Positions 1 to 64,000 of a stretch of 64,000 nucleotides of DNA are shown here, piece by piece. Below the pieces are notes generated by a model. It had not been told where the DNA came from and did not search any database. It saw only the letters and a list, made by a program, of their open reading frames with translations. The stretch lies in assembly GCA_017472695.1 (NCBI GenBank), contig JAFUOQ010000010.1, forward strand, positions 22,187-86,186, read 5' to 3'. Every line of letters begins with the position of its first letter. The stretch's first letter is position 1. Source of the DNA: Clostridia bacterium. GTDB taxonomy: Bacteria > Bacillota > Clostridia > Oscillospirales > CAG-272. The position numbers and the translations under genes were made by a program.

Positions 1-1
1 G

Positions 2-400
2 GCACTTTTGGCGACACTCGCAGCTATAAAGAAATCGCTTTCCTCAATTGGCGAAGCAAAGGAAACCTTTAAAAAGGAATCAAAATCAAGAGAGGAGAGC
101 TTTAAAAAAGAGAGTGAGCTACTTGCTAAAAAGGCAGAGGAGTTAGAAAAGGTTGCTTCCCTTGTGCCAAAGCTTCAGGAGGAGATTTTGGTGCTTGAAA
201 GGAACACCCAGTCACTAATTTCTGAATGTGCTAATTTGGGCAAAATGATTTCCCTCGGCTTTAGTCAGGACGAAAGAGTGGTTTCAAGTGGAAACGGAAA
301 GAAAATAAGCAAGCTACTAAAAAGCTGTCAGCTCCTTTCCTCAAATGGGACAGAAAAGATAGAAAACGACGAGCAAGCAACAGAGGAAGCACTTATTTAA
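2..400 (+). CDS. Hypothetical coiled-coil protein, 5' end outside window
   Basis: Frame is open from position 2 with no stop before the listed TTG at 8. K/E-rich heptad-like sequence (KESKSREESFKKESELLAKKAEELEK). No catalytic motif recognised. Confidence 0.4.
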   Translation, partial: ALLATLAAIKKSLSSIGEAKETFKKESKSREESFKKESELLAKKAEELEKVASLVPKLQEEILVLERNTQSLISECANLGKMISLGFSQDERVVSSGNGKKISKLLKSCQLLSSNGTEKIENDEQATEEALI

Positions 401-412
401 GGAGGAAAAAAT

Positions 413-820
413 ATGAAAAAAATCAAATTGCCACTCCTTTATATGGCTTCATTTTTGTGTAGCATTCTGCCTGTTTTAGTTTATTTTCTTGTAAATTTCG
501 ACACATATGTAAATACAACGCCCGAAAGATTTAAATTACTTTTTGGCGCTGTATTGGTTGCTGGAATTTTAATTGTCAAGGCGGTAGGGGCTTTGAAAAT
601 CAAGTCGGGCATTGTCTTTTTTGGTGTCGCCTTTATTCTTGCTTACCTACTAGAGAGCGTGGTTAACGATATTTTAATTTTTTCTTTCCTTGCTTTAGTT
701 GGAGAAATTTTATCAGTTATAGTTAGAATTTTTATCAAGCGCGAGAAGGAAAAAATAGCCACACAAAAGGGTGAGGAGCTAATCGAACGCGCGCTTAATA
801 AATCAAGCGGAAGGGTATAA
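413..820 (+). CDS. Small integral membrane protein, unknown function
   Basis: 135-aa ORF with GGAGG at 401-405 upstream of the ATG. Three or four hydrophobic helices followed by a charged tail. Confidence 0.5.
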   Translation: MKKIKLPLLYMASFLCSILPVLVYFLVNFDTYVNTTPERFKLLFGAVLVAGILIVKAVGALKIKSGIVFFGVAFILAYLLESVVNDILIFSFLALVGEILSVIVRIFIKREKEKIATQKGEELIERALNKSSGRV

Positions 821-821
821 A

Positions 822-1697
822 ATGAAAAAGACCAATTTTTTAGAGCTCTTTTATAAAAACGCGGGCTATGTCGCTGTAATTTTAATATCTCTCGCTTATA
901 TAGCGGGTAGCTTTATTATGATTTCCGCAACAGGAAAAACAGTTTATGAAATAATTGCCGGTGGCATTATCAGTATGATTGTAGGGCTACTTATAAACGG
1001 AGTTTTTCGCTCGGTAGGGCTTCGACGAGGGGAAGAGGACGAAAAGACCGTTTCAACAGCTAACCTCTACGCAGAAACTCTTGATGGCGTTGTCCCCCAC
1101 ATAGATAAGCTACAGGATTTTTGTGATGTAGAAAATGTGCGCGCCTTGTCCACTATAAGAAAAAAGATTTTGGCGCGAGCAGGTATGAAATATGATGATT
1201 GCTTTGATGAAAACGGAGTTGTAAGGTGCTTTGACTATGAGCTATATCGCGATGAGCAAATTGAAAATGCAAGCAAAAGGCAAAGACGAAAATACCTAAA
1301 AATAAACAGGCAGAGAAGGCGCGCCTATAATAAAGCGGTAGGGGTGAAAATCAAACAGCTTTCCCCAGCTATTTTAACCTCTGACAATGTCAAGGAAAAT
1401 GACCCCTTTGACTTTGGAAAAAGCAAAAAGGAGTATAGCTCCCAGCAGAATATATCCGATATTGCATCGCGCGTTGTTATGGCAATAATCTTTGGATATT
1501 TCGGTGTTTCCTTGGCTAGTGAAATCAATTTAGCGGTGCTCATTTGGAACACAATGCAAATTGTAATGTACATAGCCTCGGGTGTTGTTCAAATGTATAC
1601 AACCTATACGTGGATAGTCAATGACCACCGAATAGGCGTGATTAAAAAAATCGACTGTTTGCAAAAATTCAAGCTGTGGTCTGAAAAAAGGCTATAA
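822..1697 (+). CDS. Membrane protein with long basic central loop, unknown function
   Basis: 291-aa ORF abutting the previous stop. N-terminal and C-terminal TM pairs flank an R/K-rich soluble segment (KRQRRKYLKINRQRRRAYNK). Confidence 0.5.
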   Translation: MKKTNFLELFYKNAGYVAVILISLAYIAGSFIMISATGKTVYEIIAGGIISMIVGLLINGVFRSVGLRRGEEDEKTVSTANLYAETLDGVVPHIDKLQDFCDVENVRALSTIRKKILARAGMKYDDCFDENGVVRCFDYELYRDEQIENASKRQRRKYLKINRQRRRAYNKAVGVKIKQLSPAILTSDNVKENDPFDFGKSKKEYSSQQNISDIASRVVMAIIFGYFGVSLASEINLAVLIWNTMQIVMYIASGVVQMYTTYTWIVNDHRIGVIKKIDCLQKFKLWSEKRL

Positions 1698-1807
1698 TAC
1701 AAGGGTAAAACCAATAAATAACATTCACTTTATATATAAATAATATTGACATTTTTTTCGCCAAGTGTTAAAATAAATCATATATAATCATCACTCGGAG
1801 GCGGAAG

Positions 1808-2656
1808 ATGGAAAACGAGAAAATTTTAGCCCTTCAAAAAATTGCAACAGAGATTAGGCTCGGCATTGTTGAAGCGGTATTTAATGCAAAATCAGGTCAC
1901 CCAGGTGGAGCACTTTCAAGTGCAGATATTTTGGCGTGCCTATATTTTTCAGAACTAAATGTTGATGTTAATAACCCAAAGGACGAGAATCGTGACCGCT
2001 TTGTTATGTCAAAGGGACATTCCTGCCCAGGACTTTATTCAGCTCTTGCTCTAAAGGGCTATTTCCCAGCCACGGAATTGAAGTCATTTAGACATACAGG
2101 CGCTCTTTTACAGGGTCACCCTGATATGAAGGCGATTAGTGGCGTTGATATGTCAGCAGGCTCACTAGGACAAGGCTTTTCTTGCGCTTGCGGTATGGCA
2201 CTTGCAGCAAAATTAAATGGCAAGGATTATAGAACCTATGCTCTTGTTGGTGATGGTGAGAGCCAAGAGGGACAGGTTTGGGAGGCGATTATGTTCGCAG
2301 CTCACTACAAGCTTGATAACCTCTGCTTGATAATTGATAATAACGGGCTCCAAATCGACGGACGTGTCTCTGATGTTATGAACACAATGCCTTATGAAAG
2401 CAAGCTAGAGGCGTTCGGCTGGAATGTTATTACAATTGACGGACACAATATTGAAGAAATTTTAGACGCATTCAAAAAGGCAAAGCGGGTAAAGGGTAAG
2501 CCAACTGCAATAGTTGCAAAAACTGTAAAGGGTAAGGGCGTTTCCTTTATGGAGGACCAAGCATCCTGGCATGGTAAAGCACCTAACGAGGAGCAATATA
2601 ACCAAGCAATGGCAGAGCTTACTGCCTACAAAAATTCTTTAGGGGGTAACAACTAA
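1808..2656 (+). CDS. Transketolase, N-terminal (TPP-binding) subunit
   Basis: 282 aa with GHPGGALSSADIL and GDGESQEG motifs. RBS GGAGG lies upstream. The gene abuts the C-terminal subunit gene (split tkt). Confidence 0.9.
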   Translation: MENEKILALQKIATEIRLGIVEAVFNAKSGHPGGALSSADILACLYFSELNVDVNNPKDENRDRFVMSKGHSCPGLYSALALKGYFPATELKSFRHTGALLQGHPDMKAISGVDMSAGSLGQGFSCACGMALAAKLNGKDYRTYALVGDGESQEGQVWEAIMFAAHYKLDNLCLIIDNNGLQIDGRVSDVMNTMPYESKLEAFGWNVITIDGHNIEEILDAFKKAKRVKGKPTAIVAKTVKGKGVSFMEDQASWHGKAPNEEQYNQAMAELTAYKNSLGGNN

Positions 2657-3600
2657 TGGCAGATAAGATAGCAACAAGAGAAGCCTATGGCAATGCCTTG
2701 GCAGAGCTGGGCGAGATAAATAAGGACATTGTTGTTTTGGATGCGGACTTGGCAGAGGCAACAAAAACCTGTATCTTTAAAAAGAAATTTCCCGAGAGAT
2801 TTATTGACTGTGGTATTGCAGAAAATAATATGTTTTCAGTAGCTGCAGGTCTTTCTACCTGTGGTAAAATTCCTTTTGCAAGCACATTTGCTATGTTTGC
2901 AGCAGGACGTAGCTTTGACCAAGTTAGAAACTCAATAGGTTACCCACACTTAAACGTTAAAATTTGTGCAACTCACGCAGGTATTTCAGTAGGCGAGGAC
3001 GGTGCAACCCACCAATGCAACGAGGATATCGCGCTTATGCGTACAATTCCAGGTATGGTTGTTATCAACCCAAGTGATGGTGTTGAGGCTCGTGCAGCAG
3101 TTATGGCAGCGGTTGAATATAACGGCCCTGTATATATTCGCTTTGGCAGACTTGCACTTCCTATTATCAACAATAACGAGGGCTATAAATTTGAAATTGG
3201 CAAGGCTATTAAAATGGCAGAGGGCACAGATGTTACTATTGTTGCTAACGGTATGATGGTATCAGAAGCACTTGAGGCTAAAAAAATCCTTGCTGAGGAG
3301 GGTATCTCCGCTTCAGTTATCAACGCGCATACAGTTAAGCCACTTGATGTCGAAACCATAGTAAGCGACGCAAAGAAAACAGGCGCAGTAGTGGTTAGTG
3401 AGGAGCACAATATTATCGGAGGCCTATGCTCAGCAGTTGCCGAGGCAATAGGCGAAAATTATCCGGTTCCTGTTGTGCGCCACGGCGTTGAGGATGTATT
3501 CGGTAAGAGCGGCCCTGCAAAGGAGCTTATCGAATACTACGGACTAAACGCAAAGGGAATAGTAGAGAAGGCAAAGAAGGCAATAAGCTTAAAGAAATAA
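2656..3600 (+). CDS. Transketolase, C-terminal (pyrimidine-binding) subunit
   Basis: 314 aa. The start overlaps the upstream stop (TAATG). Typical tkt C-half sequence (GIAENNM, THAGISVGEDGATHQ). Confidence 0.9.
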   Translation: MADKIATREAYGNALAELGEINKDIVVLDADLAEATKTCIFKKKFPERFIDCGIAENNMFSVAAGLSTCGKIPFASTFAMFAAGRSFDQVRNSIGYPHLNVKICATHAGISVGEDGATHQCNEDIALMRTIPGMVVINPSDGVEARAAVMAAVEYNGPVYIRFGRLALPIINNNEGYKFEIGKAIKMAEGTDVTIVANGMMVSEALEAKKILAEEGISASVINAHTVKPLDVETIVSDAKKTGAVVVSEEHNIIGGLCSAVAEAIGENYPVPVVRHGVEDVFGKSGPAKELIEYYGLNAKGIVEKAKKAISLKK

Positions 3601-3610
3601 CATAATTAAA

Positions 3611-3640
3611 GGGTGCACCAAATAGGCGCACCCTTTGTTG
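3611..3640 (+). terminator. Intrinsic terminator of the tkt operon
   Basis: GGGTGC-N10-GCACCC hairpin followed by TTTGTTG. Confidence 0.7.
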
Positions 3641-3961
3641 TAAATGTAGGGGACACATTGACACTCGAAAACTTGTTTTCGTTAGTGGAAAGCGTACAAG
3701 GGAGTACGGCGACTCGTAGGGGCTGCTCCTCCCAAAAGCTTTTTAGATCCATTCGACTCGCGTTCGCTCGCTCAGGATGACGTAACTTACAACGTCATTC
3801 CGAGCCTGTCGAGGAATCTAAAAAGGGAAAATAATATAATAAATTGTAGGAGAGGGCTTGCTCCTTTCGAAAATAATGAAACAATCAAACAAAACGGGAG
3901 GATGATATCCTCCCCTACAAAAAACACAAAAGAATGTAGGGGAGGCAATCTGCCTCCCTTT
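3641..3961. repeat. REP/BIME-like cluster of hairpin modules (C, D, A+B palindromic unit, E, F, G)
   Basis: Seven modules make up this cluster, each with a copy at 21545-21950:
- C: GTAGGGGACACATTGACACTC at 3647
- D: CGTTAGTGGAAAGCGTACAAGGGAG at 3680
- A: TAGATCCATTCGACTCGC..CTCAGGATGACGTA at 3744-3784
- B: ACGTCATTCCGAGCCTGTCGAGGAATCT at 3792-3819
- E: ATTGTAGGAGAGGGCTTGCTCC at 3843
- F: GGGAGGATGATATCCTCCCCTACA at 3896-3919
- G: GTAGGGGAGGCAATCTGCCTCCC at 3936-3958. Confidence 0.9.
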
Positions 3962-4456
3962 TTAATTCAATTTTATCGCCTCTATCACAATATCAAACTC
4001 GTATTTATCAGAGAAGATTTCTATTCTTTTTGGTAAATCGTTTTCACCTATTGTGATTTTATATGTGCCGAGTGTATTATTAAATTCCATACAGGCGCTG
4101 GATTTGTCAGGGGTGGCAGAGGCAAGGCTACTTTCCTCCAAGGAAAACATAGCAAGGATTGCCGAAACCCCGCTTAAATTATCGCTATCAAACGGAATTT
4201 CAACCTCGCCTGCACGCCCAATGATTTTTCCGTCAGTCTCTATAAAGGAAACAGAAGAAAGCTCCTCGGGATATAAAAACTGCAAGGAGCGAACACCCTC
4301 TTTTTTTGATACTGCCAGCTTATATTCGCCATTGAGAGAGCACTCTGCGTAAATGTCACCCTCTTGATACGATAAAATTCCATAGCTTTGTCCATGGCAC
4401 GAGGAAAGCACCAAGGAAAAAAGCAAAATAGACATAAAAATAGCAACCTTTTTCAT
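3962..4456 (-). CDS. Putative lipoprotein, unknown function
   Basis: 164 aa. Signal peptide with lipobox-like LSSC (MKKVAIFMSILLFSLVLSSCHG). Confidence 0.6.
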   Translation of the reverse strand: MKKVAIFMSILLFSLVLSSCHGQSYGILSYQEGDIYAECSLNGEYKLAVSKKEGVRSLQFLYPEELSSVSFIETDGKIIGRAGEVEIPFDSDNLSGVSAILAMFSLEESSLASATPDKSSACMEFNNTLGTYKITIGENDLPKRIEIFSDKYEFDIVIEAIKLN

Positions 4457-4496
4457 ATTTTCACCTCATAAAAACTATATGAGGCAAAAAATAGAT

Positions 4497-6806
4497 TTAT
4501 TCAAAAAGAATAACTATAACGCTTGTATCATCATTTGATTTATTATGAATTTTTGCAAGCTCTAAAATCTCGTTAGCAATTTTCTCGGTGTCTTGTGACT
4601 CTGTTTCCATCAGATAATTGTTTAGCCAATGGGTGTCACCCTTGCCGGATGCCACACCATCACTTAACATAACGCAAATATCCCCCTTTTCAAAATAGAA
4701 CGAGAGTCTTTCTGCATCTAGGCTTCTCATAATTCCGATAGGTGCAGTTTTGGAAAGGAGCTTAAATACCTTTTCGCCTCGTTTAATAAACGATGGAGAT
4801 GCGCCACTCTTTAAAAAGCTTGCACCCCTGCCGATAAGGTCAATTTCTAATAGGTCAACACTTGACGAGCACTCCATATTTTTTGAGCGCACAAAGTTAT
4901 TAAGGATAGAGAGGGCAACCTCCTTTTCACTTGAAACCTTTAATATTTTTTCAAGGAAGCTGGTACACATTTCCGAGGTTAATCGCGCCTCGTCACCTGT
5001 GCCCATACCGTCGCAAATTAAGAAGTATTCCTTATCATTTATTCCCTTAAAGGTTATAACGCTATCTCCGTTTGGCTCCTTGCCGGCAGAGAGGGATTTT
5101 ATGGTGCTTTTTGTTTTATATGCGGCTGTGCCATTTATTTCAAGAGAGTAGTGTCCTAAATGCTCGCTAATAATTGGACTTTCTAAAGGAATACCAAGCT
5201 CGCTTTCTAATTTTGCGCGTAGCTCCTCCTTTGTACAGCCTGTCCTTTTTGTGTCAACGCCTGTTGCTATAATATGCTTTTTAGCCCCACCCTTGACCTC
5301 AATTTTTTCATAAACAAGACCAAGCGAGGAGGCAACACGCATAGCTGTGTCGCAATACCTTGAATTTTCCTCGTCGTTTTCCTCGTTTCCTGCAAAAATT
5401 GCATTTAGCATTTTGGAGGTCAATTCAAAATTGCTTGCGCTAATGCTTAAACGGTCGTTTTTAATGCTATCTCTCACTATATTTTTTGATTTTTTAGAAA
5501 TGTCCTCGGTGATTTTTTCGACGTTTGGACAACGGTGTATAAACTTTTCCTCAAGTGCGCGATATTCTACCTCGTTTTTTAAAAGTGCCTCGTCGCTCAT
5601 TTTTAAAATGTTTGTTTTTGTCGTTTCAACATCACGCGTCCAGCATATTTCGTTTTTTGGACAGGAGTAGCAATAGCCCTCGCATACCTCAAAGCACATT
5701 TTTTCAAAGCCCTTTCTTGTTGGATTTTTTGTTTTGCTTGCAATCTCGTAAAGCATTTTTGAAATATCCTCAAACGATTCAGACATATTCTTTAGGCTTG
5801 TTCTCGTTTTTTCGTCTTGTCGTTCGAGCACTATTTCGCTAACTGTTTTTGATTTGCTTTCAAGCCTTAAAAATGAAGGGCGTGGCAAAAGCTCAAATCT
5901 CAAGACAGGATACATAATGAGTGAAGCACCCAGAATTTCTGGTGCTAAATATGCTATTGCCTCGTATCCGCTTGTGAAAATTCCGTATCCCATAACCACG
6001 ATAAAAGCGCACATAATGGCAAGATATGAGGATAATTTAAAAATAAGCCCTGCCACAATTCCCCCAAGTGCAAAAACAGGAGCAAAGGTGACATTAGCGC
6101 AAAGCCCTAAAATAGCGCCCAAGGTGGCAGATGCACCAAGCGAAAGATTTTTAGATGCGTACAAAACCAGCGCATAGGAAATGACTATTGAAAAATCAAT
6201 ACCACCAATTTCTTTGCCTCTTAAAAGATATATAATAGCAAACGCGAAGGTGCAAAAGGAAATTAAATATCCCTTGTCACGCTTGCCCTCAAAGGCACCG
6301 GAAAAGCCGTAGGAAATAAGGGGCGAAATAGCAGAGAAGAAAACAAGTGCGAAAATGTCATAAAACATATATCCATTTACAATTACATAATAAATCCCAA
6401 CGCCAAAGGAAACAGCCAAGGAAATAAAAATACGTGCGCTGATGTTTTCTTCAAACAAGCCATTGAAAATATTTCGGTGCTGGCGCTGATCGAGTAGTGG
6501 TGCACCCTCGTTTTCTGGCTTTTTAATTAAAGAGGCAATAAGCCTTAAAACTAAAATTACCGATAATGCAATGATATAAACGAGGTCGCTATCCATAAAA
6601 AAGAAAACAGATAAAATAGCGCCCGCGTATGCAAAAATTGTGTATTTTGTAGTTGCACACAAAAGCGCAATCCCAAAGGGATAAATTCCAAGGGCAAAGC
6701 GCAACGGGGTTAAGAAAAAGCCCAGAGCAAAGCAGAGGCACTCCCATAAAACCATTTTAACCTCGTTTGTTAATTTAATCTTTTTAAGTATGTTTATTTT
6801 TTGCAT
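4497..6806 (-). CDS. spoIIE: Stage II sporulation protein E (PP2C-type phosphatase with polytopic N-terminus)
   Basis: 769 aa with about 10 N-terminal TM helices. C-terminal PP2C block (FLICDGMGTGDEA ... MLSDGV ... NDDTSVIV). Confidence 0.85.
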   Translation of the reverse strand: MQKINILKKIKLTNEVKMVLWECLCFALGFFLTPLRFALGIYPFGIALLCATTKYTIFAYAGAILSVFFFMDSDLVYIIALSVILVLRLIASLIKKPENEGAPLLDQRQHRNIFNGLFEENISARIFISLAVSFGVGIYYVIVNGYMFYDIFALVFFSAISPLISYGFSGAFEGKRDKGYLISFCTFAFAIIYLLRGKEIGGIDFSIVISYALVLYASKNLSLGASATLGAILGLCANVTFAPVFALGGIVAGLIFKLSSYLAIMCAFIVVMGYGIFTSGYEAIAYLAPEILGASLIMYPVLRFELLPRPSFLRLESKSKTVSEIVLERQDEKTRTSLKNMSESFEDISKMLYEIASKTKNPTRKGFEKMCFEVCEGYCYSCPKNEICWTRDVETTKTNILKMSDEALLKNEVEYRALEEKFIHRCPNVEKITEDISKKSKNIVRDSIKNDRLSISASNFELTSKMLNAIFAGNEENDEENSRYCDTAMRVASSLGLVYEKIEVKGGAKKHIIATGVDTKRTGCTKEELRAKLESELGIPLESPIISEHLGHYSLEINGTAAYKTKSTIKSLSAGKEPNGDSVITFKGINDKEYFLICDGMGTGDEARLTSEMCTSFLEKILKVSSEKEVALSILNNFVRSKNMECSSSVDLLEIDLIGRGASFLKSGASPSFIKRGEKVFKLLSKTAPIGIMRSLDAERLSFYFEKGDICVMLSDGVASGKGDTHWLNNYLMETESQDTEKIANEILELAKIHNKSNDDTSVIVILFE

Positions 6807-6860
6807 AATACCTCCCTAAAGTATTTTTCTTTCATTATAGCTACTTTAAATGGAGCATTT

Positions 6861-6960
6861 TGTCACTGTGTAGTGTCAAAAAAGAGTGAAAAACAAAGCA
6901 AAATGCGAGTATTGGCAAAAAGAAATATTTTAAGGTGTCAAAATGTCAAGACAGGTCGAT
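6861..6960. promoter_or_regulatory. Cluster of TGTCA(A/C)-type boxes upstream of spoIIE (possible Spo0A boxes)
   Basis: TGTCACT at 6861, TGTCAAA at 6874, TGTCAAA at 6936, TGTCAAG at 6944, GGTCGAT at 6954. They resemble the 0A box TGNCGAA. spoIIE is Spo0A-dependent in Bacillus. Confidence 0.25.
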
Positions 6961-7075
6961 GAAAAAATACATAAATTATATGAAATACGCATAGATTATT
7001 TCGATATTTTTATTGTATTTGGATTTTAAAGATGATATAATTTAATTGTTGCATATAGCACCAAAGGAGAAATCA

Positions 7076-7561
7076 ATGTCAAGAGAAATTACATGCTGCT
7101 TCACAGGTCACAGGCATCTAGGGAGCGATTTTAAAAAAGAAAATTTAAAGGGCGCAATAGAAAATTTGATTGAAAAGGGCGTCAAGATTTTTATAGCAGG
7201 TGGTGCGCTTGGGTTTGATACCGAGGCTGCGCTTGAGGTCCTTCGCCAAAAAAAGGCAGGCAAGGACGTTGCGCTTCATATATATGCACCCTGTAATAAT
7301 CAGGCAGTGCGCTTTTCGTTTAAAGAAAAGTGGATATATAAAAAGATTTTAAAGCATGCCGACTATGTGGATATGCCACCTCAACCATATTTCAATGGCT
7401 GTATGAAGATAAGAAACTATAAAATGGTAGATGCTTCCAGCTATGTAATTGCTTATTACACAGGAGAATTTAAAAGTGGCACAGGTCAAACAGTGAGATA
7501 CGCACAAAGGTCTGGGCTTGAAATAACCAATCTTTGTACTAACCTAAAAGAGGATTTTTAA
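7076..7561 (+). CDS. DUF1273/YpsA-like SLOG-family protein
   Basis: ATG at 7076 is preceded by AAAGGAGA; the listed TTG at 7046 is rejected. Motifs ITCCFTGHR and FIAGGALGFDT. Confidence 0.6.
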   Translation: MSREITCCFTGHRHLGSDFKKENLKGAIENLIEKGVKIFIAGGALGFDTEAALEVLRQKKAGKDVALHIYAPCNNQAVRFSFKEKWIYKKILKHADYVDMPPQPYFNGCMKIRNYKMVDASSYVIAYYTGEFKSGTGQTVRYAQRSGLEITNLCTNLKEDF

Positions 7562-7562
7562 T

Positions 7563-8153
7563 ATGGAAAAAATCAGTTGGCGCGGTGGGGCTTTGGTTGC
7601 TCCTGTCCCTGCTGTTATGGTGTCACTTGGAGATATGGAAAGGTCGAATATAATTACTGTTGCGTGGTGTGGTATTACTAATACTGTTCCACCAAAAACA
7701 TATATTTCCGTTCGTCCCGAAAGGCATTCATATAATATACTAAAGGAAAGAAAGGAATTTGTTATAAATCTGACACCTGCTAATTTAACTAAAAAAGCAG
7801 ACTTTTGTGGAATGTACACAGGCAGAAGGATTGACAAATTCAAGGAGTGTGGCTTTACAAAGGAAAAGGCGACAAAAATAGATGCCCCAATGATAGGGGA
7901 GTGCCCAATTTCAATAGAGTGTAGGGTTACTGATATAATCAAGCTCGGCTCACACGATATGTTCCTTGCCGACATTTTGGCAGTCAATGTTGAAAAAGCA
8001 CTTTTAGAGGGCAACAAGCTTTGTATAAATCGCGCACACCTATGTGCATTTGCTCACGGTGAGTATTATAAATTAGGCGAAAGAATAGGCAAATTTGGAT
8101 TTTCAGTAAAAAAGAAAAAACCTATAAACAAAAAGCAATCCCCCACCTACTAA
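7563..8153 (+). CDS. Flavin reductase-like FMN-binding protein; C-terminus rewritten by repeat insertion
   Basis: 196 aa. Split-barrel flavin reductase-like N-terminus (NIITVAWCGITNTVPPKTYISVRPERHSY..EFVINL). The last 10 codons are encoded by an inserted element (8123-8153). Confidence 0.7.
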   Translation: MEKISWRGGALVAPVPAVMVSLGDMERSNIITVAWCGITNTVPPKTYISVRPERHSYNILKERKEFVINLTPANLTKKADFCGMYTGRRIDKFKECGFTKEKATKIDAPMIGECPISIECRVTDIIKLGSHDMFLADILAVNVEKALLEGNKLCINRAHLCAFAHGEYYKLGERIGKFGFSVKKKKPINKKQSPTY

Positions 8154-8231
8154 CGTAGGAGCCCCCTTTGCACAAGGGAGCCAAGGCGAAAGAATAGGCA
8201 AATTTGGATTTTCAGTAAAAAAGAAAAAACC
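8075..8231 (+). repeat. 61-bp double-hairpin element (8123-8183) flanked by a perfect ~48-bp direct duplication of the host CDS 3' end (8075-8122 and 8184-8231)
   Basis: AGGCGAAAGAATAGGCAAATTTGGATTTTCAGTAAAAAAGAAAAAACC occurs twice. Between the copies lies TATAAACAAAAAG-CAATCCC-CCACCTAC TAAC GTAGG-AGCCCCCTTTGCACAAGGGAGCCA. Reading through the second copy gives an alternative end ..KKKKPQQKKK-TAA at 8250. Confidence 0.9.
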
Positions 8232-8255
8232 ACAACAAAAGAAAAAATAAAATAA

Positions 8256-8365
8256 GCCTTCTCCAGTGGGCGATTCCCCTGCGAGGGGAAATGTCGCAAT
8301 GCGACAAAAGGGTTGCCGTCCTGCAAGGAAAGGTGGATTTTGCAAAGCAAAAGACGGATGAGGTG
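8256..8365. repeat. REP-like hairpin modules (includes module H)
   Basis: TTCCCCT-GCG-AGGGGAA at 8274-8290. TGTCGCA-A-TGCGACA at 8292-8306. GGTGGATTTTGCAAAGCAAAAGACGGATGAGG at 8332-8363 matches 21787-21815. Confidence 0.8.
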
Positions 8366-8404
8366 TCTTGTCCGTTAAAAATAATAAACAAGGAGAAAAC
8401 AAAA

Positions 8405-9058
8405 ATGATTTTTCAAAATGGAGAAACAATAGTATTTGCAGGAGATTCAGTTACTGACTGTGGTAGAAAGCGCCCATATGGTATGGGACTTTGGGAGGGA
8501 CTTGGCAACGGATACGTTCGTATGGTTGATACAAGCCTTGCAATTGACTATCCCGAAAGAATGCTTCGCATTATAAACGTAGGTGAGAGCGGTGCTGCCA
8601 GCAAGGACATGCTTGCACATTGGGAGCAAAATGTTGAAAAGTGCAATCCTGACTGGGTGTTTGTTATGATAGGCGCAAATGACGTTTGGCGCCAATTTGA
8701 TGAGCCAAATCTTGATAATAGTCTTTTAATGCCCGACTGCTATCGCGCAAACTTAGAGGCTGTTTGTGAAAGAACACTTCCAAACGTAAAGGGTATGTTT
8801 ATTATCAGCCCATTCTATATGGAAGCAAACGATAACGACCCAATGAAAAAGCGTATGGTAGAGTACGCAGGTATCTGTAAAGAAGTAGTAGAAAAGTACG
8901 CAGAGAAATACAACATTAAATACATAGACGTACAAGAGGACTTCGATAACCACCTAAAATATCGCTATCCATCATATATCTCATGGGATAGAGTTCATCC
9001 AAACTGGGTGGGTGGAATGATGATTGCACGTAAGATTTTAAAGGCAATAGAGGCATAA
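8405..9058 (+). CDS. SGNH/GDSL-family hydrolase
   Basis: ATG at 8405 follows AAGGAGAAAAC. GDS block (VFAGDSVTDCG) and C-terminal DRVHPN block. The listed upstream extension (8291-8404) only translates repeat modules. Confidence 0.75.
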   Translation: MIFQNGETIVFAGDSVTDCGRKRPYGMGLWEGLGNGYVRMVDTSLAIDYPERMLRIINVGESGAASKDMLAHWEQNVEKCNPDWVFVMIGANDVWRQFDEPNLDNSLLMPDCYRANLEAVCERTLPNVKGMFIISPFYMEANDNDPMKKRMVEYAGICKEVVEKYAEKYNIKYIDVQEDFDNHLKYRYPSYISWDRVHPNWVGGMMIARKILKAIEA

Positions 9059-9065
9059 AAAACAA

Positions 9066-9099
9066 GAAAAAGTCTGAATTTTTTCAGACTTTTTCTTTT
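9066..9099 (+). terminator. Intrinsic terminator
   Basis: AGTCTGA-ATTTTT-TCAGACT hairpin followed by TTTTCTTTT. Confidence 0.8.
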
Positions 9100-9172
9100 G
9101 GATCTTGATTTTATTCGAGAAATAGAATATAATGAAAAAAGAGAATATAATTGAAATTAAAGAGGATTGATT

Positions 9173-10255
9173 ATGATTCAATATATGTCTGCGCGTCAAG
9201 CTGCCGAAAAATGGAATATATCACAACGTAGAGTATCTGTTTTGTGTGCTGAAAACCGTATACCAGAAGCTGCAATGCTTGGTAATATGTGGATTATTCC
9301 TATAGATGCAACAAAGCCTGACGATGCTCGTAAAAACAATGGAGCTAAGATGAAAGAAAATGCACGTCCGTTTGTTAAATGGGCTGGAGGAAAAGGGCAA
9401 CTTGTGGATGTTTTAAAAATGAGTTTGCCCATTGGCTTTGGAAAAACAATAACTAAATATGCGGAGCCGTTTGTTGGTGGTGGCGCATTTCTTTTTACTA
9501 TACTAAACGAATATGAATTACAAGAGGTTTACATAAGCGATAACAACAAAGAATTAATAAACGTTTACGAGATAATAAAAAGAGATGTTGTTCTTTTAGT
9601 AAATTCATTGCAACTTTTGCAGGTTGAATATGACATGTGCAATATGGATGAAAAAGAACAGTATTATTATCATAAAAGAGAATTGTTTAATAATATGTCG
9701 CTTTGCAAAGAGACAAAAATTGAAAAGGCGGCACTATTTATCTTTCTAAACAAGACGTGTTTTAATGGACTTTATCGAGTAAATAAAAAAGGAAAATTCA
9801 ATGTTCCATTTGGTAAGCAGTCAACACCTACGATTTGCGACCAAGATAACTTGTTGAAAATTTCAAGAAAATTGCAAAATGTTAGTATTAATGCTTGTGA
9901 TTATCACAATGTAATTGATTTCGCAGATGACTCTACGTTGGTTTATTTTGATCCTCCGTATAGACCGTTAAATGCCACATCGGCTTTTACCTCTTATACA
10001 GAAAATCAATTCAATGATAATGATCAAATTGAGCTTGCTAACTTTTATAAGACGCTTTCTAGCAAGGGTGCAAAATTAATGCTAAGCAATTCCGATCCTC
10101 AAAATGTAAATCCAAACGACAAATTCTTTGAAGAATTATATTGGGATTTTGAAATCCATCATATTAAAGCATATCGAATGATTAATAGTAAGGGTTCATC
10201 AAGAGGAGCAATTCAAGAACTTTTAATTACAAATTATAAGGAGTGTATAAAATGA
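9173..10255 (+). CDS. Type II DNA adenine-N6 methyltransferase, Dam/D12 class, with N-terminal HTH domain
   Basis: ATG at 9173 lies 7 nt after AGAGGA. N-terminal HTH-like segment (SARQAAEKWNISQRRVSVLCAENRIPEA). Then FVKWAGGKGQL, FVGGGAFLF and VYFDPPYRP motifs. Confidence 0.85.
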   Translation: MIQYMSARQAAEKWNISQRRVSVLCAENRIPEAAMLGNMWIIPIDATKPDDARKNNGAKMKENARPFVKWAGGKGQLVDVLKMSLPIGFGKTITKYAEPFVGGGAFLFTILNEYELQEVYISDNNKELINVYEIIKRDVVLLVNSLQLLQVEYDMCNMDEKEQYYYHKRELFNNMSLCKETKIEKAALFIFLNKTCFNGLYRVNKKGKFNVPFGKQSTPTICDQDNLLKISRKLQNVSINACDYHNVIDFADDSTLVYFDPPYRPLNATSAFTSYTENQFNDNDQIELANFYKTLSSKGAKLMLSNSDPQNVNPNDKFFEELYWDFEIHHIKAYRMINSKGSSRGAIQELLITNYKECIK

Positions 10256-10791
10256 TAAAAAGTGGAAAAGGTGGAGGCAACACAAGAACAGGACTTGTGT
10301 TTGAAGGAAAAACCGATTTGTCAACATTTTTAGCAGAACAACCACACTATAGTTTGGTCGGAAATGATGTGTATTATGATAACAAAAAGGTAGCCGAGGT
10401 TTATAAAAAGTATAAGTTTTATAGTGTTTTTCTTGCCAAGCTTGGAATAGATTGGAAACAATATATTTCTAAAAGATTACTGCCTGATGATAGTATTTTT
10501 GTTTTGCTTAACAACGTGCTATTTATTATTGAATGTAAGCACCAAGAGGTTGCCGGTTCAGTAGATGAAAAGTTGCAAACATGCGATTTTAAAAAGAAAC
10601 AATACAAAAAGCTTATGGCTTCTGCAAATATTGATGTTGAGTATATATATTTGCTCGATGATTGGTTTAGACAAGAGCAATATACAGATGTTTTGAATTA
10701 CATACATTCTGTTGGATGTGACTATTATTTTGAATATATTCCGCTGCATAGATTAGGATTGCCAGTTCCACCAGAGCTTGTAAAAGATTAA
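10252..10791 (+). CDS. Putative type II restriction endonuclease (PD-(D/E)XK fold)
   Basis: ATGA overlap with the MTase stop, and AGGAG upstream. Candidate catalytic motif LPDDSIFV..(13)..IIECKHQ. The gene is sandwiched between two MTase genes. Confidence 0.55.
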   Translation: MIKSGKGGGNTRTGLVFEGKTDLSTFLAEQPHYSLVGNDVYYDNKKVAEVYKKYKFYSVFLAKLGIDWKQYISKRLLPDDSIFVLLNNVLFIIECKHQEVAGSVDEKLQTCDFKKKQYKKLMASANIDVEYIYLLDDWFRQEQYTDVLNYIHSVGCDYYFEYIPLHRLGLPVPPELVKD

Positions 10792-10792
10792 G

Positions 10793-11530
10793 ATGACGAA
10801 GAAAATACCATTACAACCAGAAAATTTTGAACTTGAAACAAACACTGTTTGGAGCTTTCCAAACAGAGGGAAATGGGCAACACACGATGCTAAATATCGT
10901 GGAAATTGGTCGCCATACATTCCAAGAAATGTGATTTTAAGATATTCAAACGAAGGAGACACGATTCTCGATCAGTTCGTTGGCGGTGGCACAACCATGG
11001 TTGAAGCCAAACTTACAAACAGAAATGCAATAGGAGTTGATATAAATCCTGTCGCGATAGAATTGACAAAGAAAAAATGCGAATTTTCTTGTGAAACAAA
11101 CTCAAAAATTGAAATTGTTCAAGGCGATGCTCGTTATCTTGACATTGAAGATGAGTTTGTTGACCTTATATGTACTCACCCCCCATATGCAGATATTATT
11201 CAGTATAGTGAAGATATTAAAGGGGATTTGTCGCATTTAAAAATCAAAGATTTTCTAACTGAGATGGACAAGGTCGCGCAAGAATGTTATAGAGTTTTAA
11301 AAAAAGATAAATTTTGCGCTGTATTAATGGGCGACACGCGTAAAAAAGGAATGGTTCAGCCACTTGCTTTTGAAACGATGCGATTGTTTGAATTGGTTGG
11401 ATTTAAAACCAAAGAAATAATAATAAAAGAACAACACAACTGTAAAGCCACAGGCTTTTGGAAAACAAATAGTGTAAAACATAATTTTTTGTTGTTGGCA
11501 CATGAATATTTGTTCATTTTTAAAAAATAG
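10793..11530 (+). CDS. Second DNA methyltransferase (N6A/N4C type, motif I before motif IV, unusual T-H-P-P-Y)
   Basis: 245 aa. TVWSFPN..HDAKYRGNWSPYIPRNVILRYSNEGDTILDQFVGGGTT (AdoMet motif) followed by LICTHPPYADII. The start lies 1 nt after the nuclease stop. Confidence 0.75.
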   Translation: MTKKIPLQPENFELETNTVWSFPNRGKWATHDAKYRGNWSPYIPRNVILRYSNEGDTILDQFVGGGTTMVEAKLTNRNAIGVDINPVAIELTKKKCEFSCETNSKIEIVQGDARYLDIEDEFVDLICTHPPYADIIQYSEDIKGDLSHLKIKDFLTEMDKVAQECYRVLKKDKFCAVLMGDTRKKGMVQPLAFETMRLFELVGFKTKEIIIKEQHNCKATGFWKTNSVKHNFLLLAHEYLFIFKK

Positions 11531-11549
11531 TATAACATTGAGGTAAATT

Positions 11550-13097
11550 ATGGTAAGCATAGCATACAGTGCGGGGCTTTTTGGCATTGACGGATATTTG
11601 GTGACAGTTGAGTGCCACTCGGCTAGGCGCTTGTCCCTTTTTGAGATAGTGGGACTTCCTGACAATGCAATAAAAGAGGCAAAGGAGAGGGTTAGGGCGG
11701 CTGCTATTAACTCGGGCTTGCCATTTCCACAAAATGAAATAATAGTAAATTTAGCCCCTGCTGACAAAAGAAAAGAGGGCTCGTCCTTTGACCTTGCAAT
11801 TCTTATCAGTATTCTTTTAAGTGGCGAGGTGTTTGCAAAGCCACAAGAGCTTGAGGATGCTTGCTTTATAGGGGAATTATCGCTATCCGGAGAGGTGCGC
11901 CGAGTAAACGGTGCACTTTGTATGGCAGTTGCCGCAAAAAACGCAGGTAAAAAGAAGCTTTTTGTACCCTTTGAAAATGCAAAGGAAGCAAGTGTAGTTG
12001 AGGGACTTACAGTTTATGGAGTTAAGAATGTAAACGAAATAGTTAACCACTTTAACGGAGTTAAGGTGCTAGAACCACAAGCTCCAGTGCCTTTTGAAAG
12101 AGAAGAAAATTTAAATTATCCGGATTTTGCAGATGTTATGGGGCAATTTGCCGTGAAGCGTGCAGTTGAAATTGCAGCAGCTGGTGGACACAATATTTTG
12201 CTAATAGGCCCACCGGGTACAGGTAAATCAATGATAGCCAAGAGAATCCCATCTATCTTGCCCGAAATGACCTTTGACGAGTCGATAGAAACAACAAAAA
12301 TTCATTCAGTTTCTGGCATTTTGCCCGACGATGTTTCACTTATAAAGGAAAGACCATTCCGTTCTCCTCACCACACAATGTCAGCGCCATCTTTAGTTGG
12401 TGGTGGCAAAATTCCACAGCCTGGAGAGGTTTCACTAGCTAACAATGGCGTTTTGTTCCTTGACGAATTGCCAGAATTTAACCGCCTAGTTACAGAGTCA
12501 CTCCGTCAACCACTTGAGGACGGAAAAATCACAATAACAAGAACAGCTGGCAGAATTACATACCCTTGCTCATTCATGCTTGTTGCCGCTATGAACCCTT
12601 GTAAATGTGGCTACTATGGTCACCCCACCCACGAGTGTACTTGTAAAAAAGAGGACATAAAGAAATATATTTCAAAAATCAGTGGGCCACTCCTTGATAG
12701 AGTAGATATTCAAATTGAGGTGCCGTCACTCAACTATTCCGAAATTGCCGAGCGTAAAAAAGCAGAGCCGTCAAGCGAAATTCGTGCCAGAGTGAATAAG
12801 GCGCGACAAATTATGCAAGCTCGCTTTGAAAATGATGAAACTGAAAACGGTGTGAAAATCACAAGAAACGCGCAAATGGAGTCAAAGCATTTGCGCAAAT
12901 ACTGCACCTTGAGCCAAGAGTGCTCAGCTCTTATGGAAAGAGCATTTAAGGCTCTTGGGCTTTCCGCACGTGGCCACGATAGAATTCTACGCCTGGCAAG
13001 AACCATTGCCGACCTTGCAGGAAGTGATGAGATAAAACCAAACCATATAGCGGAGGCAATAGGGCTTCGCTCACTCGACAAAAAATATTTTAACTAA
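11550..13097 (+). CDS. YifB/ComM-family Mg-chelatase-like AAA+ ATPase
   Basis: 515 aa. N-terminal Lon-like domain, Walker A GPPGTGKSM, Cys cluster CKCGYYGHPTHECTC. Confidence 0.85.
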   Translation: MVSIAYSAGLFGIDGYLVTVECHSARRLSLFEIVGLPDNAIKEAKERVRAAAINSGLPFPQNEIIVNLAPADKRKEGSSFDLAILISILLSGEVFAKPQELEDACFIGELSLSGEVRRVNGALCMAVAAKNAGKKKLFVPFENAKEASVVEGLTVYGVKNVNEIVNHFNGVKVLEPQAPVPFEREENLNYPDFADVMGQFAVKRAVEIAAAGGHNILLIGPPGTGKSMIAKRIPSILPEMTFDESIETTKIHSVSGILPDDVSLIKERPFRSPHHTMSAPSLVGGGKIPQPGEVSLANNGVLFLDELPEFNRLVTESLRQPLEDGKITITRTAGRITYPCSFMLVAAMNPCKCGYYGHPTHECTCKKEDIKKYISKISGPLLDRVDIQIEVPSLNYSEIAERKKAEPSSEIRARVNKARQIMQARFENDETENGVKITRNAQMESKHLRKYCTLSQECSALMERAFKALGLSARGHDRILRLARTIADLAGSDEIKPNHIAEAIGLRSLDKKYFN

Positions 13098-13318
13098 TGG
13101 TAAAAAATATGAAAAAGAACAAGATTTTAAAAATCAAATTAAGCGAGGATGTGGCAAAGAAATTTGCCATCGTCGCAGAAAACGAAAAAATGACACTCCA
13201 AAATGAAATCATTTCTATGATTCGCCAAAAAATTTCATATTACGAAAGAGTAAAGGGCAATATCAAAAGAGAAGCCCTCGACTCCGCCAATATGAGCGAA
13301 TATTCAGACGAGGAATGA
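13097..13318 (+). CDS. Small hypothetical protein (possible ribbon-helix-helix-like)
   Basis: 73 aa. TAATG overlap with the yifB-like stop. No motif recognised. Confidence 0.4.
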   Translation: MVKNMKKNKILKIKLSEDVAKKFAIVAENEKMTLQNEIISMIRQKISYYERVKGNIKREALDSANMSEYSDEE

Positions 13319-13627
13319 TGGAAAACAAGGATTTGCCAAAACGAAAACCGAATAGATTGAGATGCTTTGACTATAGCATGCCAAAAGGCTATTTTATAAC
13401 AATTTGCACAGAAAATAGAAGCAAGCCCCTCCCCTACAATATCAGATATTGTTTGTGCGTTTAAATCACAATGCGTGCGAAATTGTAGGAAAACAGGCTT
13501 TGAGGGAAAGCTTTTCCAACGCTCGTTCCACGATCACATAATAAGAAACCGAGACGACTATGAAGAAATCTCAAAATACATTTACGAAAACCCTATAAAC
13601 CGGGAGACGGATGAATTTTATAATTAA
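13315..13627 (+). pseudogene. Decayed REP-associated tyrosine transposase (RAYT/IS200-Y1-like) gene
   Basis: N-terminal piece MENKDLPKRKPNRLRCFDYSMPKGYFITICTENRSK ends in a stop at about 13460. The C-terminal piece, in another frame, is ..IVCAFKSQCVRNCRKTGFEGKLFQRSFHDHIIRNRDDYEEISKYIYENPINRE. The middle, where the HUH motif is expected, is missing. The junction carries CCCCTCCCCTACAAT, which is a GTAGGGGAGGGG REP head on the other strand. Confidence 0.6.
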
Positions 13628-13655
13628 AAGCCCGAGCTTGACTTGGGCTTTTTCT
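13628..13655 (+). terminator. Intrinsic terminator
   Basis: GCCCGAG-CTTGA-CTTGGGC hairpin followed by TTTTTC. Confidence 0.6.
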
Positions 13656-13854
13656 GTTTTCTACACAAAGGATGAAAAATTATGCATAAATCTATTTAAA
13701 TATTACAAAATTTTAAAAAATAAGTCATAACTATTGAAATTTTTATTAAAAAGTGATATTATTACTATGAACGTGCATACGCGCGTGGTTTTTTCGCGCC
13801 TATTTCTATTATGGCGCATCTAAGTTAGCAAAAAATAAAACTGGAGGGTTTTTT

Positions 13855-16800
13855 ATGATAACAAGAAAGAAACAGTCAATGGACGGTAATACCGCTGCCG
13901 CTACTGTCAGCTATGCGTTTACAGAGGTTGCTGCGATTTACCCAATCACACCATCAAGTGTTATGGCTGAGCTCACAGACTCATGGAGTGCTACAGGCTT
14001 AAAGAACATTTTTGGTGAACAAGTAAAGGTTACAGAGATGCAATCCGAGGCCGGTGCTGCTGGTACAGTACATGGCTCACTTGCTGCTGGTGCCCTTACA
14101 ACTACTTACACAGCATCACAAGGCTTGCTCCTTATGATTCCTAACATGTACAAGATCGCTGGTGAGCTTCTTCCAAACGTTATTCACGTTTCAGCTCGTT
14201 GCGTAGCTTCACATGCTCTTAACATTTTCGGAGACCACTCCGACGTATACGCTTGCCGTCAAACAGGTTATGCTATGATGGCTTGCACAAACCCACAAGA
14301 GGTTATGGACCTTGGTGCAGTTGCACACTTGTCCACAATCAAGGGTAGAGTTCCTGTTCTTAACTTCTTTGACGGATTCCGTACATCACACGAAATTCAA
14401 AAGATTGAGGTTTGGGATTACAAGGATCTTGAAGAAATGGTTGACAAGGATGCTATTCAAGCATTCCGTGCTCGTTCAATCAACCCAGAGCACCCAGTTC
14501 TCCGTGGCTCTGCAGAAAACGGCGACATCTTCTTCCAACACAGAGAAGCTTGTAACCAATATTATAATGCTTTCCCAGCAATCGTAGAAAACTACATGAA
14601 TAAAGTAAACGAGAAAATCGGTACTGACTATAAGCTCTTTAACTACTACGGAGCCCCTGATGCTGAAAGAGTTATCGTTGCTATGGGTTCTGTATGTGAC
14701 GTTTGTGAAGAGGTTATTGATTACCTAACAGCAAAGGGCGAAAAGGTTGGTCTTGTTAAGGTTAGACTTTACCGTCCATTCGTTGCAGACAAGTTTGTTG
14801 AGGCTATCCCTGCAACAGCAAAGAAGGTTGCAGTTCTTGATAGAACAAAGGAGCCAGGCTCACTTGGTGAACCACTTTACCTCGATGTTGTTTCATCACT
14901 CGCTATTAAGGGTGTAAACGCTAAGGTTGTTGGTGGACGTTATGGTCTTGGTTCAAAGGACACAACACCTGCATCAATCTTCGCAGTATATGAGAACTTG
15001 AATCTCGATGAACCAAAGGCTAACTTCACAATCGGTATCGTTGACGACGTTACAGGTCTTTCACTTCCTGAAACCACAAACGTTGACACCAGTGCAAAGG
15101 GAACAATCTCTTGCAAGTTCTGGGGTCTTGGCGGTGACGGTACAGTTGGTGCTAACAAGAACTCAATCAAGATTATCGGTGACTACACAGATAAGTTTAT
15201 TCAAGCTTATTTCCAATATGACTCAAAGAAAACAGGAGGTATTACAATTTCTCACCTTCGTTTCGGCGATTCAGTTATTAAGAGCCCATACTACATAACA
15301 AAGGCTGACTTTGTTGCATGTCACAACCCTTCATACATGCTCAAGGGCTACAAGATTGTTAATGACGTTAAGCCAGGTGGTACATTCCTACTCAACTGCC
15401 AATGGACAGTAGATGAGCTTGATGCTCACTTGCCAGCAGAGGTTAAGAAGTACATCGCTGAAAACAATATTCAATTCTACATTGTAAACGCTATTGACAA
15501 GGCTATTGAAATCGGTATGGGTAAGAGAACAAACACAATTCTCCAATCCGCTTTCTTTGCTCTTGCTAACATTATGCCTATCGATGAGGCAATCGAAAAG
15601 ATGAAGTATATGGCTAAGAAGTCATACCTCAAGAAGGGCGAAGCAGTAGTTGAAATGAACTACAAGGCTATCGATGCTGGTAAGGAGGCTCTCGTTAAGG
15701 TTGAGGTTCCTGCTTCTTGGAAGAATGTAGATGTAGTAGAGGCTAAGGAAACAGTTAAGGGCAAGCGTCCAGAGCTCGTTAAGTATGTTGAAAACGTACT
15801 TCTCCCTGTATCAAAGATGGAGGGTGATAAGCTCCCAGTTTCTGCATTTGTTGATTACGTTGACGGTACATTCCCACAAGGTGCTGCTGCATACGAAAAG
15901 CGTGGTGTTGCAGTTACTGTTCCAGAGTGGATTCCAGAAAACTGTATCCAATGTAACCAATGCTCATATGTATGTCCACACGCAACAATCCGTCCATTCG
16001 CTATGAACGCTGATGAGGCAGCTAACGCTCCAGAGTCAACAAAGTTCGCAGCAAAGATGATTGGTAAGGGATGCGAGGACTACAAGTTCACAATCGCTAT
16101 CAGCCCACTTGACTGTATGGGTTGCGGTCTTTGTGTTAACGTTTGTCCAGTAGCTCTTAAGGCTAAGGCAAACGGCACTCCGGAAAAGACACCAATTAGA
16201 ATGGTATCACAAGCTAGCCAGCTCGATCAACAAGCAGCATTTGACTATGCAGTTGCTAATGTATCAAAGAAGGAGCTTCCATTCCAAGAGGTTTCCGTTA
16301 AGGGTAGCCAATTCAACCAACCATTACTTGAGTTCTCTGGCTCATGTGCAGGTTGTGCTGAAACATCATATGCACGTCTTATCACACAGCTCTTTGGTGA
16401 GAGAATGTACATTTCTAACGCAACAGGCTGTTCATCCATTTGGGGTGGTTCAGCTCCTGCAACACCATACACAGTAAACAAGGATTCTCTCCGTGGTCCA
16501 GCTTGGGCTAACTCACTATTTGAGGACAACGCAGAGCATGGTCTTGGTATGTACCTCGGTCAAAAGACTCTCCGTGAAAAGCTAATCCGAAAGGTTGCTG
16601 AAATGGCAGAGAGCGACAAGGCTTCAGACGAATTCAAGGCGGCTGCAAAGGCTTACCTTGACACAGTTGACGATGGTAAGGCAAATGAGGGCGCAACAAA
16701 GGCTCTTATCGTTGAGCTCGAAAAGGCAGAGGCACAAGGTTGCCCAGTAGCTAAAGAGGTTCTCGCTGATAAGAACTACCTCTCAAAGAAATCCGTATGG

Positions 16801-17442
16801 ATCTTCGGTGGTGACGGTTGGGCTTACGATATCGGATTTGGTGGTCTTGACCATGTACTTGCTTCTGGTGAAGATGTAAACGTAATGGTATTCGATACAG
16901 AGGTATATTCAAACACAGGTGGTCAAGCTTCAAAGGCTTCTAACCTCGGTCAGGTTGCACAATTTGCTGCAGCTGGTAAGGCTATCGGTAAGAAGAACCT
17001 TGCTGAAATTGCTATGTCTTATGGTTATGTATATGTAGCACAAATCGCTATGGGTGCAGACCCAGCTCAAACAATCAAGGCTATTGCTGAGGCTGAGGCT
17101 TATAAGGGTCCATCACTTATCATCGGTTATGCTCCATGTGAAATGCATGGTCTTAAGGGTGGTATGACAAACTGTCAAGGCGAAATGAAGAAGGCTGTTG
17201 AGGCTGGTTATTGGGATCTATTCAGATACAACCCATCACTCAAGGCAGAGGGCAAGAACCCATTCTCACTCGACTCCAAGGAGCCAACAGGCGACTACCG
17301 TGCATTCTTGACAAACGAAACACGTTACAGCCGTCTTGCTCAACAATTCCCAGACAGAGCGGAAAAGCTCTTCACAGCAAGCGAAGAGGCTGCAAAGGCT
17401 AAGTACGAAAGACTTAAGAGATTCATTGAGCTCTACAAGTGA
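13855..17442 (+). CDS. nifJ: Pyruvate:ferredoxin (flavodoxin) oxidoreductase, single-chain
   Basis: 1195 aa. MDGNTAAA..AIYPITPSS N-terminus. Two 4Fe-4S motifs (CIQCNQCSYVCPH, CMGCGLCVNVCP). TPP block GGDGWAYDIG. Confidence 0.95.
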   Translation: MITRKKQSMDGNTAAATVSYAFTEVAAIYPITPSSVMAELTDSWSATGLKNIFGEQVKVTEMQSEAGAAGTVHGSLAAGALTTTYTASQGLLLMIPNMYKIAGELLPNVIHVSARCVASHALNIFGDHSDVYACRQTGYAMMACTNPQEVMDLGAVAHLSTIKGRVPVLNFFDGFRTSHEIQKIEVWDYKDLEEMVDKDAIQAFRARSINPEHPVLRGSAENGDIFFQHREACNQYYNAFPAIVENYMNKVNEKIGTDYKLFNYYGAPDAERVIVAMGSVCDVCEEVIDYLTAKGEKVGLVKVRLYRPFVADKFVEAIPATAKKVAVLDRTKEPGSLGEPLYLDVVSSLAIKGVNAKVVGGRYGLGSKDTTPASIFAVYENLNLDEPKANFTIGIVDDVTGLSLPETTNVDTSAKGTISCKFWGLGGDGTVGANKNSIKIIGDYTDKFIQAYFQYDSKKTGGITISHLRFGDSVIKSPYYITKADFVACHNPSYMLKGYKIVNDVKPGGTFLLNCQWTVDELDAHLPAEVKKYIAENNIQFYIVNAIDKAIEIGMGKRTNTILQSAFFALANIMPIDEAIEKMKYMAKKSYLKKGEAVVEMNYKAIDAGKEALVKVEVPASWKNVDVVEAKETVKGKRPELVKYVENVLLPVSKMEGDKLPVSAFVDYVDGTFPQGAAAYEKRGVAVTVPEWIPENCIQCNQCSYVCPHATIRPFAMNADEAANAPESTKFAAKMIGKGCEDYKFTIAISPLDCMGCGLCVNVCPVALKAKANGTPEKTPIRMVSQASQLDQQAAFDYAVANVSKKELPFQEVSVKGSQFNQPLLEFSGSCAGCAETSYARLITQLFGERMYISNATGCSSIWGGSAPATPYTVNKDSLRGPAWANSLFEDNAEHGLGMYLGQKTLREKLIRKVAEMAESDKASDEFKAAAKAYLDTVDDGKANEGATKALIVELEKAEAQGCPVAKEVLADKNYLSKKSVWIFGGDGWAYDIGFGGLDHVLASGEDVNVMVFDTEVYSNTGGQASKASNLGQVAQFAAAGKAIGKKNLAEIAMSYGYVYVAQIAMGADPAQTIKAIAEAEAYKGPSLIIGYAPCEMHGLKGGMTNCQGEMKKAVEAGYWDLFRYNPSLKAEGKNPFSLDSKEPTGDYRAFLTNETRYSRLAQQFPDRAEKLFTASEEAAKAKYERLKRFIELYK

Positions 17443-17463
17443 TTTGTATAAACTAAATAAACA

Positions 17464-17491
17464 AAAAGCCACGAGCAATCGTGGCTTTTTT
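17464..17491 (+). terminator. Intrinsic terminator fused to palindromic repeat unit
   Basis: GCCACG-AGCAAT-CGTGGC hairpin followed by TTTTTT. Same design as 21516-21544, with compensatory stem changes. Confidence 0.85.
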
Positions 17492-17610
17492 AGATCCTTC
17501 GACTCGCTTCGTTCGCTCAGGATGACGTAGCGATTAGACCCATTCGACTGCGCTCAGGGTGACATGCAAATGTATCTTAATACGTCATTCCGAGCTTGCC
17601 GAGGAATCTC
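17491..17610. repeat. Palindromic unit A+B with nested extra left arm
   Basis: TAGATCCTTCGACTCGCTTCGTTCGCTCAGGATGACGTA at 17491-17529. Variant AGACCCATTCGACTGCGCTCAGGGTGACA at 17536-17564. ACGTCATTCCGAGCTTGCCGAGGAATCT at 17582-17609. Confidence 0.9.
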
Positions 17611-17960
17611 TTGTATGGAATGGCGCCCTCAATATCACGAAAACAATCAATGCGTATCGCAAAAATGTGAATCTCAGGTGTTTTTCTCAAGATTGACAAA
17701 AATAACTTTTTTTGATATAATAAAAATGTTAACGATAGTGAAATAATTTTTTCAAAATATGTAAAAGTTAAGGCTCTTTTTTGTTTTTGCGATATATAAT
17801 TAATTACATTAATACGGTTTAAAATTTATAAAATTTTATATGTCAAAATATTTGTGAAATCGGAGGATGCGCCAATGGAAAAAATCGTTTGATGTGATGC
17901 CAAGTTTTCTTGTGTTATCACAAAAATTATTCAGAATACAAATGTGAAAAGAAGAAAATT

Positions 17961-20428
17961 ATGAAAAAATTTGTGGCAATATTTTTATCAACAATATTAT
18001 TACTGACACCGATAATGTTTTTTACAGTGGGGGCAACATCAAAAGATATAAACGAACAAAAGATAACTGATGAATTAAAAAACACTATAGCCAAAAAAAT
18101 GATAATGACTATATTTCTATATACATATGGCTTTATGATTTAGGCGAAGATGCTGTATATTCTCACCTATCAAGCAAATTAGGCGTAACTTTAAATAAAA
18201 ATAACGAAGATTTATTCATTGAAGAAAAAACAAGGAGTAAGGTTGAAAAATATAACAAGAAGCAAAATGATAAAAATCAAAAAAGTCAACATTTTGATGT
18301 TTCAATATTTAGAAGTAAAGCAGAAATATCTGAAATTTTAACAGATCAAGAGATAAAAGATTGTATTGATGAAGGCAAGACACCGAAGCAGGTCATAAAA
18401 CTGTCAGAACAATATCAATATTTATCGGATTTTCGCGATAGTAGAGCATATGTTAATATGGCTGTAAATGATTTGTTTGAAAAAAGTTTAGATAAAAATA
18501 GATGTAAAAATGTAAAAATTGATCCATTGTTGACTTATGTCACAATGGATTGTGAAAAAAACTATATTTTTATGCTTTCTTCGATGGATATAGTTAAGGA
18601 AATTGGGATTGTAAATACAGATAACGAAATAGAAATCCAAGAAACGATTTTTGTAGAAGAAAGTGAAACGGAACAAACAACAAACGATAAATATATCGTT
18701 CAACCGCCAAACGTATCCAATAATTCAGGAAGCGGAATAAAAATAGGTGTTATAGAAGGCGATGCATATAACCCCGATGCTACACATTTGAAAGGATTGA
18801 ATATAATAAACTATATTAGCGGAACTTCAACTTCGCATAATCATGCTACTGAGGTTTTAAGCATATTATGTGGCACATCCCAATCAAAAGATGGAATACA
18901 ATATGGGGGAATAGCGCCTGCCGCGACAATATTTTTTGTAAATACAGAAGGTTACTATCCAAAGCATGATGTGTTTCATTGGCTTATAGTAGAAAAAGAT
19001 GTATCTATAATAAATATGAGTTTTAAAAAAAATAATGAATACGGAGGATATAATGAATCGGATAGATACCTTGATTGCTTAACATTACAATATCGAGTTG
19101 CATTTGTGAAATCAGCAGGAAACACTGGCGCTAGTGTAACAGCTCCTGGAATGGCATACAATGTAATTACTGTTGGAAATATTTGCAATGAAAAAGATGA
19201 AAATGGTAGATATTTAGTTGATTCAAGCAGTTCTTATTACGAAAACTCATGGTTAACAAATAAACCAGACGTTTGCGCTTTTGGAACAAATATTTATATG
19301 TTACATAACGGCGAAGAAACCAATTTTGGTTCGGGAACAAGTTTTTCTACTCCAATGGTATCAGGTGCGATTGCTCTTATGATGGCAGAGAATAATAATT
19401 TAATAGGTAAACCAGATGCAATAAAAGCAATTTTAATTAATACTGCTAATTCCGAAATTGTTTCACAAGATGGTAATAATAGTGTCTATGATGATCTTAA
19501 TTTAGCATCAGTCTGCCAAATGAGAGAGAAAAGTGGAGCAGGACTTTTGAATATTGAGGGCGCGGTTAGTATGGCGAGATCCAATTTGATACATAGATAC
19601 GCTATACCACGCACAAGTACTCTTGCAAATGCAACAAAAACTACCGGTGAATACTATTTTGAAGAAGGACAAGTGATTGAATTTACATTGGTTTTTGAAA
19701 AGCCGTTTGATAATAAAATAGCTTCGCTTGATGATGTTAATGTGGATTTTGAAATAGAATTATATAGATATGATGAGTGCGTAATGTCAAGTGAATCAGA
19801 TGTAAACAATGTTGAGTCATTTAAAGTAACCATCGAAGAAAGCGGATATTATTATTTTAGAATAAGGTGCGACAAATTGAATTCAGCAACAGAATCGGAC
19901 TTTAAGGATGAAAATGAAAATTCTTTGCCTCATACGTCACACAATTACTTCTATGTTTCTTTTGTGTTATCTTGCGGTTGTGATTTGCCTAGTGTTGAAT
20001 TTGATGAAGCCTATGCACATAGTAAATATGGACATAATTTAAAATGTGGTAATTGCAACAGTAGATTTTATGAAGAGCATGATTATAAATCAATAACACA
20101 ACACTATGACGAGGCAGATGTGACTTATGGTGTTTATTACAAGGTGCATCCACTTAGTGTTAGCAATAGTGAAAGTTATCCTGTATCGGTTTGTGTCTAC
20201 AGAGATGATTTAACACCAACAGTAGAGACAACCAATTCTGAAAATACAGCAATAGCTATTTTAAATTCCAGTTATATAGAATATCAAAATGAGAAGTATT
20301 GGGAGCTTTTAAGTTATGAAATAATAGTGTTGTCTCCTACAAATGAGACAGTTGCAAGCTACATTTCAACTGTATATGTAAATATTTACTACGAAACAGG
20401 AGATTGTAATTTTGATCCATCTGTATAA
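17961..20428 (+). pseudogene. Secreted subtilisin-like (S8) serine protease, reading frame broken at an A7 tract
   Basis: Signal peptide ORF (MKKFVAIFLSTILLLTPIMFF) runs in frame 0 from 17961. The rest runs in frame 2, open from 18074 through the listed ORF 18458..20428. Frames are joined by one extra A in CCAAAAAAAT (A7 at 18093-18099). Catalytic D (IGVIEGD), H (HNHATEV) and S (GSGTSFSTPMVSG) are present. Confidence 0.65.
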
Positions 20429-20449
20429 TTAATGAAAGGAGTTGTTTAT

Positions 20450-21496
20450 ATGAAAAAGAGATTGTTAATTATTTTAACAGCGGTGCTTTTAATCTTCATG
20501 CTCTTTTCTTGTGGGAAAACAAGCACGGAAACTGACACACAGAGAGCGACAGACACAAAAACCGACATACAGAGCGAAACAAATACAGAAACTGACACAC
20601 AAACTACTGATACAAATGTGAGCGAGGATAAAGAAAACAATAACGTAATAACAGATTCCATCGCCAATATGACCATTGTAAGCAAGGAGCATAGCTACTA
20701 TACAACTCTAAATGAGATGGAATATAAAGGTGAGGATTTCCCGAACGAGCGTGGCACATATATCAAGTTGATAAAAACGGCAGAAGAATTTAAGACTTGC
20801 TTTGAATGTGAAAATGTTGAAAAAACAGTTCTTGAAAACAACTATATTCTTGCTTTAAAAATACACGAGGATATCACACTTTATAGCTACAAAATGATAG
20901 GATGTCATAATTTGGAATATAAAGACGGAGAATATCAAATAAGCTTGGATTATTACAGACAAGTGGTTGGAGATAATGAAAAAGATAGAATATATCCAGA
21001 AATTGCAGAAGAAATAAGTGTTGTTAAATTTTTTGTTTTACCAAAAACGGAAGTTGAAGCCTTTGATAACGTCCAAAATGTAAAAATCAATAAAAATTTA
21101 ATTGATAATACATTTTCATCAAGGAGCTATGCCAAGCATTACGGTTGTTCAGATGCTCCTAAAAGCTCAACAGCTTGGCTCATAACGGAAGAAAACAGAA
21201 CAAATTTGATTGAATCATTTAATCTACATAAAAACATTGAAAAAGGGGATTTGTTAGTGTATTTTCCGTTTGAAATGCGTGGAGATATAAGTCTTGTCAA
21301 AGCGGAAATGAATGGAAGTATGTTAAATGTGGTATTTGAAAATTATACGCATGTTGAAAATGAATATGTAGCAAAAAATGATGCAAGATATTTTTTGATA
21401 GACAATTTTCAAGCTTATCAAAATGTACCTGATGATTATGAAGTAAGTATTACGATAAATGTCATATATATTCCTTGTATAACCATATACGAATGA
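20450..21496 (+). CDS. Lipoprotein with T/D/Q-rich linker, unknown function
   Basis: ATG at 20450 lies 8 nt after AGGAG. Lipobox LFSCGK. TETDTQ-type low-complexity linker. Confidence 0.6.
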   Translation: MKKRLLIILTAVLLIFMLFSCGKTSTETDTQRATDTKTDIQSETNTETDTQTTDTNVSEDKENNNVITDSIANMTIVSKEHSYYTTLNEMEYKGEDFPNERGTYIKLIKTAEEFKTCFECENVEKTVLENNYILALKIHEDITLYSYKMIGCHNLEYKDGEYQISLDYYRQVVGDNEKDRIYPEIAEEISVVKFFVLPKTEVEAFDNVQNVKINKNLIDNTFSSRSYAKHYGCSDAPKSSTAWLITEENRTNLIESFNLHKNIEKGDLLVYFPFEMRGDISLVKAEMNGSMLNVVFENYTHVENEYVAKNDARYFLIDNFQAYQNVPDDYEVSITINVIYIPCITIYE

Positions 21497-21515
21497 TATT
21501 ATTTAAAATCAATGC

Positions 21516-21544
21516 AAAAATCCCCGAGCAATCGGGGATTTTTT
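21516..21544 (+). terminator. Intrinsic terminator fused to palindromic repeat unit
   Basis: TCCCCG-AGCAAT-CGGGGA hairpin followed by TTTTTT. Confidence 0.85.
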
Positions 21545-21950
21545 AGATCCTTCGACTCGCATTCGCTCGCTCAGGATGACGTAGCTTTTGCGCTTCACAA
21601 CGTCATTCCGAGCTTGTCGAGGAATCTATTAGCAGGAGGATTTAAAATTGTAGAGGAAGGGCTTGCTCCTCCCGAAAAATAAAGGATGAAGCAAACGGGA
21701 GGATGATATCCTCCCCTACATAGAACAATATTGATACATCGTAGGGGACACATTGACACTCAAAAACTGCCTCCATCCTTGAGGGAGGTGGATTTTGCGG
21801 AGCAAAAGACGGAAGGAGTATCGTTAGTGGAAAGCGTACAAGGGAGCGTAGCGAGTCGTAGGCAATCTGCCTCCCGAAAATATTTTTAGATCCATTCGAC
21901 TCGCTTTGCTTCGCTCAGGATGACGTAGGGGCGAACATTGTTCGTCCGCC
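21545..21950. repeat. Large REP/BIME-like cluster (modules A, B, E, F, C, H, D, G, A, I)
   Basis: Same module set as 3641-3961 but in a different order, with module H (also at 8332) inserted between C and D. It ends with GTAGGGGCGAACATTGTTCGTCCGCC, which is also present at 54663. Confidence 0.9.
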
Positions 21951-22116
21951 AAAATAATACGACAAAACAGGAGGGTTTTCCCCACCCGTTATTTTTAAAA
22001 ATTTACACATTTTTAATAAAAAAGTGATATACTAAAATTTAGGTTACTTAATATACAGTTAATATTTAAGTATTAATATAATATGATGTATTAGATTCAA
22101 AGGAGGGCAGAGAGGT

Positions 22117-25100
22117 ATGGAATTTTATCGTGTTGGTATTGACATTGGTTCAACTACTGTAAAAATAGTAGCTATTGACAAAAATGACGAAATAGTTTTT
22201 GGCAAATATGAAAGACACCTTTCTCACACTAAAGAGAAGCTCTGTCAGCTTTTGGGCGAGCTTAAAAATGAGCTTGGCGAGATTAAAATAAAGGCGAAAA
22301 TCACAGGCTCTGGCTCTATTAACTTGGGCAAAGCGCTTGGTATTGGCTTTGTGCAGGAGGTTAGTGCCGTTGCCGAGGCACTAAAAAAATTAGCACCAAA
22401 AACCGACGTGGCTATTGAGCTTGGTGGCGAGGATGCGAAAATAATCTACTTCGATGGTAACAATATCGAAGAGAGAATGAATGGTATTTGTGCGGGAGGA
22501 ACCGGCTCATTTATTGACCAAATGGCAGCGCTTTTGCAGACAGATGCCAAGGGCTTAAATGAGGAAGCCAAGAATTACGAAAGAATTTACCCAATTGCGG
22601 CGCGCTGTGGCGTGTTTGCAAAAACTGATATTCAACCGCTTATAAACGAGGGCGCAACAAGGGCAGACCTGTCAGCCTCAATTTTCCAAGCGGTAGTAAA
22701 CCAAACGGTTTCTGGTCTTGCTTGTGGTAAGCCAATACGCGGTACGGTTGCATTCCTTGGTGGTCCACTCCATTTTTTGACCGAGCTAAAGGCTTCATTT
22801 ATTAGAACCTTAAAATTAACACCCGAAACAACTGTTGACCCAGACAACTCACACCTTTTTGCCGCATTTGGCTCGGCTCTTGAGTCGGATGATGCCGAGG
22901 AGCTTCTTTTGAGCGCGCTTCTTGCTAAACTAGACGCAGGGGTAGAGATGCGCTTTGAATTAAAAAGACTCCCAGCACTCTTTGAAAATGAAGAGGAGTA
23001 TAAAGAGTTCTCATCTCGTCACGAAAAGGCAAAGGTAAAAAGAGCAGAGATAAAGGATTACAGGGGAAATACATATTTAGGAATTGACGCAGGCTCAACA
23101 ACCACAAAATTGGCGCTTATCGGCGAAAATGGTGAGCTTTTATATTCCTTCTACTCAAATAATCAAGGCTCACCCATAAACACGGCAAAAAGAGCTATAA
23201 AAGAGCTTTCCTTGGTTATGCCAAAGGAAGCAACTATTAAATATGCTTGCTCCACAGGATATGGAGAAAAGCTTTTAAAATCAGCATTCAATTTAGATAT
23301 GGGCGAGGTTGAAACCATTGCCCACTGTACCGCCGCATCATTCTTTGACCCACAGGTTGACTGTGTTCTTGATATTGGTGGACAGGATATGAAATGCATA
23401 AAAATCAAAAACGGCTCGGTAGATAACATTCTTTTAAATGAGGCTTGTTCATCTGGTTGTGGCTCGTTTATTGAGTCCTTTGCAAATTCTCTTGGTTATC
23501 AAGCAAAGGATTTTGCACGCGAGGCAATTTACGCAAAGAATCCAATTGACCTTGGCACTCGCTGTACTGTTTTTATGAACTCAAATGTTAAGCAAGCGCA
23601 AAAGGAAGGCGCATCCGTGCCCGATATTTCCGCAGGTCTTGCGTATTCTGTCATTAAAAACGCAATGTTTAAGGTAATTAAATTAAATACCGCCTCTGAC
23701 CTTGGTAGCCATGTGGTTGTACAGGGCGGAACATTCTATAACCACGCAGTTTTGCGCGCACTTGAAAAAATTTCGGGTGTACTTGTTACTTGCCCTGATA
23801 TTTCAGGCATTATGGGTGCTTTCGGCGCTGCACTTTTGGCGCGCCAAAACGCAATAGGCACAAAAAGCTCTATGCTCTCGTTTGAGGAGATTGAGGCACT
23901 CACCTACACAAGCGCAACAGTGAGATGCAAGGGCTGTTCAAATAGCTGTATTTTGACTGTAAATACCTTTGAGGGTGGCAGAAGATACATAACAGGCAAC
24001 AGATGTGAAAAGGGCGGAGAGGAAAAAGGCTCAACCCCAAAGGGAGAGAACCTTGTCGCTTACAAGCTAGAAAGAATTTTCGGCTATGAGCCACTCTCCG
24101 AGGGAAAAGCAAAATTTGGAAAAATTGGTATTCCAAGAGTGCTTAATATTTATGAAAATTATCCATTTTGGGCGACCTTCTTCCGTGAGCTAGGCTTTAG
24201 CGTAGTTCTTTCACCTAAATCGACCAAAAAAATATACGAGCTTGGTATGGAAACAATCCCGTCAGAATCGGAATGCTATCCTGCCAAAATGGCGCACGGC
24301 CACATAAAATGGCTAATTGAAAACGGAGTAGACACAATATTCTACCCCTGTATTTTCCTAGAAAATCAAGAATCATGCGTGGCACAAAACCACTATAACT
24401 GCCCAATTGTTGTTTCCTGCTCGGAAAATATTAAAAACAATGTAGAGGAAATAGTTGAGGGCAAAATCAATTATTTAAGACCTTTTATCGCATTCACAAG
24501 CGAAAAAACAGTTGCCGACCGCTTGGCTAGATATTTCTGCCACGAAAAGGGATATGACCTAACTGAAAAAGCGGTTAGACGCGCAGTTAAACTCGCATGG
24601 CGCGAGCAAAAGGAAGCAAAAGAGGATATAAGACGCAAGGGCAAAGAGGTTTTAGAGGAGCTTGAAAAGACAGGTGGACGTGGCATTGTTTTGGCGGGTA
24701 GACCTTACCATATCGACCCTGAAATTAACCACGGAATACCAGAGCTAATAGCATCTTATGGCTTTGCAGTCCTCACCGAGGACTCGCTCCCAGAGGTTTA
24801 TGAGGAGATTGAGAATTTAAGGGTTAACGACCAATGGGTTTACCACTCACGTCTATATAATGCCGCTGCTTACGTGCGCTCACGTGAGCACTTGGAGCTA
24901 ATTCAGTTAAACTCCTTTGGCTGTGGAATTGACGCAGTAACAACCGACCAAGTGTCTGAAATTTTAGATGGCTCGGGCAAATTATATACTGCACTTAAAA
25001 TTGACGAGGTTAACAACCTAGGTGCAATTAGAATTCGTGTTCGCAGTCTTATTAGCGCTATGAATATGCGTAGGAAAAAATGCATAGCCCCTCACGAAGC

Positions 25101-26379
25101 GCCTATAAATTACAAGCGCACAGAATTTACAAAGAAAATGTACGACGAGAAATATACAATTTTAGCACCACAAATGTCGCCTATACATTTTGACCTTATT
25201 GAGCCACTCTTTAAATTCTATGGCTTTAATTTGGAGATTCTTTCAAATGCAACAAAGGATGCAATCGACACAGGCTTGAAATATGTAAATAACGATGCGT
25301 GTTTCCCATCTATCACTATGGTAGGACAGATTATGGAGGCGGTCTTGTCGGGCAGATACGACACTCATAAGCTAGCAATTATAATGACTCAAACAGGTGG
25401 CTGTTGCCGTGCTAGTAACTATGTCGGCTTTATCCGTCGCGCACTTGACAAGGTTGGTATGTCATATATTCCTGTAATTTCCCTTAATATGTCAGGAATG
25501 GAGAAGAATGAGGGCTTTAAAATCCCACTCCCTGCGCTCTTTAAGGCTGTAAAGGCTGTTGTATATGGCGATCTTATGATGAAATGTCTATATCGCACCC
25601 GTCCTTACGAAAAGGAAAAGGGCTCGGCAGAGGCATTATGGCAAAAATGGAAAAATATATGCGTTGCAAGCCTTCTTGGCAAAAAAGGCAAAATGTCATA
25701 CAAGAAAATTTGTCGTGGAATTGTCGAGGATTTTGACAATTTACCACTGAACGAGGAGCTAAAAAAGCCTCGTGTTGGAATAGTTGGAGAGATTCTTGTT
25801 AAGTATATGCCTTTAGCCAACAATCACCTTGTTGACCTCTTGGAAAGTGAGGGTGCAGAGGTAAAAGTTCCAGATTTCCTTGACTTTTTCAGCTACTGCG
25901 TGTATAATTCAGAGTATAAGCATAAATTCTTTGGCTTTAAGCTAACCAGTCTTTTAATTGCCAAGGTCGGTGTCGGCGCTATCGAAAAATTGCGTTCTCC
26001 TGCCACAAAGGCACTCAAAAGGAGTAAGCACTTTGATGCACCAACCGATATAAGAAAGGTGGCAAAAATGGCAAAGCCGTTTTTGTCAATCGGCAACCAA
26101 TATGGTGAGGGATGGTTCCTAGCAGGCGAAATGCTTGAGCTTATCGAGCAAGGCGCTCCAAATATAGTTTGCATTCAGCCGTTTGCTTGCTTACCTAACC
26201 ACGTTGTTGGTAAGGGAGTAATCAAGCGTATCCGTGGAGCACATCCAGAGGCAAATATAGTAGCTATTGACTACGACCCTGGCGCATCCGAGGTAAATCA
26301 GCTCAACAGAATTAAGCTTATGCTATCAGTGGCAAAGAAAAATATAAAGGATGATGAAAAATCCGAACAATTAAAATAA
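22117..26379 (+). CDS. Fusion protein: two BcrAD/BadFG-type activase ATPase domains + 2-hydroxyacyl-CoA-dehydratase-like domains
   Basis: 1420 aa. Two acetate/sugar-kinase-fold ATPase starts (GIDIGSTTVKIV at aa 8, GIDAGSTTTKLAL at about aa 322). A long C-terminal region follows, typical of 'CoA-substrate-specific enzyme activase' fusions. Confidence 0.75.
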   Translation: MEFYRVGIDIGSTTVKIVAIDKNDEIVFGKYERHLSHTKEKLCQLLGELKNELGEIKIKAKITGSGSINLGKALGIGFVQEVSAVAEALKKLAPKTDVAIELGGEDAKIIYFDGNNIEERMNGICAGGTGSFIDQMAALLQTDAKGLNEEAKNYERIYPIAARCGVFAKTDIQPLINEGATRADLSASIFQAVVNQTVSGLACGKPIRGTVAFLGGPLHFLTELKASFIRTLKLTPETTVDPDNSHLFAAFGSALESDDAEELLLSALLAKLDAGVEMRFELKRLPALFENEEEYKEFSSRHEKAKVKRAEIKDYRGNTYLGIDAGSTTTKLALIGENGELLYSFYSNNQGSPINTAKRAIKELSLVMPKEATIKYACSTGYGEKLLKSAFNLDMGEVETIAHCTAASFFDPQVDCVLDIGGQDMKCIKIKNGSVDNILLNEACSSGCGSFIESFANSLGYQAKDFAREAIYAKNPIDLGTRCTVFMNSNVKQAQKEGASVPDISAGLAYSVIKNAMFKVIKLNTASDLGSHVVVQGGTFYNHAVLRALEKISGVLVTCPDISGIMGAFGAALLARQNAIGTKSSMLSFEEIEALTYTSATVRCKGCSNSCILTVNTFEGGRRYITGNRCEKGGEEKGSTPKGENLVAYKLERIFGYEPLSEGKAKFGKIGIPRVLNIYENYPFWATFFRELGFSVVLSPKSTKKIYELGMETIPSESECYPAKMAHGHIKWLIENGVDTIFYPCIFLENQESCVAQNHYNCPIVVSCSENIKNNVEEIVEGKINYLRPFIAFTSEKTVADRLARYFCHEKGYDLTEKAVRRAVKLAWREQKEAKEDIRRKGKEVLEELEKTGGRGIVLAGRPYHIDPEINHGIPELIASYGFAVLTEDSLPEVYEEIENLRVNDQWVYHSRLYNAAAYVRSREHLELIQLNSFGCGIDAVTTDQVSEILDGSGKLYTALKIDEVNNLGAIRIRVRSLISAMNMRRKKCIAPHEAPINYKRTEFTKKMYDEKYTILAPQMSPIHFDLIEPLFKFYGFNLEILSNATKDAIDTGLKYVNNDACFPSITMVGQIMEAVLSGRYDTHKLAIIMTQTGGCCRASNYVGFIRRALDKVGMSYIPVISLNMSGMEKNEGFKIPLPALFKAVKAVVYGDLMMKCLYRTRPYEKEKGSAEALWQKWKNICVASLLGKKGKMSYKKICRGIVEDFDNLPLNEELKKPRVGIVGEILVKYMPLANNHLVDLLESEGAEVKVPDFLDFFSYCVYNSEYKHKFFGFKLTSLLIAKVGVGAIEKLRSPATKALKRSKHFDAPTDIRKVAKMAKPFLSIGNQYGEGWFLAGEMLELIEQGAPNIVCIQPFACLPNHVVGKGVIKRIRGAHPEANIVAIDYDPGASEVNQLNRIKLMLSVAKKNIKDDEKSEQLK

Positions 26380-26388
26380 GGAGAATTT

Positions 26389-27441
26389 ATGAAAAACAAG
26401 GCATTAAAAATCTCACTTGTAATTTTAGTATCGCTTGTGCTTTTTGTAGTATTAGTTCTTTCCTTGGTTAAGATAGGAGAAAGGGCAATTTTTGCACCAT
26501 TCTTTGCAAATTCAGAAACAGAATTTAAGGTTCCCGGCATTGCGGATGGCTTTATTCAACAGGGCTTTGATTATTACGAGGGTGACACGACAACCGACGA
26601 GGACGATAGGTTCTTGGTTTCTGGCTATATGAAGGATGACTCCTCATCAAGAGTTTATGTTCTTGATAAGGATGGCAATGCTTTGAGCTTTATCAAGTTG
26701 AGAGATAAAAATGGCAAACGATACACAGGTCACTGTGGTGGAATTGCGCACAACGGTAGCTATGTGTATATTTCAAACGACAATGAAAAAAATGAAGATG
26801 GCTCAATAGATGTATTTTCTCTTAACGAAATTCTAGCGGGAGAAAGCTATACAACAAATATGCTCGGCTCTATTTATGTATATTTGAAGCCAGCCTTTTG
26901 TTATGTAAATGGAGGCAAGCTATATACAGGAAACTTCCATAAGGATGAACACGAGCAGTATAAATCACCAGAGGATTTTATAATTGGTGAAAATAATACC
27001 GCTATTATGCTATCATTCGATTTGATTACTGACGAAACCAATTTTGGCGTGGCTACCGAGCCAAGCTCTGCTTATTCAATCACAAGCCAAGTACAGGGCA
27101 TGTGCATAGCAGACGATAAGCTAGTTCTTTCCACCTCTTGGGGATTAAGTCCATCACATCTATATATTTATGATTGGGAAAAGTCAAATAAGGAGTTTGT
27201 TTACTCTGCTATCTTCACAAATAAAGAAGTATATGGCGACAAGGCTATGAGCAAGCCTATTCCTCTTTATATAATCAACGACGAGGCACTGCAGAAGAAT
27301 GTTACAGCACCACCAATGGCTGAGGAGCTTGTGTATATAGACGGCAAGGTGCTCGTTATGAATGAGTCCGCCTCTGCAAAATACATATTTGGTAGATTTA
27401 CCAGTGGTAATAATGTTTACGGATATATAGTTAATGACTAA
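26389..27441 (+). CDS. Membrane-anchored extracytoplasmic protein, unknown function
   Basis: 350 aa. Single N-terminal TM. The start lies 9 nt after the fusion-protein stop, with GGAG RBS. No motif recognised. Confidence 0.5.
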   Translation: MKNKALKISLVILVSLVLFVVLVLSLVKIGERAIFAPFFANSETEFKVPGIADGFIQQGFDYYEGDTTTDEDDRFLVSGYMKDDSSSRVYVLDKDGNALSFIKLRDKNGKRYTGHCGGIAHNGSYVYISNDNEKNEDGSIDVFSLNEILAGESYTTNMLGSIYVYLKPAFCYVNGGKLYTGNFHKDEHEQYKSPEDFIIGENNTAIMLSFDLITDETNFGVATEPSSAYSITSQVQGMCIADDKLVLSTSWGLSPSHLYIYDWEKSNKEFVYSAIFTNKEVYGDKAMSKPIPLYIINDEALQKNVTAPPMAEELVYIDGKVLVMNESASAKYIFGRFTSGNNVYGYIVND

Positions 27442-27442
27442 C

Positions 27443-27477
27443 AAAAAAGGTGTACCATTTCGGTACACCTTTTGCTT
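27443..27477. terminator. Bidirectional terminator between convergent genes
   Basis: AAAAAA-GGTGTACC-ATTTC-GGTACACC-TTTTGCTTTT. Confidence 0.8.
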
Positions 27478-27487
27478 TTAAGTCAAT

Positions 27488-27883
27488 TTATACACTTAAA
27501 GCAATAGTCTTTATTATTTTGCTGACCTTTTTACGAATACTCTCCTCGCTAAAGCCAAGCTCAAGCCCTATTTTCCAATAAGGCTCGCCGTTTATGTAGG
27601 TATCTAAAATAATGCTCTTGTCGACAGGATCAAGGGCTAAAATTGCGTGCATATATTTTTCTTCTATATGTCTTGCATTGTCAATTTCCTCACATAGCTT
27701 AATAGAGTCAAGCAGTGATTCCTCTTTTTTAATAAGCTCTCTTGTTTTTTCGGAGTCCTTCATTCTTTTGAGCATTTTGATTCTAGCCTCATGAGTCGAT
27801 ACTACCTTTTGTAGGCGCTCTATTGCGTGTGCGTGCTTTTTTAAATTCTTTAAGTCCTTTTTTACCTCGTTTAATTCCTTCAT
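27488..27883 (-). CDS. Small sigma-70 region-4-like HTH protein (DUF1492/ArpU-like, phage-type regulator)
   Basis: 131 aa. N-terminal coiled coil. C-terminal HTH (DKSIILDTYINGEPYWKIGLELGFSEESIRKKVSKIIKTI). Confidence 0.4.
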   Translation of the reverse strand: MKELNEVKKDLKNLKKHAHAIERLQKVVSTHEARIKMLKRMKDSEKTRELIKKEESLLDSIKLCEEIDNARHIEEKYMHAILALDPVDKSIILDTYINGEPYWKIGLELGFSEESIRKKVSKIIKTIALSV

Positions 27884-27961
27884 TTTCTCGCTTCCTATTT
27901 AAATGCATCCGTGTGAATATAAATAGCTGATGATAAAAGTCAAGGTGGAGAAGAATTACGC

Positions 27962-27990
27962 TTGACTTTTCTTAAATTCAACCCTATAAT
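27962..27990 (+). promoter_or_regulatory. Sigma-A-type promoter for the ybaK-like gene
   Basis: TTGACT (27962-27967), 17-nt spacer, TATAAT (27985-27990). The leader before the ATG at 28224 is about 230 nt. Confidence 0.6.
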
Positions 27991-28223
27991 AATTATTATA
28001 AGGCGAGTCGTGGGAATATTTTGTCAAAATCTGTCAGTAAATCAAATAAATTTGGAAAATTTGACAAAAAAGGGCTAACGGGGGAGCGCCCTATAAAAAA
28101 TCGCCCTTGCGACACTTATATTTTAATATAAGTGAGGGCTTGTGTCAATCGCGTTTGACCTCAAAAAGATACTCACGAGCCAATCGTCACAAATTTTGCA
28201 CAAAAGAAAAGGATTTTAAAAAA

Positions 28224-28778
28224 ATGCAGGTATATATAGGACGTCCAAAAAATGAAGAGGGTAGACTTCCAAAGGAAATAAGAGTTTACGACTTTTTAGA
28301 TAAGCTAGGGGTTGAATATTATCGCATTGACCATAACGAGGCTGATACAATGGAGGAATGTGAGAAGATAGAGAAGGAATTGAATACAGTAATTTGCAAG
28401 AATCTATTCCTTTGCAACAGGCAAAAAACAGCCTTTTATCTTCTTATGATGCCAGGAAACAAGACCTTCAAAACCAAGGATTTTTCGCCACTTGTCGGCT
28501 CGTCTCGTCTTTCCTTTGCCGGGGAGGACGATATGAAAAAATATCTAGATGTCACACCTGGCTCGGTTAGTATAATGGGATTGATCAACGACAAGGATTC
28601 AGTTGTCCACCTCGCTATTGACGAGGAGGTTTTAAAGCCTGATTTTATAGGCTGTCACCCTTGCATTAATACATCAAGCCTAAAAATCAAAACAAGTGAT
28701 TTACTTGAGAAGTATCTGCCAGCGACAAAGCACAAACTACAAATTGTATCCTTGCCAAGATACGAAGAAAATAATTAA
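28224..28778 (+). CDS. YbaK/ProX-type aminoacyl-tRNA deacylase (prolyl-tRNA-synthetase-associated domain)
   Basis: ATG at 28224; the listed upstream extension is rejected. VICKNLFLCNRQKTAFYLLMMPGNKTFKTKD ... TPGSVSIMGLIND pattern. Confidence 0.65.
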   Translation: MQVYIGRPKNEEGRLPKEIRVYDFLDKLGVEYYRIDHNEADTMEECEKIEKELNTVICKNLFLCNRQKTAFYLLMMPGNKTFKTKDFSPLVGSSRLSFAGEDDMKKYLDVTPGSVSIMGLINDKDSVVHLAIDEEVLKPDFIGCHPCINTSSLKIKTSDLLEKYLPATKHKLQIVSLPRYEENN

Positions 28779-28790
28779 TTGGAGCAAAAA

Positions 28791-29009
28791 ATGTCAGTAT
28801 TTGAGAAAGCAAAATGGATATGGATAGATGATAAAAGCGAGATAAATACATATGGTGAGTTTTATTCTAGCCTTTTTGCCGATTCAAGCGCAAAAATAAA
28901 TATAAGCTGTGATGGAGATTACACGCTTTTTGTGAACGGAAAATATGTTGGTAGCCTTTGCCATGGATGGAGTGCGATACCAATATATTACTATTGGGAG
29001 CTACTTTAG
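28791..29009 (+). pseudogene. N-terminal fragment of a glycoside-hydrolase-like protein (rhamnosidase-type N-terminal sandwich), truncated
   Basis: MSVFEKAKWIWIDD..NTYGEFYSSLF..AKINISCDGDYTLFVNGKYVG, then unrelated residues and a stop after about 72 aa. No continuation in any frame. Confidence 0.4.
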
Positions 29010-29089
29010 GGCTGTTGCAATGGCACAGACCAAAAACAGACAATTTTTAAATAGCAATTAACCTATTTAAGCTTATAACCGTTAATGTT

Positions 29090-29127
29090 GAGAACTTGCA
29101 ATATAACTGCAAGCTCTCTTCTTTTTT
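29090..29127 (+). terminator. Terminator-like hairpin
   Basis: GAGAACTTGCA-ATATAA-CTGCAAGCTCTC followed by TTCTTTTTT. Confidence 0.55.
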
Positions 29128-29176
29128 GTGTCTGTTTTTGAAAATTAAGAACTACGAGCATAGCGAAGGCGAAGGA

Positions 29177-29210
29177 AAATACGAGAACATTTCGGTGTTT
29201 CTCGTATTTT
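29177..29210 (+). terminator. Terminator-like hairpin
   Basis: AAAATACGAGAACA-TTTCGG-TGTTTCTCGTATTTTT. Confidence 0.6.
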
Positions 29211-29221
29211 TCTTTGCAAAA

Positions 29222-29297
29222 TTCACAAAGATTTCACAAATTCGGAACGAGGATGGAACAGTTGTGGAACAGATGCGGAACATGGTGTGAGTATAAT
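29222..29297 (+). promoter_or_regulatory. Six 11-bp-phased direct repeats ending 4 nt before a TATAAT -10; activator-type promoter of the FAS operon
   Basis: Six repeat units, each 11 bp:
- TTCACAAAGAT at 29222
- TTCACAAATTC at 29233
- GGAACGAGGAT at 29244
- GGAACAGTTGT at 29255
- GGAACAGATGC at 29266
- GGAACATGGTG at 29277
These are followed by TGAG and then TATAAT at 29292-29297. There is no TTGACA-like -35. Confidence 0.6.
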
Positions 29298-29360
29298 AAA
29301 TGCCAACGGACAACGTGCGAGTTAAGCACGCTGTTCAAAAATTTTTGGAGGTATTTTACC

Positions 29361-29585
29361 ATGTATTTTAACGCTATTGCAAAAGTTATCGCAGAAAGAA
29401 CCGATTGCGACATTTCCACCATCAAGCCCGAGAGCACATTCGTAGAGCTTGGTATCGATTCTCTTGATACCGTAGAGCTTCTGATGAGTCTTGAGGACGA
29501 GATCGGCGTGGAGATTGAGCTTGACAAGAAGGTTGAGACGGTTGGCGATCTTGACAAATTTATTCAAAGCAAGGTTCAGGGCTAA
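29361..29585 (+). CDS. acpP: Acyl carrier protein
   Basis: 74 aa from the ATG at 29361, with GGAGG at 29347-29351. Phosphopantetheine site LGIDSLDTVEL. Confidence 0.85.
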   Translation: MYFNAIAKVIAERTDCDISTIKPESTFVELGIDSLDTVELLMSLEDEIGVEIELDKKVETVGDLDKFIQSKVQG

Positions 29586-29588
29586 AAG

Positions 29589-30533
29589 ATGATTAAATCG
29601 AAGATCTGTGAGATACTTGGCATCAAGTATCCCGTATTTCAAGGCGGTATGGCTTGGATCGCGGATGGAAGATTGGCGGCGGCTGTATCTGAGGGCGGTG
29701 GTCTTGGCATTATTGCCGCAGGAAACGCGCCTGCCTCCTATGTTCGTGAGCAGATAGGAATCGCACGCTCGCTGACTTCGAAGCCCATCGGGGTCAACAT
29801 TATGCTTATGAGCCCGTATGCAGATGAAGTTGCTGCTGTTGTCGTAGAAGAAAATGTGGAAGTTGTTACAACAGGTGCGGGCAATCCGTCCAAGTATATG
29901 AAGGAGTGGAAAGCTGCCGATATCAAGGTCATTCCCGTTGTAGCATCTGTGGCTATGGCGAAGATCATGACAAGGTCAGGCGCGACCGCACTGATTGCGG
30001 AAGGCGGCGAGAGTGGTGGACACGTGGGTGAGCTTACCACAATGGTGCTCGTTCCGCAGGTGTGCGATGCTACCGAGCTTCCCGTAATTGCCGCAGGCGG
30101 TATTGCCGATGGACGTGGTGTTGCGGCGGCATTGATGCTTGGAGCCGAGGGAGTTCAACTTGGAACACGCTTCCTTTCCGCTTGTGAGTGTTCTATACAC
30201 CCCACTTATAAGGAAAAGATACTGAAGGCGACAGATCTTTGCACGATGGTGACGGGTAAAAGGCTTGGTCACCCCGTTCGTAGCCTGCGCACCAAATTCG
30301 CGCAAAATTATTCCAAAGCCGAATACAGCGGTATGCCCGACGAGGAGCTTGAAAATCTTGCGGTCGGCGCACTCCGTCTTGCCGTCAAGGAGGGTGACCT
30401 TGAAAAGGGCTGCTTCCTTGCAGGTCAGATCGCGGCAATGGTCAAAAAAGAACAGAGCGCCGCAGAGATCGTAAAAGAGATTATGGATGAGGCGGAGCCT
30501 ATCCTGAAAGGAGCATCAAGATGGGTAGAATAG
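29589..30533 (+). CDS. fabK: Enoyl-ACP reductase II (FMN-dependent, FabK/NMO family)
   Basis: 314 aa. YPVFQGGMAWI, GGESGGHVG and AAGGIADGRG motifs. Confidence 0.85.
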   Translation: MIKSKICEILGIKYPVFQGGMAWIADGRLAAAVSEGGGLGIIAAGNAPASYVREQIGIARSLTSKPIGVNIMLMSPYADEVAAVVVEENVEVVTTGAGNPSKYMKEWKAADIKVIPVVASVAMAKIMTRSGATALIAEGGESGGHVGELTTMVLVPQVCDATELPVIAAGGIADGRGVAAALMLGAEGVQLGTRFLSACECSIHPTYKEKILKATDLCTMVTGKRLGHPVRSLRTKFAQNYSKAEYSGMPDEELENLAVGALRLAVKEGDLEKGCFLAGQIAAMVKKEQSAAEIVKEIMDEAEPILKGASRWVE

Positions 30534-31429
30534 CATTTGTTTTTTCCGGGCAGGGAGACCAATTTTCCGGAATGGGAAAGGAACTGTATGAAAATTACAT
30601 ATGGGCAAAAAAGATATTTGATGCCTGTGATGAGATTCGTCCCAACACCTCCCGTCAATGCTTTGAGGGAACAGAAGAAGAATTAAAGGAAACCAAAAAT
30701 ACACAGCCCTGCCTTTTTGCTATGGAGCTTGCCGCCGCAAACGTTCTTGTGGAACGCGGTATCAAGCCATATGCGGTCGCGGGATTTTCTCTCGGAGAGG
30801 TTGTGGCTTGTGCGTTTTCAGGCATTGTTGATTGGGAAACGGGCTTTCGTTTGGTATGCCGTCGCGGTGAGTTGATGCAGGAAGCGGCAGAAAAGCAGGA
30901 TACGTCAATGGTGGCGGTAGTAAAGCTCGACAATGAAATAGTAAAGGGGATTTGCGCAAAATATTCTGCCGTATATCCCGTAAACTTCAATTGTCCGGGA
31001 CAGGTTTCCGTTGCAGGTCTTACCTCGCAGATGGCGGATTTTTCCGCAGACGTAAAGGCTGCGGGCGGCAGAGCGCTTCCCATCAAGGTTAAGGGTGGTT
31101 TTCATTCTCCTTTCATGAATGAAGCAGCTGCACTATTTGCAAAGGAGCTTTCAAAGGTTCAGTTCAATCAAGGAAATGCCGTTCTCTATTCCAACAAAAC
31201 TGCAAAGCCTTATACAAATGGAACTGTCGATCTTCTTTCGTCACAGATATGCAATCCTGTTTTGTGGGAGGAGCTGATACGAAATATGATCGCAGAAGGA
31301 ATTGATACCTTTATCGAAATCGGCCCCGGTAAAACGCTGACCAATATGATCAAAAAAATTAGTAACGAGGTGAACGTATATTCGGTCTTCGATCTTGATA
31401 CGGTGCTTTCGGAGGTGGCTGAATGTTGA
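30521..31429 (+). CDS. fabD: Malonyl-CoA:ACP transacylase
   Basis: 302 aa. FVFSGQGDQ and GFSLGE active-site serine motifs. Confidence 0.9.
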   Translation: MGRIAFVFSGQGDQFSGMGKELYENYIWAKKIFDACDEIRPNTSRQCFEGTEEELKETKNTQPCLFAMELAAANVLVERGIKPYAVAGFSLGEVVACAFSGIVDWETGFRLVCRRGELMQEAAEKQDTSMVAVVKLDNEIVKGICAKYSAVYPVNFNCPGQVSVAGLTSQMADFSADVKAAGGRALPIKVKGGFHSPFMNEAAALFAKELSKVQFNQGNAVLYSNKTAKPYTNGTVDLLSSQICNPVLWEELIRNMIAEGIDTFIEIGPGKTLTNMIKKISNEVNVYSVFDLDTVLSEVAEC

Positions 31430-32151
31430 ACGGAAAAGTAGCCATCATCACGGGCGGCTCACGTGGGATCGGTGCGGCGATTACATATAAGCTTGCCTCT
31501 CTCGGTGCTGACGTTGCTGTGATTTACGCAGGCAACAAGGACGCAGCTGAAGCGGTATGTGACAGATGCAAAGCAGAATTCGGAGTTAAAGCCGAAGCCT
31601 ATCTTTGTGACGTGTCCGATTTTGGTGCCGTAAAGGAAACCGTTGTTAGGATAAAAGCAGACTTTGGCGCGGCTCATATCCTTGTAAACAATGCGGGTGT
31701 AACGCGTGACGGGCTTGCGGCGATGATGAGGGAAGAGGATTTTGACAAGGTCGTTGATACAAACCTAAAGGGCGCATTCAATATGATCCGCCACGTCACC
31801 CCCTTGCTTTTAAGAAGTAAAGAGGGTTGTATTATCAATATCAGCTCGGTTTCGGGTTTGATGGGAAATGCAGGTCAAAGCAATTATTCTGCTTCAAAGG
31901 CGGGATTGATCGGACTGACAAAGTCGGTCGCCAAGGAGTATGCTGCCAAGGGAATTCGCTGTAATGCGATTGCTCCCGGTTTTATTAAGACCGATATGAC
32001 CGAAGCACACGCTGATAATCCGCTTCTATCCATGATTCCTCTTGGAAAAATGGGGGACGTTGAGGATGTTGCTGAAGCGGTTGCCTATTTGATAGGCGCA
32101 AAATACGTAACAGGCGAGGTCCTCCGAGTTGACGGCGGGATCGCCATGTAA
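31423..32151 (+). CDS. fabG: 3-oxoacyl-ACP reductase (SDR)
   Basis: 242 aa. TGGSRGIG, NNAG and YSASKAG motifs. Confidence 0.9.
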   Translation: MLNGKVAIITGGSRGIGAAITYKLASLGADVAVIYAGNKDAAEAVCDRCKAEFGVKAEAYLCDVSDFGAVKETVVRIKADFGAAHILVNNAGVTRDGLAAMMREEDFDKVVDTNLKGAFNMIRHVTPLLLRSKEGCIINISSVSGLMGNAGQSNYSASKAGLIGLTKSVAKEYAAKGIRCNAIAPGFIKTDMTEAHADNPLLSMIPLGKMGDVEDVAEAVAYLIGAKYVTGEVLRVDGGIAM

Positions 32152-32162
32152 GGAGAAAAAAG

Positions 32163-33410
32163 ATGAATGAGAATACAAAGCGTGTCGTAGTAACGGGAAT
32201 CGGCGCGATCACACCTGTTGGAAAGACGACAGCCGAGACTTGGGGAGCGCTCAAGTCTGGCAAAAACGGAATCGCGCCGATCACCTTATTTGATACGACC
32301 GATTATAAAGCAAAGCTTGGGGCACAGGTCAAGGACTTTAACGCTCTTGATTATATGGAAAAATCCGAAACGCTCCGTACCGACCGTTACACACAGTTTG
32401 CGCTCATCGCCGCACAGCAGGCGGTGGAGGAAAGCGGTATTGTGGGCAATGTCACCCCCGAGCGCTTCGGCGTTTATTTGGGGGTCGGTATTGGCGGTAT
32501 CGGTACGTTAGAGACCGAGCATACGAAGCTGATGGAAAAAGGTCCTCGCAGAGTTTCCTCTCTGCTTGTGCCTATGATGATCCCAAATATGGCGGCAGGC
32601 ATGATCGCCATAAAATATGATTGCAGAGGTTCTGCTATGCCTGCGGTTACGGCTTGTGCATCGGGCTCTAACGCCATTGGTGAAGCTATGCGACTGATAC
32701 GCCACGGATACGCCGATGCTGTGATAACAGGTGGAGCAGAAGCGGCAATCTGTCCCTCTGCCGTTGCGGGCTTTGTTAATATGCACGCGCTTTCCACAGC
32801 CGAGGATGCAAATGCGGCATCCTTGCCCTTTGACAGCAGACGCACAGGCTTTGTGATCGGTGAGGGCGCAGTTTGCCTTGTGCTTGAGGAATACGAGCAC
32901 GCAAAGGCGCGCGGTGCAAAGATCTATGCCGAGGTATGCGGATATGGCTCTACCTGCGACGCAAATCACATCACAGCCCCACATCCCGAGGCGCGCGGAG
33001 GAGCACAGGCAATGATGGATGCGATGCGTGAGGCGAGGTACACCGAAAAGGATACCGTGTATATTAACGCTCACGGTACGGGAACGCCGATGAACGATAA
33101 GCTGGAGACTATGGCAATCAAAAAAGCACTTGGTGAGGAGGCGGCAAGACGCGCCTTTGTCAGCTCCACAAAGTCTATGACGGGTCATATGCTTGGAGCA
33201 GCGGGCGCTATTGAAGCCCTTGCATGTATTTTTGCGTTGAACGAAGATATCATTCCCCCTACCATCAATCTTAACGAGCAGGATGCAGAATGCGATTTGA
33301 ACTATGTTCCCGAAGTTGCCATTCAGCAAAAGATCGACCTAGCTCTTTCCAATTCTCTTGGGTTTGGCGGACACAATGCGTGTCTTGCATTCAGAAAGGT
33401 GTCAACATGA
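32163..33410 (+). CDS. fabF: 3-oxoacyl-ACP synthase II
   Basis: 415 aa. Active-site ACASGS, HGTGTP and GFGGHNA motifs. Confidence 0.9.
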
Positions 33411-33841
33411 ACGAGAAGGATATTCGCAAATATGCACAGCTTATGAAGGAGCTTGATCTGACTGGTCTTGAGATCACGGAAGACAATAAGGTGGTTCGCT
33501 TGGAACGTACACAGCCTATAACCACCCGCGAGCCGATGGTCATTCAAACTGCCGTTGCCCCTGTTTCGGCGGAGCAATCGCAGGTAAGTGAAGCAAACGA
33601 CGGCTGTATCAGAATTACTTCCTCCATTGTTGGCGTGTTTTACGCTGCCCCTGCCGAAAATGCAGAGCCCTTTGTAAAGATTGGTGACCGTGTGGAAAAG
33701 GGACAGACACTTTGTATTATTGAGGCAATGAAGCTGATGAACGAGATTGCAGCAGAGGAAAGCGGCATCATTGAAAAAATTGGAGTAACAAACGGTCAGG
33801 TCGTTGAATTCGGAACCGAGCTGTTTCGTATCAGGAGATGA
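33407..33841 (+). CDS. accB: Biotin carboxyl carrier protein
   Basis: ATGA overlap with the fabF stop; the listed start 33290 is rejected. Biotinylation motif EAMKLMNEI. Confidence 0.85.
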
Positions 33842-33844
33842 GCT

Positions 33845-34261
33845 ATGATAAAAGAAGAAATCAAAAATATGTTGCCTCACAGAGAGCCAATGCTTCTGCT
33901 CGATGACGTGGAAAACAGGGACGGCTGTGCCATTGGGCATTATAAGGTCAAGGGAGATGAATTTTTTTTACAGGGACATTTTCCAAATAACCCAATCGTC
34001 CCCGGTGTGATCCTTTGTGAGATTTTGGCACAATCGGCTTGCATTTTGATGGTTGACGTGATGACGGACGGTAAGCTTCCCGTATATACGGGACTCAATA
34101 ATGTAAAGTTTCGTCATTCCGTCCGCCCCGGAGATCTGATCGAAACCAAATGCTCAATCAAAAGGGCGAAGCATCCCTTCTATTTTGCAGAAGGAACAGT
34201 AAATGTGGATGGCAAGGTCTGTGTCAGCGCAGAATTTTCCTTTGCCATCGTTGGAGAATGA
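33845..34261 (+). CDS. fabZ: 3-hydroxyacyl-ACP dehydratase
   Basis: 138 aa. LPHREPMLLLD and GHFPNNPIVPGV motifs. Confidence 0.9.
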   Translation: MIKEEIKNMLPHREPMLLLDDVENRDGCAIGHYKVKGDEFFLQGHFPNNPIVPGVILCEILAQSACILMVDVMTDGKLPVYTGLNNVKFRHSVRPGDLIETKCSIKRAKHPFYFAEGTVNVDGKVCVSAEFSFAIVGE

Positions 34262-34264
34262 TCT

Positions 34265-35572
34265 ATGTTTTCAAAGATATTGATTGCCAATCGCGGCGAG
34301 ATTGCCGTTAGAATTATCAGAGCCTGCAAGGAAATGGGTGTTGCTACCGTAGCGGTATATTCGGAAGCCGATAAAAACGCACTTCACGTGGCACTTGCCG
34401 ACGAAAGCTACTGCATTGGACGCGCGGAAGCCTCGGAAAGCTACCTGAATGAAAATCAGATCATCAGCACAGCTCTTCTTGCAGGAGCGCAGGCGATCCA
34501 TCCCGGGTATGGCTTTTTGTCAGAAAATGCTCATTTTGCAAGAGCGTGTCGCAAGAACGGCATCGTATTTATAGGTCCCGATCCCGAGGATATGGAACGT
34601 TTGAGTGATAAAGCCATATTAAAAGAGTTGATGAGCAATGCAGGGCTTACCGTGATTCCGGGTACCAAAGCCGTAGCATCGCTCACAGAAGCAAAAAAAG
34701 CAGCCGAAAGGATCGGATATCCCGTGATGATGAAGGCGTGCGCGGGTGGTGGCGGACGAGGAATTCGTCTGATCAGACAAGAAAATGAAATCGACGATGC
34801 ATATATGCAAGCAACAGCCGAGGCGTTAAGCGCCTTCGGTGACGGCTCGGTATATCTCGAAAAATATATTTTCCCTGCAAAACATATTGAATTGCAGATC
34901 CTCGCTGATGAGGCAGGAAACGTAGTATGCCTTGGCGAAAGAGATTGCTCCTTACAGAGAAGAAATCAAAAATTGATCGAGGAAACACCTTCCCCTGCCG
35001 TATCGGAGAATCAGCGTAATAAAATTATGGAAACAGCCATCAAGGCGGTGAAAAAGATCGGTTATGTTGGCGCCGGAACGCTTGAATTTCTCTATGATCA
35101 GCAAGGTAATTTCTGGTTTATGGAAATGAATGTGCGTCTTCAGGTGGAGCATTGTGTGACAGAGATGCTGACAGGCTTTGATCTTGTTAAATGGCAAATT
35201 CGTATTGCCGCAGGCATTCCGCTGAACTTCACGCAGAGCGACGTCAGGATCGTAGGGGCGGCGATCGAGTGCAGAATCAATGCGTCAAGCTGCGGAACGC
35301 TGAAAATGCTTCACGTTTCCGGCGGTCCCGCGGTACGTTTTGATACTTGCCTTGTGGAAGGAACTGTTGTTTCGCCTTATTATGATTCCTTGCTTGGAAA
35401 GCTGATTGTGTATGCGAAAACAAGGGAGGAGACCTTGCGCAAGCTCAGAGCGGCTCTTTGCGAGCTTGTGATCGACGGCATCCCCACAAACGTGGAGGAG
35501 CAGCTTCGTATCGTTTCCGATAAGCGCTTTGCATCGGGCGATTATGATTTAACTTTTATGGGTAGTAGGTGA
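34265..35572 (+). CDS. accC: Biotin carboxylase
   Basis: 435 aa. ATP-grasp fold (KILIANRGEIAVRIIRA, GGGGRGIR, EMNVRLQVEH). Confidence 0.9.
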   Translation: MFSKILIANRGEIAVRIIRACKEMGVATVAVYSEADKNALHVALADESYCIGRAEASESYLNENQIISTALLAGAQAIHPGYGFLSENAHFARACRKNGIVFIGPDPEDMERLSDKAILKELMSNAGLTVIPGTKAVASLTEAKKAAERIGYPVMMKACAGGGGRGIRLIRQENEIDDAYMQATAEALSAFGDGSVYLEKYIFPAKHIELQILADEAGNVVCLGERDCSLQRRNQKLIEETPSPAVSENQRNKIMETAIKAVKKIGYVGAGTLEFLYDQQGNFWFMEMNVRLQVEHCVTEMLTGFDLVKWQIRIAAGIPLNFTQSDVRIVGAAIECRINASSCGTLKMLHVSGGPAVRFDTCLVEGTVVSPYYDSLLGKLIVYAKTREETLRKLRAALCELVIDGIPTNVEEQLRIVSDKRFASGDYDLTFMGSR

Positions 35573-35576
35573 TACG

Positions 35577-36437
35577 ATGGCATTACTGAATTTCTTAAAA
35601 CCTAAAAACAATCTGGAGGAGGGCGGTCGCACGTCCGCTCCTGTTCATAGTGATGTGGGCGAGCCCGAAAAAAACTGTCCCAATTGTCACAAGGATATTC
35701 CCATGAGCCGTCTGTGGGCAAATCAGTTGGTCTGTTCTTGCGGATATCATTTCAGAATGAAAGCGCGTCAGCGTATCAGCATGATAAGCGACAAAAACAG
35801 CTTTCGGGAATTGTTTGTGAGCGTGAGGTCATGTAATCCTCTCGGATTTCCCGGCTACCGTGAAAAGCTTGAAACCTCAAAGACCGCAAGCGAGGAAGAA
35901 GAAGCTGTTGTTTGCGGTACCGCCTCTATCGGTAAACAACAGTGCTGTATTTTTGCTATGGAGTCCACATTTATGATGGGCAGTATGGGAAGCGCGGTCG
36001 GAGAGAAGATCACATCACTTTTTGAATACGCTACGCAACATCGCTTGCCTGTCATCGGCTTTACCGTATCGGGAGGTGCCAGAATGCAGGAAGGACTGCT
36101 GTCTCTTATGCAAATGGCAAAAACAAGCGCTGCTGTGAAGCAACATAGCGACGTGGGGCTTTTGTATATCGCCGTCCTGACAGATCCTACGACAGGAGGC
36201 GTAACGGCAAGCTTTGCAATGGAAGCCGATATCATTTTGGCAGAGCCGAGTGCTACGGTTGGATTCGCAGGCAAGCGTGTGATTGAACAAACAACAAAGC
36301 AGAGCTTACCGAAGGAATTTCAATCTGCCGAATTTGTGTTGGAGCACGGATTTATTGACAAAATTGCTGTCAGAAAGGATCAGAGAAAGCTTCTGGCAGA
36401 GCTTCTTAAAATGCATAACGGAGGAGAAAGCGTATGA
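35577..36437 (+). CDS. accD: Acetyl-CoA carboxylase carboxyltransferase beta subunit
   Basis: 286 aa. N-terminal Zn ribbon CPNC..CSCG, then a carboxyltransferase domain. Confidence 0.85.
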   Translation: MALLNFLKPKNNLEEGGRTSAPVHSDVGEPEKNCPNCHKDIPMSRLWANQLVCSCGYHFRMKARQRISMISDKNSFRELFVSVRSCNPLGFPGYREKLETSKTASEEEEAVVCGTASIGKQQCCIFAMESTFMMGSMGSAVGEKITSLFEYATQHRLPVIGFTVSGGARMQEGLLSLMQMAKTSAAVKQHSDVGLLYIAVLTDPTTGGVTASFAMEADIILAEPSATVGFAGKRVIEQTTKQSLPKEFQSAEFVLEHGFIDKIAVRKDQRKLLAELLKMHNGGESV

Positions 36438-37228
36438 GTGAGATGCCCTATGACAGAGTAAAGCTTGCAAGAGACAACAAGCGTCCCACGGGACAGGACT
36501 ATATCAAAAACATTTTCAAGAATTTTATCGAGCTTCACGGAGACAGACGATATGCAGATGATAAAGCCGTTATTGCCGGTATCGCGCGTCTCGACGGTTT
36601 ACCCGTAACGGTCATTGCTATTGAAAAAGGACATTCCTCCAAAGAGCGTGTGGAGCGTAATTTCGGCGCACCTCACCCCGAGGGTTATCGAAAAGCATTG
36701 CGTTTGATGAAGCAAGCCGAGAAATTCGGCAGACCGATTATTTGTTTTGTGGACACGTCGGGTGCATATTGCGGCATTGGTGCGGAGGAGCGCGGGCAAG
36801 GTCAGGCGATTGCCGAGAATTTGATGGAAATGAGCACGCTTTGCGTTCCCGTTATCTCGATTTTGATCGGAGAAGGAGGGAGCGGAGGTGCGTTGGCACT
36901 TGCCGTGGCAGACCGCGTTTGGATGCTTGAGAATGCGGTGTATTCCGTGATCTCTCCCGAGGGATGCGCAAGTATTTTATGGAAGGATTCCGGCAAGGCA
37001 GACATTGCGGCGGCAAGTCTAAAGCTGACTGCCGAGGATGCCAAAAGTCTCGGCGTGATTGAGCGAATCCTTTCTGAGAATGAAATGGGTCAAAAGGAAT
37101 ATTACGAGCGTATTCGCACATTACTCGGCGAGGAAATTCAAGCACTTACGAAGGATCCCGATCTTTTGCAAAAACGATACGACCGTTTCCGCAGGATCGG
37201 AATGACCGATACAGAGCAGATGCTTTAA
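36434..37228 (+). CDS. accA: Acetyl-CoA carboxylase carboxyltransferase alpha subunit
   Basis: 264 aa. Overlaps the accD stop. FVDTSGAYCG and GEGGSGGALA motifs. Confidence 0.85.
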   Translation: MSEMPYDRVKLARDNKRPTGQDYIKNIFKNFIELHGDRRYADDKAVIAGIARLDGLPVTVIAIEKGHSSKERVERNFGAPHPEGYRKALRLMKQAEKFGRPIICFVDTSGAYCGIGAEERGQGQAIAENLMEMSTLCVPVISILIGEGGSGGALALAVADRVWMLENAVYSVISPEGCASILWKDSGKADIAAASLKLTAEDAKSLGVIERILSENEMGQKEYYERIRTLLGEEIQALTKDPDLLQKRYDRFRRIGMTDTEQML

Positions 37229-37242
37229 CAAAGGAAGAATCT

Positions 37243-38880
37243 ATGAGTATATATAAAAAATATTGCCGTGAGTCTTTTGACAAGGACGGCAAGCTGATCA
37301 ATTTTGAAATAGAATATCCGAAGGACTTCAATTTTGGTTACGATGTGGTGGACGTATATGCGGAAACCGAACCGAATAAAAAGGCTCTCGTTTGGTGTAA
37401 CACTAAAAACGAGGAGCACATTTTTACCTTTGCGGATATCAAAAAATACAGTAACCGAATTGCGAATACGCTTGCAGATGCGGGTGTAACAAAAGGCAGC
37501 CGTGTGCTGGTGATATTAAAGCGGCACTACGAGTATTGGTTTGTTGCGGTTGCCTTGCACAAGCTTGGTGCTGTGATGATTCCTGCCACGCATATGTTGA
37601 CGGTTAAGGACTTGGAATACCGCATAAATGTCTCACACGCCGATGCGATCATTTGCACACCGCAGGATGATGTACCAAGCAATATCAAAGCTGCTTTAGA
37701 ATCGACAGAGACAGTTCCCATGCTTTGGTGCGTGCAGGAGAGCGTGGAGGGCTTTTGCAATCTGACTGAAGAAATGAAGCTTGCAAACGAAGAATTGGAG
37801 CGTATCCCAACGCTCGCCACCGATCATATGCTGATGTACTTTACCTCAGGCACAACGGGAAATCCCAAAGGCGTGATTCATGATTTTACTTATCCCTTGG
37901 CACATATTGTAACAGCAAAATATTGGCAACAAGCCGAGGAGGATGGACTGCATTTTACGGTTGCCGAAACGGGATGGGCTAAGGCTTCTTGGGGAAAGAT
38001 CTACGGTCAGTGGCTTGTCGGCTCCGCCGTAATGGTATATGACTTTGATAATTTTGAACCGAAACAGTTGACGAATATTATCAACCGTTACGGAGTGACC
38101 TCGTTTTGCGCGCCGCCAACCGTTTACCGATATCTTGTCCGCAAGGGCGTTCCTAAAATGCCGAAGCTTCGCCATGCATCGACTGCGGGAGAAAAGCTTG
38201 CTCCAGATGTGTTTCAAACATTTACCGAGCAAACGGGACTTGTGCTTTGCGAGGGTTACGGACAAACTGAAACGACCTTGCTGATGGGAAATATGAAGAA
38301 CTATACACCCGTCGAGGGCTCTATGGGGATCGTATCTCCGATGTATCACATCGAGCTTCAGGATAAAAAAGGAAACGCAGTACCCCAAGGAGAAATCGGA
38401 GAGGTTGTCATCGTTCCGCCTGAAAACGGAAAACAGATCGGCGTTTTCTGCGGTTATCTCGATAACGAAAAGCAATACGAGCACGTATGGCGCGGAGGCG
38501 TGTATCATACGGGAGACGCGGCTTGGCAGGATGAAAACGGACTGTATTGGTTTCACGGTCGCTTTGACGATATTATCAAAACGGGAGGCTTTCGTGTTGG
38601 TCCCTATGAGATCGAAAACGTGCTGATGGAACATCCTGCAGTCACCGAATGCAGTGTGATTGGCGTCCCCGATGCTTTGCGCGGTCAAGCAATCAAAGCC
38701 GTTGTGATCCTTCAAAATGGCTTTGTTCCAACCAAAGAGCTTGAAAAGGATATCAAGGATTTCTGTAACGCAAAGCTCGCGGAATATAAATGGATCCGTA
38801 TCGTTGAATTTGTCACAGAAATGCCCAAAACCATCATCAGCGGTAAGATCAAGAAAACAGAGCTTCGCAAAAGAGCTTGA
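37243..38880 (+). CDS. AMP-forming acyl-CoA synthetase (medium-chain ACSM/MACS-like)
   Basis: 545 aa, starting 14 nt after the accA stop. AMP-binding motifs YFTSGTTGNPKG, GYGQTET, YHTGD and ISGKIKK. Confidence 0.8.
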   Translation: MSIYKKYCRESFDKDGKLINFEIEYPKDFNFGYDVVDVYAETEPNKKALVWCNTKNEEHIFTFADIKKYSNRIANTLADAGVTKGSRVLVILKRHYEYWFVAVALHKLGAVMIPATHMLTVKDLEYRINVSHADAIICTPQDDVPSNIKAALESTETVPMLWCVQESVEGFCNLTEEMKLANEELERIPTLATDHMLMYFTSGTTGNPKGVIHDFTYPLAHIVTAKYWQQAEEDGLHFTVAETGWAKASWGKIYGQWLVGSAVMVYDFDNFEPKQLTNIINRYGVTSFCAPPTVYRYLVRKGVPKMPKLRHASTAGEKLAPDVFQTFTEQTGLVLCEGYGQTETTLLMGNMKNYTPVEGSMGIVSPMYHIELQDKKGNAVPQGEIGEVVIVPPENGKQIGVFCGYLDNEKQYEHVWRGGVYHTGDAAWQDENGLYWFHGRFDDIIKTGGFRVGPYEIENVLMEHPAVTECSVIGVPDALRGQAIKAVVILQNGFVPTKELEKDIKDFCNAKLAEYKWIRIVEFVTEMPKTIISGKIKKTELRKRA

Positions 38881-38883
38881 AGA

Positions 38884-39230
38884 TGCTATGAGCGGCGACA
38901 ATGCACCTTCCAAAATTCTTCGTGGGGTGCTTTGTGCTGTTGAAGAAACAGATGTTCACTTCACCTTGCTGGAAATAAGAGTGAAATTGCAAGAATCTCT
39001 AAAGAAATAGGGTTAAGCTTGGAAAGCATTGAGATCATTCATGCGTTATAGAAATGGAGGATGATCCAATCTCTGCTTTTGATCGAAAGAAGGACTCGTC
39101 CATGATGACGGGGCTTAAATTGCTTGCTGACGGACAGGGCGATGCTTCAAGCGGTTCAATATGTACAAAGCGGTGTCTCAAACAAAATCAGGCACGTAGA
39201 GTAGGCAACGGTTACATCCGAACATACACG
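38884..39230 (+). pseudogene. plsX: Remnant of plsX (phosphate:acyl-ACP acyltransferase), frameshifted and truncated
   Basis: DAMSGDNAPSKILRGVLCAVEETDVHFTLL..KLQESLKK (frame of listed ORF 38717..39010). Then, in another frame, MEDDPISAFDRKKDSSMMTGLKLLADGQGDA (listed ORF 39054..39326). These match the PlsX N-terminal pattern DAMGGDNAP...KKDSSM...G.ADA. The remaining two thirds or so of the gene are absent. Confidence 0.55.
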
Positions 39231-39252
39231 GTATTCATTCGGCTCGAATCGA

Positions 39253-39281
39253 TTGACGAAGGTGAAAATATATGGTATAAT
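39253..39281 (+). promoter_or_regulatory. Sigma-A-type promoter of the PAS-wHTH regulator gene
   Basis: TTGACG (39253-39258), 17-nt spacer, TATAAT (39276-39281). Confidence 0.6.
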
Positions 39282-39347
39282 ATATTGTCAATGATGTATT
39301 TCTATGGAGAGCGAGATTGGATATGAGAGGTATATAGAGGAGATAGA

Positions 39348-41345
39348 ATGAACTTTCAATTAGAAAACAATACGGAAATACTGGATCAGTATATCAGCGG
39401 TTTCCGTCAATATATATTCGGAGAGTCGGTATTGCCGACCTTCATCAGTAGCAATTTTTGTAATATGGTGGGATATACCAAGGAAGAACTGGAGAGTAGC
39501 ACTGCTGATCTTTATGCGGAATTGGTGTATCAGGCAGATAGACATACATACGAGGATTTTTTGAACGGGATTGCACAGAACCGAGCATCTGACACTACGG
39601 AGTACAGACTCGTAAAAAAGGACGGTTCTGTTGTATTCGTCAGAGATACTATGACGGTGAAAGAATCCGAAGATCACAGCTTGGTCGGTTATTCCGTACT
39701 AACTGACATTACGGCAGTAAAAGCCGAAAATGAAAACCTTCGTTTTTTAAATGATACCGTTCCTTGCGGTATGCTCAAATACACCTGTGAGAAAAATCCC
39801 AAAATCACGTTTGTGAATAGGCAAATGCTTGAAATGATGCGCTTTCCCGATTCAAAGGACGGAGAGATCGATTACTTGGAGCTCTATAAGGACAATATCT
39901 ATTTGATGATTCCCATGGAGGAGCGGCGTAAGTTCTCACATTTTTTGAATCAGGTCTATACAAGCGGTTCACCAATTGCCGGAGAACTATCTGTACTCCG
40001 TTGCGACGGAACAAAAGCGCATTTGTACGGTTGGGTGACAAAGGTCACGAATACCGACGGTACAGAGGAATTTCAAAGCGTATGTATGGATGTGACCAAG
40101 CGGTATTATACCAAGAGAGCAACTGCTACCGAGCGGTATCTGAAAGCTCTTTCGGATGTATATGAAAAGATATTTGAGTACGATTTTGCAAACGGAACGG
40201 TAAAATACGTTTCGGGCGGTTCTGATACGTTCAGCAGAATTCGAAATCTGCCGATGCACATGGAGGAGGCGACCGAACAATGGATTGAGCATAGCGTATA
40301 CTCCGATGACCGCACTCTCATGCATGAATTCTTCTCAAACGTCTTTATGCAAAACACATCAAGCGGAATCCGCCCGCCGCAGATACAATACAGGGTAATA
40401 AAGAACGGCAAAATTCAGTATTATGCAGGTATCTTTTTGAAAATCGATTCCGGTGTTTCCTTGTTCTGCTGTCGAAAGTTACAGAACGATGGCGAGTCGG
40501 AGGCGTTGCGCAACGAAAACATTTCCTTGAAGAACAGAAATGAGAATATACAGGAAATGATCATGCGATATACAGACGGTCTCGCCGCATTTGAGATTAC
40601 CGATGACTGCGTTACTCCTTTGTATGCAAGTGATAATGTTTGCGAATTTTTTGGCTTTACAAAGGAAGAGTGGCTGCCGCTGATGAAGCAAAGCACCACG
40701 ATCAGAGAATTCGTTTCAAGAAGCGCGGTTGATTACGAAAAGTTCTCTGAGCTTCTGCGAACAGGAGAAGCTGAATTTACCTATTACGACATCGATGCAG
40801 ATACTGAAAAGCGTATTAAGGCGATCTGCTCACAGAAGCAGGCAGACATAACATCCCCTCGTTATGTTATGCTTTACAAAATGGATTCTTCGGAGCAGAA
40901 AAACGCAAATGTAGAGCAACCGAAGATCTATATCCGTACTTTTGGATATTTTGATATTTTTGTAAATGACAAGCCAATTGCTTTCCGCAATAAAAAAGCA
41001 AAGGAGCTATTGGCTTTGCTTGTTGACCGTCGTGGAGGATATGTGACGAGCGAGCAAGCCATTGGATATTTGTGGGAAAACGACTCAGCCAACACGGTAA
41101 CCTTGGCAAGATACCGTAAGGAGGCACTCCGCCTCAAAAACACTTTGGAGGAATACGGTATCGGGCATATTATAGAATCGGTGGACGGAAAGAGACGCAT
41201 CATTCCCGAACACATTGAATGTGATCTTTATAATTACCTTTCGGGTAAGGAGGAATTTACGGGACTTTTCAAAGGAAGCTATCTTACCGATTATGCTTGG
41301 GGGGAAATGACACTTGGTGAGCTTATGAATGATGCTATGAATTGA
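39348..41345 (+). CDS. One-component regulator: multiple PAS-like sensor domains + C-terminal SARP/OmpR-type winged-helix DNA-binding domain
   Basis: 665 aa. PAS-like blocks (e.g. FCNMVGYTKEELES..EYRLVKKDGSVVFVRD; MLEMMRFPDS..VLRCDGTKAHLYG). The C-terminus IYIRTFGYFDIFVNDKPIAFRNKKAKELLALLVDRRGGYVTSEQAIGYLW..CDLYNYL matches the SARP/BTAD N-terminal wHTH pattern. No receiver domain. Confidence 0.65.
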   Translation: MNFQLENNTEILDQYISGFRQYIFGESVLPTFISSNFCNMVGYTKEELESSTADLYAELVYQADRHTYEDFLNGIAQNRASDTTEYRLVKKDGSVVFVRDTMTVKESEDHSLVGYSVLTDITAVKAENENLRFLNDTVPCGMLKYTCEKNPKITFVNRQMLEMMRFPDSKDGEIDYLELYKDNIYLMIPMEERRKFSHFLNQVYTSGSPIAGELSVLRCDGTKAHLYGWVTKVTNTDGTEEFQSVCMDVTKRYYTKRATATERYLKALSDVYEKIFEYDFANGTVKYVSGGSDTFSRIRNLPMHMEEATEQWIEHSVYSDDRTLMHEFFSNVFMQNTSSGIRPPQIQYRVIKNGKIQYYAGIFLKIDSGVSLFCCRKLQNDGESEALRNENISLKNRNENIQEMIMRYTDGLAAFEITDDCVTPLYASDNVCEFFGFTKEEWLPLMKQSTTIREFVSRSAVDYEKFSELLRTGEAEFTYYDIDADTEKRIKAICSQKQADITSPRYVMLYKMDSSEQKNANVEQPKIYIRTFGYFDIFVNDKPIAFRNKKAKELLALLVDRRGGYVTSEQAIGYLWENDSANTVTLARYRKEALRLKNTLEEYGIGHIIESVDGKRRIIPEHIECDLYNYLSGKEEFTGLFKGSYLTDYAWGEMTLGELMNDAMN

Positions 41346-41353
41346 GAAAAAAT

Positions 41354-41791
41354 ATGGAAACAAGAACATACGATTATATTCGAAAAGTAAACTATTATGA
41401 AACCGATAAAATGGGGATCACACACCACTCCAACTATGTTCGTTGGATGGAAGAGGCTCGCACTGCGTTCCTTAATCATTTCGGTTGTGGGTATGCCAAA
41501 TTTGAAGAATACGGTGTTATATCCCCTGTTCTGTCCGTTAATTGTGAGTATAAGCACACAACCACATTTGAAGATGAGATTATCATTCACGTTGCTGTAG
41601 AGAAATACACAGGGGTCAAGCTGACATTCAGATATATTATGGAAAATTTTAAAACGGGTTCAACAGTTATGCTTGGTAAAAGCGAGCATTGCTTTCTTGA
41701 TGAAAAGCATATTCCCGTTATTGTGAGAAAGAGATTCCCAAAATTTGATGCAATACTCAAAGGCTTGGTTGCTAAAATTGACGAAAACTAA
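41354..41791 (+). CDS. Acyl-CoA thioesterase, 4HBT/YbgC family (hot-dog fold)
   Basis: ATG at 41354. VNYYETDKMGITHHSNYVRWMEEAR motif. Confidence 0.75.
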   Translation: METRTYDYIRKVNYYETDKMGITHHSNYVRWMEEARTAFLNHFGCGYAKFEEYGVISPVLSVNCEYKHTTTFEDEIIIHVAVEKYTGVKLTFRYIMENFKTGSTVMLGKSEHCFLDEKHIPVIVRKRFPKFDAILKGLVAKIDEN

Positions 41792-41804
41792 GAAGCGGTA
41801 TAGT

Positions 41805-41850
41805 AAAAAACAAAGAGGGTTCGTGCACTTACGAATCCTCTTTGTTTTAT
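41805..41850. terminator. Bidirectional terminator (thioesterase / MATE convergent pair)
   Basis: AAAAAA-CAAAGAGGGTTCGT-GCACTT-ACGAATCCTCTTTG-TTTTATTTT. Confidence 0.8.
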
Positions 41851-41864
41851 TTTATGAATTCACC

Positions 41865-43280
41865 TTACTGAACCGCCTTCTCTTGCTTGGCGTGGTCGAG
41901 CTGTCTATATGTTCTTACAATCAAAATAGCAGATATCACCGCCGTGAGAATATCCGATACGGGCATCGAGTAAAGCACACCGTCAAGACCGAAGAACAGA
42001 GGAAGGATCAACGCAAAACCCACTCCAAACACGATCTCACGCACCATAGATAGCATTGTGGATTCCACCGCCTTACCCATAGCCTGCAAGAAAATGAAGG
42101 TCGCCTTGTTCACACAGGCAAAGATCATCATACAGAGATAAATGCGGAATGCTTTAATTGCAAAATCTGTGTAATATACGCTCTCGTTTGACGCACCGAA
42201 GATTTGGATCAGCAGGTTCGGGAAGAACTCCACGATGACAAGTGCTACAGCACCAACGATTGCCTCAGCAATAATGAGCTTTGAAAAGAGCTTCTTTACT
42301 CGGTCAAACATCTTTGCTCCCATATTGAATCCAACTATTGGAATACAGCCTGCCGCCATACCGATGACGATAGAAATAACGATCTGGAAGAACTTCATGA
42401 CAATGCCGACCACCGCCATAGGAATCTGCGCAAATTGCTCTTGTCCAAAGATGGCATCCATTGCACCGTACTTGCGGATCATATTGTTGATTGCCGCCAT
42501 TGCAGCTACAAGAGAGATTTGAGCAAGAAAGCTACACAGACCAAGCGAAAGCGTTTTGCCAACGATCTTGCCTTTGAGTTTAAAATCGAGCTTTGTGGGC
42601 TTGATGATCTTGGCACGGAGCAGATACCACACTGCCAAAACCGCCGTTGCGATCTGCCCGATAACGGTAGCAACTGCCGCACCCATCATCCCCCATTTGC
42701 ATCCGAAAATAAAGATAGGGTCGAGGATAATATTGATTACTGCACCCGTAAGCGTGGAAATCATAGCAAATTTAGGATTTCCATCCGCGCGGATAATGGG
42801 ATTCATTGCCTGACCGAACATATAAAACGGAATACCAAGCGTAATCCAAAAGAAATATTCCTTAGAGAGCGCAAAAGTCTCGGCGTTGACCTTGCCGCCG
42901 AAAGCAGTAAGGATCGGATCGGCAAAGATCAGATAGATAACCGTAAGTACGATACTTGAAATTACACAGAGAAGAACCGAGTTGCCCACGCTCCTTGTGG
43001 CATTTTCGGGCTTCTTTTCTCCAAGCGAGATGCTAACAAACGCACAGCAGCCGTCACCAATCATAACGGCAATACCGAGAGCGATGACAGTTAAAGGAAA
43101 CACAACGGTGTTGGCGGCATTTCCGTATGAGCCGAGATAGTCGGCGTTTGCAATAAATATCTGGTCAACGATGTTATATAAAGCACCGACCAAAAGTGAG
43201 ATGATACAGGGCACTGCGTACTTGCCCATGAGCTTGCCAACGTTCTCCGTGGCAAGATAGCTTTGATTTTCTTTTTCCAT
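41865..43280 (-). CDS. MATE-family efflux transporter
   Basis: 471 aa with about 12 TM helices. MATE-like N-terminus (GKLMGKYAVPCIISLLVGALYNIVDQIFI). Confidence 0.8.
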   Translation of the reverse strand: MEKENQSYLATENVGKLMGKYAVPCIISLLVGALYNIVDQIFIANADYLGSYGNAANTVVFPLTVIALGIAVMIGDGCCAFVSISLGEKKPENATRSVGNSVLLCVISSIVLTVIYLIFADPILTAFGGKVNAETFALSKEYFFWITLGIPFYMFGQAMNPIIRADGNPKFAMISTLTGAVINIILDPIFIFGCKWGMMGAAVATVIGQIATAVLAVWYLLRAKIIKPTKLDFKLKGKIVGKTLSLGLCSFLAQISLVAAMAAINNMIRKYGAMDAIFGQEQFAQIPMAVVGIVMKFFQIVISIVIGMAAGCIPIVGFNMGAKMFDRVKKLFSKLIIAEAIVGAVALVIVEFFPNLLIQIFGASNESVYYTDFAIKAFRIYLCMMIFACVNKATFIFLQAMGKAVESTMLSMVREIVFGVGFALILPLFFGLDGVLYSMPVSDILTAVISAILIVRTYRQLDHAKQEKAVQ

Positions 43281-43590
43281 TTCTAATACCTCCTATAAAG
43301 CAAAGAAAAGGCGTAAGTCCTTCAAGCTGGACTTACGCCTTTTGGCTACGCACTATTGATATTATACCACAAAATTTTAAAAATTGCAAGTGGATTTTTT
43401 GCCGAAAAATCCTCTGACGAAGCAGCCATCTTCGAATACACCTTCCGCATCGGAGTGCGTTTAACAGTCGAAGCACTTAACGAATAAGCCTTGGATGGCA
43501 AGTACTCCAAAATGCTTGCCATCCTATATTATTTCAAACTGATTTCACGTTCGCCACCTATAATACCTACGATAAAATGGAGGGCTGCTT

Positions 43591-43686
43591 ATGATAAAAT
43601 GCAATACTCAATTTTACATAGGCATACTTTCCCATTATGAAAACAAGCTCCGTGAAATGATGGAAGAAATCCGTAGATCCGCGTAA
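43591..43686 (+). CDS. Candidate 31-aa small ORF
   Basis: GGAGGG lies 7 nt upstream of the ATG, and TATAAT at about 43557 upstream. Sequence MIKCNTQFYIGILSHYENKLREMMEEIRRSA. No homology can be judged. Confidence 0.2.
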   Translation: MIKCNTQFYIGILSHYENKLREMMEEIRRSA

Positions 43687-43691
43687 GGAGT

Positions 43692-43736
43692 AAAAAAGCA
43701 AAAATACGGCATACCTCTTTCAAGATATGCCGTATT
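43692..43736 (-). terminator. Intrinsic terminator of the 43795..45501 gene
   Basis: AATACGGCATA-N12-TATGCCGTATT hairpin with a T-run on the minus strand (plus-strand AAAAAAGCAAAA at 43692-43703). Confidence 0.7.
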
Positions 43737-43794
43737 CTTGCAGAACTATCCTTTAGGGTAGACCCTAATGCAACAGTCTTTTTTAGTGATTTAA

Positions 43795-45501
43795 TTATTC
43801 CTCGTCGTCCTTTGCCTTTGAAGACTTAACGATAACTGAGCTATCAGCCTCGAGAGCCTTAACAAGCTTGCGAGCGAGAAGGTCCTCTGTTTCTGCATAT
43901 GGATATTCAGCCACATAGTCAACCTTTTTAGCCTTTGGATCTGGCTCAATACCAAATTTAGCCATTACGATATCAACGATTTCCTTTGCCTTACGTAGAC
44001 CAAGACCACTCTTAATCTTTAGGAGCATTGGAACCTCTGCGAAAATCTTTGCATCGATAGCATCGTGGTGGTATTTTGACTTGTCAAATTCTTCTGGATT
44101 AAGTGCGCAGTATACACAAACAGTCTTACCACGGAGCTTAATCTTAAAGAGCTGATCCCTACCTCTGTTGTAGCTATCAAACTTCCAGCTAATCTTCGAT
44201 TTAGTACCCTTATATGAAAGAATATGGTTCTTCAATTGACTGTAGTAATCCTTAACTGTTTCGTCACTTTGGATTAGGTTAGCAGTAAAGCTACGGCTGT
44301 ACTTGATTTCAATCTTGTTACCTTCGTTATCAAAGTATGTAGGAATGATAGTAGGAACAACCTCGCCAACCTCTTCAACAACAGTTTCCTCAACTGGAGC
44401 ATCGTCCTCAACGATAGGAGCAACCTCGTCAGCTACATCCTCAACAACTGCCTCTTCAACAGCTACGTCCTCAACAGCTGCTTCCTCAACAACTGTTTCT
44501 TCAACAGCTACGTCTTCAGCAACTGTTTCTTCAACAGCTACGTCTTCAGCAACTGTTTCTTCGGTAGCCTTTGGCATTGGCTCTTCAATGATTTCCTCTT
44601 GAATGTATACCTCGGTAGCTTCAACAGGAGCTTCGGTTTCATCTTCAACGGCAGGAGCAACCTCGTCAGCTATCTCTTCGTTATTTTCAATAGCGGAGTA
44701 AAGTTGAATTGTAAATACGGAATCTGTATCGCCCCTTTCGATAATAGCCTCACCGTTTGGCTCTACACCCCAACCAACAAAGGATTGGTTACCTGCGTAG
44801 GTGTCTGGTGCACAAAGGTTAACATAATGAGATTCCTTGTAGATGAATTTATCTGTGTTACTGTCAAGGAAGAGAAGCTCAACAACAGCAGTTTCATTAA
44901 ATTCCTCGTTGCTTGGCTTTGCGTTTTCGTCAAAAATAGGATATAGATTAATAGCAAATACTGCGCTAACCTCGTCACCCTCAAGAACAATCTCGCCACC
45001 CTTTTCAAAGCTCCATCCGCTTGCTTTTACTGGAACATCTTGGTTTTCTGGCAAAATAGCATTAATTTTAGTTGTATTAGCTTTAATGATGTTTTCACAT
45101 TCAGCATCTAAATAATTGAGCTGAACAAAAACACCCTCTGCCTTCTTCTTTGCCTCTGCAATCTCATCCTCGTCTGCCCAAACAGCATAGAGAACAACTG
45201 TGTGAGTGAGAAGAAATTCAGGCTCGGAGATAATGTTTTCACCTTCTGGATCTAGACTCCAGCCGATAAACACTCTGCCTTCCTTAATTGCTGGGCGAAC
45301 AACTGCTTTTGAGAGCCAAGGCTTTTTCTCATACTCAATTTCATAATCGCCCTCGGTGTCAACGTAAACAACTTGACAACGAATAACAGCTGCGAGAATA
45401 GCACAGATGATACAAACCGCTGCAACTATAGCGCAACCAACGACGCTAACATTGAAAATATCAAATCCAGCGCCAAAAAGAATTGTGTTTACAAATTCCA
45501 T
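43795..45501 (-). CDS. Membrane-anchored surface protein with Listeria/Bacteroides-type repeats, acidic V/E/A linker and conserved C-terminal domain
   Basis: 568 aa with an N-terminal TM. Three repeats of the F(I/V)GW..(P/E).G..I pattern. Linker VAEDVAVEETVAEDVAVEETVVEE. Confidence 0.55.
   Translation of the reverse strand: MEFVNTILFGAGFDIFNVSVVGCAIVAAVCIICAILAAVIRCQVVYVDTEGDYEIEYEKKPWLSKAVVRPAIKEGRVFIGWSLDPEGENIISEPEFLLTHTVVLYAVWADEDEIAEAKKKAEGVFVQLNYLDAECENIIKANTTKINAILPENQDVPVKASGWSFEKGGEIVLEGDEVSAVFAINLYPIFDENAKPSNEEFNETAVVELLFLDSNTDKFIYKESHYVNLCAPDTYAGNQSFVGWGVEPNGEAIIERGDTDSVFTIQLYSAIENNEEIADEVAPAVEDETEAPVEATEVYIQEEIIEEPMPKATEETVAEDVAVEETVAEDVAVEETVVEEAAVEDVAVEEAVVEDVADEVAPIVEDDAPVEETVVEEVGEVVPTIIPTYFDNEGNKIEIKYSRSFTANLIQSDETVKDYYSQLKNHILSYKGTKSKISWKFDSYNRGRDQLFKIKLRGKTVCVYCALNPEEFDKSKYHHDAIDAKIFAEVPMLLKIKSGLGLRKAKEIVDIVMAKFGIEPDPKAKKVDYVAEYPYAETEDLLARKLVKALEADSSVIVKSSKAKDDEE
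44431..44565 (-). repeat. In-frame 30-bp tandem repeat encoding the acidic linker
   Basis: AACTGTTTCTTCAACAGCTACGTCTTCAGC is perfect at 44491-44520 and 44521-44550. Degenerate copies lie on both sides. Confidence 0.85.
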
Positions 45502-45694
45502 TCAAAAATCCTCCGTATGTAATTATATTTTGATAACTTTATTATACAGTAGTAATTTTTTTTTGTCAATGATTTTTTTCCTTTTTTTGAAAAAAATCGT
45601 ACACTCTGTGGCACTTTTTACACTTTTTCAGCCCAATAACAAAAAAATTAGCGCTGGGGAGTGTCAAAAATTCTTTAGCGCGATAAAATTTATG

Positions 45695-45739
45695 TTGATT
45701 TTAATCGCAAATTAATGTATAATTGAAATATGAATTTCA
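45695..45739 (+). promoter_or_regulatory. glyA promoter with abutting 6-4-6 palindrome
   Basis: TTGATT (45695-45700), 17-nt spacer, TATAAT (45718-45723). TGAAAT-ATGA-ATTTCA follows immediately at 45724-45739. Confidence 0.5.
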
Positions 45740-45755
45740 TATTTTGGAGGCAAAA

Positions 45756-46997
45756 ATGGTAAATAGTATTATTGAAAAGCTTGGCACATATGATAAGGAC
45801 GTTGCTGATGCAGTAGCTGCCGAGCTAAAAAGACAAAGACGCGGACTTGAGCTTATCGCATCTGAAAACCTAGTTTCAGAGGCTGTAATGATAGCAATGG
45901 GCACTCCTCTTACAAACAAATATGCAGAGGGATATCCAGGAAAAAGATATTATGGTGGATGTGAGTGCGTTGACGTGGTTGAAAAAATCGCAATTGAGCG
46001 GGCGTGTAAGCTTTTCGGTGCTGACCATGCAAATGTTCAGCCACACAGTGGTGCACAAGCAAACACAGCAGTGTATTTTGCACTTTTAAAGCCAGGTGAT
46101 ACTGTTCTTGGTATGAATCTTGCTCATGGTGGACACTTAACACACGGTAGCCCAGTTAATATGTCAGGCTCATACTTTAACTTCGTTCCTTATGGAGTTA
46201 ATGACGACGGCTTTATTGATTATGACGAGCTTGAGAAAATCGCAAAGGAAGCAAATCCAAAGCTCATAGTTGCCGGCGCTTCTGCTTATCCAAGAGTGAT
46301 TGATTTTGAGAGAATTTCTAAAATCGCAAAAGAGGTTGGCGCTATCTTTATGGTAGATATGGCTCATATTGCAGGCTTGGTTGCTACAGGACTTCACCCA
46401 TCTCCAGTGCCATATGCAGATATCGTTACAACAACCACACATAAAACCTTGAGAGGGCCTCGTGGTGGACTTATCCTTTGCCGTGAGGAATATGCAAAGG
46501 CAATTGATAAGGCGATCTTCCCAGGTACACAGGGTGGACCGCTTATGCACACAATTGCATCAAAGGCTGTTTGCTTTGGTGAGGCATTAAAGCCGGAATT
46601 CAAGGCATATCAAGAACAAATTGTTAAGAATGCAAAGGCTCTTGCTGATACTCTCTTGGCAGAGGGCTTTGACCTCGTTTCCGGTGGAACAGATAACCAC
46701 CTTATGCTTCTTGACCTTCGCCCATTTAAAATTACAGGTAAGGAGCTTGAAAAGCGCCTTGACGAATGCTATATCACAGTTAATAAAAACGCAATTCCTA
46801 ACGACCCGGAGAAGCCATTTGTTACAAGCGGTGTAAGAATCGGTACTCCGGCGGTTACATCACGTGGACTTGTTGAAGAGGATATGGTTAAGCTGGGCAA
46901 GCTCATTAAGCTTTGCGCAACAGAATTTGAAGCAAAGGCTGACTACATTCGCGAGGAAGTTACAAAAATCTGCGAGAAGTATCCAATTTACGAATAA
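45756..46997 (+). CDS. glyA: Serine hydroxymethyltransferase
   Basis: ATG at 45756 follows [13 protein letters not shown] and PLP-lysine block [14 protein letters not shown]. Confidence 0.95.
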
Positions 46998-47446
46998 TGA
47001 AGCAGGAATATTCTACAAAGCAGAGAGGTGTTATTCTCGAATTTCTGCGTGAAAGCTCGACACACACCTCTGCCAAGGATATTTTAGCTTACCTTAATAG
47101 CAAAAATATCAAAATTTCGACTGCCACAGTTTATAGAACTCTTGATAAGTTTGAAAAAGAGGGATTAATCAAAAAAATGACAATCGGTGAAGGGGTTGGT
47201 GCATGCTATCAGTATGTTGACAGTGCCTCGTGCCAGGGGCATTTTCACCTGAAATGCATTGAATGTGGCGAGCTTATCCATTTGAGCTGTGAATTTCTTG
47301 ACAAAATGGAAAAGCATATTTTTGACGAGCACTCGTTTACTATCAGCTCTGGAAAAACTGTGATTTATGGCAGATGTGCCAAATGCTCTGGCATAAAAGA
47401 GGATGGCTGTAAATGCCACGGTCACAAGGAGCACGATTGTAAGTAA
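46997..47446 (+). CDS. Fur-family metalloregulator (Fur/Zur/PerR type)
   Basis: 149 aa. TAATG overlap with the glyA stop. wHTH (ISTATVYRTLDKFEKEGLI), HFHLKCIECG and CAKC metal sites. Confidence 0.8.
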   Translation: MKQEYSTKQRGVILEFLRESSTHTSAKDILAYLNSKNIKISTATVYRTLDKFEKEGLIKKMTIGEGVGACYQYVDSASCQGHFHLKCIECGELIHLSCEFLDKMEKHIFDEHSFTISSGKTVIYGRCAKCSGIKEDGCKCHGHKEHDCK

Positions 47447-47609
47447 GAAAAAAAGAGCCTTAAAAACATTTTTTAAAAAAATTATTTTTAGTATTGATTT
47501 TTTGAAATGTTTATGTTATAATGTCATTCGCTTATGATTATAACAAATATTTAAAAATTTGCTTTTATGCCTGTTTTCTTGGCGTTTTGGCAAATGATAG
47601 GAGGATTTT

Positions 47610-47909
47610 ATGGAAGGAATGGATATATTCTACCTAGTTGCTAGTATAGTATTACTTATTGGCGCTATTGTTCTAGTGGTTATTATTCTTATTCAAAGCA
47701 ATGCTTCAAAGGGCTTGTCGGGTACTATTGCGGGAGGCGCTGAAACCTTCTATGGCAAAAACAAGAAAAAGTCGGCAGAGAAGAAGCTTTTGGTTGCTAC
47801 AATAGTAGTTACTGTTATTTTCGCAATTTTGGCTCTCGTTGTTTATGCAATGACAGCAACTGACAGTATGTATGGCTTGTATAAGCAAATTTTCGAGCTC
47901 TATAACTAA
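47610..47909 (+). CDS. secG: Preprotein translocase subunit SecG
   Basis: 99 aa with two TM helices. LIQSNASKGLSGTIAGGAE motif. Confidence 0.8.
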   Translation: MEGMDIFYLVASIVLLIGAIVLVVIILIQSNASKGLSGTIAGGAETFYGKNKKKSAEKKLLVATIVVTVIFAILALVVYAMTATDSMYGLYKQIFELYN

Positions 47910-47931
47910 TTTTAGCATTTAATAATACATC

Positions 47932-47969
47932 AAACCGCTTTGGAAATACTAATCCAAGGCGGTTTTTTG
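47932..47969 (+). terminator. Intrinsic terminator
   Basis: AACCGCTTTGGA-N8-TCCAAGGCGGTT hairpin followed by TTTTTG. Confidence 0.8.
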
Positions 47970-48047
47970 TAAATATACTATAAATTGAAATCATTTTGTG
48001 CTATAATATTAATGTAAATGAATGTGTACGAAGGGAGGCTCTCCAAA

Positions 48048-50324
48048 ATGGATATAAAAAGGCTTGTTATAGACGAAATAAATTCGCAAAATTATGTTCC
48101 ACTTTTACCTTATGAGCTTTTTGAATGCTTGTCCTCACATGGGATAGAGGAGGGCGACTTTTGGCGCGCAATCTCTACACTTGAGAGTGAATATGATATT
48201 CAATTTACCAAAAAAGGTAAAATTGCAAGCGCAAGAGAAATGGGATACCTAAAGGGAGAGTTTTCTGCCTCCTCAAAGGGTGGCTTTGGCTTTGTTATGA
48301 CCGAGGATGGTGACTTTTTCATTCCTCCTAAATTTACAAACGGAGCATACCACGGCGATAAGGTGGTAATCAAAAGAATAGATTGCTTCTCAAAATACTA
48401 CGGCAAGGGCAACGAGGCGGAAATAGTTGCTATAACGGAGTTTGGCATAAAAACACTGATAGGCACGCTCACCATTTATTTAAATGGACGCAGACCTGTT
48501 GCATATGTCACCCCAGACAACGAAAGAATTCATTTTAAGGTAAAAATACCATATAAAGCTCTGGGAGATGCCACAGACGGCGACAAGGTTGCCTGCAAGG
48601 TTAACCTCTATCCAAAGGATGATAACGATTTTGCAAGTGGAGAAATTCTGGAGGTGCTTGGCAGAGCTGATTCCTTGGAGGGCAACTATAAGGCGATTCT
48701 CCATTCTAACGGGATAAGCGTTTCCTTCCCACAGGCGGTGCTTGACGAGGCGGATGCTGTTAGCCAAGAGAAAATAGATATATCAGGCAGAGCTGATTTA
48801 AGAGATGAAATAATATTTACAATAGATTCAGCCGATGCAAAGGACCTCGACGATGCAATATCCTTAAGGGTGACAGAGAATGGTTATGTTTTAGGCGTTC
48901 ATATTGCTGATGTTTCACACTATGTCCGTCAAGGCTCGCTTCTTGATAAGGAAGCAATTGAAAGAGGAACAAGCATATATTTCACCGACAAGGTGGTTCC
49001 AATGCTACCAAAGGCTCTTTCAAACGGTATCTGCTCACTGAATGGTGGCGTTGACCGCTTGACTCTTTCTGCGTTTGTCACTCTTGATAAAAGTGGAACT
49101 ATATTGTCCTGTGAAATTAAGGAGTCGGTTATTAACTCCAAAATGCGCGGAGTGTATGCTGAATTTAACGATATTTTAGAAAAAGGCGAGGGTAGTGAAT
49201 TTTATACAAAATACAGACACGTTCTCGACGATTTCTATCAAATGATGGAGCTATACAGAATCTTAAAGCAAAAGAGTGAGCAAAAGGGCGCGATGGAGCT
49301 TGAGAGTGAGGAGCCCAAAATCATTTTAGATAGTGACGGACACCCAATTGAAATTATTAAGCGTGAACGAGGAGAAAGCGAAAGACTTATTGAGCAGTTT
49401 ATGCTCACCGCTAACGAGGGCGTTGCCACTTATATGTACAATGCAGGCATCCCTTGTGTATATCGTGTGCACGAGGAGCCGGACAAGGATAAAATTGATA
49501 GCTTTGCCTTGTTTGCAAGAAATTTAGGAGTTGATACAAGCCCTTTAAGAGCCAAAAATACAATAACTCCAATGCAGCTATCAAAAATACTTGAAAGCTC
49601 AAAGGAAAAGGGGCATTTTTCCATAGTTTCAAGTATACTTTTACGTTCACTTATGAAGGCAAAATATTCGTCACTTCAAAGGTCACACTTTGGCTTGAAC
49701 ACCGAGTATTATTGTCACTTTACATCTCCTATTAGAAGATATCCGGACCTTTCTGTTCACCGAATTTTAAAAGCGTTTTTACACGGCGAAGTTTCCGAGA
49801 AATCTATTGAGAAGTATGAGAGATTTGCAAATTTATCGGCAGAGCTTTCGAGCGAAAATGAGATAAAGGCAGTTCACGCAGAGAGGGACATTGAGGAGCT
49901 TTATAAGTGCGTTTATATGGCTGACCGTATAGGCGAGGAATATGACGCAGTTATATGCTCGGTTACCTCATTTGGATTTTTTGCAAAAACGGACAACCTA
50001 TGTGAGGGCTTGGTTTCACTTGATTCTCTTGGCAGTGGCTTTTACTATGATAAGGATAATTACACCTTGTCACGCGGAAGGACAAGCTATCGCCTTGGAA
50101 TGAATGTCAAAATCCGAGTTAGTGACGTTGATATCGCTTTAAGACAGGTTAATTTTGAGCTTGTAAGAGAGGGCAAGGAGCGAAAGAACGAGACCTTTGA
50201 TAGCGGAAGCGAGCAACCAAAAGGAAAAGAAGGCACACGCTCGCTTGAAAAAGCTCTAGGCAAAAGGCGCAAGCATAGCCGTGACAAATATCAACGAAAA
50301 ACTCATTCAAAGAGAAGAAGATAA
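48048..50324 (+). CDS. rnr: Ribonuclease R
   Basis: ATG at 48048 lies 9 nt after GGAGG. RNB catalytic block (FTIDSADAKDLDDAIS), C-terminal S1 domain and basic tail. Confidence 0.9.
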   Translation: MDIKRLVIDEINSQNYVPLLPYELFECLSSHGIEEGDFWRAISTLESEYDIQFTKKGKIASAREMGYLKGEFSASSKGGFGFVMTEDGDFFIPPKFTNGAYHGDKVVIKRIDCFSKYYGKGNEAEIVAITEFGIKTLIGTLTIYLNGRRPVAYVTPDNERIHFKVKIPYKALGDATDGDKVACKVNLYPKDDNDFASGEILEVLGRADSLEGNYKAILHSNGISVSFPQAVLDEADAVSQEKIDISGRADLRDEIIFTIDSADAKDLDDAISLRVTENGYVLGVHIADVSHYVRQGSLLDKEAIERGTSIYFTDKVVPMLPKALSNGICSLNGGVDRLTLSAFVTLDKSGTILSCEIKESVINSKMRGVYAEFNDILEKGEGSEFYTKYRHVLDDFYQMMELYRILKQKSEQKGAMELESEEPKIILDSDGHPIEIIKRERGESERLIEQFMLTANEGVATYMYNAGIPCVYRVHEEPDKDKIDSFALFARNLGVDTSPLRAKNTITPMQLSKILESSKEKGHFSIVSSILLRSLMKAKYSSLQRSHFGLNTEYYCHFTSPIRRYPDLSVHRILKAFLHGEVSEKSIEKYERFANLSAELSSENEIKAVHAERDIEELYKCVYMADRIGEEYDAVICSVTSFGFFAKTDNLCEGLVSLDSLGSGFYYDKDNYTLSRGRTSYRLGMNVKIRVSDVDIALRQVNFELVREGKERKNETFDSGSEQPKGKEGTRSLEKALGKRRKHSRDKYQRKTHSKRRR

Positions 50325-50333
50325 GGGGTATAT

Positions 50334-51389
50334 ATGATAAAAACTAAAAAAGGATTGATTTTCTCACTTACTATTGCTCTTGCCCTGTGCTTTAGCTTGG
50401 CTTTTGCTATTTGTGTGGAGGCAACACAAACAACAGTTGAAAAACCAGCGCAGGACACAACCTCGTTTGTATATAGCGGAGAGGAGCAGGTTTATACCAT
50501 CGCAGAAAGTGAATATTATACTGTATCAAACAATAAAAGAACTAATTTTGGCGTTCAAACTGTTAAAATTTCGCTAAACGATAAAGAAAAGTATGCGTGG
50601 TCTGACGGTACAACAGACGATTTAGAATATACCTTTAATATCCAAAAGGCGACATATTCAATGAAGGATGTTTCGTTTAAGAGCCAAGCTGTTATTTACG
50701 ATGGAAATGAGCATTCCTTGGAAATAGAGGGCGAGCTCCCCGAGGGAATAACCGTTTCTTATAATCAAAACGTGTTTACCGAGCCGGGAATATATACAAT
50801 AATTGCTTCCTTCGTTGGTGGAAACGAAAATTATAATTCCATTGCCCCAAAGCAGGCACAGCTGACTATAAGAAAAGCATCTCTTTCCTTTGATATTGAT
50901 GAGGACGAGAAGGACGATGTAATAATTTCTTCAAGCGAGGGAATTAAGCCTACAATCAATCTTTCTGTCAAGGAGACTGATGTATCGGACAACGACGAGG
51001 TGCTTGAGCTACTAGAAAAATACGATAAAATAGCTTATGCGTATGACATAAAGCTTATGATAAACGAGGTTTCTGTTCAGCCCGAGAATACAATAGAGAT
51101 AAAAATAAGGCTCTCAAAGGATATAAAAGGCAAGGATATCAGAGTTTTACATATAGGCAGTGAGTCAATAGATGAGCTTGATGCTGAAAAGAATGGGGAA
51201 TATATAACTGTCGAGGTTGAGCATCTTTCAAGCTTTGTCGTAGTTTATGATGATTCTCCTGTGTTCCTTTGGCTTTGGATTGTGCTTATTGCTGTTGCGG
51301 TATTAGGAGTTGGTGGAGTAATATTAATTATGATGCTAAAGGTAGGCAAGGGCGAAATGGTTGAACAAGAGGAGCAGGAAAAGAAATAA
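50334..51389 (+). CDS. Surface protein with MBG-like repeats and C-terminal TM anchor
   Basis: 351 aa with a signal peptide. Repeats of the pattern ..YTFNIQKATY..VIYDGNEHS.. . C-terminal hydrophobic anchor VFLWLWIVLIAVAVLGVGGVILIMML. Confidence 0.5.
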   Translation: MIKTKKGLIFSLTIALALCFSLAFAICVEATQTTVEKPAQDTTSFVYSGEEQVYTIAESEYYTVSNNKRTNFGVQTVKISLNDKEKYAWSDGTTDDLEYTFNIQKATYSMKDVSFKSQAVIYDGNEHSLEIEGELPEGITVSYNQNVFTEPGIYTIIASFVGGNENYNSIAPKQAQLTIRKASLSFDIDEDEKDDVIISSSEGIKPTINLSVKETDVSDNDEVLELLEKYDKIAYAYDIKLMINEVSVQPENTIEIKIRLSKDIKGKDIRVLHIGSESIDELDAEKNGEYITVEVEHLSSFVVVYDDSPVFLWLWIVLIAVAVLGVGGVILIMMLKVGKGEMVEQEEQEKK

Positions 51390-51393
51390 AATT

Positions 51394-51428
51394 TAGCGAG
51401 CGAAGCATAAAAATTCGCTCGCTTTTTA
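51394..51428 (+). terminator. Intrinsic terminator
   Basis: AGCGAGCGAA-N9-TTCGCTCGCT hairpin followed by TTTTTAAT. Confidence 0.8.
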
Positions 51429-51634
51429 ATTAAACTATACAAAAAAGAATCAAAACAATTTTCAATTATAAGTAAAATCATAAAAAAATTAAATAATTAG
51501 AAAAAAATTCAAAAAAATATTCCATTTTTTTAATTATTATGTTATAATAACAATGTGCGCGCTTAAGACGCGTAAACAATTGTGCGCCATTGCGCACCCC
51601 AAAGATAGTCAAATTATTTATGGAGGTACCTTAA

Positions 51635-54271
51635 ATGAGTACAAAGAAGTATGTTTACCTTTTCTCAGAGGGTAACGCAAAAATGAGAGAAATTCTCGGT
51701 GGTAAGGGTGCTAACCTTGCTGAAATGACAAGCATTGGACTTCCAGTTCCACAAGGCTTTACAATTTCAACAGAGGCTTGCACACAATACTACGAGGACG
51801 GCAGACAAATCAACGATGAAATCCAAGCACAAATCATGGAATACATCGGTAAAATGGAAGAAATCACAGGTAAAAAGTTTGGCGATAAGGAGAATCCACT
51901 CCTCGTTTCCGTTCGTTCAGGTGCTCGTGCATCAATGCCTGGTATGATGGACACAATTCTTAACCTCGGTCTTAACGAAGAGGTTGTTAACGTAATCGCT
52001 GAAAAGTCCGGTAACGCTCGTTGGGCTTGGGACTGCTACAGAAGATTTATCCAAATGTACTCCGACGTTGTTATGGAGGTTGGTAAGAAGTACTTTGAAG
52101 AGCTTATCGACAAAATGAAGGAAGAAAAGGGAGTTACACTTGACGTTGAGCTTTCAGCTGAAGACTTAAAGGAACTCGCTTCTCAATTCAAGGCAGAGTA
52201 CAAGGGCAAGATTGGTAAGGACTTCCCAACCGATCCAAAGGAACAGCTCATGGGCGCTGTAAAGGCAGTATTCCGTTCATGGGATAACCCACGTGCTAAC
52301 TACTACAGAATGCAAAATGAAATCCCTTACTCATGGGGTACAGCCGTAAACGTACAAGCTATGGCGTTCGGTAACATGGGTGATGACTGTGGTACTGGTG
52401 TTGCATTTACTCGTGACCCAGCTACAGGTGAAAAGAAGCTTATGGGTGAATTCCTTACAAACGCACAAGGTGAAGACGTTGTTGCTGGTGTTCGTACTCC
52501 AATGCCAATCGCTCAAATGGAAGAAAAGTTCCCAGAGGCTTACAAGCAATTCGTAGAGGTTTGCGGTATTCTTGAGAACCACTACAGAGATATGCAGGAT
52601 ATGGAATTTACTGTTGAACACGGTAAGCTCTATATGCTCCAAACAAGAAACGGTAAGAGAACAGCAGCTGCTGCTCTTAAGATTGCTGTTGACCTTGTTA
52701 ACGAGGGTATGATCACAAAGGAGCAAGCTATCCTTATGATCGATCCAAAGCAACTTGACGCACTCCTTCACCCACAATTCGACGCAAAGGCACTTAAGGC
52801 TGCTAAGCCAGTTGCTCATGCTCTTCCAGCATCTCCTGGAGCTGCTTGTGGTAAGGTTGTATTCACAGCTGAAGACGCAGTTGAGCAAGGTAAGAAGGGC
52901 GAGAAGGTTATCCTTGTTCGTCTTGAAACATCACCAGAGGATATTGAGGGTATGCACTATGCACAAGGTATCCTTACAGTTCGTGGCGGTATGACATCAC
53001 ACGCAGCCGTTGTTGCTCGTGGTATGGGTACATGCTGTGTATCTGGTTGTGGCGACATTAAGATGGACGAAGAAAACAAGAAGTTCGTTCTCGCTGGCAA
53101 AACATACGTTGAGGGTGATTACATCTCACTTGACGGTTCAACAGGTAACATCTATGGCGAGGCTATTCCTACTGTTCCTGCTACTATCGGTGGCGAGTTC
53201 GGTACAATCATGGCTTGGGCTGATGAATATAGACAACTAAAGGTAAGAACAAATGCAGATACACCAAAGGATGCAAAGCAAGCAAGAGCATTCGGTGCTG
53301 AGGGTATCGGTCTTTGCCGTACAGAGCATATGTTCTTCGAGCCAGAAAGAATTGGCGCATTCCGTGAAATGATCTGTGCTGACACAGTTGAGGAAAGAGA
53401 AGCTGCACTTGAGAAGATTCTTCCAATGCAACAAGGTGACTTTGAGAAGCTTTATGAGGCTCTTGAGGGTAACCCTGTTACAATTCGTTTCCTTGATCCA
53501 CCACTTCACGAGTTCGTTCCAACAACTGAAGAGGATATCGCTGCACTTGCAGAAGCACAAGGCAAGACAGTTGACGATATTAAGAATATCATCGCTTCAC
53601 TTCACGAGTTCAACCCAATGATGGGTCACCGTGGATGCCGTCTAACAGTAACATATCCTGAAATTGCAGTAATGCAAACAAGAGCTGTTATTCGTGCGGC
53701 TATCGCAGTTAAAAAGAACCATCCAGACTGGGACATCGTTCCTGAAATTATGATTCCACTTGTTGGTGAATCTAAAGAGTTTGTATTCTGCAAGAAGCTC
53801 GTTGTTGCAGCTGCTGATGAGGAAATCTCAAATGCAGGCGTTGAGCTCAAGTATGAAGTAGGTACAATGATGGAAATTCCACGTGCTTGCTTAACAGCTG
53901 ACGAAATTGCAAAGGATGCTGAATTCTTCTGCTTCGGTACAAACGACCTTACACAAATGACATTCGGCTTCAGCCGTGATGACGCTGGTAAGTTCCTAAC
54001 AGCTTACTATGAGAGCAAGATTTATGAAAACGATCCATTTGCTAGAATTGACCAAAACGGCGTTGGTAAGCTTATGGATATGGCAGTTGGTATGGGTAAG
54101 ACAGTTCGTCCTGACATGCACATCGGTATCTGCGGTGAGCACGGCGGTGACCCAACATCTGTTGAATTCTGCCACAGAATCGGCCTTTCCTACGTATCAT
54201 GCTCACCATTCAGAGTTCCAATTGCTAGACTTGCTGCTGCGCAAGCTGCTATTAAGAACCCACGCAGATAA
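51635..54271 (+). CDS. ppdK: Pyruvate, phosphate dikinase
   Basis: 878 aa. ATP-grasp N-terminus, phosphohistidine motif GGMTSHAAVVARG, PEP-utilising C-terminal CRTEHMF. Confidence 0.95.
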   Translation: MSTKKYVYLFSEGNAKMREILGGKGANLAEMTSIGLPVPQGFTISTEACTQYYEDGRQINDEIQAQIMEYIGKMEEITGKKFGDKENPLLVSVRSGARASMPGMMDTILNLGLNEEVVNVIAEKSGNARWAWDCYRRFIQMYSDVVMEVGKKYFEELIDKMKEEKGVTLDVELSAEDLKELASQFKAEYKGKIGKDFPTDPKEQLMGAVKAVFRSWDNPRANYYRMQNEIPYSWGTAVNVQAMAFGNMGDDCGTGVAFTRDPATGEKKLMGEFLTNAQGEDVVAGVRTPMPIAQMEEKFPEAYKQFVEVCGILENHYRDMQDMEFTVEHGKLYMLQTRNGKRTAAAALKIAVDLVNEGMITKEQAILMIDPKQLDALLHPQFDAKALKAAKPVAHALPASPGAACGKVVFTAEDAVEQGKKGEKVILVRLETSPEDIEGMHYAQGILTVRGGMTSHAAVVARGMGTCCVSGCGDIKMDEENKKFVLAGKTYVEGDYISLDGSTGNIYGEAIPTVPATIGGEFGTIMAWADEYRQLKVRTNADTPKDAKQARAFGAEGIGLCRTEHMFFEPERIGAFREMICADTVEEREAALEKILPMQQGDFEKLYEALEGNPVTIRFLDPPLHEFVPTTEEDIAALAEAQGKTVDDIKNIIASLHEFNPMMGHRGCRLTVTYPEIAVMQTRAVIRAAIAVKKNHPDWDIVPEIMIPLVGESKEFVFCKKLVVAAADEEISNAGVELKYEVGTMMEIPRACLTADEIAKDAEFFCFGTNDLTQMTFGFSRDDAGKFLTAYYESKIYENDPFARIDQNGVGKLMDMAVGMGKTVRPDMHIGICGEHGGDPTSVEFCHRIGLSYVSCSPFRVPIARLAAAQAAIKNPRR

Positions 54272-54326
54272 TAGTAGAGCCTGTCAATAGCTGTGAAACC
54301 AAAATCACACGATAAAGTTTAATAAA

Positions 54327-54357
54327 ATAAGGAGAGGACTTGTTCCTCTCCTTTTTC
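54327..54357 (+). terminator. Intrinsic terminator
   Basis: AGGAGAGGA-CTTGT-TCCTCTCCT hairpin followed by TTTTTC. Confidence 0.85.
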
Positions 54358-54538
54358 AATGCAGTAAATTTTTAAGGAAGAAAAGAGGGCATTACCCACT
54401 TTTCAATGTGTGATTTTTACACACGACCGAGTCCTCTGTCGTACACCAGTACGCCGACGTTGACTCGCTCGTGCATTTTCCCTACCTCTTGAAGGCTCTA
54501 ATCAAAATTGGTGCGTATTGTCAGAAATAGTAATATTT

Positions 54539-54712
54539 TAGGGGGGAGGCTTGCTCCTCCCGATTTTATGTCAGGTGTAAAATTGTACGTGTGACCATTG
54601 ATCACCATAAAAAAGAGACTCGGTAAGGCGGACTTCTCATAAGGATGTTTACCTGACACACGGTAGGGGCGAACTGCGTTCGCCCGCGTGAGACCACAGT
54701 TCCCCCTACGAA
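54539..54712. repeat. REP-like module cluster
   Basis: TAGGGGGGAGGCTTGCTCCTCCC at 54539 (module E type). AAAAAAGAGACTCGGTAAGG..CTTCTCATAAGGA at 54609, related to 56127-56170 on the opposite strand. GTAGGGGCGAACTGCGTTCGCCC at 54663 (module I). An inverted head GTTCCCCCTAC at 54699. Confidence 0.8.
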
Positions 54713-54734
54713 CAAGAAAAAATTGTTCCGCAGA

Positions 54735-54780
54735 AAACAAATAATTATCCCCGACAGACTTTAAAAAATCTGTCGGGGAT
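54735..54780 (-). terminator. Terminator of the GNAT gene
   Basis: ATCCCCGACAGA-N10-TCTGTCGGGGAT hairpin with T-rich flanks on both strands. Confidence 0.7.
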
Positions 54781-54790
54781 TATTATATTT

Positions 54791-55318
54791 TTATAACAAA
54801 AACTCCATATATCTGTCTTGTTTGGTATCTACATATTCAGGAATGATTTCCAAGGCATCTTTACACCCAATATTAAAATAAAAACTCACTGTTTCAACAG
54901 AGGGTATTGCAGAAATGAAAATTTTGTCTGCCTTCAATAGCCTTGCACAGTTACAAATTTCAAAAAACAGTTTTTTTCCAATACCTTTTCTTTTATATCT
55001 ATCATCTACAAACAGCATGGTCATATTGGCATATTTTGCTGTTTTCCCTAATAAGCATCCATCTATAGAACAGAACCCAATTAAAATATCTTCATCAAAC
55101 GCCGCAACAACAAAGCCGCCTCGTTCGATTTGTTGTTGCAAATATTGCGATATCCATTTCTTTTTTTCGAGGCTCCATTCACGCAGAATATGTGTATCGG
55201 TCGTTTTCCACTCGTTGTTGTCATGTATATATGTTTTCGTTATTACTTGATGATGACAAAAATCAAATAACAGTTCAGACACAATATTTTCAATAGTTAA
55301 AGTTATAATCTTTACCAT
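54791..55318 (-). CDS. GNAT-family N-acetyltransferase
   Basis: 175 aa. Acetyl-CoA motif A: VDDRYKRKGIGKKLF. Confidence 0.75.
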   Translation of the reverse strand: MVKIITLTIENIVSELLFDFCHHQVITKTYIHDNNEWKTTDTHILREWSLEKKKWISQYLQQQIERGGFVVAAFDEDILIGFCSIDGCLLGKTAKYANMTMLFVDDRYKRKGIGKKLFFEICNCARLLKADKIFISAIPSVETVSFYFNIGCKDALEIIPEYVDTKQDRYMEFLL

Positions 55319-55379
55319 ATATGCATCCTTCGAATAAGTTGTTTTATCGCCAGTTTCGCCTTTGTATTACAAAGGCATA

Positions 55380-55550
55380 GGGCAAAGCCCATACCCCTAA
55401 AGATGCACGAGCCCTGAGGCTCCCTCCGGGAGGGAGCTGGCGCCGTAGGCGACTGAGGGAGAGCGCGTTACAATGAAGTTAGCGCAAAACTAAAGTCACG
55501 CAGGCTCCTTCCACCGCTAACGCGGTCCCCCTCCCTCTCGGAGGGAGGCT
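55380..55550. repeat. GC-rich hairpin repeat cluster overlapping the DUF559 gene 3' end
   Basis: Perfect palindrome GCTCCCTCC-G-GGAGGGAGC at 55419-55437. GTAGGCGACTGAGGGAGAGCG at 55444. CCTCCCTCTCGGAGGGAGG at 55528-55548, inside the last 14 codons of the DUF559 ORF. Confidence 0.8.
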
Positions 55551-55894
55551 TTTACGGTGGCATCAATATACTCGCAGACACCCCGAAAATTCGTGTTGAT
55601 TTGTTGGTTTGTAAACCGCAAGATTTTCAGATCATACCCTTCAAGTATTTCCGTGCGGAATTCATCCTTTTGCCTGCCTTCTTCGGTATAATGCTGTGAC
55701 CCATCAATTTCTATGATTAGTTTGGCTTTGTGACAGTAAAAATCCGCAATAAAATTGTCTATGGCTTTTTGCCTTTGAAATCTAATTTCATATTTTGATA
55801 GGAAATCGTACCACAAATGATTTTCCTGCGGTGTTGCATTTTTACGAAGATTTCTTGCAAGAGTAATATTCTTTTCGTTGTAATCCAGCGACAT
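55517..55894 (-). CDS. DUF559 (Vsr-like endonuclease fold) domain protein
   Basis: 125 aa. ARNLRKNATPQENHLWYDFL..RFQRQKAIDNFIADFYCHKAKLIIEIDGSQH pattern typical of DUF559. The C-terminal tail (ASLREGGGPR) is encoded by a repeat hairpin. Confidence 0.75.
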   Translation of the reverse strand: MSLDYNEKNITLARNLRKNATPQENHLWYDFLSKYEIRFQRQKAIDNFIADFYCHKAKLIIEIDGSQHYTEEGRQKDEFRTEILEGYDLKILRFTNQQINTNFRGVCEYIDATVKASLREGGGPR

Positions 55895-55953
55895 ACTTAC
55901 TCCTCCAAAATTTTATCGTTTCCATTATATCACAAATCGGCAGAGAAAGCAAA

Positions 55954-56153
55954 AGTTATATTCCGACTGCGTCGGAGTGATATTATCGCTTACGCAATAG
56001 TGATATTGAAGCCTTACGGCTTCAGTGATATTTTATTCGCCTTCAAAACTCGCGAAGCGAATACCACTCGGCGCAAGCCGAATATCACTGCGAAGCAATA
56101 TCACTCGCCGCAAGGCGAATAAAACTGCCCAACTTCCTTATGAGAAGTTGGGC
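55954..56153. repeat. Mirror-symmetric array of eight 9-mer boxes (AGTGATATT x4 then AATATCACT x4) separated by mini-hairpins
   Basis: Left boxes at 55954 (AGTTATATT), 55976, 55999 and 56024. Right boxes at 56060 (AATACCACT), 56081, 56097 and 56118 (AATAAAACT). The hairpin spacers are:
- CCGAC-TGC-GTCGG
- GAAGCC-TTAC-GGCTTC
- CGGC-GCAA-GCCG
- GC-GAA-GC
- CGCC-GCAA-GGCG
- final GCCCAACTTC-N7-GAAGTTGGGC at 56127-56153. Confidence 0.85.
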
Positions 56154-56172
56154 AAACGAGTCTCTTTTTTTA

Positions 56173-56424
56173 TTATTTAACAGTAACAACCTTATAGTCT
56201 TTCCATCCTTAAAGTCTTAAGCCTCCTTTGTGCAAAGGGAGGTGGGTTGCGATAGCAACTCGGAGGGATTGATTATTTAACTACTACAGATACCTTGTGT
56301 GTCTTTCGATCCTTAAAGTCTTAAGCCTCCTTTGTGCAAAGGGAGGTGGGTTGCGATAGCAACTCGGAGGGATTGATTATTTAACTACTACAGATACCTT
56401 GTGTGTCTTTCCATCCTTAAAGTC
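56173..56424 (-). repeat. 104-bp tandem unit: 48-bp copy of the GH94-like CDS 3' end + 56-bp double-hairpin element; 2 units plus a diverged third CDS-end copy
   Basis: CDS-end copies at 56377-56424 (functional), 56273-56320 (1 mismatch) and 56173-56216 (diverged, 4 nt shorter). Identical elements at 56321-56376 and 56217-56272 (TTAAGCCTCCTTTGTGCAAAGGGAGGTGGGTTGCGATAGCAACTCGGAGGGATTGA). Confidence 0.9.
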
Positions 56425-58716
56425 AGGAACGATAGTGCCATCAATTGCTTTTCCATCAACAGTAATATCAAGAGCGTCAGCCTTATATTTGCCGTTTGGA
56501 TTTGAAATTGAAATTTCGTATGTAGCACCACGGAACTCACGTGTCATTGATGCCTTATCAAATGGAAGATGTGGGTCAACTTGAAGTCCCTCATATGTTG
56601 GACGAAGACCAACAAGATAGTTTTCCATAGTGTTTGTGTACCAAGCAACAGAGCCTGTAATCCAGCTGTATTCCATTTGATAAGCACTGTTTTTGTGCTC
56701 TGGACCAAAGTAACAGTTAGAGAACATATATGGTAGGCACTTGTTTTTAATTTCTGTATTATCGCCGATGATGTAGCCAGGTGCAATCTTCTTAAATAGC
56801 TCATAAGCCAGGTCAGCCTTGCCGTACTTAAGAAGTCCTAGAATCATCCAAATATTTGTGTGCGAGTAGATTGTTCCGTTTTCGCAAATACCTGGCTCCA
56901 TAGAGGAGATACGACCGATGGTTGGGTCGAATTCCTTATAGGAAGGAGTGAGTAGTAGGTAACCAACAGGAGTTGCCATATGCTCATTCATAGCATTAAT
57001 AATTGTATTAGCGCGTTCTTCAGATGCAACACCGGAAATAAGTGACCAGCATTGTGGCTCCATAAACATCTTTGCATACTTGTTTTCCTTTGAGCCAAGA
57101 GGTGAGCCGTTGTCTGTGTAACAGCGTCTGTACCATTCGCCATCCCAAGCATTATCGTTGATAGCTGTTTTTATAGCCTCTCTACGTGCAAGATAGTTTT
57201 GCTCCTTTTCGGGCATACCAAGGAATTTAGCAAGCTCAGCCATTTCAAGTAGTGCTTGAGCATAAGCGATAGAGAGCCATACACTCTCTCCGCGACCTTC
57301 CTTACCAACGCCGGTTAGTGAGTCATTCCAGTCACCAAACTTGATAAGAAGAAGGTTGTGCTCGCCCTTGTTTGATTCTAGGAAGTCAAGGGCTCTGTCC
57401 ATATGACCAAGAACAGTAGCCTCGCCCTCGTCTCTAAATGGATATACCTCATTTAGGAACTCAACATCGCCTGTCTCGCGGAGATATGCGGTCAATGTAA
57501 ACTCAAGCCAAAGAGCAGAGTCGGAGTATGCCTTTGTATCAACCGGGTTCCAACCACGAACAGCCATACCACTTGCGTATTGGTTTTGAATAGCCTCCTT
57601 TAGAATTTGCTTTGTTCTTTCATTCTTGAAGGAAACAACACCGAAGCCATGTTGAACAATATCGCGATAACCATTATAACCCCAACGGCACCAGGTAGCA
57701 CCAAAGTGTGTTGCGTGCTTGCCCCAGAAGTTGATAAGACGGTCAAAATGCTCGTCATTAGTTGTAATGTGGTTCTTTGAATATAAGTCCTTATAGTATT
57801 TTTTTGTAGCCTCAAAGTACTCGTCTTGTGTGCCGAGGTATTTTTCAGCCATTTTTACGCTATCGTCCTCACATTCGCCTGCACCTAAGATGAGTGAAAT
57901 ATCCTTGTTCTCACCTGCATCAAGTGTAATATCAAAGCGAAGAGAGCAGATTGTAGCATTTGCAGAGCCGATGGAGTTGTAGCTAACGCCATCGCGAACT
58001 ACTTGAGGAGATGCGATTGTGCCGTATTCACCAATAAATACGTTTTGGCAGCCCTCGCTACCTGTAATCTTTTCGTCAGCAACCATAAATGCAGTTAGGT
58101 AGTTGTGAGGCTTAATGAATGGGTGCTTGTTCATATAGAAGGTGTTTCTTCCCTCGTCAAAGCGAGTGCCACGATACATAGTGTCGCCATAGCTATCGAA
58201 GCCCCATTTGAATTTGAATTGGATTTGGCTATATGTAAAGATGGAGTAGGAGCGCTTCTTTGAGCCTTCGTTCTTTACTGATAATTTCCAAATTTCGCAA
58301 GCATCGTTGCCGGTTGGCACAAATAGACGCAATTTTGCCATAGTGTCACAGGTTTTATTCTCAACTATTGTGTAGCCAAGACCTTGTGTACATTTGTAGC
58401 TTTGGTATGGGTGGCAAACAGGCTCCCAGTTGAGAGTCCAAAATTCGCCAGTTTCGTTGTCACGAATAAAAACAAGGCGGTTGTAAAGGTGGTTCTTGCC
58501 AAAAACATCGTAGTCGCAGATACGACCAACGCCTGTGTAAAGCTGAATGCCCTCCGTGCCGTTGATTTGGTAGTCGAAGCAGCCTATACCCGTTTGGTGA
58601 ACATTTGCATAGCACGCATCGTTAAATAAAAAGTTGTCAAATGGACGAGGAGTGTTAGGGGATGTAATTATAAACTCGTCGCCACTTTCGTTAAAATAAC
58701 CGTATTTGTATTCCAT
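56377..58716 (-). CDS. GH94-like glycoside phosphorylase (cellobiose/chitobiose phosphorylase family)
   Basis: 779 aa. (alpha/alpha)6-type catalytic region with KFGDWNDSL and EPGICENGTIYSHTN blocks, resembling GH94 signatures. Confidence 0.6.
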   Translation of the reverse strand: MEYKYGYFNESGDEFIITSPNTPRPFDNFLFNDACYANVHQTGIGCFDYQINGTEGIQLYTGVGRICDYDVFGKNHLYNRLVFIRDNETGEFWTLNWEPVCHPYQSYKCTQGLGYTIVENKTCDTMAKLRLFVPTGNDACEIWKLSVKNEGSKKRSYSIFTYSQIQFKFKWGFDSYGDTMYRGTRFDEGRNTFYMNKHPFIKPHNYLTAFMVADEKITGSEGCQNVFIGEYGTIASPQVVRDGVSYNSIGSANATICSLRFDITLDAGENKDISLILGAGECEDDSVKMAEKYLGTQDEYFEATKKYYKDLYSKNHITTNDEHFDRLINFWGKHATHFGATWCRWGYNGYRDIVQHGFGVVSFKNERTKQILKEAIQNQYASGMAVRGWNPVDTKAYSDSALWLEFTLTAYLRETGDVEFLNEVYPFRDEGEATVLGHMDRALDFLESNKGEHNLLLIKFGDWNDSLTGVGKEGRGESVWLSIAYAQALLEMAELAKFLGMPEKEQNYLARREAIKTAINDNAWDGEWYRRCYTDNGSPLGSKENKYAKMFMEPQCWSLISGVASEERANTIINAMNEHMATPVGYLLLTPSYKEFDPTIGRISSMEPGICENGTIYSHTNIWMILGLLKYGKADLAYELFKKIAPGYIIGDNTEIKNKCLPYMFSNCYFGPEHKNSAYQMEYSWITGSVAWYTNTMENYLVGLRPTYEGLQVDPHLPFDKASMTREFRGATYEISISNPNGKYKADALDITVDGKAIDGTIVPDFKDGKTHKVSVVVK

Positions 58717-58733
58717 AATAAAGGTCCTTCCTT

Positions 58734-60518
58734 TTATAATAGTTGATCATCAGGTGTTACTCTCTCGCCAGAAAGCAACTTGTCAATAGCTAAATAAACC
58801 TTGCGGAGCTGGGTCATTGATGCGGTGTAGTCATAAATTGGCTCCTTCCAAGTAACGCTTCCGTCCTCGTTTAGATTACCGCTTTCAGCCTTCTCAAAGG
58901 CAAAGTTTACATCAATTTTATAATATGTGTATCGCACTACAACACCATCATTTCTAAATGCGGTAATTGAGTACACTATATTATCGTCTTTTTCGTAGAC
59001 TGCCATTTCCTCACTCGTCATAGTATTAAAATCGTCTATGAATGGGTAGTAAAGGAAATAAACATACAGGTTTCTGAACCAGTTTTTGTCATAAGAAATT
59101 TCAGCATTAGGATTATCTACAAATGAAAGCCCAGAATTTTGTGCCTTGACAGACAAAATCTCGTCAGTTTCGTTGTAGGTGAGAATAAAGGTTTCTTCAT
59201 TGTGTTCGCCTGTGTCCTCATTCTTTAAAGACTTTATAATGATTTTATTAAGACCGGGCGCATCCTCCTTTGCGTTTTTACAAAGGGTTTCATAAAAGCC
59301 CGAGGTAATAGAGGCTTTATCTGTCCATTTTATAAGAGAATAGGAGTCCTCCTTTAAAAATGGCATATTATCTCCCTTAACCTTAACTATTAAGTCGTCG
59401 CTGAAGTACTTGGATAAAACATAATAGTAGCCGTCAATCTCTTGACTGACGTAAAGTGCAGGCTCCTTTTGCTTGTATGCAGGAGAGGCAAAGGCTGCGT
59501 TTTCTGCAAATTTTGCGTTGATTAGATATTTTCTATCGCCATCGCTAAGACCAAATTTAGCCAAGTCCTCTGCAGTTGGAGATATAGCCACAACCTCGTC
59601 GCCGGAAAAAGCGGTGTAGAGGAGTGTGAAAACATCATTTATATAAGAGGTGGATGCAACGGTTGTCATAACCTTGCCAGCCTCATTTTTGGGATAAACA
59701 GCCTCAAAGCTTACCTCTGTGCCCTCCTTTTCCTTTACCCTAATTGTAATAATAGAAGAAAGGAGCGAGTCCTTTGAAGAATAAATTTCAAAGCTATCTA
59801 TTCCTAAAAGTGCCGCAGTTGAATCAACAAAAAATGTGTTTATAGAAGGGGAGAGATATTGAAGCATCGACATTGTAGAATAGGACTGCAAGTCGGAGGC
59901 GAGCTTATAAACGTGGTTGCGCCCCTCAATATATGCGTAGTATGTGTTGTCGGAGGAGTTGGTTTTATTACCAATCCTTACAGTATAGGATTTTTCCTCA
60001 CCCTTTTCTTTGAAATGAAGAGTGTATTTGGTTTTACAGCTACTGTCAACGCCATAATCAGCTAGCTCCTCATCGGGCACCTCTCTTATAGGGTCCTTTG
60101 TCGTTACAGTACATAGATACATACGAAGCATTTCAAAGCTAGTTGCGTTTATGGAAATATTTTTGTGCCCATCAATGCGCCAAACGTATTTTGCATTGCC
60201 CTCATCCCATACAGGCGTAAAGGAATAGCTACCTGTTTCGTTTTGAATATCTATTCTTAAAACATCTTGGTTTTCTATGAGAGGATAGGCAAGATGTGCA
60301 GCATTTCCAAAGACATCCTCGCCTTCCCAAACGTCGAAAGCGGGCTCATCCTCGTCGTCGCGAGAGGTCAGTATAACAATAAGCACAAGGCTGCCGATAA
60401 GCGACAGTAGAACCACACCTAAAATTACAAATGTGACAATTGTTTTTGTTGCGACCGAAGAGCCGGACTTGACGGTGGCTTTTGCATCTGTGGTTTTTAT
60501 TTGTTGGTTTTTACTCAT
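58734..60518 (-). CDS. DUF4340-like membrane-anchored protein (partner of GldG-type ABC systems)
   Basis: 594 aa with a single N-terminal TM. The call is positional: the gene directly follows a GldG-like gene, the usual arrangement for DUF4340. Confidence 0.45.
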   Translation of the reverse strand: MSKNQQIKTTDAKATVKSGSSVATKTIVTFVILGVVLLSLIGSLVLIVILTSRDDEDEPAFDVWEGEDVFGNAAHLAYPLIENQDVLRIDIQNETGSYSFTPVWDEGNAKYVWRIDGHKNISINATSFEMLRMYLCTVTTKDPIREVPDEELADYGVDSSCKTKYTLHFKEKGEEKSYTVRIGNKTNSSDNTYYAYIEGRNHVYKLASDLQSYSTMSMLQYLSPSINTFFVDSTAALLGIDSFEIYSSKDSLLSSIITIRVKEKEGTEVSFEAVYPKNEAGKVMTTVASTSYINDVFTLLYTAFSGDEVVAISPTAEDLAKFGLSDGDRKYLINAKFAENAAFASPAYKQKEPALYVSQEIDGYYYVLSKYFSDDLIVKVKGDNMPFLKEDSYSLIKWTDKASITSGFYETLCKNAKEDAPGLNKIIIKSLKNEDTGEHNEETFILTYNETDEILSVKAQNSGLSFVDNPNAEISYDKNWFRNLYVYFLYYPFIDDFNTMTSEEMAVYEKDDNIVYSITAFRNDGVVVRYTYYKIDVNFAFEKAESGNLNEDGSVTWKEPIYDYTASMTQLRKVYLAIDKLLSGERVTPDDQLL

Positions 60519-62275
60519 CTGCGCTTTCTCCTAAATATAACGATAAAGCCGATAATAAGAGAGATAGCAGGTAGGATAGTCATAGAAGAGACGAAAATAG
60601 AGATTGATTCCGAGGAGTTGATATCTAGGTCATAGCTATTAAACACCTTGAATTCAACATCAGTAGGATAAATCTGCTGACTTGTAGTTGCGCGAATTAG
60701 TGAACGTAAAATTTGAGTGTTTACAGAGCAGTTGACAATATGGTCGTCATCTGCAAAATCACCACCGGCACAAACCATAAGGTATGAGCTGAAGTCGACA
60801 TTACCTTGGTTTCCACCACCTTGGTTAGCAACAGTATTAACCGTGTTTGTAACAGACATTAAGGTCGCATTTTTAACGGATGCAAGGTTGGTGGTTTTGA
60901 TTATTGATTCGGTTTGAGTAAAGGTTTGGTCACCGGTATTTGCGTTTTCTGGTAGCTTTTCTGCATCTATTGTCAAGTAGATGGAATTATTATATACAGG
61001 CTTGTTGCTTGATGCGGGAAGAGAAGGGAAATATGCGCTTGTAGCCTCGTTGCTTGGTACACTTGCCTCATATCCGTCGGAAACTGAATTATATGCATCA
61101 GTAACTCTTTGCGTGTGAACATTTACACCGCCCCAGTTCTTCAAAAAGCCGTAGAAATTGTTCATTTCACCATATGAAAGGTTGGAATCAAGGAAGGTCA
61201 TAATAGTTCCATCCGTTGAAAGATAGCCCTCAAGCAAACGAATTTCGCTCTCCTCAAAATCAAATTGTGGCTCGTAGATAACAAGAGCACGAGCGTCAGA
61301 TGGGAGCTTCACTCTCTTTTCTAGCTGGCTCAAGTATACATTTGAAGCTTTATTATCGCAATCAAGAGCACTGCATTCAAAGCTGATAGGCAAGCGTATT
61401 TGTTTGTTGCCAAACGCATCTACAACCTCGGTGAGCTTTGTCTGCTCGCTATTTATATCAATGCCCCAATCCCACATAGGACTGTATTGCTCTCCACATT
61501 CATTACAAATATATATTTTTTCAGAAAGGTCAATTGCACGATATTTGTAGCCTGCATTTATGTATAGCTGTGCAAGATTTGTAATAGTAACTGCTTGAGC
61601 TGGCTCGCCCTCACTGGTTATAACATTGTCAAAGCCCTCGTCGTGGTTTACAACAAAATAAACAGTAGGCTCGTCGTCAGAGGTTAAACGGATTGACGCC
61701 TCGACTAGCTTCACCTCTCCATTATAAGCAAAAAGTGAGTAGTTGGAGTCGGCAATATAAAAGTCACCAGCCTTTAAAAGCTCGAATTGAGTGAGCTTCT
61801 CACCCTCTGGCACCTCAACGTCAGTACGCATAACGATAACGCAATTGTCAGTGATTCGTTGGTCGCCTGAAGCTAGCTTGAATTGGTTCAAGAATTTATT
61901 ATCGTCGCTTGAATGGTAGGAAACAGTGATATTGTCTAGCTTTTCTGCAAGCTGTGTTGCAGTTTGGTGAACATAAGCAAGACCAACTGCACCATCGACA
62001 GAGGAGTAGTCGCTCTCTATCTTATCCTTTGCCGCTAAAAAGACGATTTCAATTTCAGCATTTTTGTTTATTTGCTCCATAGCTGAAATAAACTCGTCAG
62101 ATGCAGAGTAAATTTGCTCGTCAGTCATATCGAAATACCAGTTAAAGCGCTCGGCAAGAACTGAAACTAGCGCATTAAATACAAGAATGATAGCAATAAG
62201 AATTGCTAAAAAGCCCGCTAAAACTGCACCGTATTTCATTTTTCTTTTGTTTGAAAATTTCTTTAAAAAGTCCAT
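60515..62275 (-). CDS. GldG-like ABC-transporter auxiliary protein
   Basis: 586 aa. TM helices at both termini with a large extracytoplasmic domain. Overlaps the downstream gene by 4 nt and follows an ABC-2 permease gene. Confidence 0.55.
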   Translation of the reverse strand: MDFLKKFSNKRKMKYGAVLAGFLAILIAIILVFNALVSVLAERFNWYFDMTDEQIYSASDEFISAMEQINKNAEIEIVFLAAKDKIESDYSSVDGAVGLAYVHQTATQLAEKLDNITVSYHSSDDNKFLNQFKLASGDQRITDNCVIVMRTDVEVPEGEKLTQFELLKAGDFYIADSNYSLFAYNGEVKLVEASIRLTSDDEPTVYFVVNHDEGFDNVITSEGEPAQAVTITNLAQLYINAGYKYRAIDLSEKIYICNECGEQYSPMWDWGIDINSEQTKLTEVVDAFGNKQIRLPISFECSALDCDNKASNVYLSQLEKRVKLPSDARALVIYEPQFDFEESEIRLLEGYLSTDGTIMTFLDSNLSYGEMNNFYGFLKNWGGVNVHTQRVTDAYNSVSDGYEASVPSNEATSAYFPSLPASSNKPVYNNSIYLTIDAEKLPENANTGDQTFTQTESIIKTTNLASVKNATLMSVTNTVNTVANQGGGNQGNVDFSSYLMVCAGGDFADDDHIVNCSVNTQILRSLIRATTSQQIYPTDVEFKVFNSYDLDINSSESISIFVSSMTILPAISLIIGFIVIFRRKRR

Positions 62276-62289
62276 TGTAGCACCCCCTT

Positions 62290-63030
62290 TTATGATAGAC
62301 GGCGCGCTTGGAACACACGCTCGCTCAAAAATAGGAAAATGCCTGTTACGGAGATATAATAGATTAGTGCGCTTATGTCAAAATATCCGTAAACAAACGC
62401 ATCAAATCTAGAAAAAATTGATAGCCAGTCGATTATGTATCTCACAGCATAAAGGCTGTCTGCATTTAAAAGATTGCCAATACCATTTATAACAAGAAGA
62501 CCAAATAAAGCACCAACAGTTAAAACGGCAGAGGCAAACATATTTTCAGTCAATGTGGAAATAAATATGCCTATCGCAATAAAGCACATGCCAACCAAAA
62601 TTAGAGCAATTAGGTTACCTATAAGCATAGCAACATTAGGCCCACTTGCACCATCTGGAGTGAAGGTAGGCAAGAAAAGAATGATAAAGTTAAGGCAGGA
62701 GAGGGCAAGATAAATAATAAACATAGTGAAAGCGCCCAAGAACTTGCCTATAACTATTGAAAATATCGAGTTAGGAGATGTCAAAATAAGCTGATCAGTC
62801 TTTGTCCTTCTTTCATCGCTAAAGCTGCGCATAGTAAGAATAGGTAAAAAGATTATCATAAGGAAAAGAATGATAGAGAAGTAGCTTGACGTGTCAGAGG
62901 TTGGCTCGTCCGCTAAAATTGTAGTGATGGAAAAAACAAAGCTCGATATAACAAGTGCAACAGCAAGAAAAATATAGCCTGTTACAGTTGTAAAATATGA
63001 GTGCATTTCCTTTTTGTATATTGCAAGCAC
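62290..63030 (-). CDS. ABC-2-type transporter permease (GldF-like)
   Basis: 246 aa with about 6 TM helices. The start overlaps the ATPase stop. Confidence 0.7.
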   Translation of the reverse strand: MLAIYKKEMHSYFTTVTGYIFLAVALVISSFVFSITTILADEPTSDTSSYFSIILFLMIIFLPILTMRSFSDERRTKTDQLILTSPNSIFSIVIGKFLGAFTMFIIYLALSCLNFIILFLPTFTPDGASGPNVAMLIGNLIALILVGMCFIAIGIFISTLTENMFASAVLTVGALFGLLVINGIGNLLNADSLYAVRYIIDWLSIFSRFDAFVYGYFDISALIYYISVTGIFLFLSERVFQARRLS

Positions 63031-63977
63031 TACTTGTTTTCTCCTTTCTGTTCGTCAATAAGCTTGATAAATAGATCCTCAAGTGTAATTTCAACGCCCT
63101 CCATAGCCATAATAGGCCAGCCCTTTTCAGCGAGAGCACGGAAAAGCATTTTTCTTATGTCAACCGAGCCTGAATACTCAATTATGTAGTTGAAGGCATC
63201 GCCCTCGCGTGTGCCATCCTGCGTTACGCGAGTAACACTGTGAATACTCTTTAATAGATTTATAACCTCCTTGTTAGGACCGGAAATCTTAACACGGAAG
63301 CGATTGTTTTGACCAAGAGTTTGGTTGATTTGAGAGGTTTTTTGGTCTGCGATAATTTTACCCTCATTAATTATAAGGATTCTGTCACAAATAGCTTGAA
63401 CCTCTGGCAAAATGTGAGTTGAAAGAATAACCGTATGCTCCTTACCAAGAGAACGGATAAGGTTTCTCATCTCAATTATTTGCTTTGGGTCAAGTCCGAC
63501 AGTTGGCTCGTCAAAAATAATAACCTCGGGGTTGCCAATGATAGCACCAGCAATTCCAACCCTTTGCTTATAACCCTTTGAAAGATTTTTTATAAGACGA
63601 TTTTTAACATCGTAAATCTTTACAAGCTCACAAATTTCTGTAAGGTGTGCCTTTTTGTTGAAGTCACAGCCCTTTAAATCAAAAACAAAGGAAAGATATT
63701 CCCAAACGGTCATATCAATATATAATGGTGGTTGCTCCGGCAAAAAGCCTATTTTCCTTTTCACCTTCATAGGCTCTAAAAACACATCAATTCCGTCAAC
63801 TAAAACAGTACCGGAGGTTGGGGAGATATAGCCTGTTATAATGTTCATTGTAGTCGATTTACCGGCACCGTTAGGGCCAAGAAAGCCGACTATCTCTCCT
63901 TTTTTGATAGAAAAGGAAACATCGTCAAGAGCATATTTGTCACCGAATTTTCTAACTAAATTATTGATTTCTATCAT
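63030..63977 (-). CDS. ABC transporter ATP-binding protein
   Basis: 315 aa. Walker A GPNGAGKSTT, signature LSKGYKQRVGIA, Walker B IIFDEPTVGLD. Confidence 0.9.
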   Translation of the reverse strand: MIEINNLVRKFGDKYALDDVSFSIKKGEIVGFLGPNGAGKSTTMNIITGYISPTSGTVLVDGIDVFLEPMKVKRKIGFLPEQPPLYIDMTVWEYLSFVFDLKGCDFNKKAHLTEICELVKIYDVKNRLIKNLSKGYKQRVGIAGAIIGNPEVIIFDEPTVGLDPKQIIEMRNLIRSLGKEHTVILSTHILPEVQAICDRILIINEGKIIADQKTSQINQTLGQNNRFRVKISGPNKEVINLLKSIHSVTRVTQDGTREGDAFNYIIEYSGSVDIRKMLFRALAEKGWPIMAMEGVEITLEDLFIKLIDEQKGENK

Positions 63978-64000
63978 GATTTCTCCTAAATCATGCGTAT

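Follow-up and report, generated by a model that had tools for sequence, protein, structure and literature searches.

The GH94-family phosphorylase gene of the window (here the whole 64,000-nt stretch of DNA that was analysed) appears to end in an imported tail, followed by a short double-hairpin element, E, and then by a displaced older tail. Comparison of related alleles supports the conclusion that the new tail and E act together as a gene-end-regenerating insertion common to several lineages. In our best reading, to which we give about an even chance, the E cassette is an ORF-less derivative of a homing-like DUF559 element that replaces gene tails and spreads through recombination.

The host of the cassette lies on the minus strand (56377..58716) and encodes a 779-aa protein, identified from its ORF and translation and from Pfam matches to Glyco_hydro_94 (1e-83) and GH94_b-supersand (7e-34). 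Its functional end, H1 (56377..56424; GACTTTAAGGATGGAAAGACACACAAGGTATCTGTAGTAGTTAAATAA, peptide end DFKDGKTHKVSVVVK), consists of 48 nt, the last 15 codons and TAA, the final 28 nt of which (56377-56404) form the imported tail, Y. Next on the minus strand comes E1 (56321..56376; TCAATCCCTCCGAGTTGCTATCGCAACCCACCTCCCTTTGCACAAAGGAGGCTTAA), a 56-nt double-hairpin element and a solo copy of the E repeat family, followed by a second copy of the CDS end, H2 (56273..56320), with one mismatch to H1 (G>C at 56308), and by E2 (56217..56272), in which sequence comparison found no difference from E1. The outermost copy, H3 (56173..56216), is the displaced resident gene end of 44 nt. Its first 20 nt, X (56197-56216), are the same as in H1, and its last 24 nt, Z (56173-56196; TATAAGGTTGTTACTGTTAAATAA), are an older tail (..YKVVTVK and TAA) that is diverged from the H1 tail, 4 nt shorter and out of frame through a 1-nt disruption. 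Beyond it lies an intrinsic terminator (56121..56153, minus strand), a hairpin at 56127-56153 and then a T-run, which is part of the resident gene end. This layout of 56173-56424 had been described in a first-pass annotation, as a CDS end triplicated around a 56-bp double-hairpin element with a 104-bp period and a third copy that is diverged, shorter and frame-shifted, with the terminator beyond; the sequence confirmed each of these points. Tandem Repeats Finder gave a period of 104, 2.2 copies, 98% matches and a score of 449 for the array. The E 56-mer occurs exactly twice in the window against a chance expectation of 0, and its two-hairpin fold surpasses that of shuffled sequence, with DNA fold z-scores of -3.2 on one strand and -3.5 on the other.

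The number of units in the array varies. An identical GH94 protein is encoded on seven public contigs. The same two-unit array, including the G>C mismatch, was present in the assemblies L121 and L122; L123, an assembly from a separate study, encodes a GH94 protein that is 100% identical and has one unit only, H-E-(X+Z), with H2 missing. Since L123 has one unit with the same protein, the second unit must have been added later to a base state of [new end][E][old end]. The triplication is therefore secondary, having arisen through unequal crossover or slippage, and its copy number is polymorphic. At a second host gene described below, L223 carries two E and three tails, and the middle tail is a chimera of its neighbours, which is a signature of unequal crossover. 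The chance that an assembler expanded a single copy into the array, a point on the first-pass list of checks, is negligible. The source data are short-read metagenome assemblies (nearly all of the data used here are short-read MAGs or metagenome contigs) and one assembly does show a single unit, but the two further assemblies reproduce the array with its diagnostic mismatch, repeats are more often collapsed than expanded by assemblers, and the one-unit form still has the tail-E-tail layout, which is present in many lineages. A simple tandem repeat made by slippage only was also rejected: units 1 and 2 fit it, but the third copy has another tail allele, one that matches the functional tails of relatives without E.

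Relatives of the GH94 gene were collected by exact-protein look-ups, used in place of a metagenome scan that returned 16 loci, none of them close. Alleles encoding ~95% identical proteins split into two classes, empty and filled. The empty alleles (L141-145) end ..DFKDGKKHTV(V/I)VTVK*, with the terminator directly after and no E, and the empty-site sequence reads ..CCTGACTTCAAGGATGG.. The filled alleles (L140, L147) end ..THKVSVVVK*, followed by the same E, an intact in-frame FKDGKKHTVVVTVK* and then the terminator. The distal tails of L140 and L147 differ by 2 nt, both synonymous, from the functional tail of the empty L141 and at 14-15 positions from the proximal tail; relative to the functional tail of L144 there are 2-4 differing nt, of which one lies in an amino-acid-changing codon. 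The first-pass annotation had suspected that the outermost copy in the window was a displaced gene end, and the orthologous empty sites bear this out, as they end in that type of tail and run directly into the terminator. A THKV-type tail without E is present in another relative, L146. Between the window and L140, Y and E differ at only 3/84 nt at a gene identity of 86.4% (binomial P = 0.002), suggesting that lineages came to share the cassette recently. Each lineage has different genes 3' of GH94, which makes the end of the gene the edge of a variable region as well. Integration at the 3' end of a gene with regeneration of that end, as originally proposed, thus holds as a pattern, with a new tail and E in front of a displaced old tail, but not as a target duplication made by the 56-bp element, for reasons given below.

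The same element family had been noted at 8.1 kb, with a ~48-bp duplication and in the same orientation to its host gene, and the sequence agrees. Here the ORF of a flavin-reductase-like gene on the plus strand (7563..8153) continues into E, where its stop falls in the loop of hairpin 1 (..KKQSPTY*). Direct repeats of 48 nt without a mismatch (8075-8122 and 8184-8231) lie on both sides of TATAAACAAAAAG and an E-related element (8136-8183). The proximal copy of the gene end (8075..8122) is thus followed by a remnant of an imported tail (8123-8135) and E, which together occupy 8123..8183, and then by the distal copy with the displaced resident tail (8184..8250; ..PQQKKK and TAA). The empty-site sequence at this gene is ..AAATTGGGCGAAAGAAT.. 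Four further lineages besides the window carry the arrangement of a new tail, E and an old tail at the flavin-reductase gene, and all five share one junction, between GGGAGCCA and AGG(C/T)GA, despite different distal tails (PQQKKK, RINKNK, PQRKK and LPQRKK by lineage). At least the PQQKKK and PQRKK tails are functional ends in relatives without E (PQQKKK e.g. in L224). In hairpin 1, the orthologous E elements of L218, L222 and L223 carry two changes that compensate each other (CCTAC/GTAGG vs CCCAC/GTGGG). In a single species, the filled L222 and the empty L226 agree at ~99% of positions to either side of a replaced block of ~250 nt, which begins within the final ~35 nt of the CDS and stops just short of the following gene. 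This shows that the block moved by ordinary recombination.

Altogether, four cases at the end of a CDS were found: GH94, the flavin reductase, an ABC transporter gene in L067, with two E and three tails, and a gene for a 432-aa membrane protein in L095. All four have the host gene on the CAATCCC side of E, a proximal copy that includes a stop and is separated from E by a spacer of 0-37 nt, and a distal copy that begins 2-5 nt past hairpin 2. Recurrence of this layout at other genes and in other genomes means that it is not one-off local slippage. No common motif was found when the junctions of the four host genes were compared. All four cases come from genomes with 41-43.5% GC, a post hoc observation in three lineages. 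L119 was rejected as a fifth case; its upstream gene is divergent (htpG-like), and the locus is an old non-coding (E-H)(E-H) tandem.

The paired tails have diverged as coding sequence does. Between the proximal and distal tails of L218, 11 differing nt fall in synonymous codons and 1 in an amino-acid-changing codon; the corresponding counts are 6 and 0 for L067, and 7 and 1 for L095. Across the four distal flavin-reductase copies there are 10 variable sites in synonymous-only codons vs 1 (P = 2e-5). As the differences are almost only synonymous, the copies evolved as working gene ends in separate lineages before they were joined; alternatively, they were returned to service often enough to avoid decay. 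The repeats are therefore not a target duplication produced by the 56-bp element, contrary to what had been proposed in the first-pass annotation, the paired copies being tail alleles that diverged under coding constraint before joining. The same constraint bears on true transposition, in which E or the DUF559 unit would insert between staggered nicks 48-100 nt apart, fill-in would duplicate the gene end and alleles would be exchanged later. We consider this unlikely because in 4/4 CDS-end cases coding-constrained differences between the copies are seen, either past the repeat or inside it, and because the proximal repeat is not at the inner end of E, being separated from it by the tail, the stop and the spacer. 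Two identical copies running through the spacer were not found among the loci, secondary arrays excepted, and ~95% of E copies have no duplication. Vsr-type enzymes are nickases, which would suit staggered nicking; the perfect 48-nt repeat at 8.1 kb and the flanking repeats of L064, which abut both ends of a full DUF559 unit, also fit transposition.

Intact distal tails have a further possible explanation in switchable C-termini, with the displaced tail kept since recombination between repeats restores it, so that cycles of gain and loss preserve intact distal copies. The distal copies are indeed intact ORF ends with almost only synonymous variation, and the alternation of one and two units indicates that the repeats recombine. 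We regard this as very unlikely, however, as the distal GH94 tail is frame-disrupted in the window and loss would be irreversible without re-import. Equally, the rebuilding of the gene end with displacement of the old one, and tandem copies that resemble tandem lysogens, recall site-specific integration. In such a scheme E would be an att-like site of a miniature integrative element mobilised in trans by a tyrosine or serine recombinase, as in phage 21 or e14 at icd. This is scarcely credible here: no core sequence is common to the four target-gene junctions, a double-stranded DNA circle of only ~104 bp is implausible, E goes with a nuclease rather than a recombinase, and none of eight neighbouring ORFs scanned against Pfam is a recombinase or integrase (the scan gave GH94, DUF4340, ABC_transp_aux, DUF559 and GNAT).

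The junctions and the block transfer also bear on a passive origin. E would here be a REP-like bystander, with polymerase stalling at its hairpin producing a tandem [tail+E] duplication in a donor lineage whose E lay just past the stop codon, and ordinary homologous recombination, with a crossover in the second tail, then moving the insertion to the alleles of relatives without any dedicated enzyme. Such hairpin-stimulated slippage followed by ordinary recombination is a viable model. E arrays occur in places without coding context (L007, L119), copy number changes quickly, transfer of a block between recombination breakpoints was seen directly, and in all cases the junction lies 2-5 nt past the stable hairpin 2. 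Nevertheless we think it possible but doubtful. A donor-type array ending in E (tail-E-tail-E) was not found among the loci, the same exact junction recurs even though the distal copies differ from the fourth base, which short-arm crossovers explain poorly, and the model leaves as coincidence both the involvement of four unrelated genes and the tight link between E and an endonuclease family.

To place these cassettes in context, the E family was surveyed with the pattern CAATCCC-N15-45-CCCTTTGCACAARGGAG, which requires an intact E and thus biases the census towards complete elements. The pattern was present in more than 120 stretches of one-genome-per-species contigs, nearly all of them, among the matches listed, Oscillospiraceae, Acutalibacteraceae or other gut Clostridia MAGs, and in 69 IMG/VR viral contigs, some with 3-5 copies. 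The consensus consists of A-CAATCCCTC, a hairpin of free sequence whose pairing is kept, and then CTCCCTTTGCACAAGGGAG-CC. A profile search gave 349 near-full-length copies, 309 of them evaluable for flanking repeats. A flanking-repeat score of at least 20 was obtained for 23 of the 309, and long repeats with the distal copy abutting the GGGAG(CC) end of E were seen only at GH94, the flavin reductase, L067, L095 and L119. High-scoring 'repeats' at L113, L037, L073, L100 and L066 were rejected as other dispersed elements on both flanks, not duplications. The tabulation of flanking duplications called for in the first-pass annotation thus gave a divided answer: the layout recurs at other genes and genomes, but long flanking repeats are lacking in ~95% of the evaluable copies, so that E replaces tails in a minority of cases only. 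Tandem E-containing arrays without coding context were also found (L007, L119).

Known kinds of element did not account for the family. Rfam gave no match to E at the gathering threshold and no credible one up to E = 10; the only match adjoining E was Gut-1. A strand-specific 3'-UTR RNA element was rejected, as the orientation of E is unbiased relative to flanking ORFs (62 co-oriented vs 59 convergent). Wobble pairs in E favour one strand by 380 vs 19, which is weak evidence for an active strand because most of them are one conserved G.U pair at the base of hairpin 2. A transposon or MITE with target-site duplication was rejected because direct repeats do not abut both ends of most E copies, and tail, stop and spacer precede E. 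A CRISPR array was rejected, as the 'spacers' are alike and belong to a conserved structured family, the 'repeats' are CDS ends, and there are no cas genes and no CRISPR match at the gathering threshold. A diversity-generating retroelement was rejected too: the sole mismatch is G>C, with no adenine-specific changes and no reverse transcriptase among the scanned neighbours. A long target-site duplication, a site-specific integrase, a CRISPR- or DGR-like origin and an assembly artefact are accordingly all disfavoured. Exact-string literature searches with E motifs in both orientations found no paper in the collection searched, and a search of the literature on the E sequence, on REP/RAYT in these taxa and on DUF559 found no description of E or of a link between E and DUF559. 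The family is apparently undescribed, large and at home in gut Clostridia.

In the window, a gene with a DUF559 (Vsr-like endonuclease fold) domain lies 483 nt downstream of the GH94 stop (55517..55894, minus strand; Pfam DUF559 2.8e-28). Two further double-hairpin elements of the E superfamily (55505-55552 and 55418-55463, together spanning 55418..55552 on the minus strand) adjoin it, the first overlapping the 3' end of the DUF559 ORF. No E was found upstream of this gene, and no DUF559 gene occurs 3' of the same GH94 protein in L123; its position near GH94 may be coincidental. Elsewhere the association is consistent. Five E-centred genome loci contain DUF559 homologues, and in 4/4 evaluable ones inverted E copies of matching subfamily stand on both sides of the ORF. 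In L061 and L068 the reversed left E ends GGAGGGATTG a few bases 5' of the ATG, a sequence that would serve as a Shine-Dalgarno sequence, and the right E of DUF559 units contains the final codons and the stop. At least three DUF559-centred viral loci have the ORF bracketed by inverted E from other E subfamilies, with the left and right E of each unit in the same subfamily, and in 7/14 such viral loci the flanking inverted repeat scored above every shuffle. A DUF559 search matched at least 8000 clusters (90% identity) at E <= 1e-10. Among the closest 120 of these clusters, 114 end in the tail encoded by E, QSLSQLR* and variants, and most of the clusters among the matches listed lie on very short contigs, as expected of repeats. 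E is therefore seen to form the inverted terminal repeats of ~0.5-kb units that encode a DUF559 (Vsr-like) endonuclease. This link escaped the first reading of the window, and E is no orphan.

Full DUF559 units can themselves be flanked by diverged duplications, of ~60-91 nt in L064 (out of frame relative to the upstream gene) and ~61 nt in L229. Against the PDB, the DUF559 profile matched 3HRL (1.9e-18) and, weakly (0.027), 3R3P, the intron homing endonuclease I-Bth0305I. VSR, DUF559 and 3r3p form one PD-(D/E)XK clade (PMC3424549). Among the papers listed as mentioning DUF559, no title or abstract deals with an E-bracketed architecture, and PMC8836110 and PMC3424549 do not report one.

Together these results are most readily arranged as follows. 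E is a solo copy of a repeat, built of two hairpins, that abounds in gut Oscillospirales and other Clostridia and in their phages. The complete form has two inverted E around a gene of ~120 codons for a DUF559 (Vsr-like PD-(D/E)XK) endonuclease; the left E can give a ribosome-binding site, and the right E gives the last codons and the stop. At GH94, an alternative CDS tail with E stands before the resident tail, so that the gene now ends in the imported tail and the resident tail and terminator are left downstream, presumably unused. The cassette would pass between strains and species via homologous recombination, with the gene body as the left arm and the displaced tail or downstream DNA as the right arm, and the 104-nt unit would have been duplicated later by unequal crossover or slippage between the flanking repeats. 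Solo E probably derives from the full DUF559 unit, and the DUF559 nuclease may drive the spread by cleaving empty sites in the manner of free-standing homing endonucleases, although no drive is required by the data because ordinary recombination alone can move the block.

More tentatively, and with the balance of probability somewhat against it, E and DUF559 may constitute an unrecognised class of bacterial and phage selfish element: a ~0.5-kb unit with a Vsr-like nuclease, double-hairpin terminal repeats and thousands of ORF-less solo hairpins, able to home into the ends of housekeeping genes with its own replacement tail. Should the link to the nuclease hold, the very large DUF559 family would gain a role as the engine of a mobile element, and there would be an explanation for a non-coding repeat that is widespread in gut Clostridia and their phages. 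The last codons of ordinary metabolic genes can be exchanged across species, with mosaic C-termini and leftover pseudo-ends as the result, and structures of tail and E may lead astray gene calling, phylogenies based on tails and the assembly of MAGs. Of most value is the linking of a widespread hairpin repeat to DUF559 nucleases, together with evidence of tail swapping across species.

Several known systems resemble parts of this arrangement. In polymorphic toxin loci (Rhs, CdiA and MafB orphan tails) the tails are toxin domains with immunity genes under diversifying selection. As here, recombination brings in a new 3' end and its predecessors pile up downstream; the tails described in this work, however, comprise the final 9-20 codons of housekeeping enzymes. 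Phage 21 and e14 at icd, and islands that target tRNA genes, are kilobase-scale, encode an integrase and have a defined att core. They too substitute a gene end with synonymous differences and leave the original as a downstream pseudo-end, but kilobase scale, integrase and att core are all lacking here. The double-hairpin elements and GC clusters of fungal mitochondria are organellar and have no established partner protein; like E they are G+C-rich, have two hairpins in tens of nucleotides, reside in A+T-richer genomes and often lie near gene ends, but their sequence is unrelated to E.

REP/REPIN-RAYT systems are similar in other respects. Both comprise short, structured, dispersed repeats, mostly outside genes, in numbers far above those of a small protein gene that itself has inverted copies of the repeat on its two sides, and in both G.T wobble favours one strand. 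E was nevertheless rejected as a REP/REPIN, as its consensus lacks the GTAG head and the bracketed ORF is DUF559, a PD-(D/E)XK nuclease and not an HUH Y1 transposase. In addition, E has one hypervariable hairpin with compensatory changes, encodes the last part of the ORF, and is also found in phage contigs and across families. A separate GTAG-type repeat is present in related loci. If the wider proposal is true, E with DUF559 would be a second partnership of the REP-RAYT kind with a different enzyme.

The most extensive likeness is to the endonuclease mORFs of fungal mitochondria, which supply a foreign C-terminus and displace the native one, the latter differing only synonymously from that of relatives, in Allomyces atp6 and in Glomus atp6, atp9, cox2 and nad3 (PMC3630166). 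The order there, gene body, foreign C-terminus, element and displaced native C-terminus, is the order found here, and the inserted copy is likewise divergent (PMC3630166). In both systems transfer between species is inferred, and the superfamily of DUF559 nucleases includes the homing endonuclease I-Bth0305I. Of the features that would mark a homing element, an upstream foreign C-terminus with a displaced native copy matching relatives is found at these loci; another, an endonuclease ORF between the two C-termini, is absent at GH94 and at the other three CDS-end loci, and only the 56-nt E lies between the tails here. The present system further differs in being bacterial and chromosomal, and in having a DUF559 (Vsr-like) enzyme in place of LAGLIDADG or GIY-YIG and double-hairpin inverted terminal repeats. 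If the selfish-element proposal is correct, E and DUF559 would together be the bacterial counterpart of the mitochondrial endonuclease mORFs.

Elements related to the 56-nt double-hairpin element (E), which together form the E superfamily, were also found at or near other gene ends. In L147, which carries a relative of the GH94 gene together with E, a second superfamily element of another subfamily (3990-4050) starts 4 nt past the stop codon of the displaced GH94 tail. This second element is missing from the L140 locus, whose gene is 99.2% identical, which suggests that E-superfamily elements favour sites just past stop codons. On the minus strand of the window, two further superfamily double-hairpin elements (55418-55552) lie where the DUF559 gene, which encodes a Vsr-like endonuclease fold, reaches its 3' end and beyond it, and the final codons and stop of this ORF fall inside the first of them. 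The DUF559 gene and the GH94 terminator flank a Gut-1 RNA motif (RF01706; 56056-56127, minus strand, 56.3 bits), an array in which (A/G)TATCAC stands before every one of the short hairpins. A similar array, followed by a different gene, is present in L123, an assembly with an identical GH94 protein.

Downstream of the flavin-reductase-like gene, two more superfamily elements in reverse orientation (8262-8380, plus strand) lie between the displaced tail and the GDSL-lipase gene, giving three elements in a single spacer of 250 nt. At the related flavin-reductase loci L223-L226, this spacer holds a second repeat family distinct from E, consisting of TGTAGGGG(C/A)G and a palindrome. It was found in the alleles lacking E (L224-L226), and in L223, which has two E copies and three tails, it also occurs downstream of the cassette. 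This repeat is REP-like in having a GTAG head and then a hairpin.

Other repeats were also observed in the window. Two copies of a 47-nt repeat, ATTTTTTAGATCCTTCGACTCGCATTCGCTCGCTCAGGATGACGTAG, lie 344 nt apart (21538-21584 and 21882-21928; 79% identity) and probably represent another dispersed element. An array of about eight copies with a period of 15 nt (also 30 and 45 nt) spans 44352-44562 and is taken to be coding.

The cases of CDS-end duplication (the window, L067 and L095) all occur in comparatively A+T-rich genomes of 41-43.5% GC, ranking 7-16 among the 120 genome loci; the median for typical E hosts is 51% GC. In two IMG/VR viral contigs, arrays of 3-4 superfamily elements (L175, 1400-1700; L214, 800-1100, reverse strand) lie directly upstream of an ORF that resembles, by eye, a terminase small subunit; the arrays would then lie close to the presumed packaging region.

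Nearly all copies of the E family conserve a G.T wobble closing hairpin 2, on the strand complementary to the CAATCCC motif. Because T/G mismatches are recognised by Vsr-type nucleases, we speculate that the extruded E hairpin could be the substrate of the DUF559 nuclease.
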